DNA of 64,000 nt from an uncultured bacterium. Its GTDB lineage: Bacteria; Babelota; Babeliae; Babelales; Vermiphilaceae. The position numbers and the translations under genes are program-made. Where the stretch lies: positions 992,001 to 1,056,000 of the forward strand of contig OY970212.1 of NCBI GenBank assembly GCA_963713925.1, read 5' to 3'. The stretch's first letter is position 1, and every line of letters begins with the position of its first letter. The notes under the pieces were generated by a model that was not told the DNA's origin, ran no database searches, and worked only from the letters and a program-made list of their open reading frames with translations. Positions 1 through 64,000 of the stretch are shown here, piece by piece.

Positions 1-750
1 TTTAACAGATTTTATCAAGAGCTTCCTTTTGGCCTTTATAAACGAAAAAACGGCGAAGCTGATGAACCTTTTGGCAATGTCCCGCCAATTACAAAAGCAG
101 CAAATCCTTTTGAACAAAAAGCAAAGGCTGTCATTCTCGTGCCTACCAGGGATACCTACACAAGCGCGGTAACGCAATTACGAGACGGTTCTCTTGTTGC
201 CGCCGGTCCCTATGAAAAAAATAAAGTAATGATAGGAAAATGGAATGCTGCCGGACAACCTGACACTACATTCGGAGATAATGCGAAAGTAATAGTAAAA
301 CTCCATGAAAAGAATGTTGTTGCCGGGTCTGAATTAAGCTCACCAAAATTAATTGTTGAAAAAGATAACGGAGATATCGTTGTCTTCGGGGCCCTGACTC
401 AGGGAAAAAACATCAACCCGTTTATCATCTTGCTTGCGCCCAATGGAATAGTAAAAGAAAAATATCTTTTAGATGAAAACTATGAAATGCAAAACCCGGA
501 CGAGCAAATGGGTGATATGCTCAGAGAACGAGAACTCAGAAATCAGCTCGAAGAACAGATGAATCCTGGGTCCCAAACACAACAAAGTGAAGTTTGGGTA
601 AATAAATATCCAACGGTTCAAGAAAAAGTACCAGGAATGATTTCAGAATCAGAACGACGTATGAACACATACCCTACTCGAACAGAAGAAACGCCGGGCA
701 TGATTTCAAGTAAGCAGGCTGAAGAACAAATGAATAAAATCAACCCATAA
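1..750 (+). CDS. 5'-truncated protein with delta-60-like beta-propeller repeats and a C-terminal 21-aa tandem repeat
   Basis: Frame is open from base 1; motifs DGSLVAAG, GQPDTTFG, NGDIVVFG; repeated N(K/T)YPTxxExxPGMIS. Confidence 0.6.
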   Translation, partial: FNRFYQELPFGLYKRKNGEADEPFGNVPPITKAANPFEQKAKAVILVPTRDTYTSAVTQLRDGSLVAAGPYEKNKVMIGKWNAAGQPDTTFGDNAKVIVKLHEKNVVAGSELSSPKLIVEKDNGDIVVFGALTQGKNINPFIILLAPNGIVKEKYLLDENYEMQNPDEQMGDMLRERELRNQLEEQMNPGSQTQQSEVWVNKYPTVQEKVPGMISESERRMNTYPTRTEETPGMISSKQAEEQMNKINP

Positions 751-761
751 GGGAGAATATT

Positions 762-1196
762 ATGAAACGTATAATCGCAATACTTGCTATAGCAAGTGTC
801 CATGCTTCGTTATTTCCCGGATATTACTTCCGAGACACAAATGATGCCGCTAATACTGCTTTGTCAATTTTAAAACGCAACGCGTCTTATCTTGATAAAC
901 CGTCAGCCTTTTTTGACACCATGAATGAAGAAAAAATGAATGAGATGAATTCAGATCTCAGATTTGATTTGACACATTTCCTGTCCGAGTTGTCCGCTAT
1001 TCCAGTGGAAGGGATGAGTGGCCTTGCTTATATTGATCTCAAAACATCAAATTTAGCACCTCAGTCTCTCGAAAATTTACAGAGAATGATATCTAAAATA
1101 GTCGAAGGTTGGCTTCTCAACTTGAGTGGAATTCCGAAATTGAAACCAAGAGTTGAGTTCTATAAAAAGAACAACTTCAAAGCACCATATTTATAA
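762..1196 (+). CDS. Hypothetical secreted protein
   Basis: GGAG SD; signal-peptide-like MKRIIAILAIASVHA. Confidence 0.75.
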   Translation: MKRIIAILAIASVHASLFPGYYFRDTNDAANTALSILKRNASYLDKPSAFFDTMNEEKMNEMNSDLRFDLTHFLSELSAIPVEGMSGLAYIDLKTSNLAPQSLENLQRMISKIVEGWLLNLSGIPKLKPRVEFYKKNNFKAPYL

Positions 1197-1206
1197 TTTT
1201 TATGCA

Positions 1207-1239
1207 AAAAAAGAGCCTCGAAAAAATCGAGGCTCTTTT
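1207..1239. terminator. Bidirectional intrinsic terminator
   Basis: AAGAGCCTCGA-aaaaa-TCGAGGCTCTT with A/T tails between convergent genes. Confidence 0.8.
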
Positions 1240-1256
1240 CATTTCTTGAGGTAAGG

Positions 1257-1670
1257 TTACCAGTTGCTTCCGCCTGAACGGTTGCCACCGAATCCACCAC
1301 GGTCGCTGCTGCCACCACGGGATCCACCGAATCCGCCACGGGATCCAGATCCACCGAATCCGCCACGGTCACCACCGTTGCTGCTACCAAAGCGACGAGG
1401 ACCAGCTGGACGACGATCGCCACGGTTTTCTTGTGGACGAGCTTCGTTAACGGTAATACGGTTTCCGTTTACATCTTTGCCATTCAATTGAGCGATAGCT
1501 TCTTGTGCTTGCTCAGCCATAGGCATTTCAACGAAACAGAATCCACGGAATTCACCGGTGAATTTATCTTTAATCAATTTGATTGAGTCTACTTGACCGT
1601 ATTGTTCAAACAATCCACGGACATCATTTTCTGTTGTGTTAAGACCTAGTCTACCAACGTAAATATTCAT
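1257..1670 (-). CDS. RRM RNA-binding protein with Gly/Arg-rich tail
   Basis: RNP2 IYVGRL, RNP1 RGFCFVEM, repeated RGGFGG tail. Confidence 0.95.
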   Translation of the reverse strand: MNIYVGRLGLNTTENDVRGLFEQYGQVDSIKLIKDKFTGEFRGFCFVEMPMAEQAQEAIAQLNGKDVNGNRITVNEARPQENRGDRRPAGPRRFGSSNGGDRGGFGGSGSRGGFGGSRGGSSDRGGFGGNRSGGSNW

Positions 1671-1777
1671 TAAAAATCACTTATTATAAGGATTAAACAG
1701 ATTGAAAACATTCTCTTTTATATTATAAATTTATTTCTATACCAGGCCTTTCTCATAAACTTTAAGACTATGAACCA

Positions 1778-1806
1778 ATTATACCAAATGGTTTCCCCCC
1801 CGTCAA
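1778..1806 (-). promoter_or_regulatory. Sigma70 promoter of the RRM gene
   Basis: Minus strand TTGACG-17 bp-TATAAT with extended TG; predicts a ~100-nt 5' UTR. Confidence 0.7.
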
Positions 1807-1930
1807 ACACAGCGCATCAAATTGCCCCTCGCCCCTCTCAAAGACGCCATTCCTTCACAGGAGGCGCTCTTCTGGGAAAGCCCTGCCCCCACCTTGATCA
1901 TAATTTCAAATGTGATATGATTGAATCGTA

Positions 1931-2123
1931 AGGCTTATGCGAAAATTAAGCTTTCTGAACAAAATATACCGTAATCTCGCTCCACTTCAATTGGGGACCC
2001 CGAATTGGGGCCGGTTGTCATGCTGAACTTGTTTCAGCATCCAGATCTGGGTTAAGTGGATCCTGAAATGAATTCAGGATGACAAAGCAATAAGAAGACT
2101 TTCGGTAATTTTTGGATCCCCCT
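1931..2123 (+). mobile_element. MITE copy 1 (degenerate ends, nested hairpin)
   Basis: Shares GTCATGCTGAACTTGTTTCAGCATC and GATCCTGAAATxAATTCAGGATGAC with three other copies. Confidence 0.7.
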
Positions 2124-2143
2124 TAACCTCAAGGAATGGAGAT

Positions 2144-2997
2144 ATGAAAAAAGTTTATTGTTTACTGCTCTATCTGTTCTATTGACTATAACACCAGTCT
2201 CGCAAATGCATGCGTCTGCCGAATTGGCAAAACCTGCCGAATGGGCAAAACAAATGTACCAGTCTTGCTTTACGCTTCCCAGAGGCTCCATGACCCTGAG
2301 AGAAGTTTTCTTATACCATCAACACGAAAAACTTTTACAATCAGAGACTTTGCTCAAAAAAAAGCGACGAACTGCTGAAACAAGAGCGGCTTATGCGCTC
2401 TACGTCGGTATCCCTGTAGGTGTAGGCATCTGGTATAACCTGTATAAACCACATCAACATCCACAATATGGGTTTGCTGGAATATATCAAAAAAACGACT
2501 TGAATTGCATTGCCATTAATACCGCATTCCAAGCGAGCTCATTGTTTGCAAACGTATTGAACCAAGATTTTTATCCTCATAATAAAAAAACGCTCATTGG
2601 AACAAATAATTTTCCTATTCTTACTGAAGCTAATATCTACTCATCTCTTGCCGCTGCTTGTTTTGTGGGAGGATTCTCCAAAGCATCCGGCAACCATCCG
2701 TGGAATGTTTCCATTCACATGGCATGTAAAGCAGGTGCAGCATCCCTCATCGGCAATAAAATAACCGATACCGCAAAATTTCTTAACAAACGATTTAATC
2801 TGCTTGAGGAAGATTCAGCATGGCATAACATTGCTGAAGGCATTGGAAGCATTGCCGCCCATTATTATGCCGCAAAACTTGTTAATAAAATATCGCCATA
2901 TGCGGGCAATCCTTTCCCGTGCGATGCTAATGGTAATCCATTGGATCAGCAACGAGCGAATGAACTAATAATGAAAAAAATTATCAACGTAGGTTGA
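2144..2997 (+). CDS. Hypothetical secreted/membrane protein with apparent 1-nt frameshift in an A run after the ATG
   Basis: ATG at 2144 with SD is out of frame; one more A in A6 (2147-2152) gives MKKSLLFTALSVLL joined to ORF 2158..2997. Confidence 0.6.
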
Positions 2998-3084
2998 TCT
3001 AATTTTTATTAACGCCTCTTTTAATCCATGCTACGATACAAAAGTTAACAAATAAGAAAAACCACCACTTTTGAGCATGTACGT

Positions 3085-4437
3085 ATGAGTAGCATCCTTT
3101 TTTCCCTTATTCTTGTTCTTATTACCGCTGTATACCTGGGCATCAGCATTGTTATGTCCGGCAGAATCAAAAGCGGTTCTGACTATTTCTTGGCTGGCAA
3201 AAATCTCGGCTTTTTTGGCTTGACCGGCACACTCATTGCCACCCAGCTGGGAGGCGGCATGCTTTTGGGCACCGCACAAGAGGCATATCAGCATGGCCTT
3301 TGGGGAATTTTATACACAGTCGGCATCAGTCTTGGCTTTTTGATGTTGGCCTCAGGGGTGGCAAGCAAGCTGCAATCGCTTAATGTTAGAACCACTGCCG
3401 AACTTTTCACCACGCGCTATAAATCTCCTGCATTGACCATGATTGCATCAGCTCTTTCAATTGCCACGCTCTGCGGCCTTTTAATCGCTCAAATTGTCGC
3501 ATCGAAGGCAGTGCTTGCAAGCATCGGATTTGGCAATCCAATCATCTTTGCCCTTCTGTGGCTTTTAATAATTGCCTACACGATGATTGGTGGACTTTCG
3601 GCAGTCGTTGTCATGGATTCGATTCAGGTCGTGATGGTCATTGTCGTATTCTTGGGACTCTTTTTGTATAGTCTATTTTCAAATCCAACTTCGCTGAGCA
3701 CTTTCTTTACTCTTTCAAGCTCAACGCCGGCAACATATAATATCACCGGCATCATCTTAATGCCGGCTCTTTTTGCACTCATTGAACAAGATTTGGCTCA
3801 GAAATTTTTTTCAGCGAAAAATAGCAAAGTTGCCAGCTGCGCGGCTGCCGCGGCAAGCATGTGTCTTCTGTTGTTTGCATGTATTCCCGTTTACTTCGGT
3901 ATGTATGCAAAGCAAATATCGCTTGCATTGACTCCCGCCTCAAGCCCTTTGTTGCCTATGGTACAATTTTTAACCAATGATGCTGTTGTCGCGCTCGCAT
4001 TGTATGCTATTTTGGCAGCCATCATTTCAACGGCAGACTCATTGCTGTCAGCCGTCAGCTCAAATATTGCTCAAGACTTTGGTTCGCTCTGGAATTGGAT
4101 GGGTGATTCCCTGCGCCGAGGACAAATCATTACCTGCCTAACTGGCATCGGGGCGTTTATCATTGCTCGATACATGCCAGCAAATATTATTCACATCTTG
4201 ATTGGTAGTTACGAACTTTCAGTGGTCTGCTTACTCGTTCCGTTATTGATGTGTTACTACCGCACGAACACTCCGCGCGCCAGCGCGTATGGAGCCATTG
4301 TAGGAGGCTTGTTTGGATTTATTGTTTTTAGGTTCGTTCCGATCTTTATTCCACGTGAAATTGCTGCACTTGCATGTTCCGCGATTGGCTATTTTATACC
4401 CCAACTCCGCTTACGCTCCGATCGGGGGCCCCGTTAA
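3085..4437 (+). CDS. Sodium:solute symporter family protein
   Basis: DYFLAGK, ATQLGGG, YTMIGGLSAV, AAIISTADS motifs; many TM segments. Confidence 0.92.
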   Translation: MSSILFSLILVLITAVYLGISIVMSGRIKSGSDYFLAGKNLGFFGLTGTLIATQLGGGMLLGTAQEAYQHGLWGILYTVGISLGFLMLASGVASKLQSLNVRTTAELFTTRYKSPALTMIASALSIATLCGLLIAQIVASKAVLASIGFGNPIIFALLWLLIIAYTMIGGLSAVVVMDSIQVVMVIVVFLGLFLYSLFSNPTSLSTFFTLSSSTPATYNITGIILMPALFALIEQDLAQKFFSAKNSKVASCAAAAASMCLLLFACIPVYFGMYAKQISLALTPASSPLLPMVQFLTNDAVVALALYAILAAIISTADSLLSAVSSNIAQDFGSLWNWMGDSLRRGQIITCLTGIGAFIIARYMPANIIHILIGSYELSVVCLLVPLLMCYYRTNTPRASAYGAIVGGLFGFIVFRFVPIFIPREIAALACSAIGYFIPQLRLRSDRGPR

Positions 4438-4454
4438 GATCGGAAACAAATTTA

Positions 4455-4597
4455 GAGCTTATACGAAACTTAAGCTTTCTAAATAAAAGGTCGGTTGTCA
4501 TGCTGAACTTGTTTCAGCATCTAGGTTAAGTGGATCCTGAAATAAATTCTGCCCTGACAAAGCAATAAAGAACTTCTGGAAATTTTCGGACAAGCTC
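4455..4597 (+). mobile_element. MITE copy 2, 143 bp, TTA target duplication
   Basis: TTA-GAGCTTATACGAAA...TTTTCGGACAAGCTC-TTA. Confidence 0.8.
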
Positions 4598-5272
4598 TTA
4601 CTCGTTTAATTCATCCATCACCGCATCGAGAGAATCAACTATCGTAAAATAGTTTCGATGTTTTTTTGCAATATATTCTCGCTGTTCGGCCATTTCAAAC
4701 CATTCAACAATTGGCGCCCAATAGGCTGTGCCAATGAGAATGGTTCGGCACCTTTTTTTCATGCCATGCTTGCATCTATTAAGCAGATCAAATAATTCAT
4801 CCATGGTGCCAATGCCGCCCGGCAAGACTATAAAAGTTTGTGACAAACTTATAAGCAATTCTTTGCGCACTAAAAAAGTATCAACTTTCATCATGTGCCC
4901 ATATGGATTATGAAAATGTTCATCAATTCCTTTTACCGCTATCCCCAATGATCTATTTTCTTTGCCCAAATGAAGTGCTGCCTCATAAGCGCCTTGATTA
5001 ACAGCTACCATAAATCCAGGGCCACCGCCCGTAATAACGCCATACCCTTTTTGCACCAGCAATCGCCCGAGTGCGTGTGCTTGGCTAATCAAAACATCAC
5101 TTTCATGCACCAATGAAGATCCAAAGACGGTAACTCGTTGCACAGGCATTTTTCGAACATACCATTGCACTTTTACTATGCAATAAGCTGAGTATAGGTA
5201 TCTAAAAAAAGTTGATAGAACTTCACTAAACTTCATCATGCACCTTTCTTCTTGCCCATATGAATTTCGCAA
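4598..5272 (-). CDS. LOG family protein (TIGR00730-like); start probably at M12/M13
   Basis: TGGGPG and PGGIGTMDE motifs. Confidence 0.88.
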   Translation of the reverse strand: MRNSYGQEERCMMKFSEVLSTFFRYLYSAYCIVKVQWYVRKMPVQRVTVFGSSLVHESDVLISQAHALGRLLVQKGYGVITGGGPGFMVAVNQGAYEAALHLGKENRSLGIAVKGIDEHFHNPYGHMMKVDTFLVRKELLISLSQTFIVLPGGIGTMDELFDLLNRCKHGMKKRCRTILIGTAYWAPIVEWFEMAEQREYIAKKHRNYFTIVDSLDAVMDELNE

Positions 5273-5940
5273 ACCCCTAAGACAATACTTTTGACATATT
5301 CTAAATCATCGGTAACAGAAAGCATGTCGAGCTGATTCTGGGTTATTAAACCTCCGCGTAAGGCATCACTATTAATCCAATCGAAAAAGCCTTTCCAATA
5401 GGTAGACCCAAATAAAATAACAGGCATTTGTGGAATTTCTTTTGTGTACATCAACGTTAGTACTTCCGTCAATTCATCTAATGTGCCAAATCCACCGGGG
5501 AAAACTACAAAAGCCGTTGAATAATGTATGAGCAACCATTTACGGGCAAAAAGATAATCGAGCAAAAAATATTGTTTTACACACTTATTTCTTTCTTCTT
5601 TGAGAACTTTCACACCGACGCCAATCACAACTGCCTTTGAATGAGGATTTGGTAAAATACATGTTGCAGCTTCCATAACCCCGGGGCCTCCGCCAGTAAG
5701 CACAGAGATATCATGTGCGATAAAATACTGAGACAATGCTCTAATATGCTCTGCAAGGTGCATATCTCCCCTTCTCAGATTAGCCCCGCCAAAGATACTG
5801 ACGATTGGTCTGTTTACTTTATTTAAGTATCGAATACCTGAGAGCGTTTGATAAAAAACGTGCATAAATTCATATGCTTGAACAACCAATACTTTCACTC
5901 TTTCAAAATAATTCATGATGAATCTCCTAATTATACCCAA
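5236..5940 (-). CDS. LOG family protein (TIGR00730-like)
   Basis: TGGGPGVMEA, RKWLL and PGGFGTLDE motifs. Confidence 0.9.
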   Translation of the reverse strand: MGIIRRFIMNYFERVKVLVVQAYEFMHVFYQTLSGIRYLNKVNRPIVSIFGGANLRRGDMHLAEHIRALSQYFIAHDISVLTGGGPGVMEAATCILPNPHSKAVVIGVGVKVLKEERNKCVKQYFLLDYLFARKWLLIHYSTAFVVFPGGFGTLDELTEVLTLMYTKEIPQMPVILFGSTYWKGFFDWINSDALRGGLITQNQLDMLSVTDDLEYVKSIVLGVCEIHMGKKKGA

Positions 5941-5967
5941 TCATCGTTATCACTTGATTGGGACCCG

Positions 5968-6414
5968 TTATTTTTTATCCGGTTGTATTAATTCAAGCAT
6001 CCATATGATCTGTTGTTCCGCTTTCGAACCGACCAATTGTTCGTCTTTAAGCGCTTTGAGCTTTTGAATAAATGATTCATCCGAAACATGCACCGCGAAT
6101 TTACAATAATATCCAAATTCTTTACCATGTCGTTGGACTACCGTATGAAGCAACATTTCTTGCGCCGCCTGTTTGAATTCTTTGTCAAAAAAAGCACGTT
6201 TGTTGACGAGCAATCTAAGTAATTCTTCTTTGATATAACCTGATCCATGATAATTCATATTCGCTTCAAGCCACCATATCGTTTTCATAAGAATTTCTTT
6301 ATCAACATTCGATTCATCAACTTTTTTCAAACGAGTGATGACATAATCATCTGCATATGAAGCAATCCAATTACCACCTTCAATAACGAATTTAATAAAT
6401 TTTTTCTTTTTTAT
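5968..6414 (-). CDS. Hypothetical protein, possible ATA start
   Basis: Frame is open from the ftsI stop; ATA at 6414 lies 8 nt after AAGGA. Confidence 0.55.
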   Translation of the reverse strand: MKKKKFIKFVIEGGNWIASYADDYVITRLKKVDESNVDKEILMKTIWWLEANMNYHGSGYIKEELLRLLVNKRAFFDKEFKQAAQEMLLHTVVQRHGKEFGYYCKFAVHVSDESFIQKLKALKDEQLVGSKAEQQIIWMLELIQPDKK

Positions 6415-6429
6415 GTCTTTTTTCCTTTT

Positions 6430-8097
6430 TCATGCAATAACCTTGTCATGAATAATCATTTTTTGTGCAATCCGCTCAAAAAGTGGTGCTGCAACGGTTG
6501 AAGCGTAAAGAGCGCGCGTATGTTCCATTTCATCTCGTGCATACGCTTCTTTGACAAAAACAACGATTACTCTCTGATAATCACCCTTTTGAACAATGCC
6601 TGCGCACGTGAAAATATTTGCGCGAGTATCATATACACCGTTTTTTAACAAATTCGCCGTTCCTGTTTTGCTCATTATTTTGTAGCCATCAATGCGCGCT
6701 CGACGCGTTGTTCCCGTTGTCGTGGTAAGTTCCAAAATGTTTTTAATTTCTTGAATAATGCCGGGATCATATAATTGATCAAAAGCATCATTATCAATTT
6801 TTTTTACCATGTGCAGGTGAACATCTTTGCCATCACGCGCAATGATAGCAAATGCACGTGCTAACTGGGTAAGTGTAGCAGTTACTTCATATCCATATGA
6901 CAGTGAAATAATCGATTGCTTTGACCATTTGAGTGGTTGATTTACAAACCCTGCGTGCTCTCCCATAAGTGAAACACCCGTCAAAGAGCCGAACCCCAGA
7001 CGCTTGTAATGATCGTACAGTTTTTTACCCACGCGCTTTGCCACAATTGCAATGCCGATATTATTTGATACGGCAATCACTTCGCGGAACGGAATTACGC
7101 CACGCACCGATCCTGGCACGGTGTTAATAGGTCTTCCATCAACAATGGTTGACTCAACACCCCGACAATTAATCAACTCATCTGGACTGACTACGCCTTC
7201 TTGCAATGCCGCCAACGCCGTGAAAACTTTAAAAACGGATCCCAGCTCATATGCATCCGATATGGGGCGCATTTTTGTATTTTCAATTTCGAGATCATGC
7301 GCATTATTCGGATCAAACGCGGGTACAGACGCAAGCGCTAAAACATCGCCGGATGCCGGATCGACAATAAGTGCCGATACTTCTTTTGCACTCAGTGATT
7401 CATAGGTCGCTTGCAATTCCTCAGCAACCAAAAATTGCAAATCCGCATCGATCGTCAGTTGAATATCCGTTCCGACAAGCCCTTCCTGTTTGGTCTCATG
7501 TTGAAAATAGTAGCGCCCTGATCTCGCATCTTTTTGCAGAACAACGACCTGTGGCTTTCCCGACAACAGCGCATCATATTGTTTTTCAATTCCTAACAGC
7601 CCCTGATTGTCGATGTCTGTCATGCCGACAAGTGCTCCTGCACAGCAATAGGGATAGAATCTACCCGGTTCATTCAACAAGTGTATATCACTAAGGCCCG
7701 ATTGCTGAATCAATTGAACTTCTGCGTCACTCAACTTACGCTTGATGTAAAAAAATTTCATATTTTTATCAGCACGTGCCAATCGAGCATGTGCGAGTGG
7801 AAAATGTTCGGCGAGAAATGAATCAAGCTTCTCTCTCTGACAAATCCGATGGGGAAGAACAAATGCAGAAACGGTTTCCTTATTCATTGCTAAGGGCACG
7901 TCTGATCGATCGTATATTCGCGCACGAAACGGTTTGAGAGTGACGGTTGTTTGATATTGAGCCTGAGCTTGTGCAGCATACCATGCATGGTTTACCACTT
8001 GAAGACAAAAGGCGCGCACAAGAATCACACAATAGATGAATCCAGTAACCAAAAAGAGAACAGCTACTCTTTTTTTATACTGCCGGTTCAGAATCAT
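6430..8097 (-). CDS. ftsI: Class B penicillin-binding protein (FtsI/PBP3)
   Basis: N-terminal TM, RARIYDR, RFYP, SxxK (SVFK), SNN, KTG; follows an ftsL-like gene. Confidence 0.9.
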   Translation of the reverse strand: MILNRQYKKRVAVLFLVTGFIYCVILVRAFCLQVVNHAWYAAQAQAQYQTTVTLKPFRARIYDRSDVPLAMNKETVSAFVLPHRICQREKLDSFLAEHFPLAHARLARADKNMKFFYIKRKLSDAEVQLIQQSGLSDIHLLNEPGRFYPYCCAGALVGMTDIDNQGLLGIEKQYDALLSGKPQVVVLQKDARSGRYYFQHETKQEGLVGTDIQLTIDADLQFLVAEELQATYESLSAKEVSALIVDPASGDVLALASVPAFDPNNAHDLEIENTKMRPISDAYELGSVFKVFTALAALQEGVVSPDELINCRGVESTIVDGRPINTVPGSVRGVIPFREVIAVSNNIGIAIVAKRVGKKLYDHYKRLGFGSLTGVSLMGEHAGFVNQPLKWSKQSIISLSYGYEVTATLTQLARAFAIIARDGKDVHLHMVKKIDNDAFDQLYDPGIIQEIKNILELTTTTGTTRRARIDGYKIMSKTGTANLLKNGVYDTRANIFTCAGIVQKGDYQRVIVVFVKEAYARDEMEHTRALYASTVAAPLFERIAQKMIIHDKVIA

Positions 8098-8474
8098 GCC
8101 TGAATCTCACATGGCGTAATAACACAGTATGGTTTTAAAGCACATTCAGAAATGTTGGATCTATGAGCAACTTTCGAATGAAGTGTAGGTATATGTGTCG
8201 ACTCGCGTGATATTTTTTTCACTTGAGATAAACGAATCGGCTTCATTTCAAGCTGCTTTTGAGCAAATTCTTTTATTGCTTTTCGATCGGCGTGAGCGTA
8301 AGCCTCATTCACAAGCTGTTGCTTTGCTGCCATAAGATCATTTCGAAACGATTCTTGGCGTTGATGCTCAAACAGCAACTGAGTGCGTTTGGTGTGCTTG
8401 TAAATGTGCAAACCAACTACCGCTACATGAAAGCTCACAAAAATAATGAAAAAGGATGCTCGCTTCATTTGCAA
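8094..8474 (-). CDS. ftsL: FtsL-like cell division protein
   Basis: TM plus coiled coil, A..QLEM motif, ATGA overlap with ftsI. Confidence 0.6.
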   Translation of the reverse strand: MQMKRASFFIIFVSFHVAVVGLHIYKHTKRTQLLFEHQRQESFRNDLMAAKQQLVNEAYAHADRKAIKEFAQKQLEMKPIRLSQVKKISRESTHIPTLHSKVAHRSNISECALKPYCVITPCEIQA

Positions 8475-8580
8475 CTCCAGAGGAAAAAACAGTTAAGACC
8501 CTCAAAACATAACAGTTTTGAGGGTCCCATGTGAATACTTTTTCTGGAATTATCCCGAGCGTGCGCCTATTGCTTTATGT

Positions 8581-10017
8581 CTATGCTATCACTGCCTTTA
8601 ATCTTGTCAGCGATACATCATGTCCAAGCATATTCACCAAAACTGCCAATGCCGGCCCCTTTTCTTGTCCCGAAAGCGCCATCCTGACAAAGGTAAACAT
8701 ATTTTTGAGCGGGATTTGTTCCGCTTTGCATCGTTCTTTTAATCGATCGACAAAGGTTTCGGGAGTTTTCAGAAGTGATATATTTTTCTGAATGATATCT
8801 TGAATCTTTGATATATCAGTCGCCGGAATATGCTCTTGGAGCTGTTTGGTTGTAATCGCAGGATGTTTGAAATAAAATTCCAGTGAAGAAAGAGAATCTT
8901 GCAATGTAATCAGATCAGTCTTAATGTATCCGATTAAACGCTCCAACTCGCGCTCGTCAATTTTTGTGCCAAAAGTCGATTCTACGATTGGTTTGATTTG
9001 AGTTGCAAGTTCTGCATCAGGAGCTTTCTCAATCCATTTATGATTAAACCATCGCAACTTTTCAACATCATATTTAATGGCGCCCGTCGATTTCATGTCA
9101 TCAAACGGATATGCCTGAGCGAGCTCATCAAGATTCATAATTTCTTTTTCAAAGCTTCCGCCACCGATTGTTGCCAAATAGTTACAAATCGCTTCCGACA
9201 AGAAACCTGCATTTTTTAAATCGAGCAATGAAAATCCGAAATCACGCTTGGAAAGCTTTTGTCCTTGCAAATTACAAATGATTGGCAAATGCCAAAAAAG
9301 AGGAATGGTGATCTTAAATGCTTGATATAATGCAGCCTGGCAGGCAGTATTAGTCAAATGGTCTTCGCCTCTGATGACGTGACTAATTTCCATGATCATA
9401 TCGTCAACGAAGTTGGCAAACAAGAAGGTGAAGCTGCCATCAGCACGAGTGAGCGCGAAATCTGAGAAGTTAATCCAGTCGAAAGTAATTGGTCCTCGAG
9501 CCATGTCTGTGATGGTGATTGTCCCTTCAGAAGGCACCTTGAATCGCCAGAAATGAGAAACGCCGTCTTTAAGTTTCTTGGCAATTTCTTCTTCACTCAA
9601 TCGAAAACAGACGCGATCATAGCGCGGCGGCTGCTTAAGCGCCAATTGCCGTTGACGACGCTTTTCCAACTCTTCCGGAGTACAAAAGCAACGATAGGCT
9701 AATCCTTTATGCTTGAGAATCTCAAAATGCTCTTGATAAAGGTGAGTTCGTTGTGATTGGAAATACGGCTCAAAGGTTCCACCTTTGATTGGCCCTTCCT
9801 GATAATCAAGCCCAAGCCAAAGCAAATCTTGAATAATTTGCGTTGCTCCGGGGTCAAAATTTCTCTGTGCATCAGTATCTTCGATACGAATGATGAAGGT
9901 TCCTTTTTTTCGTTTGGCAAAGAGAAAATTGAGCAATGCGGCACGCACATTTCCAAGATGCATCATCCCCGTCGGGGAAGGTGCAAAGCGAACGCGAATC
10001 GGCTGAGAATTGACCAT
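8581..10017 (-). CDS. gltX: Glutamate--tRNA ligase
   Basis: RVRFAPSPTG, HLGN, RIEDTD, RGEDH, KLSKR. Confidence 0.97.
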   Translation of the reverse strand: MVNSQPIRVRFAPSPTGMMHLGNVRAALLNFLFAKRKKGTFIIRIEDTDAQRNFDPGATQIIQDLLWLGLDYQEGPIKGGTFEPYFQSQRTHLYQEHFEILKHKGLAYRCFCTPEELEKRRQRQLALKQPPRYDRVCFRLSEEEIAKKLKDGVSHFWRFKVPSEGTITITDMARGPITFDWINFSDFALTRADGSFTFLFANFVDDMIMEISHVIRGEDHLTNTACQAALYQAFKITIPLFWHLPIICNLQGQKLSKRDFGFSLLDLKNAGFLSEAICNYLATIGGGSFEKEIMNLDELAQAYPFDDMKSTGAIKYDVEKLRWFNHKWIEKAPDAELATQIKPIVESTFGTKIDERELERLIGYIKTDLITLQDSLSSLEFYFKHPAITTKQLQEHIPATDISKIQDIIQKNISLLKTPETFVDRLKERCKAEQIPLKNMFTFVRMALSGQEKGPALAVLVNMLGHDVSLTRLKAVIA

Positions 10018-10221
10018 ATAAATCCTAAAAAATCACGGTAATGACGGGTATATATGCCAAGTGTATATCAACTTTACCTGAGTGACAATTCGGCCCTGCA
10101 TTTCATGCGTATAAACTCATCTTGAGGTATGGATACCGCAGTAGTTACTCAAATTTCTTTTGACAGTATGACGATACTTTTGCTATTTTTGTCCGCAAAG
10201 AAGCACAAAAAAGGAAGTAGT

Positions 10222-10503
10222 ATGAAAAAATGTATCCGACTCACCTTCGGCGCACACGTGCCTGAAGGTTTCCTCTCAACCGTTATTCTAGCCCAGGCGC
10301 GCTCGCATGAACTGGAAGGTAGTGCTCAACACGTGGTTGCTGAATCAATCATACGCGTCATCGCATGCGGAGACAAAGATAACATAGATGATTTTCTTGA
10401 TAGCGTCTTGAAAGAGCTCGCAAAAAAGAAAATCGATGATTATGAAATTGAGCCTTTTGTAAAAGATAGGGAATACAGGGGAGTTTTTAGGATAATAGAA
10501 TAG
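10222..10503 (+). CDS. Acylphosphatase-like protein (degenerate active site)
   Basis: SD AAGGA before ATG 10222; size and pattern of AcyP fold, but VQGVGFR replaced by VPEGFL. Confidence 0.6.
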   Translation: MKKCIRLTFGAHVPEGFLSTVILAQARSHELEGSAQHVVAESIIRVIACGDKDNIDDFLDSVLKELAKKKIDDYEIEPFVKDREYRGVFRIIE

Positions 10504-10970
10504 CCCCTTGTGCAGGGGGCGAGCACCAAAAGCTCCGCTCCCCGCGGTGGGGCAAGAGTAGTTTTGCCACCACTCTTGCATCTCGGGCAATTAAGACCAA
10601 GGTCTTAATGATCCCTTCAGCCGCGCCGAGTCGGCCATACAAAATTTCTTACGAAATTTCTTCATGGCTTCCGACGTCGCTCATTGGGACTTCTCTTCTT
10701 TACCAATGCGACATTATTATCAAGCCCAAACGACGATTCAAAGTCAAATTACAGTGCCTTAAAATCCGCTGCGATGAAATAAAGAAGTCCGGTAGTTTCT
10801 CGAGACCGAAACAATTTCGCAGAAATTGTGTGTGTCGAGGTTTGAAACGAAAGACGGATTTTTAAGGCAGAGCCTTAAATGCCTGGATTCCAAAGGAGGT
10901 GGCAAGCACCTCCTTGGCGCTGGTCCCCGCGCAGGGGACAAAAAAACCGCGCTTTCCATTGCGCAATGGA
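10503..10970. other. Highly structured intergenic element (candidate ncRNA or composite palindromic repeat)
   Basis: At least eight hairpins and degenerate inverted end repeats between convergent genes. Confidence 0.45.
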
Positions 10971-10974
10971 CCTA

Positions 10975-11643
10975 TCAAGGGAATTTAACAATTCCCAACC
11001 GTCCCCAGTCATCAACAAACTTTTTTATCCCCTGATCGGTGAGCTCATGATGCATCGCCTCGGACAATACATCTGCAGACATGGTGGCAACATCTGCTCG
11101 AGCAAGAATTGCTTGATTAAAATGCTCAACAGTGCGAAGCGACGCTGCAAGGACCTGTGTTTTAAATCCATATCGATCGATCATATTTCTAATGACATGC
11201 AAAAGCATCGCTCCGTCTCCCTCTTTGCAATATGCATCAAGTCTACCGACAAAGGGCGAAATATAATCAACACCCAGCTTACACATAGCAAGCGCTTGAG
11301 TGAGCGTAAAAACGAGGGTGATATTAATTGAAACGCCCTCTTTAACCAAGCGATCAATCACCTCGTAATAATCTTTATAACATGGAATTTTCACGCTGAT
11401 ATTGGGAGCTATTTTGGCGATCTCATGCGCCTGGCGATATATATCTTCTGCCTTCGTTTCTGTCACTTCAACGCTCAAGCTCCGGGAACTGCCGAGGATA
11501 GAAGCTATCTCCTTTATTATGGCTACCGGATCGCTCTTTTCTTTACTCAGATTAGTTGGGTTTGTGGTAACTCCATCCAGGATACCTGTTTTAACCCATT
11601 CCTTGATGGTAGGAATATGGGATGTATCGAGAAAAATTTTCAT
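10975..11643 (-). CDS. tal: Transaldolase / fructose-6-phosphate aldolase family
   Basis: MKIFLDT, GVTTNPT, VKIP Schiff-base Lys, NITLVF, YISPFVGR, LAASLR. Confidence 0.93.
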   Translation of the reverse strand: MKIFLDTSHIPTIKEWVKTGILDGVTTNPTNLSKEKSDPVAIIKEIASILGSSRSLSVEVTETKAEDIYRQAHEIAKIAPNISVKIPCYKDYYEVIDRLVKEGVSINITLVFTLTQALAMCKLGVDYISPFVGRLDAYCKEGDGAMLLHVIRNMIDRYGFKTQVLAASLRTVEHFNQAILARADVATMSADVLSEAMHHELTDQGIKKFVDDWGRLGIVKFP

Positions 11644-11853
11644 AAAACACCTTATTTTGATTGTCTTGAACCTGCCTTTAACCATAGCAGAAAATTGACT
11701 GCAGACAACCTACTTGCCCAGGGAAGGCCTCCTGTAATTGAAAATATTTTCAGATATGATATATTGTTAAATATTGCCCAGTTTAAAAGGGGCCCCAAAT
11801 GGACATTAAAACCCCAAAGCCTTGGCATAATTTGGGCTAAATGGAGGAAAATC

Positions 11854-12726
11854 ATGAAAAAAGTATTCTTAATTGCTTCCAGCTGTATATTGATCTATTG
11901 TCTCTATGCAGTAACACCGGAAAGCACAAAAAGTGTGGCATCTGCCCCCCTTTCAATGAACCAGCAGATAAAGGACACTAAAACGGTCCCTCATATTGCA
12001 ACGTTCACCTTGAATTGCGATATCGATGTCCAAAAAACGATGGACGATCTTTTTACCGCAGCGCATGATGAATCGGTACATGCACTAGCATTGTATATCA
12101 ATCATCCGGGCGGAGAATGTGGCCCGTATTCTGCGTTGCATGACCTTATTAAAGCCATACGGAAGAAAAAACCAGTCGTTGCCCTGATCACTGGACACGC
12201 ATACTCGGCCGGCTACATGATCGCGAGCGCTACTGATTATATCATCTGCGCAAGCGGTGCGGGAATCGGCGCGATCGGAACTATTTGGGAAATTCATAAA
12301 TACAGCGATGCAACTGTCCGCTGCGATGGCCATGAAGCAACTGATACGGTTGAAGTCTTTATCGCAGGAAAATATAAAGGTGTCGAAAATCCATTAACGG
12401 CGCCATTAACCCCCAAAACTCGTAAACATTTACAAGCAATTGTTGATGAAAATTATCAGTATTTCTTGAAACTCGTGGCTACCAACCGCAATCTTTCTTT
12501 GCAAACTTCCGATCAGTGGGCCGATGGAAAAGAATTCATGGCAGAAAAAGCATTGGCTCTCGGACTTATTGATCAAATTGGAACGCTGTTTGATGTTGAA
12601 CAGAAAGTGCTTGAAATGGTGCGCGTTGCAAAACCCGATATCGATTGGGCGCAAAACGTCACATTTGAAAAATATGTAACAAACGATACAGAACAACTAT
12701 CTAAAAATGAAGGGAAAAATTCATGA
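11854..12726 (+). CDS. sppA: S49 peptidase (SppA-like) paralog 1
   Basis: GGAGG SD before 11854; NHPGG, AYSAGY, GAIG, AGKYK. Confidence 0.88.
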   Translation: MKKVFLIASSCILIYCLYAVTPESTKSVASAPLSMNQQIKDTKTVPHIATFTLNCDIDVQKTMDDLFTAAHDESVHALALYINHPGGECGPYSALHDLIKAIRKKKPVVALITGHAYSAGYMIASATDYIICASGAGIGAIGTIWEIHKYSDATVRCDGHEATDTVEVFIAGKYKGVENPLTAPLTPKTRKHLQAIVDENYQYFLKLVATNRNLSLQTSDQWADGKEFMAEKALALGLIDQIGTLFDVEQKVLEMVRVAKPDIDWAQNVTFEKYVTNDTEQLSKNEGKNS

Positions 12727-13553
12727 AAAAATTATTTTTTGGCCTTGTGCTCTTTACTTTGATAGGCGCGGCATATATAACAACTGCGGAAAAGAATACT
12801 CTTACCATACAACCTAATACGACACAATCTGAACTTTGCAAACCGGTTTCCGCTCGAATTGCTGTATTCCATATGACTGGCAACATGGATATAAAAACAG
12901 CAATGCAAAATTTAACTGTTGCAGCACGAGATGAATCAATTCATGGTTTTATACTGGCAATTAATAATTGCGGCGGCGAAGTCGGCCCCTTTTCTGCATT
13001 GCATGATCTGATTAAAACAATCGGCACTAAAAAGCCGATTATTGCATTGATTGTTGGAAATGCAAAATCAGGTGGTTATATGATTGCAAGCGCAGCAGAA
13101 TATATCATAGCTTCAAGTTGCTCTGAAATCGGTTCGATAGGCGTCATGAACGAAACGCATAAGTATAAAAATGTCGTAATCAAAAAAGATATTGAAGCTG
13201 AGGATACAGTCACCGTTTTAACTGCCGGAAAATATAAGGCCATTGGAAATCCGTATCATGACAATCCAGAAGCTCGTGAATTTCTCCAAAAGAATCTCAA
13301 TACCCTTTATCAAACATTTATCGAAATTGTTAGCAAAAATCGCTCCATTTCGATAGAAAAACATGAAGAATGGGCCAACGCAAATATATTTATCGGTTCT
13401 AAAGCGGTGCAATCAGGATTAGTAGATACAATAGGGACTATTTTTGAAGCAGAAGCAAAAATGATCGAACTGTTACGCATACAAAAACCGGATACCATGT
13501 GGTCCAACAAAATTGATTTCTTAGCTTTTGAAACCGAATCGCAAAAGAAGTAA
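12723..13553 (+). CDS. sppA: S49 peptidase (SppA-like) paralog 2
   Basis: AKSGGY, GSIGV, AGKYK, GLVD. Confidence 0.9.
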   Translation: MKKLFFGLVLFTLIGAAYITTAEKNTLTIQPNTTQSELCKPVSARIAVFHMTGNMDIKTAMQNLTVAARDESIHGFILAINNCGGEVGPFSALHDLIKTIGTKKPIIALIVGNAKSGGYMIASAAEYIIASSCSEIGSIGVMNETHKYKNVVIKKDIEAEDTVTVLTAGKYKAIGNPYHDNPEAREFLQKNLNTLYQTFIEIVSKNRSISIEKHEEWANANIFIGSKAVQSGLVDTIGTIFEAEAKMIELLRIQKPDTMWSNKIDFLAFETESQKK

Positions 13554-13578
13554 GCAAACACCATTCATATTTTTCCAG

Positions 13579-13610
13579 GGGCTTGTCCGATGACAGGCCC
13601 TCTTTTTTTT
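13579..13610 (+). terminator. Intrinsic terminator
   Basis: GGGCTTGTC-cgat-GACAGGCCC followed by a T run. Confidence 0.7.
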
Positions 13611-13654
13611 GATATTTTGAATTATATTATATTACCAATTAGACTTTTTATAGG

Positions 13655-14479
13655 ATGATTATGAAAAAAATAATATATGTACTGCTTTTAGCGTGCCCAT
13701 ACCTTCAGGTGTTTGCTGATGAACAAAAACCTTCATGGAATCTTGAAATTTCTTCCAATAATTCCATAAAACCACGCATCGGTGTTTTTCACATCACTAA
13801 TGATATGAACCAGTATACAACCCTGAAAAACCTCGTTCTAGCCTCTAAAGACAATTCGATTCATGGAATTTTACTCTCTGTTAACCATTACGGAGGCGCA
13901 GCCTCTATTCTTTCAGCTGTCCGTGATTTGATTAAAACTATATCATTGAAAAAGCCTGTCATTGCTCTCGTTATCGGATCTGCTGCCTCCGGAGGTTACT
14001 ATATGACCTGTGCAGCAAATTATATTGTGGTAACAGAAATGGCACACATGGGCTCTATTGGTGTTCTTCGTGAAGTTCATAAATATAGTAACGTTAAAAT
14101 CAACAAAGATATAAAAGCTCACGATAAAATTGAAGTCTTGCGCGCAGGAAAATATAAAGCTGCCGGGCATCAATATACATCAGAACTCACCGAAGAAGAT
14201 CGGAAATATATGCAACACGAGATTGATGCGATCTATAAAATCTTTCTTGCCAATGTCGCAAATGATAGAAACTTATCATTGGAAAACGAAGATCAATGGG
14301 CAAATGCTCGTCTTTTCACCGGAGCGGAAGCTGTTGAAGTCGGTCTTGCAGATCAAGTGGGCACTTTGTTTGATTTCGAAAAAAAAATGATGGAATATTT
14401 ACGATCAATAAAACCTGATCTCACTTGGTCGGCCCAGTTTGATTATGCCGAATACGAAACTGAACTGCCAAAGAAATAA
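13655..14479 (+). CDS. sppA: S49 peptidase (SppA-like) paralog 3
   Basis: AASGGY, GSIGV, AGKYK, GLAD. Confidence 0.9.
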   Translation: MIMKKIIYVLLLACPYLQVFADEQKPSWNLEISSNNSIKPRIGVFHITNDMNQYTTLKNLVLASKDNSIHGILLSVNHYGGAASILSAVRDLIKTISLKKPVIALVIGSAASGGYYMTCAANYIVVTEMAHMGSIGVLREVHKYSNVKINKDIKAHDKIEVLRAGKYKAAGHQYTSELTEEDRKYMQHEIDAIYKIFLANVANDRNLSLENEDQWANARLFTGAEAVEVGLADQVGTLFDFEKKMMEYLRSIKPDLTWSAQFDYAEYETELPKK

Positions 14480-14527
14480 AACATCTCGATTTTTTGGAGA
14501 GGCCTGTCAACAATGACAGGCTCTTTT

Positions 14528-14947
14528 TTATTTAAAAAACTGACTCAGAAAGCGCATAAAAACACTCAAAAACCCATTGATTGTGATTCCCCAGAGCATA
14601 TCAACAACGGTGAGCTGTAAACTCCACTGTGGCATGATTGCATAGTTTGTCAGATCATATACGCCATAAACAACCAAGCCATAGGCGCATCCAAGTAACA
14701 ACTGATAGACTAAACTCATAGTCTGGATTTGCGGCATAACAAACAACAGCTGTCCTGCGACCATAAGCACCCACACCAACAGCGCAGGAAGGTGGCGCCC
14801 AACGAATGCTCCATCAATGATACGGGTAAATGGCTCTAACTGCGTTTGATAAAAACCACGCATAATGCCATTGAGCCAGATCAAATCCATCATGATGAGT
14901 GTCACGATTGAAATGAAAAATACAAGCAGTTTTGAAAATAGCGACAT
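14528..14947 (-). CDS. DUF2177 family membrane protein
   Basis: DLIWL, YGVYDLTNYA, VDMLWG. Confidence 0.85.
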   Translation of the reverse strand: MSLFSKLLVFFISIVTLIMMDLIWLNGIMRGFYQTQLEPFTRIIDGAFVGRHLPALLVWVLMVAGQLLFVMPQIQTMSLVYQLLLGCAYGLVVYGVYDLTNYAIMPQWSLQLTVVDMLWGITINGFLSVFMRFLSQFFK

Positions 14948-14978
14948 ACCCTCTCCTTGTTTTTATGAAAGATCTCAA

Positions 14979-16472
14979 TTATATTTTGGCCACATATCGT
15001 TGAGCAATTTCGCGAATACGCTCTGAACTTGATCGCTCAAGAGCAGCTATCACCTCAGGTTGAACCGCCGGCAAACTCTTTTTTTGTTGTAAAGCAACTA
15101 ATAACATCAATATATCTTCAATCGGTGCTTCGTTCAGACTAGAATACAATTGCATTGAGTAATATTTTTTCCCATTTTCATCATGTACAACATGAAGACC
15201 ATCAGTCGCAGTCCTCCACTTCAAACCACCAGAAAATGTAACCAGGCGATTTGCACCACTGTAAATCCCTCTATCGGTATATACTCTACTTGAGCCAGCA
15301 CTCGGGTTGAAATAGTTCGATGCTATATCGGCATCGGCAAATATTTGAGTATACGTACCGATTGCCAAGTCGCAATGCACAAGTGTTTTCTTATTATCAC
15401 CCGAATTAAGAGTTATCATCTCTTTTCCACTGTCGTGAATACGCATTTTTAAAATAGGATAATCAAATGTAATATGCTTGAGCAATTTTTGTGTTTTAAT
15501 ATCCGATATAGAGCACGCATTATTAAAGACAGTCACAATTTTTTCTTCGTCAATAATGCGAGCCCGTATATCATTGCCCCAAAATCTGTCATTCCCGCTT
15601 CTAAATGGTCCCCACAATTCTCCTGTTGTTATCTCAACACAGTAAAGATTCACTTCCTTCGGTTCATCCAAAAAATTTCCTAAACACGCATATCGCTCGC
15701 TACCTTCCACTGTGAAAATATATTTTCCAGGAAATTCTCTTACAACAGTCTCAGGATTCAGAACAAGCGTTGATGCTTGACGATTGTTGTTTCTACATGC
15801 CACAACACATCCGGAGGGATTGATCAACTCAAAGTATTTGACTTTTTTTCCTTGTGGTATTTTGAATTTGATATCAACCGTTTTACGCTCAGGGTCATAT
15901 TTACAAATTTTGGTTTCTTCAGTGTTTTCATTTCCACTATGATAATAGAAGCAATTTTCATGGAAATACAATGAGAAACGAGAATTCACCATATACTGCG
16001 TATCGAGTTCCTCTGTACGGCTCTTTCGTATATCATGGGAATACAGTTTATTTTTTTCTCCCCACCATATTTTTCCTCGAAAAAATGTAACCTTTTTACG
16101 ATTGATACCATCTACGTTGATAGGTCGCAATGGTTCTTGTTGCGCTTCCTGTATAAGACGCGGGTAATCCCTAAAAAAAATTCTTCTGAAATCATTTTTT
16201 ATACTCTCCGGATAATATGTACCCATTACCTCTATTTCCGCAAGATCCAATGCTCGTTCTTCAATGGAACTCACCAAAGAATCAACAGCCTTTTCAGTAG
16301 CCATCTCTTGCAATGAGGGCACAAATCTTAATTGTGATTCCTCAGCTTTTATTTCTTTAGCCTCATCAGATTTTATTCTCTTGGCATAATAATCGACTGG
16401 GAACAATAGTATCGGCGAAATCAGTGTTACTGTAAAAAATATTTTCAGTGCTATTTTCTTACCCAATCTCAT
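14979..16472 (-). CDS. Secreted beta-rich (propeller-like) hypothetical protein with BC-box-like motif
   Basis: Signal-like MRLGKKIALKIFFTVTL; VPSLQEMATEKAV; ORF can extend to 16697 through palindromic repeats. Confidence 0.65.
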   Translation of the reverse strand: MRLGKKIALKIFFTVTLISPILLFPVDYYAKRIKSDEAKEIKAEESQLRFVPSLQEMATEKAVDSLVSSIEERALDLAEIEVMGTYYPESIKNDFRRIFFRDYPRLIQEAQQEPLRPINVDGINRKKVTFFRGKIWWGEKNKLYSHDIRKSRTEELDTQYMVNSRFSLYFHENCFYYHSGNENTEETKICKYDPERKTVDIKFKIPQGKKVKYFELINPSGCVVACRNNNRQASTLVLNPETVVREFPGKYIFTVEGSERYACLGNFLDEPKEVNLYCVEITTGELWGPFRSGNDRFWGNDIRARIIDEEKIVTVFNNACSISDIKTQKLLKHITFDYPILKMRIHDSGKEMITLNSGDNKKTLVHCDLAIGTYTQIFADADIASNYFNPSAGSSRVYTDRGIYSGANRLVTFSGGLKWRTATDGLHVVHDENGKKYYSMQLYSSLNEAPIEDILMLLVALQQKKSLPAVQPEVIAALERSSSERIREIAQRYVAKI

Positions 16473-16693
16473 TACATTCCGCCGTTGCCCGTTGGCTATG
16501 GCTGTGCCCGTCGAAGCTGGGCCCCAAATGCAAATTTGGGTAAAAGCTTGGCGAGTTTGATAACCCGGATAAGCGATACGGGTCCCAAATGAAGCTCTCG
16601 CTGAATTTGGGTAAAAAGACTGGGCGAGACAAGTCGCTTGGGGCCCGTTTTTGGGGTATTCCATAAGTATGGAGCATGCGTGTGCTAGATATT

Positions 16694-16942
16694 TCATAAT
16701 GTTTGCCCGTTCTCAATACGATTTGGCAATTGAGCAAAATCGCTCACAATGCCTTCTTTGATGAAATAGTCCATTACCGCTTCAAATTCTCTTTGTTGCA
16801 GTTCTGGCACGAAGAATTCAAATATGCTTTTTGGAACATCTATCGTCCGATCGAAACAGATATGATCATATGAGCGTAGGAGCGCAGTGAAATACCATAC
16901 GCGTGGAGGTTCAACGTGGGCTCTATAATATAGGCAATACAT
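16694..16942 (-). CDS. DUF4911-like protein
   Basis: LRSYDHICFDRT...FEFFVP pattern. Confidence 0.65.
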   Translation of the reverse strand: MYCLYYRAHVEPPRVWYFTALLRSYDHICFDRTIDVPKSIFEFFVPELQQREFEAVMDYFIKEGIVSDFAQLPNRIENGQTL

Positions 16943-17020
16943 GGCTGATTGTTTTTCTTTCGTATTTATGAGACTATAGCGTTTAGTATACAATTGTTTA
17001 TTTATCAGAGGAACCCAATA

Positions 17021-18226
17021 ATGAATACCGTTGAGCAGAAAAAGATTGGCGTATCAACTGCAACTATCATTGGCATGAATGCCATGATTGGCGCCGGCGT
17101 ATTTACCGCCCCCGCAGCAATGGCTTCGAACGTGGGTCCTGCCGGAATTGTTGCGTATCTTTTTGTGGTTATCGCTGTCTGGTTTTTGGCTCAATCATTA
17201 GCCCGTTTGGCATATCTCTATCCGCAAGAAGGCTCCTTTTACACCTATGCAAAGCAATGGGGTGGACATTATATCGGTTTGCTTTCAAGCGGCCTTTATT
17301 TGGTCGGCCTTATTATTGCCATGGGCTTACTGGCAAAAGTTGCCGGGTTCTATCTGCATGATTTTATACCGTTCATATCATCGCAAACTTTGGGTCTTAT
17401 TGTGCTCTGGGTTTTAGTAGCGCTCAATATGTTTGGCGTCACCATGTCTGAACTAGGACAACAAATATTGATTATATGCACGGTGTTGCCATTGCTATTG
17501 ACGACCATCATCTGTTTTGCTCATGCCGACATTGCGAATCTGACACCATTTATGCCTCACGGCATTGGCAATATTTTCAAAGCGACTCGCATTGTTATTT
17601 TTGGATTCTTTGGATTTGAGAGCGCTGCTTCACTGTTTACCATCGTTGACCGACCTGAAAAAAATGTGCCGCGCGCGCTGACCTACTCGATCATCTTGGT
17701 TGGAATCATTTACACACTCTTTATCGCATCAATTATTATTTCGACTCCTGCATCAGTGTTTACCGGCCCCGATGTGAAAGTGCCACAAATTATTGCCGCT
17801 TTGTTGCCTGGCTACACGTGGCTCGTGAATCTTATTTACATCTCGATTCTCTCTGCTGTCATCGGCACGATTCACTCGATGATTTGGGGCTCGAGTGCTT
17901 TGTGTCTTTCTTTGGCAAACAAAATGAAAAGCCCTGTCGTGCATAAACTTTTGGATCGAGGAATTCTCAACAATCGCTTCATGGTATTTATGGTTGGGGT
18001 GTGCATTACCTTGAGCAATCTGGTATTGCATAACATTGATCTTTTTTTTAATCTCACCGCATTATGCATCATCAGCGCATTCATTCTTTCGCTGATCACA
18101 TTATTGCCTTTGAGATCAGAATGGAAATCGGGACGAAATATCAACACAGTAATTGGTATTATTACCGCTGTTCTTATTTTCTACTTTGCGGCTGAAGGGT
18201 TATACGACGAACTTTTCAAGCATTAA
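17021..18226 (+). CDS. APC family amino acid permease
   Basis: MIGAGVF, EGSFYTY, FFGFE, PEKNVPRA. Confidence 0.92.
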   Translation: MNTVEQKKIGVSTATIIGMNAMIGAGVFTAPAAMASNVGPAGIVAYLFVVIAVWFLAQSLARLAYLYPQEGSFYTYAKQWGGHYIGLLSSGLYLVGLIIAMGLLAKVAGFYLHDFIPFISSQTLGLIVLWVLVALNMFGVTMSELGQQILIICTVLPLLLTTIICFAHADIANLTPFMPHGIGNIFKATRIVIFGFFGFESAASLFTIVDRPEKNVPRALTYSIILVGIIYTLFIASIIISTPASVFTGPDVKVPQIIAALLPGYTWLVNLIYISILSAVIGTIHSMIWGSSALCLSLANKMKSPVVHKLLDRGILNNRFMVFMVGVCITLSNLVLHNIDLFFNLTALCIISAFILSLITLLPLRSEWKSGRNINTVIGIITAVLIFYFAAEGLYDELFKH

Positions 18227-18425
18227 TACGTCAAATGAATGACTATTGCCACAAACAAAAGTTCATTCATTTCAACAGCCTCTTAAATGCTTACCTTTTG
18301 TCTGAAAAGAGTCTCATATTCAGTATATACAGCGGGGATATATAATATCCCCGCTTTCAATTTGACGAGTCATTAATCTTGGTGCTATAAGTATAAAAAA
18401 CCGATTCTTTAAAAAAGGAAACGTA

Positions 18426-20114
18426 ATGGCTGCAGCACTCGTCTTTCGCGTGCGTACTTTTTCAGCGCTTGCTGCGTTGACCACATGCCTGTTCATGCAC
18501 ACTGTGTACGCCGATCTCACCTCTCTAGCACGAAATGATCCATATCCTGTCTATAAAGCAGTTGATCCAACAGAACTTCTGTATACCTGGGACAAACTGT
18601 GGATGAAAGAATATCCGCTTGAAATTGATCGCTCTCAAACAATGAGCATTGCGCTTTCTGCCTTTGGCCAGAACGCCTGTGTGGGAAAAGATCGCTGTGG
18701 AATCCGTGTGCCGCTGGGCGATTTGCACGGTCGCTGGAACATGATCGGACTCTTGATGGGGCCATTACCGGAAGGAAAAACACTTCCCGCTCCATTGGCA
18801 GCTGCGCTTCAAGCGATTTTTCCCGGAATGCCTCAGGGCACACTCAATGACCCGAATATTGTTGATCCAAATCAAACATTCGGTTTTTTCTCTCTCCCAC
18901 TCAAATATTATAAACGCGGTTTGCGCTGGGAATTTACCGGCATGTTCAGCTGCAACTTCGGATTTATTTTTCAAGGCGGTGTTGCCGATATTTGTCAGAA
19001 AGTATGCAACTTTGACAATCTGACCTGCATGTCGTGTAATTATAAGCAAACCATGAATGGCGATGGATGCGTTAATACACTCTTGGCAAGCAACTGTAAT
19101 CCTCCCAATCCTATAACGACACAAACTCCGGGAATTGCCGGACCGCTGCCGCTGGTTGAATGTACTGCGCCCGCCAATGCTGCAAGTAAAAGTGTGCCTC
19201 TCAATTGCTGCGGGAGAATCTGCGACGCGACCATTCTATGTTGTGGAAGAAAGTTTAATGAGTCGGTCAGCAGCCCGAATCCAGATGGAACAGGACCAAA
19301 CCTTGCTCGAACGATAGGAAGCTCGCTCCCTAAATATCCAAATCTCACTACAGACCTTGTAAACCAATATTTGATGAATGAATTACGTCCCATTGCTGAC
19401 GCAATTGGTCTTAACATTTGCGATTTTCATACAGTTTCAATCGAAGATCTTCGCCTCAGCCTTTTCTGGCGCTCTGCTCGCAATGTGAACTTGGGGCGTG
19501 AAGGATGGGCAGAATTTTTGTTTGAACCGTATCTCATGGCCGGCGTTTCAATCGGAAGCGGTAAAGAACAAAATACGAACTGCGCATTCTCACTGCCATT
19601 TGGAAACAATGGACACACCGCGATGGGTGCAACCGGCGGATTAAATCTTGATTTTGTCGATACTATTGAAATCGGCTCGGAAGTCGGATTTACCGGATTT
19701 TTTGGCAAAAACTTTTGTAATTATCGTGTTCCAAACCAAGTGCCCAATAGAAATTGTCAGCTCGGAATTGCACCATTCACCACCGATGTATATATCAAAC
19801 CGGGCTTCAACTGGCATTGGAACATCAAAATGCTTGCCTGGCACTTTATCGACAGACTTTCATTTTATGGCCAATATGTACTGCTCCATCACGAAGATGA
19901 TAAAATATGCTTGAAAACGCCGGACATAACCAACGCATTCGATGTCAGAACACTGGAGAATGAATCGTGCTTTAAAGTGCAACTTCTCAACCTTGGATTC
20001 TATTACGATATCGCACCACAAATGTCACTCGGCCTCTTTATTCAAGCGCCGTTAAGTCAACGACGTGCATATCAAAGCACCACGGTTATGTTCTCATTGT
20101 GGGCAACGTATTAA
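18426..20114 (+). CDS. Cys-rich exported protein, probable outer-membrane beta-barrel
   Basis: Signal peptide, amphipathic strands, aromatic C-terminus FSLWATY. Confidence 0.6.
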   Translation: MAAALVFRVRTFSALAALTTCLFMHTVYADLTSLARNDPYPVYKAVDPTELLYTWDKLWMKEYPLEIDRSQTMSIALSAFGQNACVGKDRCGIRVPLGDLHGRWNMIGLLMGPLPEGKTLPAPLAAALQAIFPGMPQGTLNDPNIVDPNQTFGFFSLPLKYYKRGLRWEFTGMFSCNFGFIFQGGVADICQKVCNFDNLTCMSCNYKQTMNGDGCVNTLLASNCNPPNPITTQTPGIAGPLPLVECTAPANAASKSVPLNCCGRICDATILCCGRKFNESVSSPNPDGTGPNLARTIGSSLPKYPNLTTDLVNQYLMNELRPIADAIGLNICDFHTVSIEDLRLSLFWRSARNVNLGREGWAEFLFEPYLMAGVSIGSGKEQNTNCAFSLPFGNNGHTAMGATGGLNLDFVDTIEIGSEVGFTGFFGKNFCNYRVPNQVPNRNCQLGIAPFTTDVYIKPGFNWHWNIKMLAWHFIDRLSFYGQYVLLHHEDDKICLKTPDITNAFDVRTLENESCFKVQLLNLGFYYDIAPQMSLGLFIQAPLSQRRAYQSTTVMFSLWATY

Positions 20115-20284
20115 AACCCCATGCTGCACTAACGTTTGCATAGGGACCCCGCACTGACACCCAAGCTCTTACCCAAATTGCACTTTGCTCCATTTGGGGC
20201 CCAGTGCCGTTTTCACTTCACTTGGGACCCGTCAAAAAAACTGTGAGTATTATTCATTCACAGCAAGCGTGGCGAAGACTTCCT

Positions 20285-20497
20285 CGTTCGTGGTGAGCGG
20301 AGTGAAACACAGTCGAATCCATATCGAACGGAGAGCTTGCTTGATCAAAAATTTATTCTTATTCATGTTACGGGAACGTTCGTATGGATTCAATTTTCAC
20401 CCATTGCTGCGCATGGGGCCCGTGATTCCGCTACGCTACACTCACCATGATAACCCCAATCTACACTGACGTTACGATCGGGGGACCCCACGAACGG
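20285..20497. repeat. Inverted pair of REP-like units with nested hairpins
   Basis: CGTTCGTGGTGAGCGGAGTG..GTCGAATCCA..CGAACGG and its inverse; second pair at 32440-32650. Confidence 0.7.
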
Positions 20498-20612
20498 AGT
20501 GGAACTATTTTTACACTTTCAAAACCTCCGCAGAACCTAGTAAAAAGTCCCCGAGTTTAAAACCCGAGGACTTTTTGATTTGATCAAGAGAAAAAACTCT
20601 TGAACGTCACCG

Positions 20613-21368
20613 TTATTTAATTTCCGATTTTGTTACGTTGCCGTCAAGTGGAATGCCTGATTGGGTTTTACCTTTCTCCCCTTTTTGCGGTTCTAAAACA
20701 AGATTTCTCAAAAGGTTCTTGTCAAATGTCAGTAATATGCGTTTTCTATTATCATTCGGTGCAATTTCGTAAATTATCGTAGCCTTGCCTTTTCTTGCTA
20801 CTTTCAATATAAATTTATCTCCCGCCTTAATTCCAATCGCGCGCAAGTAACCATGGTCAGATTCCTTGCTTCCTTTTGAAGCGGCCACTTCCATAAACGC
20901 ATTACCTGTTGTATAGGGAGCAAATAAGCCGTTTTCGGATCCTTTTGGATACAGTTCAATAGATACCGGTTCATTTAATTTGTTTTTGAATTCAAAAGTG
21001 AACTTATCGGCTGTTTTTTCTGGGGCAACAGTTGAAGTGCTCAACGTCAAAGCCGCGCGAGATGCTTTTTCCGCATTAAGAAAATTATTGTACTCTTTTC
21101 TGTACTGATCATCCTTCAACGTATCAAAAGCAGCTTGTAATTCTTGAAACTCTTCTGTAGTTCCACCTCTATCAGGATGTTTTACAGTAGAAAGCTTTCT
21201 ATAAGCTTTTTTAATCTCATCTGTGCTCGCGTTAGCTGTGACTCCCAAAACGTCATAATAATTGCGCCATCTTTTCCAATCTTGTAAGTATCCTGCGGGC
21301 GCCGACAATAATGTCTGAATAGAACAGCTCAGAATTGTCGCGAGAATAACTATTCGTTTGCCTATCAT
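20613..21368 (-). CDS. Secreted J-domain protein with shared C-terminal domain
   Basis: Signal peptide; NYYDVLGV, IKKAYRKL, HPD. Confidence 0.88.
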   Translation of the reverse strand: MIGKRIVILATILSCSIQTLLSAPAGYLQDWKRWRNYYDVLGVTANASTDEIKKAYRKLSTVKHPDRGGTTEEFQELQAAFDTLKDDQYRKEYNNFLNAEKASRAALTLSTSTVAPEKTADKFTFEFKNKLNEPVSIELYPKGSENGLFAPYTTGNAFMEVAASKGSKESDHGYLRAIGIKAGDKFILKVARKGKATIIYEIAPNDNRKRILLTFDKNLLRNLVLEPQKGEKGKTQSGIPLDGNVTKSEIK

Positions 21369-21377
21369 TGTTTCTCC

Positions 21378-22790
21378 TTATTCATTAAACGTCGAACTAT
21401 ACAACCCGAGATCCTTAATGTCAGAACTTTTAATATTGCCATCAAGCGAAAGGCCCGATTGAGACTTACTCGATAAAAATGCTCCCTTTTGTGGTCGAAG
21501 AATAAGATTGTTTCCTTCTTTTTCAAAAGTGAGAATAATGGCTTTACGATCCTTATTTGCCTTAAGGTTATAGGCATAGGTGGCGAGCTTTCCGCTTGCT
21601 CCTTTTAAAGTCAAAATCAATTTGTATGCAGCTTTTGGATCAAGACCGGTCATACGTAAATATCCATGATCTTCTTCATTTTTGCCCGAAGATTTTTGCG
21701 CGGCTGCTTCATTTCTATAAGCTGCCGTCACCGATTTGCCTTTGTCTCCATCGAGCAGTAATTGAATTTCCAAACCAAATTCACGCAGTTTATTTTTAAG
21801 CTCAAACGTTACTTTTTTTGCGATCGCTTCCGGAACTTGAAAACTCTTGCCCAATACCAATATCGGGGCTTTCCATTCTACTGGGACAGGAAGAGTTTTC
21901 GGCTGCTCAACATTCGATTGTTGTTGTAGCGCTTTTTGTCTCTCTTTTTCCTCACGTTCTTTTTGAATTTGAATGCGATCTTCCTCTTCTTGCTTACGAC
22001 GAGCGGCTTCACGGGCTGCCTGTTCTTCTTCTTTTTTACGTTTTTCTTGCTCAGCTTTTTCGCGTCTCAACTTCTCTTGAGCATCAGTAGCCTCTTTTAC
22101 TTTGCGCTCTGCTTCCGCTTTTTCTTTTGCTATTCGCTCACGCTCACGTTGTTCATTAAGTTCATTTTGTTTTTTCTTTGCATCTTCCTGCGCGCGTTGC
22201 TGAGCGTATTCTTCTGCTTGTTCAAGTTTCATATCCATACGATCAATAATCTCGGTGGGCAGGAATTCTTTCCAGCGCCACGGCGCAGTCAATACAACAT
22301 GTGCACGCTCAAGTTCATCTTTCTTGGCTTGAGAAACATTTTGCTGATCGAATGTTTTCTTGCGATATTCATAATCTTTTTCAATGGTCTCATTACTATC
22401 AATGACATTCGAATCTGAGGCACTCAAACGAGTGCCAATCAGCTGACGCATTTGAAGTAGCTGATCTGCAAGTTGTTTTGATTCAGTTGCGGTCAATCCA
22501 GGAAAATTGGGGGCTTTCTTTGAAGAACCATTAACCAACATGTTGTACATAAGAATTCTACGATCATTCGCTTTTTGAATCTTTTTATATGCATCGCCCA
22601 ACCGCTTTCTTATATCTTTTCGCTCTTGGGCACTATTGGTTTCAGCTACCTGTTTCTCAACAATTTGTGCATATTGTTTTTCAAGTTCAGCGGGTGTCGC
22701 AAAGGGGCTCAGCTCAAGTAAGGAAAAAGGAGATGAACTCTGCAGCGTCCATGATACAAAGGCGGCACAAAGCATCATAATCTTCTTCAT
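21378..22790 (-). CDS. Secreted paralog: degenerate J-like segment, charged coiled coil, shared C-terminal domain
   Basis: PFSLLELSPFA; FELKNK/HGYLR/SQSG motifs shared with neighbours. Confidence 0.8.
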   Translation of the reverse strand: MKKIMMLCAAFVSWTLQSSSPFSLLELSPFATPAELEKQYAQIVEKQVAETNSAQERKDIRKRLGDAYKKIQKANDRRILMYNMLVNGSSKKAPNFPGLTATESKQLADQLLQMRQLIGTRLSASDSNVIDSNETIEKDYEYRKKTFDQQNVSQAKKDELERAHVVLTAPWRWKEFLPTEIIDRMDMKLEQAEEYAQQRAQEDAKKKQNELNEQRERERIAKEKAEAERKVKEATDAQEKLRREKAEQEKRKKEEEQAAREAARRKQEEEDRIQIQKEREEKERQKALQQQSNVEQPKTLPVPVEWKAPILVLGKSFQVPEAIAKKVTFELKNKLREFGLEIQLLLDGDKGKSVTAAYRNEAAAQKSSGKNEEDHGYLRMTGLDPKAAYKLILTLKGASGKLATYAYNLKANKDRKAIILTFEKEGNNLILRPQKGAFLSSKSQSGLSLDGNIKSSDIKDLGLYSSTFNE

Positions 22791-24346
22791 AATGGACCCT
22801 TTATTAATTTAATTTCCGATTCTTTTATGTTTTTCTCGAGCGGGATGCCCGACTGGGACTCGCTTGAAAAAAGAGCTCCTTCTTGTGGTCGCACGACAAA
22901 ATCATTACCCTTTTTTTCAAACTTGAGTAAAATATGACGGCGATCATAATTGCTTGCCACATCATATACAAATCGCTTAAACATCACATCTATTATCAAT
23001 TGATAACGCTCTCTTGGATCCAATCCAGCAATACGCAAATATCCATGTTCTGATTCTTCTTTGCCAGCAGATGACGCCACGACGGCTTCACCCTTATATG
23101 GCTCGGTAATATTTTTTTTCGCGTCACCATTTTCAAGAAGCGTGATAGCAAGACTTCCTTCTGAAAATTTATTTTTGAGCTCAAACGTAAATTTATTTGC
23201 CATTTTTTCAGGTGCGGGGAAAACAGTGCTAAAAGTCAAAACGGGAGATTTCCAATTCTTTTTTTCCGCTGCTCGTTCCGCCTGAGCTGTTTCGCGATCG
23301 ATTTCCTCTCTATGGCGCTTAAGTTTTTCTTGCGCTTCACGACGAGCACGCTCCTCTTGCTCTTTTTCATTTTTTATCCGTTCAGCCTCTTTTTCAGCCG
23401 CAGCTTTGTCTTTTGCCTCTTGCTCATTCTTTTTACGCAATTCTTCTTTTTTTGCACGAGCCTCTTGTGCACGCTGAGCTTCTTCCTGTTCCTTTTCTCG
23501 TTTCAATCGCGCCTCTTGATCACGTTTCTCCTGCGCTTTTTCCATCAAATCAACTTGCTCACGATTTTTAATCGGTTCGTTACTCGACACCTCAACCGGC
23601 TCATCATTTTTTTCAAAATCCGCCGCAACAATCGGATTAATAAATTCCTTGAGTCTCCACGGTTGAGTTAGTACGGTATATGCCTGCTCAAGATCGCTCA
23701 ATAATTTATTTTTCTTACTAACTTCCCTGATTTCTTCAGCACGTCTTTTTGCAATTTCATACTCTTTTTCAATTTGATTATTTGAATCAATAATATTTGA
23801 TTTCGGCTTTGATAACTGAGCTCCTTCGCCCACCCAATTTCGTAGAAGCGTTTCCATTGTTTTTGAAAATGGTTCCGCAACTTTTTTAAGCGATGATGCC
23901 AACTTATCCAAAAAACTATCTATTTTTAAAAGGTCTGAAGTGCTTTTCGATGCCAATAATTCTCTTGCCCAAAGAAGATAATTAACCAGCACATCGGATA
24001 TATCAGAATCAAGCCCATAAAAATGAGGATTCCTCTTTTCGGCTCCGTTGACCAATAAATAATACATCGTCAAACGCCAATCTTCGGGCTTTTGAAGTTG
24101 CTTATAGGCTGAAATGGTTTGATCTCTCATTTCTTTTCGCTTCTGATTACTTTTTGATTCCGGAATTACTTGTTCCATAATTTCAGCATACCGCTTGTTA
24201 AGTTCGTCCGGCCCGCCAAAAGGACTTATCTGCAGCACGCCAAATGGGTTTTTCTTCAATGCTCGAGAAACGAATTCGCCTTTCGCTCCCGCCCAGATCG
24301 TGGACATCATACAGAAGATTGACAGCAACAAAACAGCTTTTCTCAT
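22787..24346 (-). CDS. Secreted paralog: degenerate J-like segment, charged coiled coil, shared C-terminal domain
   Basis: GAGGGG SD before MRKAVLL; NPFGVLQISPF; FELKNK/HGYLR/SQSG. Confidence 0.8.
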   Translation of the reverse strand: MRKAVLLLSIFCMMSTIWAGAKGEFVSRALKKNPFGVLQISPFGGPDELNKRYAEIMEQVIPESKSNQKRKEMRDQTISAYKQLQKPEDWRLTMYYLLVNGAEKRNPHFYGLDSDISDVLVNYLLWARELLASKSTSDLLKIDSFLDKLASSLKKVAEPFSKTMETLLRNWVGEGAQLSKPKSNIIDSNNQIEKEYEIAKRRAEEIREVSKKNKLLSDLEQAYTVLTQPWRLKEFINPIVAADFEKNDEPVEVSSNEPIKNREQVDLMEKAQEKRDQEARLKREKEQEEAQRAQEARAKKEELRKKNEQEAKDKAAAEKEAERIKNEKEQEERARREAQEKLKRHREEIDRETAQAERAAEKKNWKSPVLTFSTVFPAPEKMANKFTFELKNKFSEGSLAITLLENGDAKKNITEPYKGEAVVASSAGKEESEHGYLRIAGLDPRERYQLIIDVMFKRFVYDVASNYDRRHILLKFEKKGNDFVVRPQEGALFSSESQSGIPLEKNIKESEIKLIKGPL

Positions 24347-24510
24347 GAAATATCCCCTCAAATTAATTTCATTACCCTTCTCAAAGATAATCATATACAG
24401 CCCTAACAAATCAATACCTTCAGTAAAAATTTCAGATAGAACATTGAATCATTAAAGCGATTAATGTTATTATTCATATAGAGGCAAAAAATGGACCAAA
24501 AAGGGACACT

Positions 24511-25029
24511 ATGCTCAAAAAAATAAGTTTTTTATTCATAATATTTGTATGTGTAGCCGCCGCACAGGGCATGGATGAGGCTTATGAATACAATTTTAAT
24601 TTGACAACGAGTATTATACAAAATCTTGGCAACCTCACCCCAGACAAAGATGAACTCACCAGGATGGAAGCAGAATGGCGACTCAGCGATATTCTTGATA
24701 CTCCAGGTCTTTCTCAATACAACAAAGATTGGATTTTGAATGCTTTACTTGAAAAAGCACTGCCCTCAAATTGGACAGAACTCGGGCAATTAGTACAAAA
24801 AGCACTGCGGATCGGGGGACATATTGACCCTAATTTCTTCTATAAACTTCATAATATTAAAGCTGATTTGCGTTTAAAAAAAATGAAGGCATCTGTTGAT
24901 CTTCTGGGGGATCAAAACAACAAAATAAAGCAAGCTTTCACTAGCGAAATTGAAAACAACATTCGAGTTATTTATTGGAAAATAGATCTTATAATTGACT
25001 TAATGAAAAATGCCTTATCCGGAAAGTAA
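24511..25029 (+). CDS. Hypothetical secreted protein
   Basis: SD plus signal peptide. Confidence 0.7.
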   Translation: MLKKISFLFIIFVCVAAAQGMDEAYEYNFNLTTSIIQNLGNLTPDKDELTRMEAEWRLSDILDTPGLSQYNKDWILNALLEKALPSNWTELGQLVQKALRIGGHIDPNFFYKLHNIKADLRLKKMKASVDLLGDQNNKIKQAFTSEIENNIRVIYWKIDLIIDLMKNALSGK

Positions 25030-25135
25030 ACGAATCCCATAAATACCCGAACCCCATAGTAGACTTTTTCCCTTTTCTATGCTTATAATAAGTATTATTT
25101 TATCAACCAAAAAACTCGAAAGAAAGTGATTACAT

Positions 25136-25342
25136 ATGTCACGTAGAGCTAATATCGCCATCCACGTAACGGGAAATGTTGAGCGTTCACTTCGTCAATT
25201 TAAGAAGAAGATCGAACGTGAAGGCATTGTAAGGGATATGAAGCGTACAGTGTATTTTGAATCACCGACGCAAAAGCGCCGCAAACGTCTTGTAAGAGCA
25301 ATCAAGCAAAACATGGTGCGCATCTTATCTCAAAAACTCTAA
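25136..25342 (+). CDS. rpsU: 30S ribosomal protein S21
   Basis: ERSLRQFKKKIEREG, YFESPTQKRR. Confidence 0.9.
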   Translation: MSRRANIAIHVTGNVERSLRQFKKKIEREGIVRDMKRTVYFESPTQKRRKRLVRAIKQNMVRILSQKL

Positions 25343-25360
25343 TTTTCATCTTTGCTATTT

Positions 25361-25738
25361 ATGACCACATCTATCCAAGAACGAAAAAAGGCTCAAAAAG
25401 AGTCTTTGCTCTATCAAGAGATTTCTAAATTCTTCTTATCAATCACCCTTGATAATCCCAAGCTTCGACCCCTTTTGATAACAAGAGTTTCGTTATCTCG
25501 TGACAAAGGATATGTGGTCATTTATTTTTACTCCCCTGGTGGATTGTCTGAGTTTGAGGGGTTGCGAAAAGAACTTGTTCTTTTTAAACCGTCCCTGAGA
25601 ACAGCTATTTCTCGCACTATCCCGGGGCGATATACGCCGGACCTCAGGTTTGCTTTTGACACATTGTTTGAAAAACAACAGCGCGTTGATGACCTCATTC
25701 AAAAAATAAGCGCCGAAGATCTACCTGAAGAAGACTGA
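25361..25738 (+). CDS. rbfA: Ribosome-binding factor A
   Basis: ITRVSLSRD, RYTPDLRFAFD. Confidence 0.88.
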   Translation: MTTSIQERKKAQKESLLYQEISKFFLSITLDNPKLRPLLITRVSLSRDKGYVVIYFYSPGGLSEFEGLRKELVLFKPSLRTAISRTIPGRYTPDLRFAFDTLFEKQQRVDDLIQKISAEDLPEED

Positions 25739-25800
25739 TGGGGGCCCTCACGATTTTAACGTGGGGTAATATCGTCTCACCGCAAACCGGGGTAATTGCA

Positions 25801-26568
25801 ATGTCTATTGAAATTATTGTGCTCACCCTGCTTTTCTTATGCTGGGGATCGTTTTTAAATGTTCTTGGCTACAGACTCATTACCGGTCAACCAATTCTTT
25901 GGGCTCGGTCAGAATGTCCCTCCTGTGGTGCAACGATTGCTCCTTATGATCTTATCCCTCTTTTTTCTTATGTAATCTTGCGCGGAAGATGTCGCTGCTG
26001 TCATCAACCCATTTCTTCGCTCTATCCGCTCATTGAATTTTTGACCGCCTTCGTTTGCTTGGTTCTCTTTTTTATCTCACCCGCACAATATTTCCCTCTG
26101 TTCTTTTTATTTTTCTCCGCGTTAATCGTCACCATTAGAAGCGACTTGGAAACAATGCTCATTTCTCGATACGTGACAACATACCTGGTTCCCGTGGCAC
26201 TGTTGGGGGCTTATGGCAACCTGCTTCCGATATCCCCGATTGAATCAATTAGCGGCTGGCTTTTGGGGTGGATATTTATGAAAACAGTTCAATATGGATT
26301 CAAAAAGGTCACCAATAAAGATGGCCTGGGAGACGGAGATGTTGATCTTATTGCCATGATCGGAGCATTCACCGGCCCTATCGGCTGTTGGATGAGCCTG
26401 CTCATCGGATCAATTCTGGGAACCTTATCCGCACTTTTCTTATATGCTTTTTCGTCCATGACACCCGATCGAAAAATGCCCTTCGGGCCTTTCCTTGCTC
26501 TTGGCGCTATTGTTTGGGTTATTGTATGTCTTTCCGAACAATACTTTTTCTATCTATCCACCTTATAA
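25801..26568 (+). CDS. pilD: Type IV prepilin peptidase (A24)
   Basis: GSFLNV, RSECPSC, RGRCRCC, GLGDGD, PFGPFL. Confidence 0.93.
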   Translation: MSIEIIVLTLLFLCWGSFLNVLGYRLITGQPILWARSECPSCGATIAPYDLIPLFSYVILRGRCRCCHQPISSLYPLIEFLTAFVCLVLFFISPAQYFPLFFLFFSALIVTIRSDLETMLISRYVTTYLVPVALLGAYGNLLPISPIESISGWLLGWIFMKTVQYGFKKVTNKDGLGDGDVDLIAMIGAFTGPIGCWMSLLIGSILGTLSALFLYAFSSMTPDRKMPFGPFLALGAIVWVIVCLSEQYFFYLSTL

Positions 26569-26647
26569 AACATTTGCCTACCGCACTTTTCAAGAGTAGA
26601 CTTTTACTGATTATGTGTTCATATAAAGTCTTTTTGAAATTCTTCGA

Positions 26648-26742
26648 ATAACTTTCCATGGCTTGAAAGACGTGGTTCTTAGTAAGGAATTCGGACCTTA
26701 CATCCCCGGGGCTTAAAAACTGCAGGGTTTTACGGCCCGGTG
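26648..26742. mobile_element. Possible miniature IS200/IS605-derived element (PATE-like)
   Basis: Two subterminal hairpins resembling IS605/IscB ends (AACTTTCCATGGCTTGAAAGACGTGG; TTACATCCCCGG...GGGTTTTACGGC). Confidence 0.4.
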
Positions 26743-26789
26743 AAATGAACTTCTTAGTAGTTGTCATATTTCATACGAAAGGAACGTGT

Positions 26790-27440
26790 ATGATTAACCT
26801 CATGCTGATTTTATGTTTTATTGCGCATCAATCAATCGCCTGTCAATCTATCGAAAAACTATTAGCTCCTCCCAACGACGTACGTGCGTTCATTACTTAT
26901 AATAAAGAAAAGGTAACAGTCCATCTCGCACATCAAAATCTCTCATCTCTTGATGGCTTCGAGACAATAGTTGAACATATTGAGAGTTCCGAAAATCTTC
27001 GGGGACGGACTATCGCAATCACCATCGCAGGCAATAGTCTGCATACCATTGAGAACAAAGCATTCATCTCATTTGTCACGAAATCTCCCATTGAGCATCT
27101 GGATCTGAGCGAAAACAAATTAAAACAATTGCCCCCCGATTTTTTAAGTGATGAGAATGCACCATTCAATGCAACTCTCAAACGCGTTATTTTACGAGGC
27201 AATCAACTTCGAAAACTACCCCACAGTCTCCTGCGTGGAGCGCCTCAACTAAAAATGTTAGATCTCTCGCAAAATGCACTTGCCGGCAATTCGTGCATTC
27301 CTAAACACCTGTTTGATAACAAAAAAAAGCACCTTCACCATCTCCTGATAGCCGGTAGATATCAAACTCCGCCGCGAAAAGGGCATAAGCTCACTCCCTC
27401 AGAGCAAGATCTTGCTCTTGCAATATCTGATACGTTATGA
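26790..27440 (+). CDS. Secreted leucine-rich repeat protein
   Basis: LDLSENKLKQLP, ILRGNQLRKLP, LDLSQNAL. Confidence 0.85.
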   Translation: MINLMLILCFIAHQSIACQSIEKLLAPPNDVRAFITYNKEKVTVHLAHQNLSSLDGFETIVEHIESSENLRGRTIAITIAGNSLHTIENKAFISFVTKSPIEHLDLSENKLKQLPPDFLSDENAPFNATLKRVILRGNQLRKLPHSLLRGAPQLKMLDLSQNALAGNSCIPKHLFDNKKKHLHHLLIAGRYQTPPRKGHKLTPSEQDLALAISDTL

Positions 27441-27489
27441 TGCCCGTGATAATCATTGTTTGATATCCATACCCAAACGAGGAGCATTT

Positions 27490-28161
27490 ATGAAATCATA
27501 TATTCTGTTGTGTCTTTTTTTCGCAGTAGCCATCAATGGCTCTGATCAGGTTACCGTTTTTTCTAACAAAACCGCTGTTATCGGCAAACTCTCCGATGCA
27601 GAATTACAAAAACTCTGGCAAGACTTACAAGCCGCTCTTGAAAGCTCGAAAGATAAGAATTTTCATGAAAAGGCAAGAGGATTTGTAAATATGATATTGA
27701 AGGAAAAATTCGAAAGAATCGCCAAATATGACAAACAAGCTCAAGATGTTTACTCGAAAATGCTTTTGAATATTCTGCTTGCCGTGGCTTTTGACGGCAC
27801 AGCACTCATGCTCTCCGGCGAATCGGCTCAATATGCAATCTATTCGTCAGCTCTCCGACAACTGGCTTATGACATGAGTGGTTTTCTTTTGCAAGACAAT
27901 CGACCCGTTAATCGAATTGCTAAATCAGTTATTTCTTCGCAAGTAATCAGCCCACTCCTACAACTTCCCACAGCAGGAGGCGGAATTTTTTCGCCCGACT
28001 TAACGACCGCATTGTCTTACGGATCTCTGCCGGCAGATGCCACACTCAAAAAAATGGGCTACACGGATACTGTTGTTGCGAAATTCACTCAGGCACGCGA
28101 ATCATCGATAAATTTTCTCAGCTCCCTCTGGCAATCGATCCCCTCACCTTTTTCTAAGTAA
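27490..28161 (+). CDS. Hypothetical secreted protein
   Basis: GAGGAG SD, signal peptide. Confidence 0.7.
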
Positions 28162-28594
28162 GATCATCTCTAATAATTTTTATGGTATTAGTATGGTCAA
28201 TCGAGATAATATCCGGTTGGCCGTCGCCATCAATATCGGCTGCGGCAACCGCTACAAAACCTGTTTTTCCGGCCGATCCTTGTGAGGCATGTTGCGCGCC
28301 TACGCTACATTTGCCCGATATCGCAGAACCGCAGCCATAGGAATAGGTGCAGGAAGCATTCCCATTCTCATATCCATCTGGAGACCATCGAAGATCGGAA
28401 AGCTGGGCATATGATCCATGCTCGGCAAAATGGGCCTTTTGAGCCGCATAAATTGACCGCAGGTTAATATATGCTTCCGCTCGTTTTGCTTTTGCAATAT
28501 AGCGGGTAAACTGCGGCACGGAAAAGAGCGCCAATATACCGATTATAGCAACGACAACCATCAACTCGATCAAGGTAAACCCGGACTTCTTCAT
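28154..28594 (-). CDS. Type IV pilin
   Basis: [12 protein letters not shown]-methylation motif; Cys residues; DIDGDGQPD. Confidence 0.93.
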
Positions 28595-29020
28595 AATCTA
28601 CTCCTAAAATACACCCTCACACTTTCCTCCTTCGCTAAACAGATCGTGCGGGGGCCCCGTTAATATGACCCAACTTTTAAAATCACTATACTGCCGAACG
28701 CAATCGCGTGGTCAAGAGTCGCATATTTACGTACTGAATCACTATTATTTGCAATGGTTTTCTATGTGAAAATATATAAACAAAACTACATACTTTCATC
28801 TTCGGAGAACGAAATCGTTTTTAATATTTTTTATATTATTTCAGCCTGAAACAATGAGTGCCCATATGCAAATAAAATTTCTTCTTTGACATTTTGAAAA
28901 AACAGATTAACATAAAATATGTATTACAAAATTGCACAGTACAAAAATCTTGGCTATTGCCAAAATTGAAAATTCATACTAGTTATTGAACAGAACCGTA
29001 TTTAACAAGATCGGAGACCT

Positions 29021-30430
29021 ATGAAAAACATTTCAAAACAAATGAATCCTCAAGCGGGACTTCCCTCAAAGCAACGCAGTTATGCGGAAGTTGTCGAATA
29101 TCTCGATGCACATTGGCACACTAATACCAATGATAAAAATCTCAATTGCATGAAGCAATTGGACAAAGCATTTGGAAACGTGTCTCAAAAAGTCAGCGCC
29201 ATCATTGTGGCTGGAACCAAGGGAAAAAGCTTAACAATCAATTTCGCATCTCAGCTTCTTCAAGCTGAAGGATTATCTGTCGGCGCTTTTTACTCTCCTC
29301 ATATGCTTACCTACAATGAACGTATTGCTATCAATAAAGAATTCATTCCAAATAAAAATTTCACCGACATTGCAAATGACATCATTAACACCATTGAACA
29401 GCTAAACCTTCAAGCGAATAGCTTTGAAATACTTACCATGATGGCATTGATCTATTTCAATGATAAAAAGGTGGAAGTTGCGCTCCTTGAACTTCACGAC
29501 GGCAGCAAGCATAATGCTACCACTATTTGTTCACCAAAAATTGCTGCATTCACCCGTATCAACACCGATGATGCAACACAAGTGTCAACCGCATTGGCTG
29601 AAATGATCGGTATCGTAAAAGCGGGAACCCATGTTGTCTCTGCTGACCAAAGCAAATTAAGCTTGCAATCTATGTTGACCATGGTTGAAGAAAAAGGCGG
29701 CGTTTGGGGCATGCCAATTCGTAAGCTTGCGCAATTGGGCTACCCATTTGAGCAATTGCACGGTCGTTGCGCGGCTCTTGCGGAACGTATAGCACAAATT
29801 TATATCAACAACATCCTTGCTAAAGATTCTACATTACTCTCAAATTCGCTCTTGGCAAAACAAAAAGGCCAACGCGGCAGACCAACTCTTGAAGCAAAAC
29901 GAGAACTTGAATTGAATCCGAAAAAAACCGTTGAACAATTCTGGAAAGAAACGGTCAACCAATTGCCGGGTAGATTCCAACTTCTTGAAAAAGACAAGCC
30001 GACCATCCTTCTTGATAATGCAAACAACCTCGACTCTTTTGAAAACCTTTTGCTTGGCATCAGACTCCTTTCATACCAACGTCCGTTGAAGGGTCTTGCA
30101 CTTGTTATTGCTAACAATAACCCTCAATTGAATACTGCTGAGTTCCTCAAAGCACTCCGTTACTTCTTTAAAAAGACTTCAGGCCAAGTGATCATTTGCG
30201 CAACCGAGACTCTTGAAGGAGAAGTAGGTTCTCATACTTCATGGGATGTTGAGCACATGGTAAATGAAATCAAGGCGATGAAAGTAAAAGTTCGTTCCGC
30301 AAAGAACATCAAAGAAGCCGTTGATTTGGCAACCAAGAGTGTTGATGAACGCAATGGACTTGTAGTCGTAACCGGATCTTCAGCTGCAGTTGCGCACTAC
30401 TGGAAATGCAAAGATATTAAAAAAATCTAA
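29021..30430 (+). CDS. FolC/Mur-ligase-like protein with degenerate catalytic motifs
   Basis: AGTKGKS, YSPHMLTYNERI, FEILT, LPGRFQ, LDNANN. Confidence 0.75.
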   Translation: MKNISKQMNPQAGLPSKQRSYAEVVEYLDAHWHTNTNDKNLNCMKQLDKAFGNVSQKVSAIIVAGTKGKSLTINFASQLLQAEGLSVGAFYSPHMLTYNERIAINKEFIPNKNFTDIANDIINTIEQLNLQANSFEILTMMALIYFNDKKVEVALLELHDGSKHNATTICSPKIAAFTRINTDDATQVSTALAEMIGIVKAGTHVVSADQSKLSLQSMLTMVEEKGGVWGMPIRKLAQLGYPFEQLHGRCAALAERIAQIYINNILAKDSTLLSNSLLAKQKGQRGRPTLEAKRELELNPKKTVEQFWKETVNQLPGRFQLLEKDKPTILLDNANNLDSFENLLLGIRLLSYQRPLKGLALVIANNNPQLNTAEFLKALRYFFKKTSGQVIICATETLEGEVGSHTSWDVEHMVNEIKAMKVKVRSAKNIKEAVDLATKSVDERNGLVVVTGSSAAVAHYWKCKDIKKI

Positions 30431-30448
30431 AAAATATCTGGAAAACTC

Positions 30449-30739
30449 ATGGTTTTTGTCTCAATAATTGTGGGTTTTCTCATCGGATTATTATACCGAT
30501 TTTGGTTTGTACGCATGCAAACCAAAATCGGTTTTCTTACGCAGACCAATTCAAACACGCCGACACGTCTTTTTTTTGAAACCATTGTTTTAAGTTTTGC
30601 ACGAATTGTACTTATATCAGCACTTCTTACATACCTGTTGCTATCAAACGCAATCCATCTTATAATCGTAACACTAGTTTGTGGTATAACGATTGCTCTT
30701 TTTGGAGTCATTAAGGATATTGCGCATGGAAGGCATTAG
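30449..30739 (+). CDS. Small membrane protein (AtpI-like)
   Basis: Hydrophobic; directly upstream of atpB. Confidence 0.5.
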   Translation: MVFVSIIVGFLIGLLYRFWFVRMQTKIGFLTQTNSNTPTRLFFETIVLSFARIVLISALLTYLLLSNAIHLIIVTLVCGITIALFGVIKDIAHGRH

Positions 30740-31472
30740 TATCGGCCAATCTCACACCTGGCATCCCCTTTCCGCTTTTACTCATAACCCTTTTTTTGAA
30801 TTAAATCCCGAGACGATCATCTTCACATGGCTCGCCTTGGCGCTCATTGTCGTGGCATCGCTCGTGATGCGATACTTTTTAATGCGCAAGACAAGCATTG
30901 TTCGCTATTTTTTTATTTCACTCGCACGCTTTTTTAAAGATTTGACTGAACAAACGCTCGGCTCCTTTGTCGCAGATCATTTTTATTTTGTCACCTCAGT
31001 TTTCATTTTTTTATTGGCGTGTAACACCCTGCCTGTTCTCCCCTGGACTGAAGAGCCAACAAAGGATATTAATACTACTCTTGCTATGGGTCTCGTCTCA
31101 TTTTTTTATATTCAAATATATACCATTAAAGTTCACGGCATTATCGGTTATTTAAAAGAATATTTCACGCCTGTCTTTTTTATGTTCCCGTTACATGTTA
31201 TCTCTAAACTTTCATCGATTGTTTCATTATCATTCCGTCTCTTTGGCAATATTTTCGGCGGAGCCGTCATCGGACAAATTTTTCTCGCGCTCATTCAAGG
31301 TTCTCTCGCATTAGAAATACTCGGTTTGCCTATAAATTTTGTCATTCTTTCATTTTTTGTAATCTTTGAAGGGATGCTGCAAGCTTTTGTATTTGCGATG
31401 CTTACTTTGACCTATCTTGCAATTGCAATATCAAGTGAACATGAAGAAGCTCATTTGGGAGACATACCATGA
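30726..31472 (+). CDS. atpB: F0 ATP synthase subunit a
   Basis: PTKDIN, SLSFRLFGN with essential Arg, LQAFVF. Confidence 0.95.
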   Translation: MEGISIGQSHTWHPLSAFTHNPFFELNPETIIFTWLALALIVVASLVMRYFLMRKTSIVRYFFISLARFFKDLTEQTLGSFVADHFYFVTSVFIFLLACNTLPVLPWTEEPTKDINTTLAMGLVSFFYIQIYTIKVHGIIGYLKEYFTPVFFMFPLHVISKLSSIVSLSFRLFGNIFGGAVIGQIFLALIQGSLALEILGLPINFVILSFFVIFEGMLQAFVFAMLTLTYLAIAISSEHEEAHLGDIP

Positions 31473-32419
31473 TCGAACTCAGCTCCTTTTTACATTATCT
31501 TTCAATCGGGCTTATGACTTGTATCAGTCCGTTAGGAGTTGGTTTGGGCCAAGGCGGCATCGCACTCTCTGCCATAAAAGGAATAAATCAACAACCAAGC
31601 GCCCAAAATGCTATTTCCAGAATCGCTATTTTTGGCATGGTCCTCCTTGAATTTGCCGCAATTGCTGGAGTAACATTTGGCCTCTTGTTGGTGTTTGGCA
31701 AAACGCCTATTACGCTCCCGATAAGCATTGCAGAATTGGGCATTGCTCTCGCCATTGCAATTTCAGGGCTTGCCGTTGGAATTGCATGTTATTTTCCCGC
31801 TGCAGAATCATGCGCGGCAGTCGCACGACAACCATTCGCGGCACAATCAATTTTACGATTCATGTTAATCGCCCAATCAATGATTCAAACTCCGATTGTG
31901 TTTAGTTTTATCATCGGCATCTTTGCCAAAGGACAAATTCATGAAGGGATGTCGCTTGAGTCAGGGATTCGTTTATTGTCCGCCGGCCTTTGCATCGGGC
32001 TCGGATGTGTAGGCCCCGTATGGGGCTTGGCACTCTTTGCACGCAATGCATGCAAAGGAATTGGTATTAATCGAGCAGCCTATAATCCGTTGCTTACCTT
32101 CACTTTTATCAGCCAAGCAATCATTGAAACACCACTTCTCTTTGCGCTTGTCATTTCACTTCTCATTGTCAGCGCACAAGATGGGGCAACGCTTGCCAGC
32201 GCGCTTACTTTTCTCGCGATTGGTCTGTGTATGGGGATAGGAACTTTGGGGCCCGGAATGAACTCTGGCCGCACTGCAGGAGCAGCTGCTTTGCAAATCG
32301 CATACAAACCGGAACTCTATAGCAGCGTGTCAAAAGCAAGCACTTTAGCCCAAGGCTTGATTGATGCAAGTGTTATTTATGTATTCTTAATAGCACTTGC
32401 GATGTATCTTTTGAGATAA
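31469..32419 (+). CDS. atpE: ATP synthase subunit c, four fused hairpins
   Basis: Four GxGxG / (RQ)P-loop / carboxylate-helix repeats; ATGA overlap with atpB. Confidence 0.88.
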   Translation: MIELSSFLHYLSIGLMTCISPLGVGLGQGGIALSAIKGINQQPSAQNAISRIAIFGMVLLEFAAIAGVTFGLLLVFGKTPITLPISIAELGIALAIAISGLAVGIACYFPAAESCAAVARQPFAAQSILRFMLIAQSMIQTPIVFSFIIGIFAKGQIHEGMSLESGIRLLSAGLCIGLGCVGPVWGLALFARNACKGIGINRAAYNPLLTFTFISQAIIETPLLFALVISLLIVSAQDGATLASALTFLAIGLCMGIGTLGPGMNSGRTAGAAALQIAYKPELYSSVSKASTLAQGLIDASVIYVFLIALAMYLLR

Positions 32420-32439
32420 AAAGAAAATAGGTTTTATAA

Positions 32440-32650
32440 TCGTTCTAATGGATTCGACTCCACTACGATTCACCCATGCTTGACGCATGGGGTCCGTAGT
32501 TTCGCTCACCACGAACGGTGAGGAAAAATTTGATCGCTATAAAAGGGTATGTTTGTTCGTGTGACATGTGGTACCTATCTAAAATCAAGAAGAGTCACGT
32601 TCCGTTCGTGGTGAGCGGAGTGAAAACGTAGTCGAATCCATTCGAACGGT
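32440..32650. repeat. Inverted pair of REP-like units
   Basis: Same unit as at 20285-20497. Confidence 0.7.
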
Positions 32651-32681
32651 AAAAACCGGATGTACAATTTAAGGAAGTAAT

Positions 32682-34850
32682 ATGGAAGCAACAATTACCT
32701 CTAATCAACACAGACGACCGATTTTAACTCTTTTTTTTGTAGCCGCAGCGCTTGCCTGTGGCATATTGGCATGCATAGAATTAGCGCGATTATGGACTCA
32801 TACGCAAAAAACAAGCGTCCTTTTTGTCAACACTGCAGAACAGAAAACAAGAGATGCTGTTGCCTCGATATGGAAGATTTTGCAACAAAGCAATACTTAT
32901 TTTGATGAAATAGCTCCCACACTGTATGGTCGAAACTATGATTTTTCCGAAATTGAGGAAGCATTGCGAAACAGACCGTCCTTTCTGTCCGGTGCCTTTG
33001 TTGATGGTTTTGCAAACGTTCATGCCATGTCTATCGAATTAAATGATAGTCAAAAATATAAAAAGATTGAAACCCCTGAGGATATCGCAGAGCTTGAACA
33101 TCTGATTGACTCCGGCGATAATTTTATTAGTGGCAATAAGCCGTTTATTTTGACTACCGAACCATACACACACATCCCAAGCCTGATGCGCATAGCAAAG
33201 CATGGTGGTACGACGTCTGCAATAAGTATCAATATGAATCATATTGATCACATTTTAAGAACCTTATATCTCGATCAAAGTGGCTACTGGTTTCTAACAG
33301 ATGAAGCTGGAAATCTTATCAATCACCCGAACCATCAATACGCATTGCACAATCAGACTATTTTTGATATCGCCAAGCAAACAAATTCACCGACGTTAGC
33401 AACTCAATTTGAAAAGAGAACCGGTTCAAAGCCGGTCTTTGTTGATTATGCAAATGAAATAACCCATGCTCGCTCTCGCGCATTTATACAAAAAATTCCA
33501 CAGACCCCACTCACTTTGGTAGGAGTTTTTGACCTTAATGAGACTGATATCAAAGCAGATTTTATTCGACAACATCAACTGCTTTTATGGTGGTGGCTGG
33601 TGCTTTGTTTATTTTTTCTGATTATTGCAGCGCTCAGCTACAAATCTCCTCTGACTTCCAACTCGATGTGGTATGCGAGCATTGCCGCCACATTTATTTT
33701 AGTGATTGCCATCGGCGCAAGTTGGGTGACCTGCCTTACATATCCGTACGTGGCTCCTGACGATACCCAAATAACCAGCAAAAAACAGCTGTATCAAATG
33801 TTGCAAGAACTCGAAAAATGGAAACAAAAAGACCCGAATGCTCCTTCGCCTTCCGAACTTGTTAACACGAAGCAAAATGGAGATGCAACCTCAAACCCTG
33901 TCGATCCGCTCAGTTTTCGATATAAACAGGGCAAATATATTCCGACCGGTATTTTGATCAATGATATTTCATTTGAAGACCATGAAAAGATTCAATTCGT
34001 AGGTTATATCTGGCAACGCTATTTTGACGGCATACATGATGGAATTGAACGAGGATTTATTTTCCCTCAGTTAGCCGACAAACCGACGATCTCACAAATT
34101 CATCGCTCAAAACAAGGAAACACTGAAACTATTATTTGGCAAGTAAGCACAAAGCTCAACCAAGACTTTAGCTATGAACGATATCCCTTTGATGTAGCAA
34201 ACATAACGATTGCAATCCGACATAAAGAATTTGATAAAAATGTCACACTCGTGCCCGACCTCGATGCATATTCCATCATTAATCCAACCTCATTGCCCGG
34301 TATTAACAAAACAACTCATATCAACAACTGGGCATTGCTCAAAAGTTATTTCGGTTACGATTTTCAACAATATTCGACAAACTTTGGCCTGTATCTATAC
34401 GGACCTTTTGGCACATACTCTCGCTCGGAACAGTCTGATGTCGCTGAACTTCGTTTTAACGTGATTGCTCAGCGCTATCTTATTGATACGATTATTACCG
34501 ACCTGCTGGCCCTCTGCGTGATCGCCGTCATTTTATTTGTGTTGCTATTGACCTATTTTTCTGAAGGATTTGAACTCATACTCGAGACTGCGGGAGCTGC
34601 ATTTTTCAGTACCGTTTTCGCACAAATTCAATTTCGTTCCAAGGCGCCAACTCATGAATTCGTTTATTTTGAATCGTTTTATTTTGTGCTGTACGCAACG
34701 ATTATTTTATTGCTGATATCGACCCTGATACATTTATTTCATCTCAGGTTTAAATCTATTAATTATAAGCACAATATCATCACAAAAGTCTTATACTGGC
34801 CCTGCATGCTGATGGCGCTCTTATGCAGCACCATATGGTTTTTATATTAA
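32682..34850 (+). CDS. Cache-domain fused pentameric ligand-gated ion channel homolog
   Basis: Cache-like GYWFLTDEAGNLINHP; FVGYIWQRY; Pro-loop YPFD; four C-terminal TMs. Confidence 0.75.
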   Translation: MEATITSNQHRRPILTLFFVAAALACGILACIELARLWTHTQKTSVLFVNTAEQKTRDAVASIWKILQQSNTYFDEIAPTLYGRNYDFSEIEEALRNRPSFLSGAFVDGFANVHAMSIELNDSQKYKKIETPEDIAELEHLIDSGDNFISGNKPFILTTEPYTHIPSLMRIAKHGGTTSAISINMNHIDHILRTLYLDQSGYWFLTDEAGNLINHPNHQYALHNQTIFDIAKQTNSPTLATQFEKRTGSKPVFVDYANEITHARSRAFIQKIPQTPLTLVGVFDLNETDIKADFIRQHQLLLWWWLVLCLFFLIIAALSYKSPLTSNSMWYASIAATFILVIAIGASWVTCLTYPYVAPDDTQITSKKQLYQMLQELEKWKQKDPNAPSPSELVNTKQNGDATSNPVDPLSFRYKQGKYIPTGILINDISFEDHEKIQFVGYIWQRYFDGIHDGIERGFIFPQLADKPTISQIHRSKQGNTETIIWQVSTKLNQDFSYERYPFDVANITIAIRHKEFDKNVTLVPDLDAYSIINPTSLPGINKTTHINNWALLKSYFGYDFQQYSTNFGLYLYGPFGTYSRSEQSDVAELRFNVIAQRYLIDTIITDLLALCVIAVILFVLLLTYFSEGFELILETAGAAFFSTVFAQIQFRSKAPTHEFVYFESFYFVLYATIILLLISTLIHLFHLRFKSINYKHNIITKVLYWPCMLMALLCSTIWFLY

Positions 34851-34936
34851 AATTTGCTTCCATTGACTATCTGAATTTGATTTTTATATATTAACAATGA
34901 GAATTGTAATGTAAAAATCTTATGAAAGAGCTTTGT

Positions 34937-35751
34937 ATGAAGAAATTTATTCTGTTCCTAACAATTGTCGGAATCAACTTTTTATCTGCCGCCGACAGAG
35001 ATTATACCCCACCTAAAAACGTACCCCGCTGCCAGCAGAAGAAGCATCGTTGACGGGACTTCCGAAGGAACTAAAAGCACATATTATTCTCTTGCTTGCT
35101 CAATCGAACTTTGATTTCGAAGCCTCAATCAAAGCAATTAAAAATCTCGCTCAAGTGAACACAAAATTTCGCGACTTACTGAATGATCCCACCATCAGAC
35201 AAAATTTACTACCATTTCTGAGCAAACAATTTGGTATTCCTCAAGAGCAAATTGCCTTCGCGCTCGGAACTCCACAAGCGTTAAACTGGCTACAACAAAA
35301 ATATCCACATCCTACTTATTTAAACCTTCTTAAAGCTATTTTTTACAAATTTGATTCTAATTTGAAATTTTTAAACTCGCGCTATTTCATTGGCTTAGTT
35401 GAGAAACTTTCTAAAGGTCAATTTGAATCGAGTGTCAACACTTTATGGCACTTTATAGAAGGTCTAAACGCTCCCGATATAGCATTGTCGCACGCAGATA
35501 CTGCAAGAAAATTGAGCTTTTTAATTTTGGCACGGTTAGATTTATTAACTGATTCAGAAATAATGGGCTATCGTAACATCTTTGAACTTATAGATGGTTT
35601 AGTCAGTGAACAAGAAATTGTTTTACCCATTAGGCTACAAGAAAATCTGAGAAGAGCTTTACAGATAATAGAGGCGAATGAATCCGAAGGATCGGAGCGA
35701 ACTCTTTCCGGATCTGAAAGCTTTGGATCCGCTTCTGATTATGGCGAGTAA
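34937..35751 (+). pseudogene. F-box-like secreted paralog 1, frameshifted
   Basis: MKKFILFLTIVGINFLSAAD stops at 35053; one extra A in A5 (35015-35019) joins it to ORF 35050..35751. Confidence 0.75.
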
Positions 35752-35802
35752 ACATCAATGACATTTTTTCTCTAGATTACTGATGAATAATAGGAATCGC
35801 GT

Positions 35803-36582
35803 ATGAAAAAATTTATTTTGGTCTTAACAATTACCGGAGTCAACTTTTTGTCCGCCGCGGACAAAGATGATTCAAATAAACGCAAAAAACCATCGGAAAC
35901 CACACAAGAACAAGCATCATTCGAATCTCTTCCAGCTGAAATCAAGATAGTAATCATACAACAATTGGTAGCTGCCCATTTTGACTTCGATGCATCCATT
36001 GAAAACATCAGAAATTTAGCTCAAGCCAATAAAGAATTGCTCTCTCTGGTTACTAATGAGAAAACCGTAGAATCAATTTTGGATTTACTGAGCAAACAAC
36101 TCAAAATCTCGAGAGCCGGAATTGCTTTTGCTCTCAATACTCCGTGGTCTTTAGCATGGATTAAAAAACAAAATAATATATTGCAGGAAGAAATTCTCCG
36201 GGAAATTTTTCTGAATACAACCAATATCAATCTCTTAAGCTCAGATCAACTTCTTCAATTAGCGCAACAATTGAACACGACGCCATTAAAATTCTGTCTT
36301 GTCCTCATCAATGAAAATCTCCCTGCTCGGTTCCCGCCCCCATCTTTTTCTCATGTTTTACAAAACCCACGGTCCAATCTTTATAAAGCATATAGAACAT
36401 TATGCCTATTGCTTGTCACACTGCAAAATAAAATTACCATATACGACATGGCCGAATTAGGTATACATGTTTTGATCAATGTCGAAACCATGCTCTTGAA
36501 TGCTCTGCAGCAACCAATTGATGAAACATTTAAACAAAAAATTCAAACCGCTGTACAGAAAATAGGAAATTTTTTGGCTTAA
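35803..36582 (+). CDS. F-box-like secreted paralog 2
   Basis: Signal peptide; FESLPAEIKIVII; IAFAL motif. Confidence 0.75.
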   Translation: MKKFILVLTITGVNFLSAADKDDSNKRKKPSETTQEQASFESLPAEIKIVIIQQLVAAHFDFDASIENIRNLAQANKELLSLVTNEKTVESILDLLSKQLKISRAGIAFALNTPWSLAWIKKQNNILQEEILREIFLNTTNINLLSSDQLLQLAQQLNTTPLKFCLVLINENLPARFPPPSFSHVLQNPRSNLYKAYRTLCLLLVTLQNKITIYDMAELGIHVLINVETMLLNALQQPIDETFKQKIQTAVQKIGNFLA

Positions 36583-36648
36583 GACCAGCAGATTTTACTT
36601 TTAAAAAAAATGTTTAAATGAAACATCCTTTGTCACAGAATTCAGATA

Positions 36649-36762
36649 TTCCATCTCAGATTTAAATCCATTAATTATCAAAAAAAAATTATCACTAAAG
36701 TGTTACACTGGCCCTGCATGTTGATGGCGATTTTGTGCTGCACTATATGGTTTTTGTATTGA
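36649..36762 (+). pseudogene. Duplicated 3' fragment of the ion channel gene
   Basis: Encodes FHLRFKSINYQKKIITKVLHWPCMLMAILCCTIWFLY*, matching the last 37 aa of 32682..34850. Confidence 0.85.
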
Positions 36763-36877
36763 ACATGGATTTTTCTTCATCGCATACATCAAACGAATAC
36801 TATTGACTAATTGAATTTGTATTTTATATATTTACTATAGAATTGTAATATAAAAAATCAAATTCAAAAGAGTTTAT

Positions 36878-37696
36878 ATGAAGAAATTTATTTTGCTCAT
36901 ATTAATTGCCTGCATCAATTCACTTTCTGCTGCTGACAGAGACAATGATATGCCCGCAAGGCAAAAAGCTGCCTCACAGGAAGACCTTCTTTCGTTGCTT
37001 CCGCCGGAAATAAAAGAAATGATTATTCGACAATTGGCTTCGGCTAATCCCTATTTCGAAGAAACGATAGAAAAGCTCAAGGGTTTGTTTAGTTTATTCA
37101 TGGTAAATAAGGCCTTTTCTCAATATCGAAATCAAATTAATATACCCGCTATCTTAGAGTTATTGGCAAAGAAGTTTAACATACCCAAAACAGCAATCGC
37201 ATTCGCTCTCGGATCGAATGGAGCATTACAATGGTTGCAAAATAAATATCCGCAAAACACTTTTCTTTCGGTATTTAACGACATTTTTAAAGATCGATAT
37301 CTTAATTCATCTTTTTTGAATTCACATTATTTTACCGAATTAGTCATGAAACTCTCGCAAGGCAATTTTGTGCTTATATTTGATACTTTACTCGCCCATA
37401 CAAATTTTAAAAATCCCAATTGGGTAAAAAAAATCGGTCTTCTCCTTGCCGCAAGAGCCGACCTCTTGACGGACAACGAGATACTCGGGCAATCAAAGCT
37501 TATAAATGATGTGTGGAATAGCCAAAATATGCCCGAATCTGTCTGGAAGTTTTCACCATGGCTCAAACAAAAACTGTTCGAACTGCGTGAAAGGCTCAAA
37601 ACAATAGAGCGACAACAGCGGTATGCAGGTTATGAGAGCGACGAGACACTAACAGGATCAGAACATGACTCTGACTATGGATCAGACTTCGAATAA
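36878..37696 (+). CDS. F-box-like secreted paralog 3
   Basis: Signal peptide; LSLLPPEIKEMII; IAFALG; acidic tail. Confidence 0.75.
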   Translation: MKKFILLILIACINSLSAADRDNDMPARQKAASQEDLLSLLPPEIKEMIIRQLASANPYFEETIEKLKGLFSLFMVNKAFSQYRNQINIPAILELLAKKFNIPKTAIAFALGSNGALQWLQNKYPQNTFLSVFNDIFKDRYLNSSFLNSHYFTELVMKLSQGNFVLIFDTLLAHTNFKNPNWVKKIGLLLAARADLLTDNEILGQSKLINDVWNSQNMPESVWKFSPWLKQKLFELRERLKTIERQQRYAGYESDETLTGSEHDSDYGSDFE

Positions 37697-37801
37697 ATGC
37701 CCCCAAATGAATACTATAAGCTTGGGTTTATAATTATGGTCCACATGCACTGCGTTTTGTAAAAAATAACTCCATGACATTTTTCAGTTTACTTGATATA
37801 G

Positions 37802-37845
37802 TGAGTCCCGAATTTCATAGAGATTCGGGACTCATTTTTATTTTT
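37802..37845 (+). terminator. Intrinsic terminator
   Basis: TGAGTCCCGAAT...ATTCGGGACTCA followed by a T run. Confidence 0.75.
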
Positions 37846-37875
37846 CGTATCAATTAAAAAAAAGGATTTTACATC

Positions 37876-38865
37876 ATGATGTACGACTCACTCCTTGATG
37901 CAATCGGAAATACTCCACTCGTTAAACTTCCCTTTAAAACTGACGGGAAAATCTACGCAAAACTTGAATACCTCAATCCGGGCGGAAGCGTTAAAGATCG
38001 TTCTGCTTTGTTTATGATAGAGCAAGCAGAAAAGGCCGGCATTTTAAAGCCGGGCGGCACACTCATTGATGCCTCTTCCGGAAATCATGGCATTGCTATT
38101 GCGATGATTGGTGCAATTAAAAAATATAAAGTTATCATTACTGTTTCTGAAAAATTCAGTAAGGAAAAAATAGATACACTTCGCGCATACGGAGCGCAAG
38201 TGGTCGTATGTCCAGCCACAGCTTTTATAGAAGATCCATTGAATTATCATAACCAAGCCAAATTGATTCATGCACAAACGCCTAACTCATTCATGCCAAA
38301 TCAGTATTACAATCTCCAAAATGCAGCTGGACATTACAGCCTTTTAGGGCCAGAAATCTGGAAGCAAACTGAAGGCAAAATCACCCACTTCTTTGCTGCT
38401 GCTGGAACCACCGGAACCATTAGTGGGGTAGGTAAATACTTAAAAGAGCACAATCCAAACATTAAAGTCATTGCCCTTGATTCAGCTCATTCTTTTAGAG
38501 CAACTCAAGGTGATCCAAAGCCATATAAGCTTGAAGGCATCGGTATGGACTTTGAAACCCCTATTTTTAATGCTCATGCCCATTTTGTCGATGAAATTAT
38601 TACAGTCACCGATGAAGATGGTATTGCTATGCTCAAATCTATGGCCACTGAGCATGGGTTTCTTATCGGCCCAAGTAGCGGGGCTGTAGCCTGGGCTGCC
38701 ATGAAATATGCCCCCAAATTGAAGCAAGGTGACCTCGCCATTGCAATTTTTGGAGATTCAGGCAGAGCTTATCTGACAAAAGGTTTTTATGCCCAAGAAC
38801 CCAAAAATGAGTATGCTTTTAGTCAATCCAGCCTTCAGGTTCAAAAAAAACAGGTTCTGATTTAG
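37876..38865 (+). CDS. PLP-dependent cysteine synthase / cystathionine beta-synthase family
   Basis: IGNTPLV, NPGGSVKDR, SSGNHG, GTTGT, EGIG, GPSSG. Confidence 0.93.
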   Translation: MMYDSLLDAIGNTPLVKLPFKTDGKIYAKLEYLNPGGSVKDRSALFMIEQAEKAGILKPGGTLIDASSGNHGIAIAMIGAIKKYKVIITVSEKFSKEKIDTLRAYGAQVVVCPATAFIEDPLNYHNQAKLIHAQTPNSFMPNQYYNLQNAAGHYSLLGPEIWKQTEGKITHFFAAAGTTGTISGVGKYLKEHNPNIKVIALDSAHSFRATQGDPKPYKLEGIGMDFETPIFNAHAHFVDEIITVTDEDGIAMLKSMATEHGFLIGPSSGAVAWAAMKYAPKLKQGDLAIAIFGDSGRAYLTKGFYAQEPKNEYAFSQSSLQVQKKQVLI

Positions 38866-39127
38866 GACTCAAGATAAATACTTTATCAGGTTTAGGCCTT
38901 ACCCATGACGGGGGGGGCCTTTTTTTATTGTTTCCGCCTTCGTTGACCCGCTTTCTCCAGCGGGACAGGTCGCTTCAGTTTTGGGACCCCCACCTTTGTC
39001 CCCAACTTCGCGGCTTCGACTCCTAAGGGTTACTCGTTGGGGGCCCCCCACTTGATATTTTCTATTTGTCATATATAATAGGTATAATATGTTACAGAGT
39101 GTAACATTGTTAATGGAGGTTATACTT

Positions 39128-39946
39128 ATGAAAAGAATATTATTAGCCGGAATGGCCTTATTGGCTGTGCCATCAGCTCAGGCAATGGGCTTGGCAAAAA
39201 ACTCTCTCAAATATGCTACCGTCGGAGTCGGAGGATACACAATCCTCAATACTATTCAGAATAGTACCTTCGGAACCATGTTGCTCCACATGATGGGGTT
39301 ACAGCCTACCGGAGCGGCTCAACAGGCTCAAGCTTTGACTGAGCTTACCGCGGGGATAGCAAAACAAGCCCAAGAAATTGACGTGCTCAAGAACCAATTC
39401 TCAGCAATGAAACATGAAATCGGCACTAGAGTTGTTGAAGAAGCAAAAAAACATTCTTCAATGCTTATACGCCTAATGAAAGATAATCAAGGCATTATGG
39501 CCGGATTAGCAACCGTCGGAGCTGCAGTCGCTTGGCAAAATAGACTTGCTATTGCAAATCTTTGCGTTTCGACTTACAACGCTGTCGTAAGTACTTACAC
39601 AGCAATTAAAGTTCATGGGATCTATAAAGTCGCTACGGGTACGCATAAGATTGTCGGAGAACTTAAACAAGACGTTGGTGAAGTCAAACAAGACGTTAAT
39701 GTCCTTAAAGAAGATACTTCTGTGATCAAACAAGGCCTTGTTGATGTTGGCGACAAAGCTGTTCAGATCGAGAAACAAATTGATCAGTTAGATAAAGAAT
39801 TAAAACAAGCTATTACGAATGGAAATGAAGATCTTGCCAAGAAAATTATGACACAAATTGATGAATTAAAAGATGAATTAAAACGAGATCTCACATCAAT
39901 GAAACAGCAACTAGCAGAAATACATGCTGTTGTAACAAAAAAATAA
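39128..39946 (+). CDS. Secreted coiled-coil protein
   Basis: GGAGG SD, signal peptide, heptad repeats VGELKQD/VGEVKQD/VNVLKED. Confidence 0.75.
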   Translation: MKRILLAGMALLAVPSAQAMGLAKNSLKYATVGVGGYTILNTIQNSTFGTMLLHMMGLQPTGAAQQAQALTELTAGIAKQAQEIDVLKNQFSAMKHEIGTRVVEEAKKHSSMLIRLMKDNQGIMAGLATVGAAVAWQNRLAIANLCVSTYNAVVSTYTAIKVHGIYKVATGTHKIVGELKQDVGEVKQDVNVLKEDTSVIKQGLVDVGDKAVQIEKQIDQLDKELKQAITNGNEDLAKKIMTQIDELKDELKRDLTSMKQQLAEIHAVVTKK

Positions 39947-39966
39947 TCAAACACCTTCCATTACAT

Positions 39967-39996
39967 AAAAAAAGCCGGATGAATCCGGCTTTTTTT
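39967..39996. terminator. Bidirectional terminator
   Basis: A-run-GCCGGA...TCCGGC-T-run. Confidence 0.8.
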
Positions 39997-40006
39997 ATAT
40001 TCTTAT

Positions 40007-40705
40007 TCAATCTATCATTCTATCTTGTGCAACACATTGCTCCATTTTCTGAACAAATTGAGGCAACGTCATAATGTCCCAATTCAATCTCCCATGATCT
40101 TTTTTCATCTCTCCAACAGATTGATCAAGAAAAATTCGTATGTACTCAGCGCGATTTGCTGAAATGTCGTTGAGCTTTTTATAAGGCAATGACGCTTCGA
40201 TACACCTCATTAAGCTTTGCTTGACTTGATCAAAACAAGGAGATCTTTGTATGCGCTCTGCTTGCTCTTCTATTTCTTCCGGATAAGCAAGTTTACCATT
40301 CAAAAAATCATATAATCTGATTGCCTGTACAACTGCAAGCTCCTTTTCATTGAGGCGAAGCCTACCATTAATCACCGTTAAATGAGCTCTCAGACAACCT
40401 GTTTCTTGTTCCACAACGCGCACTCGCTCATGTAAGCCAAAAACAAAACTGTGAATGTCATCGGAATAAGAATAATAAGTTACTGATGGTTTTTCATAAT
40501 CAGAGTATGCAAACATCACTCGTGCCTTCCCGGAATAACCGGGAAGCAAATTACCACACATGAATTTATCCATCAATGAGTTTAGTTTGCGCATTTGATA
40601 AGGATCTAGCTGCCCAAAAATATCTCGCTCATACAGATTACCTTTTGGATCGCTCGCCGAAATACAAAAACTGATTACGATGCCGAACAACATCATTCGT
40701 CGCAT
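40007..40705 (-). CDS. Hypothetical secreted protein
   Basis: 232-aa ORF with signal-like N-terminus. Confidence 0.65.
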   Translation of the reverse strand: MRRMMLFGIVISFCISASDPKGNLYERDIFGQLDPYQMRKLNSLMDKFMCGNLLPGYSGKARVMFAYSDYEKPSVTYYSYSDDIHSFVFGLHERVRVVEQETGCLRAHLTVINGRLRLNEKELAVVQAIRLYDFLNGKLAYPEEIEEQAERIQRSPCFDQVKQSLMRCIEASLPYKKLNDISANRAEYIRIFLDQSVGEMKKDHGRLNWDIMTLPQFVQKMEQCVAQDRMID

Positions 40706-40876
40706 AATTCACACCTGTAATAAAACCGAGTATATAAATATGACTTCACACATTGTATCAGATGGTATTAAAAAATACGATTATTTAGGCAAAAACTATT
40801 GATTTTCTCGATTTGAATATATTACAATTAGAGTGTAGTAGTATTATTTCAAGCATATCTAAAACAGGAGGTTATT

Positions 40877-41371
40877 ATGAAGAAATTTACACTCTTAGCG
40901 CTCAGCGCATTGGCATTCACTGCTGTTAGTTCAGCGTTAGCTATCACCCCGGAAGCACAACAGTTGATTGATTTTAAACAAATGGTTGGAAAACAAAAAG
41001 TCGATTGGTTGCATTGGGCTGGTAAAACTGACAAAGCAAAATATGATTTGTTGGCTAAAGAACATGATGAATGGTTCAAATTCGGCATTGATAACATGAA
41101 AAAATTTGATGCCATGACCAACCCAGCAGACAAAGCTCCCATGATGAAAGAAAAACTCAAAAACGCTGTAGCTCTCGATGAGAAAAACAAAAATGAAATG
41201 GAAGCTTTCTGGAAAAACGTTTCAGAAGAAGCAAGAAAAATGTGTGATGAACAACGTGCACAACTTCAGAAGTTTAAAGTCAACGCCGGTCTTGCTGTAG
41301 AAGCTCCACAAGAAGCTATGAAAACAACACCTATGGAAAAAATGATGTCCCCAATGAGCATGGGCAAATAA
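40877..41371 (+). CDS. Hypothetical secreted helical protein
   Basis: AGGAGG SD, classic signal peptide. Confidence 0.8.
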   Translation: MKKFTLLALSALAFTAVSSALAITPEAQQLIDFKQMVGKQKVDWLHWAGKTDKAKYDLLAKEHDEWFKFGIDNMKKFDAMTNPADKAPMMKEKLKNAVALDEKNKNEMEAFWKNVSEEARKMCDEQRAQLQKFKVNAGLAVEAPQEAMKTTPMEKMMSPMSMGK

Positions 41372-41515
41372 ACATCACGAAGAAGCTTTTTAGAGGGAGA
41401 AAGGAATTCCTTTCTCCTTTTAACCCCATGCACAGCATGGGGGACCCATTCGTAACAACGAAACAAGCGTCGGGAATTGAACGCGAAGAGATTCAACTTA
41501 TATTAAGGAACTACC

Positions 41516-41743
41516 ATGAAAAACAAATCTAAAAAAACTTCATTTAAACAAATAGTAGATAGCACTTACGAAAATGATCAGGTAAAAATAGCTGAACCTG
41601 AAAAGAAATCCCCTCATAAAAAAAGTAAAAATCAAGGGCCAGCGCATGGCGTTAAAAGTATATATGAAACCGATGAAAATCATTATTTAGAACGCAAAAG
41701 AGGTATTAAAAATCCTGCTCAAACAATGGGAAATCGTAAGTAA
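41516..41743 (+). CDS. Small basic hypothetical protein
   Basis: AAGGA SD; repeated S(T/I)YE motif. Confidence 0.6.
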   Translation: MKNKSKKTSFKQIVDSTYENDQVKIAEPEKKSPHKKSKNQGPAHGVKSIYETDENHYLERKRGIKNPAQTMGNRK

Positions 41744-41896
41744 AGGTTTATACGAAAATTAAGCTTTCTGAATAAAAAAGGCGGTTGTCATGCTGAACTT
41801 GTTTCAGCATCTAGGCTAGATCTAGGTTAAGTGGATCCTGAAATAAATTCAGGATGACGCGGCAACAAGGAACTTTCGGGGTTTTCAGATAAGCTT
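41744..41896 (+). mobile_element. MITE copy 3, TAA target duplication
   Basis: TAA-AGGTTTATACGAAAA...TTTTCAGATAAGCTT-TAA. Confidence 0.78.
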
Positions 41897-41908
41897 TAAT
41901 ATATCATT

Positions 41909-43267
41909 TCAATCCAACTCAAATGATTCTAAATATTTCGGAATGACAACAGACCAGCCAAAACGTTCTACTATTTTCTGTTGTAATGATTGAATGCCCT
42001 CAGGCTCGCCATGCGTCACGAATACTTTTTTAGGTGGGGTTTCAAAATGCCCAAGCCATTGCAAAATTTCAGGGTAATCTGCGTGTGCTGAAAGCGTGCT
42101 TATTATTTTGATTTTGGCATGAACGTCATACGATTGACCATGTATTTTTATTTTTTTTGCACCATCGATTAACATATACCCTAAAGTTCCCGGCGCTTGA
42201 AAACCCATAAAAACGATCGTATTTTTCTGATCGGAAATAAAATGTTCCAAATGATGCACCACCCGCCCCCCATCTGCCATGCCGCTTCCGGCAACAATAA
42301 TCGCCGGCTTCTTGCTGCGATCAATAGTTTTTGATTCATCTGCGGTTGGTGTAAAAGTAGCTACTTTAAAAATATCTTCACATACAGACTCTGATAATTC
42401 AAGCTCATCTTTAAACTGACAAAAAAAATTGGTAACGCCGATGGCCAAAGGGCTATCTAAATAAATGGGAACCTGCGGCAAAGCATTTGCTTGCTTGAGC
42501 TGATAGAGACAATACAGAACTTCTTGGGTGCGTCCCACCGCAAAACTCGGTATTACAACAACGCCCCCTCTTTTTACTGTTTCATTAATAACAGTGCTTA
42601 ACGCTTTGATAGGGTCTTCTTCTTTATGAATTCTATTGCCATAGGTAGATTCGATGACCAAAAAATCAGTCTGCTTTAGGTATGTAGGAGGTCTCATAAT
42701 AAGTTGATGCGGCCGCCCAAGATCGCCCGAAAAAGTGAGTTTTTGTTTGCCATCTGAGATGACAACAAATGATGAACCGAGAATATGACCGGAATAAATG
42801 AGCGTAGCTTGCAAAGAATCTCCGAGATCTATCGTGGTATCATAATCCACTGTATGAAAAAAATGTAATGAGTTTTTTGCATCATCTTCAGTGTATAATG
42901 GCTCTACTTTCGGATGATTCGGATCCGCAGATGCATTGATACGTTTTGCTTCTTCTTCCTGCAAATGGCCGCTATCAATCAAAACAAGCGAGCATAATGC
43001 ATATGTTGCCTTTGAACAATATATTTTTCCTTTAAATCCATTTTTCACAAATACCGGAATATAACCGGTGTGATCTATGTGCGCGTGCGTGAGCACGAGT
43101 GCATCAATGCTTTTTGGGTCGATGGGAAGCGGTTGCCAGTTGCGCCGAGTAAGTTCTCTCGGGCCCTGAAACATGCCGCAATCAACTAAAATTTTTATAT
43201 TTTCATGTTCAATAAGATACTTTGATCCAGTTACTTCTTCTGTTGCACCCAAAAAAGTTATTTTCAT
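41909..43267 (-). CDS. MBL-fold beta-CASP ribonuclease
   Basis: VDCG, THAHIDH, GHILGS, FSGDLG, ESTYG, SAHAD, VTHGE. Confidence 0.95.
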   Translation of the reverse strand: MKITFLGATEEVTGSKYLIEHENIKILVDCGMFQGPRELTRRNWQPLPIDPKSIDALVLTHAHIDHTGYIPVFVKNGFKGKIYCSKATYALCSLVLIDSGHLQEEEAKRINASADPNHPKVEPLYTEDDAKNSLHFFHTVDYDTTIDLGDSLQATLIYSGHILGSSFVVISDGKQKLTFSGDLGRPHQLIMRPPTYLKQTDFLVIESTYGNRIHKEEDPIKALSTVINETVKRGGVVVIPSFAVGRTQEVLYCLYQLKQANALPQVPIYLDSPLAIGVTNFFCQFKDELELSESVCEDIFKVATFTPTADESKTIDRSKKPAIIVAGSGMADGGRVVHHLEHFISDQKNTIVFMGFQAPGTLGYMLIDGAKKIKIHGQSYDVHAKIKIISTLSAHADYPEILQWLGHFETPPKKVFVTHGEPEGIQSLQQKIVERFGWSVVIPKYLESFELD

Positions 43268-43423
43268 TGTTCACCCGTTTTTTAAAAACTATGTAACGAG
43301 CTTAAAATAAACGAAGTAGCTTTTTGTAGAATATTGACCAAAAAATCCCCGAAGCCAACTTCGAGGAGTTTTGAGTAAATAGATTTTTCAATCAAAATTT
43401 TAAGATTTATATTTTTTCAAGTT

Positions 43424-43741
43424 CTAAAACATATCCTCCCAATCAAGTTCAGACATCCTAATGAACTGCCCTGATTGATTTGGTTCAATATGAATTACTT
43501 TTATTTTCGCATTCCAAACGTGATTCATATCTAGAAATTCTAATCTGCTACAATAGGGAACCGTAATACGCTGCGCAGGTTCGATAGTTATAACAGGACC
43601 AATATTATTAAGATCGTCGCAACATCCTATGGAAGAATACGTTATTGGCGTGTCATTTAAAATCGTAATTTCATCGCTCCAATCGCTTGCCATACACAGG
43701 TGCGAGAAAAAAGCCATCATCATGAATATAAGTTTTTGCAT
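43424..43741 (-). CDS. Small secreted paralog A
   Basis: MMAFFS signal and NDT motif shared with two neighbours. Confidence 0.7.
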   Translation of the reverse strand: MQKLIFMMMAFFSHLCMASDWSDEITILNDTPITYSSIGCCDDLNNIGPVITIEPAQRITVPYCSRLEFLDMNHVWNAKIKVIHIEPNQSGQFIRMSELDWEDMF

Positions 43742-43766
43742 TTCTAGTCCTTCAACGTTTTAAATT

Positions 43767-44078
43767 TTATGCTTTATCGAGCCCTAGGGAAATTAACAAA
43801 ACTGAAAGGTTAAGATTTAAAGTTTCTTCACATGTTACGCCATCAACCCATCCAATCGACCTTGGAACAGTTTCATGTTCCAAAATTTCAAAAGCAGGAC
43901 AACAGGTGAGCATAGCAGTCATTCCAGGATGAAGGCTTTTGTATTCTTCTCCCCTTATACCTCTTCCCATAAGAAGGTATCTCATCCCAGTGTCATTATA
44001 AACTTTGATTTTTCCAACTTCACCCGCCATACACGCTTGCGAGAAAAAAGCCATCATTATCAATAGAGTTCTTTGCAT
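43767..44078 (-). CDS. Small secreted paralog B
   Basis: MMAFFS signal and NDT motif. Confidence 0.7.
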   Translation of the reverse strand: MQRTLLIMMAFFSQACMAGEVGKIKVYNDTGMRYLLMGRGIRGEEYKSLHPGMTAMLTCCPAFEILEHETVPRSIGWVDGVTCEETLNLNLSVLLISLGLDKA

Positions 44079-44443
44079 TCCTGATCCTTTCTTTTATCCT
44101 GCTTTAGAACAAGCAACAAGTCCGAGAGCCTCACTTCCGATTTACATTTTGCAACATCAAACCATCCAAGCGATTTCGGATAAAACTCAAACGTCACAAT
44201 TTCAAATTTATCACAACGTTCAATTCTAATAGTGCTATTGGGGCGAAGAATTGCATGTTTCTTGCTCTGCTCAAGTCTAGTCATAATGTCAGGGGAAAGA
44301 AGTGCGCGGTCTTTTTTCTTTCCAGGACGCTTTATAAGGGCATGCCTCATTATCGTGTCATTTAAAAGGACGATCGTTTCGGAATCACTTGCAATGGAGA
44401 TTCGAGATAAAAAAGCCATCATTATCAATATAATTTTTCGCAT
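44060..44443 (-). CDS. Small secreted paralog C
   Basis: MMAFLS signal and NDT motif. Confidence 0.7.
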   Translation of the reverse strand: MRKIILIMMAFLSRISIASDSETIVLLNDTIMRHALIKRPGKKKDRALLSPDIMTRLEQSKKHAILRPNSTIRIERCDKFEIVTFEFYPKSLGWFDVAKCKSEVRLSDLLLVLKQDKRKDQECKELY

Positions 44444-44519
44444 TCCCGATCCTTTCTTAATGATTGGAAAAACTATACAACTTTCAGTCCGATTCTGTCC
44501 AGCCGATTTTGTTTCATTA

Positions 44520-44661
44520 GAGCTTATCCGAAAATCCCAGAAGTTCCTTATTGCTTTGTCATCCTGAATTTATTTCAGAATCTACTTAACCTGGATACTG
44601 AAACAAGCTCAGCATGACAACTAATCCTTTTAGTTAGAAAGCTTAATTTTCGTATAAGCTC
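44520..44661 (-). mobile_element. MITE copy 4 (inverted), 142 bp, TTA target duplication
   Basis: TTA-GAGCTTATCCGAAAA...TTTTCGTATAAGCTC-TTA. Confidence 0.8.
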
Positions 44662-44665
44662 TTAT

Positions 44666-45556
44666 TTAAAAACGTACGTTCCATGAACCCCACACAGTGA
44701 GAATAACTTTATTGCCAAATATTTTAGATTTATGATCAAAGCCATACGCAATATTCAGCAAGAACCTATTTGCAATGTTGTTAATCAAGAACCTATATTT
44801 ATAAACGAAGTAAAAGTTACTTCGTAAGTAATTCGTTTTTTGTAGAATATTATCAAGACTTGGACATATACGCGCGCCGAATCGCGAGCGGAATGTATAC
44901 CCGCCTTCTACACCGTGCTTGCTCCAATTTTTTTTGCAGGCAGCAAGAATATCTCCGACATTTCCAAGAGTAAAGTTGTATCGCTGACAATTGCTGTCTG
45001 TTGCATGGCGCGGAACAAAATAGATATAGCGGGCTCCATATAAAAAAGCGTTATTATTTCTGAATTCGTAAGAACCATCCCATTGGATACCGATGCCAAC
45101 TTGGCTATAGCCAAAGTCAACATGCTGCAGCCTCAAGATTTTATGCGTAGGAACGCCAAACAGACCTGAGAATGTCATTACTGCATCATCATTTATTATA
45201 ATAGTACGTCCACCGGTAAAAAGAATATCGTCGGCTTCCGTTCCGGAAAACGTAGTTGTATGGTCAGTAGTTTCGTGTATATGGGATACCGCGGCGTCGA
45301 CCCTGAAATAATACGGCTCAAAATCATATATAAATGAGCCCAGAGCTCCCACAAAATTTTGATGAATCGAGTCTTGATACTTCTTGCGGTATTGATCAAA
45401 CAGAAGACCTATAACAGTCTTGTTTCGCTCTTGAGAGCCTTCAACGACTATCGGTTGTTTTGTAATCTGTGCGATTCGAAAGTTATACACCATTGATATT
45501 GCCGATATTTGCGCGCAAGGGAGCACGCTCAAAAATAAAAGTCTTGTATGATTCAT
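44666..45556 (-). CDS. Probable outer-membrane beta-barrel protein
   Basis: Signal peptide, aromatic-rich strands, C-terminal WNVRF. Confidence 0.6.
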   Translation of the reverse strand: MNHTRLLFLSVLPCAQISAISMVYNFRIAQITKQPIVVEGSQERNKTVIGLLFDQYRKKYQDSIHQNFVGALGSFIYDFEPYYFRVDAAVSHIHETTDHTTTFSGTEADDILFTGGRTIIINDDAVMTFSGLFGVPTHKILRLQHVDFGYSQVGIGIQWDGSYEFRNNNAFLYGARYIYFVPRHATDSNCQRYNFTLGNVGDILAACKKNWSKHGVEGGYTFRSRFGARICPSLDNILQKTNYLRSNFYFVYKYRFLINNIANRFLLNIAYGFDHKSKIFGNKVILTVWGSWNVRF

Positions 45557-45625
45557 TACTTTTATCCTAACATAAGTTTTGTGCAATGAGGTCATTACTT
45601 TAGGCTAGGATACCGTCAGTAAGGC

Positions 45626-45976
45626 ATGAAGAATCAAGAAACGCTCAATTTAGCAGAAGAACGAACATTACTAGCCGCAGAACGGACATTTTCTGCATGG
45701 CTCAGGACAGCCCTGAGTGCCATGGCAGGCGGACTTGCGATCATACGGCTCATTCACTTTAAAAGTGAATTTCATAGAATAATAGCCCAGATCATGGGCG
45801 AAACACTCATTGTGTGGGGTTGCGTGGTGATTATTCTCGCAGCGATCGACTATAAAAAAATTCGCCACATATTAATCCATGCAAAAAATTACAAAAGTTC
45901 TCCGATTGGCTTTTTAATTATGGTAGTGCCACTTTTGTTCATATGCGCCTTACTTATATGGGTTACATTGCCGTAA
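45626..45976 (+). CDS. DUF202/YidH membrane protein
   Basis: LAAERTFSAWLRT. Confidence 0.9.
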   Translation: MKNQETLNLAEERTLLAAERTFSAWLRTALSAMAGGLAIIRLIHFKSEFHRIIAQIMGETLIVWGCVVIILAAIDYKKIRHILIHAKNYKSSPIGFLIMVVPLLFICALLIWVTLP

Positions 45977-46000
45977 GAGTGACCCACCTGTCACGTTCTT

Positions 46001-47269
46001 TTAAAAATGGACATTCAAACCAACAATAAGTCCTTGCACCCAAAACTTTTTCGTTCTGAAAAAAGGCAGTGGTCTTTCATCGCCAAAAGCCAATGGAGCT
46101 GCCGCAGACATTCCAAAAGGAATCGGTCCGGGACCAATTCCAACCGTAGCACGGGAATCATCAGCAAGACTTGTTCGTGTAGAATTGATTTTTCGGTCTA
46201 TCTGATCAGCAGCTCGCGCTACCTGTGACAAAAGAATAAAATTATAACCCAACGTAAGCTCAATATGCTTATGCACACTATATCCACCACGAATAATTGT
46301 CTCAAGCATGCCCCCAAATTTATTCCGTCTACAAGAGCCGATGTTTGATGGTTGTGTAAAAATACCTCCCGATAATACTTGTCCCGGACTATTTAAGGTT
46401 AAGAAAAAAAGATTACCGGTTATTGTTTGACTTTCACCATTAATACAATGTTGATTGCGCATCAGTCCAATGCCGCCGGTAATTACCGTCTCCAATCTGC
46501 ATGTAGTATGAATATACTCGCCTCGTATTCCAAACAAGAATCCATAAAAATTATTTTTTGTCTTAAATTGATCTGTAAAGTTGAAAAAGCCTGATGGAAT
46601 TGATGCATTAAAAGTTGTATACGTTTGCCCAACAAGGCTCAGCGATTCTAAAAATTGCATCCACCCAAAACCTCCTGAAGCTACTAAGAAAGCGCAATCT
46701 CCTGCATAAACAGGAAAAGTTGCATTAAGTTCAGCCCCTTGAAATTTTGTTGCTCCGCACAGCTTAAATGCGCCTTCAAAACCTGGATCGCCGAATAATG
46801 GCCCAGGAAGAACCGCTATTGTTTCTCCCGGCAAGCCATTCAGGCCCCAAACACCCGTTATATCAAATACAGGAACCGCGAGATTAGCAGAACCGGGTTG
46901 ACCGGACGTTGCCGAAGATCGTTGTGAATGATGCGTTGGCAATAAAAAATAACTCATTTCAAGATCAATAGCTTTGCATTCATCCAGCAGTGCACCAACT
47001 AAAAAACGAAATCCAGCATTATTTCTTGGATTGATATTGCAACTGCTCAATTGGATCTTTGTGCCCGGCTGTCCAAGAGCACCCGGTAACGGATCAGTGA
47101 GTGCAGCTGATGTCACAAGGGGAACATTCGTATTATTTTTACTTATCCACCAATAAAGAAATTCTGCCTGGACAGACCAACAATTATTCTCTCGATAGGG
47201 CCTTGCGATCGCACCAAATGAAATGAGCGACAACAGACTCAAAACAATAATACAACCTTTTTTTACCAT
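46001..47269 (-). CDS. BBP7-like outer-membrane beta-barrel
   Basis: AEFLYWW, VARAADQIDRKIN, FWVQGLIVG..F. Confidence 0.75.
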   Translation of the reverse strand: MVKKGCIIVLSLLSLISFGAIARPYRENNCWSVQAEFLYWWISKNNTNVPLVTSAALTDPLPGALGQPGTKIQLSSCNINPRNNAGFRFLVGALLDECKAIDLEMSYFLLPTHHSQRSSATSGQPGSANLAVPVFDITGVWGLNGLPGETIAVLPGPLFGDPGFEGAFKLCGATKFQGAELNATFPVYAGDCAFLVASGGFGWMQFLESLSLVGQTYTTFNASIPSGFFNFTDQFKTKNNFYGFLFGIRGEYIHTTCRLETVITGGIGLMRNQHCINGESQTITGNLFFLTLNSPGQVLSGGIFTQPSNIGSCRRNKFGGMLETIIRGGYSVHKHIELTLGYNFILLSQVARAADQIDRKINSTRTSLADDSRATVGIGPGPIPFGMSAAAPLAFGDERPLPFFRTKKFWVQGLIVGLNVHF

Positions 47270-47357
47270 ACACGCATTCTTTATTAAAAATGTATTGCAG
47301 ATTACCATTTCACTGCATCAAAACAAAAGAAATAAGAGTTGCAATTGACGGTGGCTC

Positions 47358-47912
47358 TTATTTTTTCTTTACGACTTCTGCGAACATTTCTATCATTGCA
47401 GGATTGTATACAGGTAAGTCTGCAGGCCATCTGCTCGTTACCAAAAGACCATCTCTCACCACCGGCTTATCGACCCATATTGCACCAGCATTCACAAGAT
47501 CGATTTTAATCGAAGGCCATGAGGTGACGGTTTTTCCTTTTACGCCATTCGCGTTAATGAGAGTCCAGGGCCCATGGCAAATTGCTGCAATTGGTTTTTT
47601 AGCATCGACAAATGCTTTGATAAAAGCAATTGCCGATTCAAACCTGCGTAGTTTATCAGGATTTATTACTCCACCTGGAAGATGCAGAGCATCGAAATCA
47701 TCCGGATTTGCATTATTCAAATCAAGGTCTACAGGAAATTCATCTCTCCATTGGTCATCAATCCATCCCCTTATTTTTCCATATACGGGAGAAATAAGCA
47801 CCGTTTTAGCACCGGCTTGATCTAACGCTTTTCTAGGCTCTGTCATCTCATTTTGTTCAAAACCAGTATCGCAAAGGATCGCAACTTTGAGTCCTTCTAA
47901 TGGTTTTTTCAT
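47358..47912 (-). CDS. PfpI/DJ-1 family protein
   Basis: GFEQNE, LPGG, AAICHG, VTSR. Confidence 0.93.
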   Translation of the reverse strand: MKKPLEGLKVAILCDTGFEQNEMTEPRKALDQAGAKTVLISPVYGKIRGWIDDQWRDEFPVDLDLNNANPDDFDALHLPGGVINPDKLRRFESAIAFIKAFVDAKKPIAAICHGPWTLINANGVKGKTVTSWPSIKIDLVNAGAIWVDKPVVRDGLLVTSRWPADLPVYNPAMIEMFAEVVKKK

Positions 47913-48044
47913 GGAGATTCCTTTATTTTATAAATATCGTTTTATATCTTATAAATATTTTTGAAGTAAAAAATAAAGAGTTTCCATGATCGTTTGCTAA
48001 ACTTGTCGGTCGAAGCCTTAAGATTGATGCAAACAAAGAATGTA

Positions 48045-49340
48045 CTATATTTTTATAGTAAGTAATTCATTCCAATTGGTTGTATACGCTTGGGACTTGA
48101 ATGCTCTTTTCGTTTGCCACGATTGTTTAATACCGGCCGCTGCAAAGAAAACTTTGTTTCTTCCCATTTTCTTGTTAACAGTATCGACTGCTTCAATAAT
48201 CTGATTTTGTTTTTCAGTATTAGGCTGCTGTATGAATGTATTCAATTGAATAAAATCAGCAGGGTAAAGACCTTCAAGGATAATTCCTACTTTTTTGTAG
48301 ATAAAACCTTTTTTAAATAACTTTGCTAAGCATTGATTTGCATAATTGATTAATGTTGGTGTGTATGAAGTGGGCATATCGAGTTCAATAGTATGTGAAT
48401 TATAGAAACGTTGAGATTCAAACTGATGCGTATAACAAACAAAAACGGTCATAAGACTGGCTATACTTTTTTCTGATCTTAATTTTTCTCCAGCAATAGT
48501 AGCATGAGAAGCAACGCCTTCTTGCAACGCATCAATCTCTGAAACATTTCTCCCAAACATGCGAGATACCGTAATAGATTGTTTCGAATTAGGAATATCA
48601 TCAAGAGAAAAACAAGGAGTGCCTCTTAACTCTGTTACTGTCTTGAGCCCATTAATAGTTAAATTCTTGCGAATCCATTGGTCAGAGCACTGAATAAATT
48701 GATACACATTCTTTATGTTATAGTTATGTAAGAATTTTGCGTATCGATAACCAATTCCCCAAATTTCACTCACATCAATCTTTTGTAGCCATGCATCTGC
48801 CTCCGGATGATTGGTAATATCAAACACGCCATTAAATTGTGGGTTCTTTTTTGCAATATGATTGGCTATTTTTGCTAATGTTTTTGTCGGGCCCAAGCCA
48901 ATAGAAAGAGGGATTCCTGTTTTTTGTGTTACATTTTTTCTTACATACTGACCATATTGTTGAAAGTAAGTACGTTCCTCATCTATTGACTTGTAATCTT
49001 TCAACATGGTTGGGAAGTGCAAAAATGCTTCATCAACAGAATACACTTCGATGTCGGTTGAGTACTCTGTTAATGCCTGCATCACGCGGGATGACATGTC
49101 ACCATACAATGCAAAATTCGCTGAATAGACAATGACTTTATATTTTTGAAAGAGGTATCTGCATTCGAAAGCCGGTTGTCCCATTTTTATGCCAAGCTGC
49201 TTTGCTTCATTTGATCGAGCAATAACACAAGCATCATTGCTTGAAAGTACGACAACAGGTTTTCCCACCAATTTGGGATTAAAGACACGCTCACATGAAA
49301 CAAAAAAATTATTACAGTCAGCGAGAGCAAAACGTTTCAT
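48045..49340 (-). CDS. umuC: Y-family DNA polymerase V subunit
   Basis: DCNNFFVSCE, YSVDE, TKTLAK, YTTNW. Confidence 0.93.
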   Translation of the reverse strand: MKRFALADCNNFFVSCERVFNPKLVGKPVVVLSSNDACVIARSNEAKQLGIKMGQPAFECRYLFQKYKVIVYSANFALYGDMSSRVMQALTEYSTDIEVYSVDEAFLHFPTMLKDYKSIDEERTYFQQYGQYVRKNVTQKTGIPLSIGLGPTKTLAKIANHIAKKNPQFNGVFDITNHPEADAWLQKIDVSEIWGIGYRYAKFLHNYNIKNVYQFIQCSDQWIRKNLTINGLKTVTELRGTPCFSLDDIPNSKQSITVSRMFGRNVSEIDALQEGVASHATIAGEKLRSEKSIASLMTVFVCYTHQFESQRFYNSHTIELDMPTSYTPTLINYANQCLAKLFKKGFIYKKVGIILEGLYPADFIQLNTFIQQPNTEKQNQIIEAVDTVNKKMGRNKVFFAAAGIKQSWQTKRAFKSQAYTTNWNELLTIKI

Positions 49341-49344
49341 TTCG

Positions 49345-49788
49345 TTATGAAGTTTGATGAATTACAAAAGTTACAATTCCCCATACTTCAAAATCAGTCT
49401 CTTTTTTTATTTCTATAGGCTTATAATTATCATTTTCTGCTATCAATGATATGTTATTCCCATTTATTTTAACTCTTTTTACGGTAAATTCGTCATGTAT
49501 TCTGACAATAGCAATCTTATTATTCGCCACCGACAAAGAACGGTCGACAATCAAAATATCACCTGAATTAATGCCAGCATTTATCATTGAATCGCCAATA
49601 ACACGTATAAAAAAAGTTGCAGACGGATGAGTGATCAGTAAATCATTGAGATCTAAAGAATTTTCAATAAAATTTTCTGCAGATGAAGGAAAGCCTGCAG
49701 AAACTAACGATTCTGAAAAAGGTATTACACATGGCTTAAGCGCTTCAAGTCTTGCAATAATCTGTATTTGTTTGTCTGTTTTATTCAT
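49345..49788 (-). CDS. umuD: UmuD (S24 peptidase)
   Basis: AGFPS cleavage site, GDSM, FTVK. Confidence 0.93.
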   Translation of the reverse strand: MNKTDKQIQIIARLEALKPCVIPFSESLVSAGFPSSAENFIENSLDLNDLLITHPSATFFIRVIGDSMINAGINSGDILIVDRSLSVANNKIAIVRIHDEFTVKRVKINGNNISLIAENDNYKPIEIKKETDFEVWGIVTFVIHQTS

Positions 49789-49880
49789 AACATTTTATGT
49801 AATTTGACCATTTGCTTGATGATTCTCATGAAGATGGATCAATCGGTTGAATTGAGTTTTTAGGTCGGTAGAATAGTCTA

Positions 49881-50387
49881 TCATAATTTATCATTAATTT
49901 CTTTTACTATTGGTAACAAATCACTTTTTGCTTGCTCACCGGTTTCCAATCGATGCACTATTTCGTCAGGAGTGAGCCAATAATATTCAACAAAATCATC
50001 GGTATTAAACGTCGGCGCAATATCAGAATAGATAACATACACCCACATGAAAGCCGAAATTCCGTGAGTCAGCGGAGTTAATCGCGCGACTTTTTTAAAT
50101 GAGACGGTATTAACATCAATGTTCAATTCTTCTGCAGTTTCACGCGCAAAAGCATGATCGTAATCTTCTCCGGCGGCAACATGTCCCCCCACGCTGCAAT
50201 CTAAAGATAATGGAAATAGCTTTTTGTTAGGGTGACGGCGTGGAATCCATAATTGTTTTTGTGTATTACATACAAAAGCATTAATTACTCTAAAAGAGAG
50301 TTGTTGAGCATACACGACGCTTCTTTTTTCTTGACCAATCACCTCATCAAGAGGTGATACAATATCCAAAATTTCATCGTAAGTCAT
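49881..50387 (-). CDS. NUDIX hydrolase (YfcD/IDI-like)
   Basis: GGHVAAGEDYDHAFARETAEEL. Confidence 0.9.
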   Translation of the reverse strand: MTYDEILDIVSPLDEVIGQEKRSVVYAQQLSFRVINAFVCNTQKQLWIPRRHPNKKLFPLSLDCSVGGHVAAGEDYDHAFARETAEELNIDVNTVSFKKVARLTPLTHGISAFMWVYVIYSDIAPTFNTDDFVEYYWLTPDEIVHRLETGEQAKSDLLPIVKEINDKL

Positions 50388-50582
50388 TTTGAAGCCTCCG
50401 TTAATGCAGTCGTAGATATAAATTCCTTATTGGGCGCGTTTATAAAACCATTGAAATTAGATCATTAAACGTGGTTAGTATGTTTTGGTAGCTACTCAAA
50501 AGAAAATCAACCTTCATAAAAATAATGAATCTTAGAGTAAAGATAAAAAACAATTAAATCACGAAAAAAAGAAAGACTTTCT

Positions 50583-50840
50583 ATGATTAAAAAATTATTT
50601 TTATCATTTTGCTCAGCTGTCGCAATGGGTATACCTTCAATCGCCAAGGCGTCAAAGATAGTCCATGTTACTCCTGAAGAATTTAAAAGGGTAGCTGGTG
50701 AACCCGGCAGAATTATTGTTGAAGATGCCAATGTCCATCGTTATTATGCAGTTAGAGACGGAATATTTTTTAGTACTTCTTCACAAGCGACCATCCCTTT
50801 TCCTTCAATGAATGTAATAAAAGGTACTTTAGCCAAATGA
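50583..50840 (+). CDS. Small hypothetical secreted protein
   Basis: Signal-like N-terminus; followed by a terminator at ~50885-50915. Confidence 0.55.
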   Translation: MIKKLFLSFCSAVAMGIPSIAKASKIVHVTPEEFKRVAGEPGRIIVEDANVHRYYAVRDGIFFSTSSQATIPFPSMNVIKGTLAK

Positions 50841-51034
50841 TTAATGTCAGTACTCATTGATTTCATAAATCATTAATCGTAAAAAAAGGGCAAGATTTTC
50901 GGCTTGCTCTTTTTTTGTTTTCAATAATTCGGTCCGCTTTGCCCTTATACTTACCGTTCAAGCCGGATTTCTTTAATAGAGAAAGACCGAAATTAATGAG
51001 TAAACCCTAGCAACGCTTCTTCTTTATTAATCTC

Positions 51035-51063
51035 TTGAAATCCAGTAGCTTATAAGCTAAAAT
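51035..51063 (+). promoter_or_regulatory. TA operon promoter with palindromic operator
   Basis: TTGAAA-17-TAAAAT; perfect palindrome TAGCTTATAAGCTA at 51046-51059. Confidence 0.7.
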
Positions 51064-51069
51064 GGTGTT

Positions 51070-51402
51070 ATGAGCCTAATAAAAACAATCGTTTACAAAA
51101 CAAGCACAGGGAAAGAGCCCTTTACCCAATGGCTTCTTGATCTTGATCAAAAGACAAGAGCTATAGTTGTTACGAGAATAAAACGTGTCAATTTGGGTAA
51201 TTTCGGGGGTTGTAAGATGCTCAAACAAGCTTCAGGTGTTTGGGAATTAGTGATCGATTACGGTCCGGGATACCGAGTCTACTTTGGTAAGCAGGGTAAT
51301 ACCATAGTTGTTTTATTAGTCGGGGGAGACAAAGGAAGCCAAGAAAAAGACATAACAAAGGCTCAAAAGTATTGGCTTGATTATAAGGGGTCAATCGAAT
51401 GA
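51070..51402 (+). CDS. RelE/HigB-type addiction module toxin
   Basis: PFTQWL, GNFG, ELVIDYGPGYRVYF, GGDK. Confidence 0.92.
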   Translation: MSLIKTIVYKTSTGKEPFTQWLLDLDQKTRAIVVTRIKRVNLGNFGGCKMLKQASGVWELVIDYGPGYRVYFGKQGNTIVVLLVGGDKGSQEKDITKAQKYWLDYKGSIE

Positions 51403-51719
51403 CAAGAAAAAAAAGCACACCAAGAACACATAGAGATTTTCAAGAATTATTGCTCGAGAATCTTCAAGATCCGCAAGAAGCTGCTGCTTACTTAAAAGCT
51501 GCTCTTGCCGATGAAGACGAAAGAGTATTTTTACTTGCATTGCGCGACGTATTAGAAGCGCGCGGTGGAACTATTACCGACCTCGCCGAAGAAACACATT
51601 TAAATAAACAGAATCTCTACCGAATGCTTTCTAAAAAGGGTAATCCTCGTCTCACATCGCTGATTACAGTACTGCATGCTATCGGCTTTGAAATGGATAT
51701 CAATCCGATAAAGAAATAA
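51399..51719 (+). CDS. HTH addiction module antitoxin
   Basis: AAYL, LALRDV, LYRMLSKKGNP; ATGA overlap. Confidence 0.92.
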   Translation: MTRKKSTPRTHRDFQELLLENLQDPQEAAAYLKAALADEDERVFLLALRDVLEARGGTITDLAEETHLNKQNLYRMLSKKGNPRLTSLITVLHAIGFEMDINPIKK

Positions 51720-51924
51720 ATACGAGCTATGCAATTATCAAAAGACGACATTACGCTTACTCGTACAATTTTTTGAGAAATTAGGCAAATTCTCGCCTTA
51801 AGTTAAACTGCAGTCGCTGCAACTGCAGTAGAGCAGTAGCCGAAGCTCCAATCGCACACACGGGAATGTTGCAATCGGGCATTCCCTTCTGCTTTTGCTC
51901 ACATGAGGGACAATCTTGTCTATC

Positions 51925-52362
51925 TCACTCACTGATCTTCACATATCCCTCTTGAACGAGCTGGATAGTTCGCGCCATGGCATCAGTGTTCACCTTGATT
52001 CCGGGTAGCAGGTCTGCATTGCCCCATTTGTGAGCGGCGGCAGTCGCGCCGCATAACTCGACCCGCACACCATTCTTAATCAGAACAGCGACAAGTTCTT
52101 TGTAGGGATTGCCCGTCTTGATCATGCGTTCAATGTTGTACGAGTCGTCGTTTAAAGTCACATGGCCCGCATTGGTATGAAAAACCGCGACAATATCCGA
52201 CTTTACATTCCAATTATGGCTGTCCTTTACGATGAGATTAAGATGGAAAATCGACGCTGGAAGATCCCCTTCAAACGCAAGCGCGCTGATACTGAATACT
52301 GCTTTTACTTCCGATAACTTTACCGGAATATCAATGTGAAGTGCCTTTGCTAATACAGTCAT
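51925..52362 (-). CDS. DsrE family protein
   Basis: GNPY, GVRVELC, LVQEGY. Confidence 0.8.
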   Translation of the reverse strand: MTVLAKALHIDIPVKLSEVKAVFSISALAFEGDLPASIFHLNLIVKDSHNWNVKSDIVAVFHTNAGHVTLNDDSYNIERMIKTGNPYKELVAVLIKNGVRVELCGATAAAHKWGNADLLPGIKVNTDAMARTIQLVQEGYVKISE

Positions 52363-52432
52363 GTTAACTCCTCTTTTCAAAGCTTATGTGAACCGTGGTC
52401 TTGGCGGATGAATGAGACGGCTGGCAGAGAGA

Positions 52433-53080
52433 TTATGCCATGCGCGTGACTACCTCGTCGGTCGATAGCACCTCGTGCGCCAGATATCGGTAGTTGATCA
52501 GCGCCGCCTGGTAGCCATCGCCCCATTCTGGATGGCTCGGCCCGGCGATCGCATCCTTTACAATAGCAACTTCGAAACCTTGCTCAAGGAACTCGCGCAG
52601 ATGGGACTCGACACACATGTTCGCCAACATCCCACCTAGAATGATCTTGCTGATCCCTCTCTTGCGTAGCTGTAGAACGAGGTCATTGGTCTGCGGGCCA
52701 AACACCTTGTGTGGACTAACAACAATTGTCTTGCCATCTTGAATGTAAGGCTTGAAACGGTCTAGCCAGTCTGCTCCTGAATTCGCAATCCCCGTCAGAT
52801 CCAGCGGCCCGACACGCGCGAAGGTACGCGTGCTCAACTCTACAGCTTCGAGCGGTCCATTGATCTTCCAGCCATGATCGGTTGGGTAGAAATAATGGGG
52901 TGAGATAAGCAGCTCATAGTTATTCGCTTTCGCAGACTTGAAAAGTCGCTCTAAGTTCCCGATAATACCGTTCTTGATGACGCTGGCACCAACCAAGCCC
53001 CAACTCGTGCCCTTCTCGGATAGAAAATCATTTTGTGGATCGATTACAACAACAGCAGTATCACGATTATTAAATTTCAT
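52433..53080 (-). CDS. Isochorismatase-family cysteine hydrolase
   Basis: IDPQNDF, HK, ANMCVES (D-K-C triad). Confidence 0.92.
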   Translation of the reverse strand: MKFNNRDTAVVVIDPQNDFLSEKGTSWGLVGASVIKNGIIGNLERLFKSAKANNYELLISPHYFYPTDHGWKINGPLEAVELSTRTFARVGPLDLTGIANSGADWLDRFKPYIQDGKTIVVSPHKVFGPQTNDLVLQLRKRGISKIILGGMLANMCVESHLREFLEQGFEVAIVKDAIAGPSHPEWGDGYQAALINYRYLAHEVLSTDEVVTRMA

Positions 53081-53141
53081 CTTGAACTTTCCCGTTTTTA
53101 CTGAAAATATATGATGGTTTTTTCAATCTTATGGAATAACT

Positions 53142-54305
53142 TCATGGCACAACAGGTCTTTTATTCTTAGAGATTTTTGCCAAAACTGATTCATCGATAT
53201 TTAAATGCGCGCGCACGAGTTCATGTGGCGTAAATGCAAGCCAATGAGCAAGTGAAACATCGGCGAAGTAATCACTTTTAAACACTTCTAGAAATCGCAA
53301 TGTGGTATCTCCAATATTCTCAATGTAATGACCCGTTTGAATAGGAACAACTCCCACATCGCCAGCCTGATAATTAAAAGTCCGTGCCATTCCAACAGGA
53401 GTATATACTGTCATGCGGGCTTGCCCGGAAATGTAATATTGCCATTCATCAGCATTTGGATGCCAGTGCAGTTCGCGCATGCCGCCCGGCTCAATTTCCA
53501 CCAATGCCGCTGCAATTGTTTTTGAAGCGGGAAATACACTTGAGTCAACAATGCGAACAGTCCCACTTTTTGTGCGAATTGGTTTTTGAGCCATCATTTT
53601 GTGGCTAAATGTCTGCGGCACAGGCCCGTTGCCAATTACACGATCCTTAGAAAGTGGCCCCGGAACTTTTGTTTGTAACATGTAAAGTTCTTTTGTGGGA
53701 ATTCGTGCAAATGCACTTTCGGCTACCTGAAAATTTTTTGCAATCACTTCCGGTGGCATATGTGCCAAAAAGTCGCTCAAAGAAAATGTTTCACTTTCCG
53801 AGAAATTGCCATCATCAAACACAAGCAAAAATTCACAGCCATCATCACCAAGCCCTTGAATCGAGTGAGGAATTCCTGCCGGAAAATACCATAAATCACC
53901 TTCAAATACATCATCCTGAAATGTGCATCCATTTTGATCGACAGCAGTAATGCGCGCGCCCCCTTTAATCATATAAGACCATTCAGCAGCATGGTGCCAG
54001 TGTAGCTCGCGCACTCCTCCTGCCGTAAGCCGCATATTGACGCCAGCAAGTGATTTTGCAATTGGCAATTCACGAATGGTAGTCTCGCGCGACCACCCGC
54101 CTTCTTCTAAGCGCATATGGCTATCTGCAAAAGACCACTTTAAATTTGGTAGCAAACCCTTGTCGGTGGGCGGCGGCACCAGAAGATCAGGATTTTGTAC
54201 TTCTAATTGCAGGTTTCTTGGGCCAATTATGTTTCCTCCCAAATCGCCTCTCATCGGCTCAAACTTATGCGCTGAACTTTTTTGAGCGGTACTTTTTTTC
54301 TTCAT
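53142..54305 (-). CDS. oxdC: Oxalate decarboxylase family bicupin
   Basis: RELHWH twice, PHSIQG, FSESETF lid, GHYIEN. Confidence 0.92.
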
Positions 54306-54452
54306 AAAAAACTCCACATAATTTCTTACTTTCAGTAACTATCCGACAATTTAGAAAAATCATGCAACCGGAAGCAAGAAATATTGCGTTTCATTTGAAG
54401 TACTATTTAGTCTATGTTGATAACTAAGGAACTGCAGAGGATTAAAAGGAAC

Positions 54453-55529
54453 ATGATGATTCGAAAATTCCTCAAAGTATTGCCATTGATATTATTTCTA
54501 ATAGTGATTCAGGGAGCGTCCCACATTAATAAGTCTCATACGCAACGTTTGAAGCATGCTGTAGTTTTTATCACGGGAGGCACGAGTGGCATAGGCCTGG
54601 CAACTGCTGTTGCATGTGCCGCTGAAGGTGCTGCGCATGTCATCGTATGCGGACGCAGAAAATCAAAATGGATTGAAGCACAAAAATACGTTGATTCTCG
54701 ATTATCTCCTGAGCAAAAAAATTGCATTGAATATTGGCCATGTGATGTTCGCGTTGAATCACAAGTGAAGAGTGTTATTGAGAAGATATTTGCTCAATTT
54801 GGCAGATTAGATATTTGCTTTAATAATGCTGGCGTTCAACCAGGCATAGTAACTGGTGCTGATAGTGGATTTATCACAGAAATGTTTTTTGAATCATCTA
54901 TAGCTCCAGATGGATCTATTATGTATCGTGTTCCGCCACCACAACCCGAATCGGACATTCAGTTTCAAAACACAAAATGCAAACCAACACAAACAACACC
55001 CGCATCTCCTTTTTGTGAATCTGAGATCGCTACAAGCTGCATTGGCGTGTTTTATTGCTTAAAGTGGGAGATTAATTATATTTTTGAAAAACAACCAAAA
55101 AATCTTCCCGTTTCAATTATTAGCACTTCAAGCAGAAATGGTGTATTGCCTGATGCGCATCGGCCATTATATGCCGCCAGTAAAGCATTCATATTAGCAT
55201 TAACAAGAAGCACTTCAAATCAAGTCGCGCAAAAATCGATAAAAAATAAACGCGCAATGGTGAGAATTAATGCGGTCAGCCCTGGGCCAATAGATACGCC
55301 ATTAGAATTTGGAGCATACGGTGCAACACCTTCCAATCTCCAACAATACAACACCTATGTAAAAGCAGCTACAGTTGGCGTTCCTATGAAAAGAACTGGT
55401 AACCCAGAAGACATTGCTCATGCAGTTTTGTTTTTAGCGGATGTTCATACTTCAAGTTATATAACTGGAGCAAATATATGTGTTGATGGTGGTCATACTG
55501 GTTCACCACTGCTCTGTCAGTGTGAATAA
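54453..55529 (+). CDS. SDR oxidoreductase with N-terminal hydrophobic leader and insertion
   Basis: TGGTSGIG, NNAG, YAASK, PGPIDT, VDGG. Confidence 0.85.
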   Translation: MMIRKFLKVLPLILFLIVIQGASHINKSHTQRLKHAVVFITGGTSGIGLATAVACAAEGAAHVIVCGRRKSKWIEAQKYVDSRLSPEQKNCIEYWPCDVRVESQVKSVIEKIFAQFGRLDICFNNAGVQPGIVTGADSGFITEMFFESSIAPDGSIMYRVPPPQPESDIQFQNTKCKPTQTTPASPFCESEIATSCIGVFYCLKWEINYIFEKQPKNLPVSIISTSSRNGVLPDAHRPLYAASKAFILALTRSTSNQVAQKSIKNKRAMVRINAVSPGPIDTPLEFGAYGATPSNLQQYNTYVKAATVGVPMKRTGNPEDIAHAVLFLADVHTSSYITGANICVDGGHTGSPLLCQCE

Positions 55530-55638
55530 TAACAAGAACGTGTTTTGATTTTCAGGATGCGAGGTATATGATCAGGCACTCCAATTTATTGCCAATCCTT
55601 GCTATGAAGCTATTCTTGGAAGAAAACAAGATCTTCTT

Positions 55639-56478
55639 TCAGTCTTCGATTTCATACATATGAATCCACGTCAACTCAGGCGTAATTAAAACTTCGTTCG
55701 GATCACAAAAATGTGACCAAAAAACCTCTGTCACACACGGCTGATAAGATCCATCCGGTCGCAATTCTCTAGTTGTTGTCAAATCCCAATGCAACGGAGA
55801 AATCAAGCATACTTCCTCTAAGGTTATTTTTTTATCAGTGATCAATCGAAATACAATGTCTTGAGCTTTATCAACTTTCCAATAATCGGTAATATGGGTA
55901 CATACCACTTCAATATCCGGAAATATCCTCTTGCATAAAATATTCAGCCCATACAAAATCCGTTTAATTATGTCTTCAGATGAATCATCCACTATACACC
56001 GTATGCATATCCATGACCTCATAGTATCGTACAAAGCAGGATAATATTTCTCCGTGCGAATAATACTGAAGACATCAACGTCTGTAACTTCTGAGCTCAT
56101 GAATATTTCACAACGACCTTCCGGGATATCCCTCGACCAGCTGATACTTTCGACAAAATATTTTTCATAAGGATAAATAGTATATTTTGTAGATGGATGT
56201 GAATTCCACTCTTCTATATCAAACATCTCGGCAAATCGAGCTACATTATCAGGTTCCTTATCCACACACGTATAGATAAGCTCTGAAAGTACCCCGCGCT
56301 TATATTTTTTTCTAGTGAGCTCGCATGTTACATGAGGCGCATATAAAGCAAAACAACCCTTTAGTCGATCGGTAAGATCGTAAACTAATCGCTCAGTTCC
56401 TTCCCGCTTTCCATCAATTTCTATATGAACTTCACATGTATCAGAATACAAACTATTTTTCTTATCTGTTTTGCACAT
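55639..56478 (-). CDS. Candidate immunity protein, tandem double domain
   Basis: C-half has IRC, YWK, LHWD, PELTWIH; N-half is a degenerate copy; TAATG overlap. Confidence 0.65.
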   Translation of the reverse strand: MCKTDKKNSLYSDTCEVHIEIDGKREGTERLVYDLTDRLKGCFALYAPHVTCELTRKKYKRGVLSELIYTCVDKEPDNVARFAEMFDIEEWNSHPSTKYTIYPYEKYFVESISWSRDIPEGRCEIFMSSEVTDVDVFSIIRTEKYYPALYDTMRSWICIRCIVDDSSEDIIKRILYGLNILCKRIFPDIEVVCTHITDYWKVDKAQDIVFRLITDKKITLEEVCLISPLHWDLTTTRELRPDGSYQPCVTEVFWSHFCDPNEVLITPELTWIHMYEIED

Positions 56479-56882
56479 TACTTCTCGACCTTATCTTCTG
56501 ACCACGTATAAATATGAACCCATCGCACTTCAGGTAAAAAAAATTCATCTTGTGGGCACTCAATTTTACTCCATAAACCTTCCTCATCTAAATACCGTTC
56601 AGTAGAACCCGCATTATGGCCAACGCTACTTAAATACTCCCAATGCAATGGGATATGATTTAAGAAATCAATAACTCGTAGCGGCTCATCACTCTTCATC
56701 TGAAATATCACATCTTTATCTTCAGGATATTTCCAATAATTTTCACCGGAATATAACAAGCAAGATGCCTTTGGTAATAACTTTTGAACTTCTCTTTTTA
56801 AGCGATCAAACAAATCCTGAACATGATGCTCAGTACCTTTTTCTATAAAACACCGAATCATAAAACTTTTGCATTGTTTCAT
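56478..56882 (-). CDS. Candidate immunity protein (YWKxPED family)
   Basis: FMIRC, YWKYPEDK, LPEVRWVHIYTW. Confidence 0.75.
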   Translation of the reverse strand: MKQCKSFMIRCFIEKGTEHHVQDLFDRLKREVQKLLPKASCLLYSGENYWKYPEDKDVIFQMKSDEPLRVIDFLNHIPLHWEYLSSVGHNAGSTERYLDEEGLWSKIECPQDEFFLPEVRWVHIYTWSEDKVEK

Positions 56883-57298
56883 TTATGATTGCTTTCAACT
56901 TCTCTTGGCCATGAATAAGCGTGAAGCCAATTTATTTTAGGAAAGAGAAATACTTCTTCCGGATGTCCTATTTGGTTCCAAATAGCTTCTTCTTTCCGAT
57001 AAGGCTTCGGCATGTCAGCGTCAGCATCATGCGCACGACTCTCATGGTAATCCCAAGTCAAAGGTATCTTGGATGTTAAGTCTATAATTCTCAACGGTTG
57101 ATCACTGTAAATAACATAAATTTCTTCTCTATCTTCTGGACATTTCCAATAATGATCAGAAGACCAAATATCTATTTTAGCTTGAGGGAAAACATTCCGA
57201 ATCAAAGACGTTAATCCTGCAAATAACTGTTGCGCGTCTTCTTGGGTGCCGTTATTAATAAGACATTTGACCATAAAAGCCTTACAATAATTAATCAT
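56879..57298 (-). CDS. Candidate immunity protein (YWKxPED family)
   Basis: FMVKC, YWKCPEDR, PKINWLHAYSW; ATGA overlap with the toxin remnant. Confidence 0.75.
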   Translation of the reverse strand: MINYCKAFMVKCLINNGTQEDAQQLFAGLTSLIRNVFPQAKIDIWSSDHYWKCPEDREEIYVIYSDQPLRIIDLTSKIPLTWDYHESRAHDADADMPKPYRKEEAIWNQIGHPEEVFLFPKINWLHAYSWPREVESNHK

Positions 57299-57399
57299 TT
57301 ATGTGTAACCCTTCCTTTAAAACTCACATTCAAATGAATATTATCTCGAGTCATCCAACCAACCTGCTGTTTGCCTTGAGGAGATAATTGAACATCCCA
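57295..57399 (-). pseudogene. Orphan toxin C-terminal remnant (34 aa)
   Basis: WDVQLSPQGKQQVGWMTRDNIHLNVSFKGRVTHK*; in-frame stop two codons upstream. Confidence 0.88.
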
Positions 57400-57494
57400 A
57401 CATTAAACCCAATCTCGCAAGCTCCGATTGAGACTGTCAAATCCCATTAGCTTAGAAAGACATCAAAAAAGAACACGGGAAATTTTCTAAAAGA

Positions 57495-57914
57495 TCATTC
57501 CACTAACGGCAGATTTTCAACGTTATCCCAAAACCATGTATAGACATGAACCCAATTAACGCTTGGTAAAAAAAATGATTCTTCAGAATCTTCATACTGA
57601 TGCCAAGTCGCTCTTTCATCGAAAAAGACTTCTTTTGTTTCAGAATCGTGAGCAACCCCGCTTTTATACTCCCAACTTAGTGTTATATGACTAATGAAGT
57701 TAATAACCTTTAAAGGTTCTGTGCCGCTTACCTTGAAAATCACTTCCTTATCTTCCGGGTATTTCCAATAATGCCTATTTGCAAACAATGAAAATTGCAC
57801 ATCATTAAAAACCTTATTGACAAGTCGTTCTATGGAATTAGATAATTTTTGAACATCCTCATCATTCCCCTGCCATATATGACATTTGATCATAAAATTT
57901 TTACAGTATTTCAT
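57495..57914 (-). CDS. Candidate cognate immunity protein of toxin A
   Basis: ATGA overlap with the toxin; YWKYPEDK. Confidence 0.78.
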   Translation of the reverse strand: MKYCKNFMIKCHIWQGNDEDVQKLSNSIERLVNKVFNDVQFSLFANRHYWKYPEDKEVIFKVSGTEPLKVINFISHITLSWEYKSGVAHDSETKEVFFDERATWHQYEDSEESFFLPSVNWVHVYTWFWDNVENLPLVE

Positions 57915-59845
57915 TTGTGGGTTACCCTACCTTTAAGACTTACATTCAAATGTGTGTTATCTCGCGTCATCCATCCGACTTGCTGTACTCCTTGGGGAGA
58001 GAGTTGCACATCCCATTCTACACGCTCTTGCTTGAAACCCCGCGCTCCAATGGTTCTTGATTTTCCTTCTACCCAAATATTTTTAAACCTATCAACAAAC
58101 CCCTCATCACCATTTTTAGAAATACCCCTTGGCAGCCCATTTGCAACATCAAACTTTTTAGGTGGGACATATCGTAGCTTACCAGTATGGGGCAATTCAG
58201 CTGCCTTTACCAAACTCTTGATACTCGTCTTTTTATTATTACGTTTTCTAAGTTTTTTGAGAGCGGACTTACTTAATTGTTTTACATCAGCTGAAGTACT
58301 CGATGTAAATTTCGCGGCGCTCTGACCAGCACAAAATGATTCATCAACGGCCTTGAACATTACTCCTTCGGGAGTTGTCATATACATCTGCGGAGTCGCA
58401 AGTGGATTTTTTTCTATATAGTTGATCGCTTTGGTTTTAACGGTTGAATAGAATTTGCCCAAACCACCTAAGATCTTGCCCTGCGTTTTGTATTGCACGA
58501 CAAGCTTGGTTCCCTGTTTGAGAGCATCACGTAAGGAAATTTCATTATTTGCAAAAGCCGTTCCAACTGCGGTAATCACATTCGTAATCGGAGCAATATA
58601 ATCATCCCATTTTTCTCGACCCGCTTGCGCATCAATCAAGCTCGTAATACCGATATCGGCCAAATTGGTGGCAATTTTAAGAGCCTGATATGCCATGACA
58701 TAGTTGCCAATCGTCAAGCTTGCAACCGTTTGTAACGGATTATTGTAAATATCAACAACCGCACCGATCGCACCTTCTACAGCTCCCTCAATGACAGCCG
58801 AACAACAATCCAAAATCCCCCAACACACATCAGCAACTGACATTGCTTTTTCAGTCTTACCTGCCTGATTGAGCATTCGGGCACCGTCAGCAAGATCAAT
58901 GAGCGCATCCTTATGCTCATATGCTGGATGATCGCTGGAAAGATGAATCGCGCGATCAACGATATCTATGCATTCTTGGTGAATTGTTTGTTGTAATGCA
59001 GAACCATAGCAGTGTTCATATTCGTATGGTGATGCTTGATGCTGCCGAAGTTTTTGTTTGACGTCATCAGAGAGACAATATTCTTTATGTTCAAAGTGAA
59101 GCAATGCCTCATCGGCAAAGATCGCTTGCATGCGTCGCTCAAAACGATCTGATTGCGTGTCACAATCGTCATATAAATCTAGCGCATCGTAATAATCATC
59201 GATATTTTCATTAAACTCATGCGAATTATCTTTGTAACCGTCTCTGATAATTGCTTCGTTGCGCAAGCGAGCTTGACGTTTTCTTTCCGCAACTTCTCGC
59301 CGATTTTTTATATCCTTGCACTCACCGGCAATACAATTAAGATGGCATAATCCCTCATCGCAATGCATATGCCAATTATAGCCGGTATAATTATATTTTT
59401 TGCACAATCTCTCATATGCCACTAAAAGATTATCTTCATAATTTCCGACATGCGACTTTAAAAATGCCCTATAAGCCGGACTTGTATACAACTGCCACTG
59501 ATCAAACAACCAATCGGGATCTGAAATTTTTCCGGTAAATCGAGCCGCTTCGGCAAATTCTTCACCCGACCACTCTTTGCACTTTTTTTGATTGTTAATC
59601 AATTGATTGTAACGCGCTATTTCTTGATTATGGAGAGCCTTTTCCAACTGAGCAAGTTGCTCTTGCAAACTCAGATTTGGCAATCTTGTGCGCAATCTTT
59701 TTTGAGATGTGTTTTTTATTGTGATTCCGTTGTTTTCCCGCTTATTTTTACCATAGACAACCTCAAGATCGATAGGATTTTCATTTTTGGAATATGTGGT
59801 AATCGAGAGAAAACAGACGCATAAAAGAAATTTGAGAATCAGCAT
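57911..59845 (-). CDS. Polymorphic toxin A with Ntox17-like C-terminal domain
   Basis: Signal peptide; LPHTGKLRYVPP, GFVDRFKNIW, EWDVQLS, HLNVS..GRVTH. Confidence 0.82.
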   Translation of the reverse strand: MLILKFLLCVCFLSITTYSKNENPIDLEVVYGKNKRENNGITIKNTSQKRLRTRLPNLSLQEQLAQLEKALHNQEIARYNQLINNQKKCKEWSGEEFAEAARFTGKISDPDWLFDQWQLYTSPAYRAFLKSHVGNYEDNLLVAYERLCKKYNYTGYNWHMHCDEGLCHLNCIAGECKDIKNRREVAERKRQARLRNEAIIRDGYKDNSHEFNENIDDYYDALDLYDDCDTQSDRFERRMQAIFADEALLHFEHKEYCLSDDVKQKLRQHQASPYEYEHCYGSALQQTIHQECIDIVDRAIHLSSDHPAYEHKDALIDLADGARMLNQAGKTEKAMSVADVCWGILDCCSAVIEGAVEGAIGAVVDIYNNPLQTVASLTIGNYVMAYQALKIATNLADIGITSLIDAQAGREKWDDYIAPITNVITAVGTAFANNEISLRDALKQGTKLVVQYKTQGKILGGLGKFYSTVKTKAINYIEKNPLATPQMYMTTPEGVMFKAVDESFCAGQSAAKFTSSTSADVKQLSKSALKKLRKRNNKKTSIKSLVKAAELPHTGKLRYVPPKKFDVANGLPRGISKNGDEGFVDRFKNIWVEGKSRTIGARGFKQERVEWDVQLSPQGVQQVGWMTRDNTHLNVSLKGRVTHK

Positions 59846-59948
59846 ATGAGGCATCCTTTGTTAATTCCAGCATACTACAGAAAATATTTCAAAAAAAGAC
59901 ACCGCCTTAATGATTAAGACGGTGCATGCAATATATTGTTCCGATTAT

Positions 59949-60335
59949 TTACTGAATCTTATATTTATTGAGAAATTTTTTTACTTTAAAAGCCTTGTTG
60001 TAGAAACGAAGCACTTCATGAGTTGCAGCATTAAAATCCTTCGTTTGTTGAAAATGGCAATGTCTACCTTTATAGATATACCACTGAGACATATCTTTGT
60101 AAGTACTCGCCATGACTTTTTGTGCAGTCTTACGTTTGCATGAATTGATGCAACTATATAACTTACGTAGCCCCTCTTCTCTCATCGCTTTTGATTCAGG
60201 ATAATTTCTTGCATCTAATCCGACAGCAGCAAAAGTAGATCCACAAACTTCCGCACATTGAAATAAATCTTCAGCCTTTTCTGCGGCAAAAGCAATTCCA
60301 ACTGTAGAGATTAAAAGTAACGCAAGTAATTTCAT
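59949..60335 (-). CDS. Small secreted Cys-containing protein
   Basis: AAGGA SD, signal peptide, CAEVC and CINSC. Confidence 0.7.
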   Translation of the reverse strand: MKLLALLLISTVGIAFAAEKAEDLFQCAEVCGSTFAAVGLDARNYPESKAMREEGLRKLYSCINSCKRKTAQKVMASTYKDMSQWYIYKGRHCHFQQTKDFNAATHEVLRFYNKAFKVKKFLNKYKIQ

Positions 60336-60595
60336 ATGAATTCCTTAGAAAAAAATGGCCCAATATTACTGAAGTTTTGCCGCACACGGTTATAGATATA
60401 AATACCAATAAATACCTTACTGGCGTAGTCTGGCCGTGCCAGCCATAGCCTTCGCTAAACCTCATCGTCAGCCGTCTCAAGGCGACGGCTGGTGGACCGA
60501 ATCGGATGATTTTAGCAACTTCAATATAGATGAAAAGCTGTTATTTGCAATAAAACAATTCATGCAAGAGACTTCATTAATTATTTAAATAACTA

Positions 60596-61015
60596 TCACT
60601 CAACGTTTTCTTCTGGCCAGGTATAAATATGTACCCAAGTAATCTCAGGCATCAAAAAACTTTCTTCAGGATGCACATTTTTACTCCAAATGGCGTTTTC
60701 ATTATGAAAAGTTTTCTTTTGGGTTACTTCGTAACAGTTGTTTCCTCTAAAATTCCATGCGATAGGAATTACTTTAATAAAGCGTGAAACACCATAAGTC
60801 TCTCGACCCAAAATCTCATAAATTACTTCTTTGTCTTCAGGAAACTTCCAATAATATGCGTTAATGGCAAGCTCACATGAAGCTTGCGGAAATTGCTCTT
60901 TCAAGAACTGCTTCAATTTCATTGTAAGCTCAGCAACATGTTCTTCTGTACCATTGTGAATCATGCACCGCACCATATAACTTTTACTAAAAAACACTTG
61001 ACCGGATTCACTCAT
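60596..61015 (-). CDS. Candidate immunity protein (YWKxPED family)
   Basis: YMVRC, YWKFPEDK, MPEITWVHIYTW; ATGAGTGA overlap. Confidence 0.75.
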   Translation of the reverse strand: MSESGQVFFSKSYMVRCMIHNGTEEHVAELTMKLKQFLKEQFPQASCELAINAYYWKFPEDKEVIYEILGRETYGVSRFIKVIPIAWNFRGNNCYEVTQKKTFHNENAIWSKNVHPEESFLMPEITWVHIYTWPEENVE

Positions 61016-61415
61016 CCTCAACCTCATCTACAGGCCAAGTATAAACACGGATCCAATAAATTTCGGGCAATAAAAATCGCTCTTGAGAATCACTCTCTCT
61101 TCTCCAAAGAGCCTCTTCACTAAAATAAAGTTTATCTGTATCCGCATCGCGAGCAATCTCACTTTTATACTCCCAGCTCAACATGGTATTTCCTATAAAG
61201 TAAGCCACATTGAGCGCCTTTTGACTTTTTATTTCAAAAATAAGTTGCTTGTCTTCCGGATACTTCCAATAATATTCGTCCGAACGCAAAGATACCTTTG
61301 CATCTTCAAATATATCTTCGATAAATGTAGTTAATGTTTCTAATAGTTTTCTGATATGATCTTCTGAAGCTTTTTCCAAAAAACATTTAATCATAAAAAT
61401 ATTACTGCGTTTCAT
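61008..61415 (-). CDS. Candidate cognate immunity protein of toxin B
   Basis: ATGA overlap with the toxin; YWKYPEDK. Confidence 0.78.
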   Translation of the reverse strand: MKRSNIFMIKCFLEKASEDHIRKLLETLTTFIEDIFEDAKVSLRSDEYYWKYPEDKQLIFEIKSQKALNVAYFIGNTMLSWEYKSEIARDADTDKLYFSEEALWRRESDSQERFLLPEIYWIRVYTWPVDEVEDE

Positions 61416-63358
61416 TTATGAGTCACCCTTCCCTTGAAACTCACATTTAAATGAGTGTTATCTCGAGTCATCCATCCACACTGCTGAACTCCTTGAGGTG
61501 ATAATTGAACATCCCATTCTTTCGGTTCGAATTCATGTCCACGACCACCTAGCGTCCGAGTTTCTCCTTTAACCCAAACATTTTTAAATCGATCTATATA
61601 ACCGGTATCTCCATTATCCATTTTTTTGACGGGAAGCCTTTCTCCAGGCTTCATACCTTTTGGAGGTATATACCGAATTTTACCTTCCGTGGGCAACTCA
61701 GCCTTTTTTATTTGACCTCGTATACTCCGCTTTCCCTCTTTTCTTAACTCTTTTTCAGCCGCCCTTGCTGCCATTCGTAACTGCTTTTTGTTAACCCATG
61801 CAGATTGACCCGATTGTATCGCTCCGCCTGCCAACTGCCCGGATTGTGCTGCTCGCTGCGTAGCACAAAATGATTCATCCACAGCCTTGAACATAACTCC
61901 TTCAGGAGTTGTCATATACATCTGCGGAGTCGCAAATGGATTTTTTTCTATATAGTTAACTGCTTTGGTTTTGACAGTCGAATAGAATTTACCCAACCCA
62001 CCTAAGATCTTGCCCTGCGTTTTGTATTGCACGACAAGCTTAGTTCCTTGCTTAATCGCATCGCGTAGAGAAATTTCATTGTTTGCAAAAGCAGTTCCAA
62101 CTGCGGTAATCACATTCGTAATCGGAGCAACATAATCATCCCATTTTTCTCGACCCGCTTGCGCATCAAACAAGCTCGTAATACCGATATCGGCCAGATT
62201 GGTTGCAATTTTAAGAGCCTGATATGCCATGACATAGTTGCCAATCGTCAAGCTTGCAACCGTTTGCAACGGATTATTGTAAATATCAACAACCGCACCG
62301 ATCGCACCTTCTACAGCTCCCTCAATGACAGCCGAACAACAATCCAAAATCCCCCAACACGCATCGGCAACCGACATTGCTTTTTCGGTTTTGCCCGCTT
62401 TGTTGAGCTCGCGCGCGCCATCTGCAAGATCAATAAGCGCATCCTTATACTCATATGCCGGATGATCATTGGAAAGATGAATCGCCCGATCAACGATATC
62501 TATGCATTCTTGGTGAATTGTTTGTTGTAATGCAGAGCCATAGCAATGTTCATATTCGTATGGTGATTCTTGGTGCTGCCGAAGTTTTTGTTTGACGTCA
62601 TCCGAGAGACAATATTCTTTATGTTCAAAGTGAAGCAATGCCTCATCGGCAAAGATTGCCTGCATGCGTCGCTCAAAACGATCTGATTGCGAGTCACAAT
62701 CGTCATATAAATCTAGCCCATCGTAATAATCATCGATATTTTCATCAAGCTCCCGAGCGTATTCTTGATAGCCCGATTTGATATCGTCTTCATACTTTTT
62801 GCGTGCCTTTTTGTACGCTTCTTCTCGTTCTCGTTTTGATCTGATACTGGAACATTCGCTGGCAATATAATTAAGATGACATAACCCTGTATTGTGCCAG
62901 TTGCCCGGATGGTTATGCTTCTCTTCTAGCTTATCATAGGCCCTGACTAATCGACCCTCATAATCATCGATCGTTTTTAAGAATTCCCGATATTGTGGAA
63001 TTTTGTATAGATCCCATTGATCGAATAGCCATACTTTATTAATGTATTTGCGTGCTACAATTGCTGCTCGACGAAATTCCTTTACCGTCCAGTCTTTGCA
63101 TTTACGCTGATCATATATAAGACTAAACTCTTTCTTGTAGAACATCTCATACAATTGTTTTCTCGTCACTTGCACCTTCGGCGCTAATGGCCAATGATGC
63201 GGCTTCGGCTTAATATGGTCCTTTTGGTGCTCTTGTGGAAACTCTTGCTCTCGATGGTAGACTACGGGCTCAAGATCAATTGGATCTTCTTGTCCACAAA
63301 GTTTTGGTGCGAATGTAGTAATGATGAAAACCAAGAAAAAATGATTCGATGTGATCAT
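61412..63358 (-). CDS. Polymorphic toxin B with Ntox17-like C-terminal domain
   Basis: Signal peptide; LPTEGKIRYIPP, GYIDRFKNVW, EWDVQLS, HLNVS..GRVTH. Confidence 0.82.
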   Translation of the reverse strand: MITSNHFFLVFIITTFAPKLCGQEDPIDLEPVVYHREQEFPQEHQKDHIKPKPHHWPLAPKVQVTRKQLYEMFYKKEFSLIYDQRKCKDWTVKEFRRAAIVARKYINKVWLFDQWDLYKIPQYREFLKTIDDYEGRLVRAYDKLEEKHNHPGNWHNTGLCHLNYIASECSSIRSKREREEAYKKARKKYEDDIKSGYQEYARELDENIDDYYDGLDLYDDCDSQSDRFERRMQAIFADEALLHFEHKEYCLSDDVKQKLRQHQESPYEYEHCYGSALQQTIHQECIDIVDRAIHLSNDHPAYEYKDALIDLADGARELNKAGKTEKAMSVADACWGILDCCSAVIEGAVEGAIGAVVDIYNNPLQTVASLTIGNYVMAYQALKIATNLADIGITSLFDAQAGREKWDDYVAPITNVITAVGTAFANNEISLRDAIKQGTKLVVQYKTQGKILGGLGKFYSTVKTKAVNYIEKNPFATPQMYMTTPEGVMFKAVDESFCATQRAAQSGQLAGGAIQSGQSAWVNKKQLRMAARAAEKELRKEGKRSIRGQIKKAELPTEGKIRYIPPKGMKPGERLPVKKMDNGDTGYIDRFKNVWVKGETRTLGGRGHEFEPKEWDVQLSPQGVQQCGWMTRDNTHLNVSFKGRVTHK

Positions 63359-63524
63359 GTGCATATTCCTTTGCTGAGCAGATATATGTCCCGCAATACT
63401 ACAACATAGCAAATGAAATGTTAACACCCTATCTAAAGGCTTACTCGTACTACTCAGAAAGAGAATAGAAAAGAAATGAAGCCATAAGTATAATTATCCT
63501 GTTTTGCTGAAAGGATAATATACT

Positions 63525-64000
63525 ATGGCCTCTGAAAAAAAACTCTTAGAGCATATTAAAAAAAATAACGATAAAGCTCAAGCTTCCACATTATTAAAAC
63601 ATTGCCTTCTTCATACAATTGATTGTATGAAAGAATACAATGACAATAGTGAATTGAAAGCAATTAACGATTTATTAGACCGCGATGAAAAGAATGATAT
63701 CGGGCCCTTGAATGAGCACGAACAACGAATTCTCCAAGAATATACAAACATATATGAACAAGTGAAAATTTATAAAAAGGTTTGTGGCTTCAAACAATCG
63801 GAAATCACACGATTTGAAGCACTTGGCAATGATGACCCCCAAAAACGGATTGATGGCACATGGGACTTGGTAACGGAAAAAAAGATAGCACTGGAAGGCG
63901 AGTTACATTTCTTGGCAAAAAGATCATCTAAACATTGGCCGTTTGTATCAATGTTTGGAAGTATTATCTGTCCAACAACTAGTCGATATAACCCACGAAT
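63525..64000 (+). CDS. 3'-truncated hypothetical protein
   Basis: AAGGA upstream; MASEKKLLEHIKK... stays open to the window end. Confidence 0.65.
   Translation, partial: MASEKKLLEHIKKNNDKAQASTLLKHCLLHTIDCMKEYNDNSELKAINDLLDRDEKNDIGPLNEHEQRILQEYTNIYEQVKIYKKVCGFKQSEITRFEALGNDDPQKRIDGTWDLVTEKKIALEGELHFLAKRSSKHWPFVSMFGSIICPTTSRYNPR

Follow-up and report, generated by a model that had tools for sequence, protein, structure and literature searches.

A four-hairpin c subunit of the Dependentiae (Babelota), a probable segment of a hybrid F-type rotor

Background

Brandt and Muller in 2015 reportedly listed about twelve anaerobes that each have an F-type c gene alongside a V-type one, a set that may include longer forms. 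Each ion site of a c-ring takes its Glu and Gln from one hairpin and its Ser/Thr and Tyr from the preceding hairpin. In a ring of the Na+ type, one subunit contributes Glu65 and residue 32, the adjacent subunit contributes Ser66 and Val63, and Tyr70 bonds Glu65 (PMC3692424). In a double hairpin, the Ser/Thr and Tyr of the first hairpin act with the Glu of the second, and Na+ binding is described by a rule that combines Gln or Glu in helix 1 with E[STQ][STQ]xxY (bioRxiv 10.64898/2026.10.01.756066). The closest described system is the ring of Acetobacterium woodii, which holds one c1 and nine single-hairpin c2/3 subunits (PMC9171764; PMC7911925); the c1 and c2 genes stand side by side in both A. 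woodii and Clostridium aceticum (PMC7911925).

No published description of a four-hairpin F-type c, or of Dependentiae c genes, was found in the literature searched. The TM6 genomics paper treats ATP synthase only generally (PMC4776705), and a 2026 preprint on evolution names A. woodii as a mixed ring and makes no mention of Babel- or Dependentiae (bioRxiv 10.64898/2026.10.01.756066). Here we describe such a gene in a stretch of 64,000 nucleotides (hereafter the window) from a member of this phylum of amoeba parasites, and we conclude that the gene is real and probably encodes part of a hybrid F-type rotor.

Results and Discussion

The c4 gene and its surroundings

The original prediction of a 316-aa frame with four hairpins and E/Q/E/D at the ion-binding positions is borne out. 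PF00137 matches the protein, here called c4, in four stretches (E 4.7e-22; 78.5 bits against a cut-off of 24); the repeats align nearly gap-free, with LLEF, MIQT, IIET and LIDA sharing one column (E61, Q140, E220 and D299); and an AlphaFold2 model built from a 50-row alignment is all-helical with four hairpins (mean pLDDT 97.4, pTM 0.93). The ATG of c4 overlaps the atpB stop by 4 bases (Table 1), and the subunit a encoded by atpB carries the two essential residues whose equivalents are invariant in 69/69 relatives. A frameshift, read-through or assembly artefact was considered and is out, given that the four c4 matches of a genome-wide PF00137 search share a single stop-free frame of 324 codons and that relatives are steady in length at 313-335 aa. 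Among the 150 matches listed, TGA occurs once inside the matched stretch in G171:C17:1114-2049 and in G150:C37:2599-3549.

Table 1. Coordinates of the c4 locus within the window
Feature	Position	Strand	Remarks
likely atpI	30449..30739	+	96-aa hydrophobic ORF upstream of atpB; called from position and size, without family match
atpB, subunit a	30726..31472	+	248 aa; sole copy in genome; essential Arg171 and Gln219 retained
Shine-Dalgarno-like purine run	31457..31461	+	7 bases upstream of c4 start
c4, four-hairpin F-type c subunit gene	31469..32419	+	316 aa, ATG start
c4 hairpin 1	31469..31708	+	~aa 1-80; Q28 + E61, Na+-type acceptor half; without Tyr at E+5
codon E61	31649..31651	+	
c4 hairpin 2	31709..31948	+	~aa 81-160; Q140 replaces carboxylate, QTP motif, canonical RQP loop
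codon Q140	31886..31888	+	
c4 hairpin 3	31949..32185	+	~aa 161-239; E220, ETP motif, Leu at Q32-equivalent, Phe at E+5
codon E220	32126..32128	+	
c4 hairpin 4	32186..32416	+	~aa 240-316; D299, Y304; donor half for next subunit's site
codon D299	32363..32365	+	

Several other features of the window were recorded. On the 3' side of c4, positions 32434-32655 hold two inverted arms (26 nt at 85% and 16 nt at 100%). BLAST with the left 86 bases gave 34 further matches elsewhere in this genome, roughly ten of them near full length; this looks like a REP-type repeat family. A frame at 32682-34850 (plus strand) encodes a 722-aa membrane protein with a weak match to a Cache domain and no family above cut-off, whose C-terminal part reads like a ligand-gated-channel fold. 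Several related frames that open, by eye, with an F-box-like 'LPxE(L/I)K' segment lie at 35050-37696, where three stand in tandem, and at G000:C1:421724-422563, and are possibly host-directed proteins. On the minus strand (21378-24409), two tandem paralogues of 470 and 540 aa appear, again by eye, to open with a signal-peptide-like stretch and to combine J-domain-like segments with extended coiled regions rich in charge.

Two c genes for one enzyme

The genome, whose nearest named records belong to Dependentiae/Babeliales, is a single contig of 1.32 Mb (95.75% complete) with five PF00137 matches, of which four are those in c4 and the fifth, at G000:C1:306847-307029, is an 82-aa single-hairpin c that heads the series c-b'-b-delta-alpha. 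Beta-epsilon and gamma lie at other sites in the genome; b', b, delta and epsilon were called from position and size. There is one a, one gamma, one alpha and one beta (a third alpha/beta match reads as Rho), and V-type subunit I (PF01496) has no match in the genome, so the two c genes belong to one enzyme. The set that accompanies c4 (a, b, delta, alpha, gamma, beta, epsilon) is F-type, with no V/A-type set.

The small c carries Q29 and E62-S-S-x-x-Y, the full Na+ motif, and thus conforms to the Na+ rule cited above. Among 41 small c relatives, Gln is found in 39/41, Glu in 41/41, Ser/Thr at +1 in 37/41 and at +2 in 29/41, and Tyr in 37/41. Its gene is about 717 kb away from that of c4, which means that the two are not co-transcribed. 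A stronger ribosome-binding site for the small c was considered and dropped, as the medians do not differ (-5.6 for the small c vs -6.0 kcal/mol for c4, p 0.91); beyond gene position, therefore, the sequence lends no support to an excess of small c.

The original prediction had envisaged a ring whose hairpin number is divisible by four and whose subunits each carry three ions, and held that a normal single-hairpin atpE forming the ring would speak against it. A single-hairpin c does exist in this genome and in nearly every relative, so that this objection largely applies and the envisaged ring lacks support; a ring of c4 only, in a multiple-of-four size, was set aside once it was found. The size of a ring that contains c4 need not be a multiple of four.

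Distribution in the phylum

The phylum was searched through 191 genomes, all at least 90% complete and all from one order. A c4 profile matched in 191/191 at E 1e-30 or better, with a single match in each except for two partial matches in one genome (G066). Pfam hairpin matches numbered five in 172 of these genomes, four in 18 and two in one, and none had more; for the 172 the split is taken to be four plus one. Of the 19 genomes with fewer than five, 18 have the small c, and in the remaining one (G126) a contig end 922 bases away from the start of alpha cuts off the preceding stretch; the small c is thus seen or inferred in 190/191. Every full-length Dependentiae c4 that was aligned has four hairpins. 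In all 61 loci holding atpB, c4 follows it at -58 to +31 bases (with an overlap of 1 or 4 bases in 25), and b' comes after the small c in 41/41.

Anatomy and conservation of the ion sites

In 62 aligned c4 relatives, a skewed set of kin that are not independent and of which 37 come from the window's own family, the four column positions hold an acid in 62/62, Gln in 48/62 (Glu in 11/62), Glu in 59/62 and Asp or Glu in 61/62. Eight of 40 extracted regions without a whole c4 (one at a contig end, seven in too-narrow windows) had been left out before counting. A separate profile search gave an acid in 132/132, Gln in 96 (Glu in 27), Glu in 126 and Asp/Glu in 127 of 132 full-length proteins, which include the query and at least two non-Dependentiae proteins. 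The Gln of the second hairpin, whose conservation had been proposed as a check, is accordingly kept in most homologs (48/62 and 96/132). Three acids are present in 49/62 c4 proteins, four in 10/62 and two in 3/62.

The conserved ligands are gathered at the two ends of the protein. An acceptor half (Gln or Glu at the Q32-equivalent) stands at hairpin 1 in 53/62, the residue being Glu in 24/62, and a donor half stands at hairpin 4 in 53/62 (Asp/Glu 61/62, Tyr 60/62, Ser/Thr at +1 55/62). The original prediction had regarded the Na+ signature as only partial, with GQG in repeat 1 and ET in repeat 3. Both motifs are indeed present, but a split site had been misread: since the Na+ ligands come from two neighbouring hairpins, Q28 and E61 make up a complete acceptor half. 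The window's own c4 has Phe62 (2/62) and Ala300 (7/62) where most relatives have Ser/Thr, and because of Ala300 the site after its hairpin 4 is without a hydroxyl ligand.

At the inner positions, by comparison, a complete Na+ site is found in 0/62 and an inner Tyr likewise in 0/62. The site between hairpins 1 and 2 is without an acid in 51/62. Those between hairpins 2 and 3 and between 3 and 4 keep it in 59/62 and 61/62, respectively, with no Tyr and mostly no Gln in the 62 sequences; acid, Gln and Ser/Thr are combined at the former in 2/62, and Phe occupies E+5 of hairpin 3 in 61/62. The Gln at E-4 in hairpins 2-4 was considered as a substitute Na+ ligand and dropped, because the same Gln occurs in hairpin 2 of A. 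woodii c1 and before both the Glu- and the Gln-bearing hairpins of the Desulfobacterota-like proteins described below. The RQP loop is kept in hairpin 2 (59/62), and hairpins 3 and 4 are without RQP.

To follow change at the acid positions, a tree was drawn from 42 of the 62 Dependentiae sequences and 12 others with the trait columns left in and a midpoint root. It splits the Dependentiae into an 11-row, mostly four-acid group (99/92 support) and a second group (99/98) of 31 rows that read mostly E,Q,E,D/E but include a single four-acid row. The tree gives no direction, in that acids kept and acids regained both fit.

Multi-hairpin c proteins in Desulfobacterota-like genomes

The profile search that started from c4 yielded further multi-hairpin F-type c proteins. 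One of these led to 2410 matches, and those with names among the 120 listed are Desulfobacterales, Deltaproteobacteria or Thermodesulfobacteriota. These Desulfobacterota-like proteins have four, five or six hairpins, and 114/129 read EQQQ, EQQQQ or EQQQQQ, that is, with one acid. Of 458 confirmed metagenome loci the best 80 were taken, and in 72 of these the multi-hairpin c is directly followed by a single Na+-type c in the order a - multi-hairpin c - single c, and the other eight end within about 170 bases of the match, at contig ends. No description of this family of four to six hairpins was found in the literature searched; Desulfatiglandales are described as having two to four atpE copies, in a text that gives no hairpin counts (PMC13343851).

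Several features are shared with c4. The four-hairpin Desulfobacterota-like c is about 324 aa long, follows atpB and is partnered by a single-hairpin Na+ c and b', and both families have the inner (Q/E)TPxIF motif and the Tyr of the last hairpin. Dependentiae hairpin profiles scored on the Desulfobacterota-like proteins pair first with first (53 bits vs 38-46) and fourth with fourth (73 vs 53-60); the profile of hairpin 2 is best on inner hairpins, and that of hairpin 3 is without a clear positional match. The two families differ in their acids (one in the Desulfobacterota-like c, three or four in c4), and in that the Desulfobacterota-like operon is intact with a variable number of hairpins, whereas the Dependentiae operon is split with the number at four. 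The Dependentiae layout is the Desulfobacterota-like operon broken between its two c genes, a-c4 and c-b'-b-delta-alpha keeping their order on either side. The pattern of half-sites at the two ends of c4 recurs in A. woodii c1 and in this family of four to six hairpins.

Other forms were met in the same searches. The Desulfobacterota-like small c (L153-L232) has Glu at the helix-1 position in 41/42 distinct sequences, a Na+ motif with two carboxylates that has been described for Fusobacterium. P0062 and its cluster are 968-aa F-type c proteins in which all 13 hairpins have Glu and an ESAAIY-like motif; many Trp where Gly is expected suggest an organism with UGA=Gly translated with the wrong code, and P0062 could be a whole rotor in one chain. 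P0136 and P0163, from records named Promethearchaeota and Hodarchaeota, are A-type-like proteolipids of 1139-1147 aa and 15 hairpins, all with Glu, and are longer than the 13-hairpin Methanopyrus protein. P0104, P0147, P0137 and P0124 have, respectively, four hairpins reading E,S,S,Q; four reading E,E,E,Q; five, all E; and three, all E, the last in a record named Margulisiibacteriota.

A probable mixed ring of c4 and small c

Taken together, these data make it probable that c4 forms a wide segment of a hybrid Na+ F-type ring together with the small c, in an enzyme that works mostly as an ATP-driven pump. Here c4 would serve as an intact four-hairpin c of the cell's single F-type ATPase, the remaining positions of the ring being filled by the one-hairpin Na+-type c encoded elsewhere in the genome. 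Hairpin 1 (Q28, E61) and hairpin 4 (Ser/Thr at +1, Y304) would complete normal Na+ sites with their neighbours, and the site at Q140 would be empty. The sites at E220 and D299 keep the acid but lack the Gln and Tyr ligands, and would still bind an ion, either Na+ weakly or H+. By analogy with Acetobacterium c1, about one c4 per ring would be expected.

A complex prediction for c4 with two small c gave weak support, scoring 0.32 against 0.01 for the best control; a like complex (4BEM) is already solved, so that the pass may merely echo it. The mark used for this score was reached by 116/157 solved complexes and 2/215 mismatches, but it was reached with a score of 0.60 or below by only 18 of the 157 and by both mismatches. 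The runs with small c agree in at least 88% of contacts, with a partner pLDDT of at least 76.

The end half-sites fit a ring of c4 only equally well, since the site at hairpin 1 of one c4 could be completed by hairpin 4 of its neighbour. Two alternative rotors, one of c4 only (e.g., three copies with 12 hairpins and 9 acids) and one of small c, might be swapped to change the ion/ATP ratio, a reading that takes in the originally predicted ring. The mutual fit of the half-sites speaks for such an arrangement, as do the separate operons, which allow separate regulation, the single-chain and the multi-hairpin homomeric rings of archaea (bioRxiv 10.64898/2026.10.01.756066) and the 13- and 15-hairpin c proteins found in our search. 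However, both c genes are retained together in essentially all genomes, the c genes adjoin in the relatives' operon, as is also the case for c1 and c2 of A. woodii and of Clostridium aceticum (PMC7911925), the relatives' one acid per four hairpins would leave a ring of three with 3 ions per 3 ATP, and the F1-contacting RQP loop occurs in c4 only in hairpin 2 (59/62). We therefore consider alternative rotors very unlikely.

It is also conceivable that c4 is an assembly scaffold, or a partner of subunit a, on which the ring is nucleated and which afterwards departs or remains static. Its tie to atpI and atpB in 61/61 loci and the diverged loops of hairpins 3 and 4 would suit such a role. Nevertheless, three buried acids kept at 95-100% against an overall identity of 28-53% are hard to explain without ion binding, and the closest solved relative, 4bem_J, is a rotor subunit, which makes a scaffold highly improbable.

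Direction of the enzyme and its ions

For the proposed mixed ring of c4 and small c, the direction of rotation has to be judged from the rest of the genome. Searches of this 95.75%-complete genome for Rnf/Nqr, complex I/Mrp antiporter subunits, cytochrome bd and heme-copper oxidase gave no match; the last was matched in 1/61 sampled genomes. That lone match (G172:C10:55-831) lies at a contig edge and could reflect contamination or transfer. Four frames in the genome are ATP/ADP translocase-like. The absence of a detected respiratory chain and the several translocase homologs point to pumping driven by host ATP: the enzyme would run mostly on host ATP, pump ions out and hold the membrane potential. 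ATP-driven pumping, as first proposed, thus remains plausible with no respiratory chain found, and we regard it as the likelier direction; an ATP-hydrolysing function has also been inferred for the TM6 ATPase (PMC4776705).

The lost carboxylate does not itself fix the direction, and ATP synthesis by the hybrid enzyme of A. woodii sets in at 90 mV (PMC9171764). An alternative is that the hybrid ring serves chiefly for ATP synthesis, with a Na+ gradient that a pyrophosphatase derives from waste pyrophosphate as the driving force. A membrane pyrophosphatase is present (G000:C1:193892-195811, L150); it is of the K+-dependent type with Ala in the GNxxA motif, scores best on models named sodium-translocating (833 bits against a cut-off of 546 on NF001960), and could build a gradient. 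All characterised Na+-pumping pyrophosphatases are K+-dependent (PMC9408878), and the A. woodii enzyme shows that a hybrid can synthesise ATP at low driving force (PMC9171764). Yet K+-dependent pyrophosphatases include H+ pumps, the family name of NF001960 covers many subfamilies, no respiratory or Rnf/Nqr pump was found, and ATP is importable; the pyrophosphatase of TM6 has been called a proton pump (PMC4776705). Operation mainly as a synthase appears decidedly unlikely to us.

The original prediction also proposed that the ion/ATP ratio is lowered. One site is indeed lost, but with one c4 per ring only that site is certainly lost and the drop is small: for one c4 in a ring of 10-13 hairpins (assumed sizes), simple arithmetic gives 3.0-4.0 ions/ATP by acid count and 2.3-3.3 when complete Na+ sites alone are counted. 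It is doubtful that a lowered ratio is an adaptation to parasitism, as 10/62 relatives have four acids and the non-parasitic Desulfobacterota-like kin have one.

The TM6 ATPase has been described as maintaining a proton gradient (PMC4776705); the motif suggests that it is of the Na+ type. Three or four acids, compared with the E,Q,Q,Q of relatives, leave open a rotor for both Na+ and H+. That the rotor actually carries two ions, with Na+ on the small c and the c4 edges and H+ on E220 and D299, seems unlikely. If it did, each turn would export Na+ and one to three protons in a ratio written into the gene, and a parasite without a respiratory chain would obtain both gradients from one ATP-driven motor.

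Comparison with known rotors

By both sequence and fold, the best natural match of c4 is A. woodii c1 (4bem_J; E 2.6e-10, Foldseek rank 1), with a superposition of Z 14.8 and rmsd 1.7 over 154 residues. The original prediction was right to liken c4, as a fused F-type c in which one carboxylate is lost, to Acetobacterium c1. In a second structure search, designed helical repeat proteins filled the first two rows, which was put down to a common arrangement.

Fused hairpins and fewer ion sites are likewise features of V/A-type proteolipids such as Enterococcus hirae NtpK, the eukaryotic V-ATPase c/c'/c'', the triple c of Methanocaldococcus and the 13-hairpin K of Methanopyrus, and the two-hairpin fold superposes at an rmsd of about 2-3. 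Unlike them, c4 belongs to an F-type operon, and its highest scores are on F-type c families. Assignment as a V-type K subunit was rejected, the K models reaching 25-29 bits vs 88 for the best F-type model, with no PF01496. N-ATPases generally are without delta and occur as a second enzyme. The c subunit of N-ATPases resembles c4 in weak matches to TIGR03322 and related models, in a Na+-type motif and in the Glu that 24/62 c4 have at the Q32-equivalent of hairpin 1; c4 was rejected as a member (all scores under the cut-offs, with 77 bits on TIGR03322 vs 130.85, a single enzyme and a delta-sized gene before alpha), and unlike N-ATPase-bearing systems this genome has delta, b/b' and only one ATPase.

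The gene content of an F/V hybrid, namely a fused c with a lost carboxylate and a separate single-hairpin c in one enzyme, is found here. Like the c1 of A. woodii (AtpE1; PDB 4BEM chain J) and of Clostridium aceticum, c4 consists of fused F-type hairpins encoded right after atpB. As with A. woodii c1, it is accompanied by a separate single-hairpin Na+-type c and has one Glu replaced by Gln; its first hairpin has Q...E without Tyr at +5 and its last has Ser/Thr and Tyr. In contrast to c1, whose four helices form two hairpins with a single ion site, c4 has four hairpins and three acids; the lost acid is in hairpin 2 of 4, the last hairpin retains Asp/Glu, and two inner acids are without Gln and Tyr ligands. 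The Dependentiae c genes stand in separate operons rather than in one operon with the fused c first, and b and b' are both present, unlike in the A. woodii system.

The series of four to six hairpins varies in its surviving ion sites, with one in the Desulfobacterota-like proteins and three or four in the Dependentiae. Nature thereby provides a collection in which to study the number of empty or altered seats that a rotor can carry past subunit a and the factors that determine how many fused subunits enter a ring, and it bears on whether Na+ and H+ sites can stand side by side in one ring. Hybrid F-type rotors have so far been represented by one solved ring and a few anaerobes, and c1 is known from a few acetogens, whereas c4 spans a whole parasitic phylum, with the four-hairpin form fixed in every genome of it that was searched.
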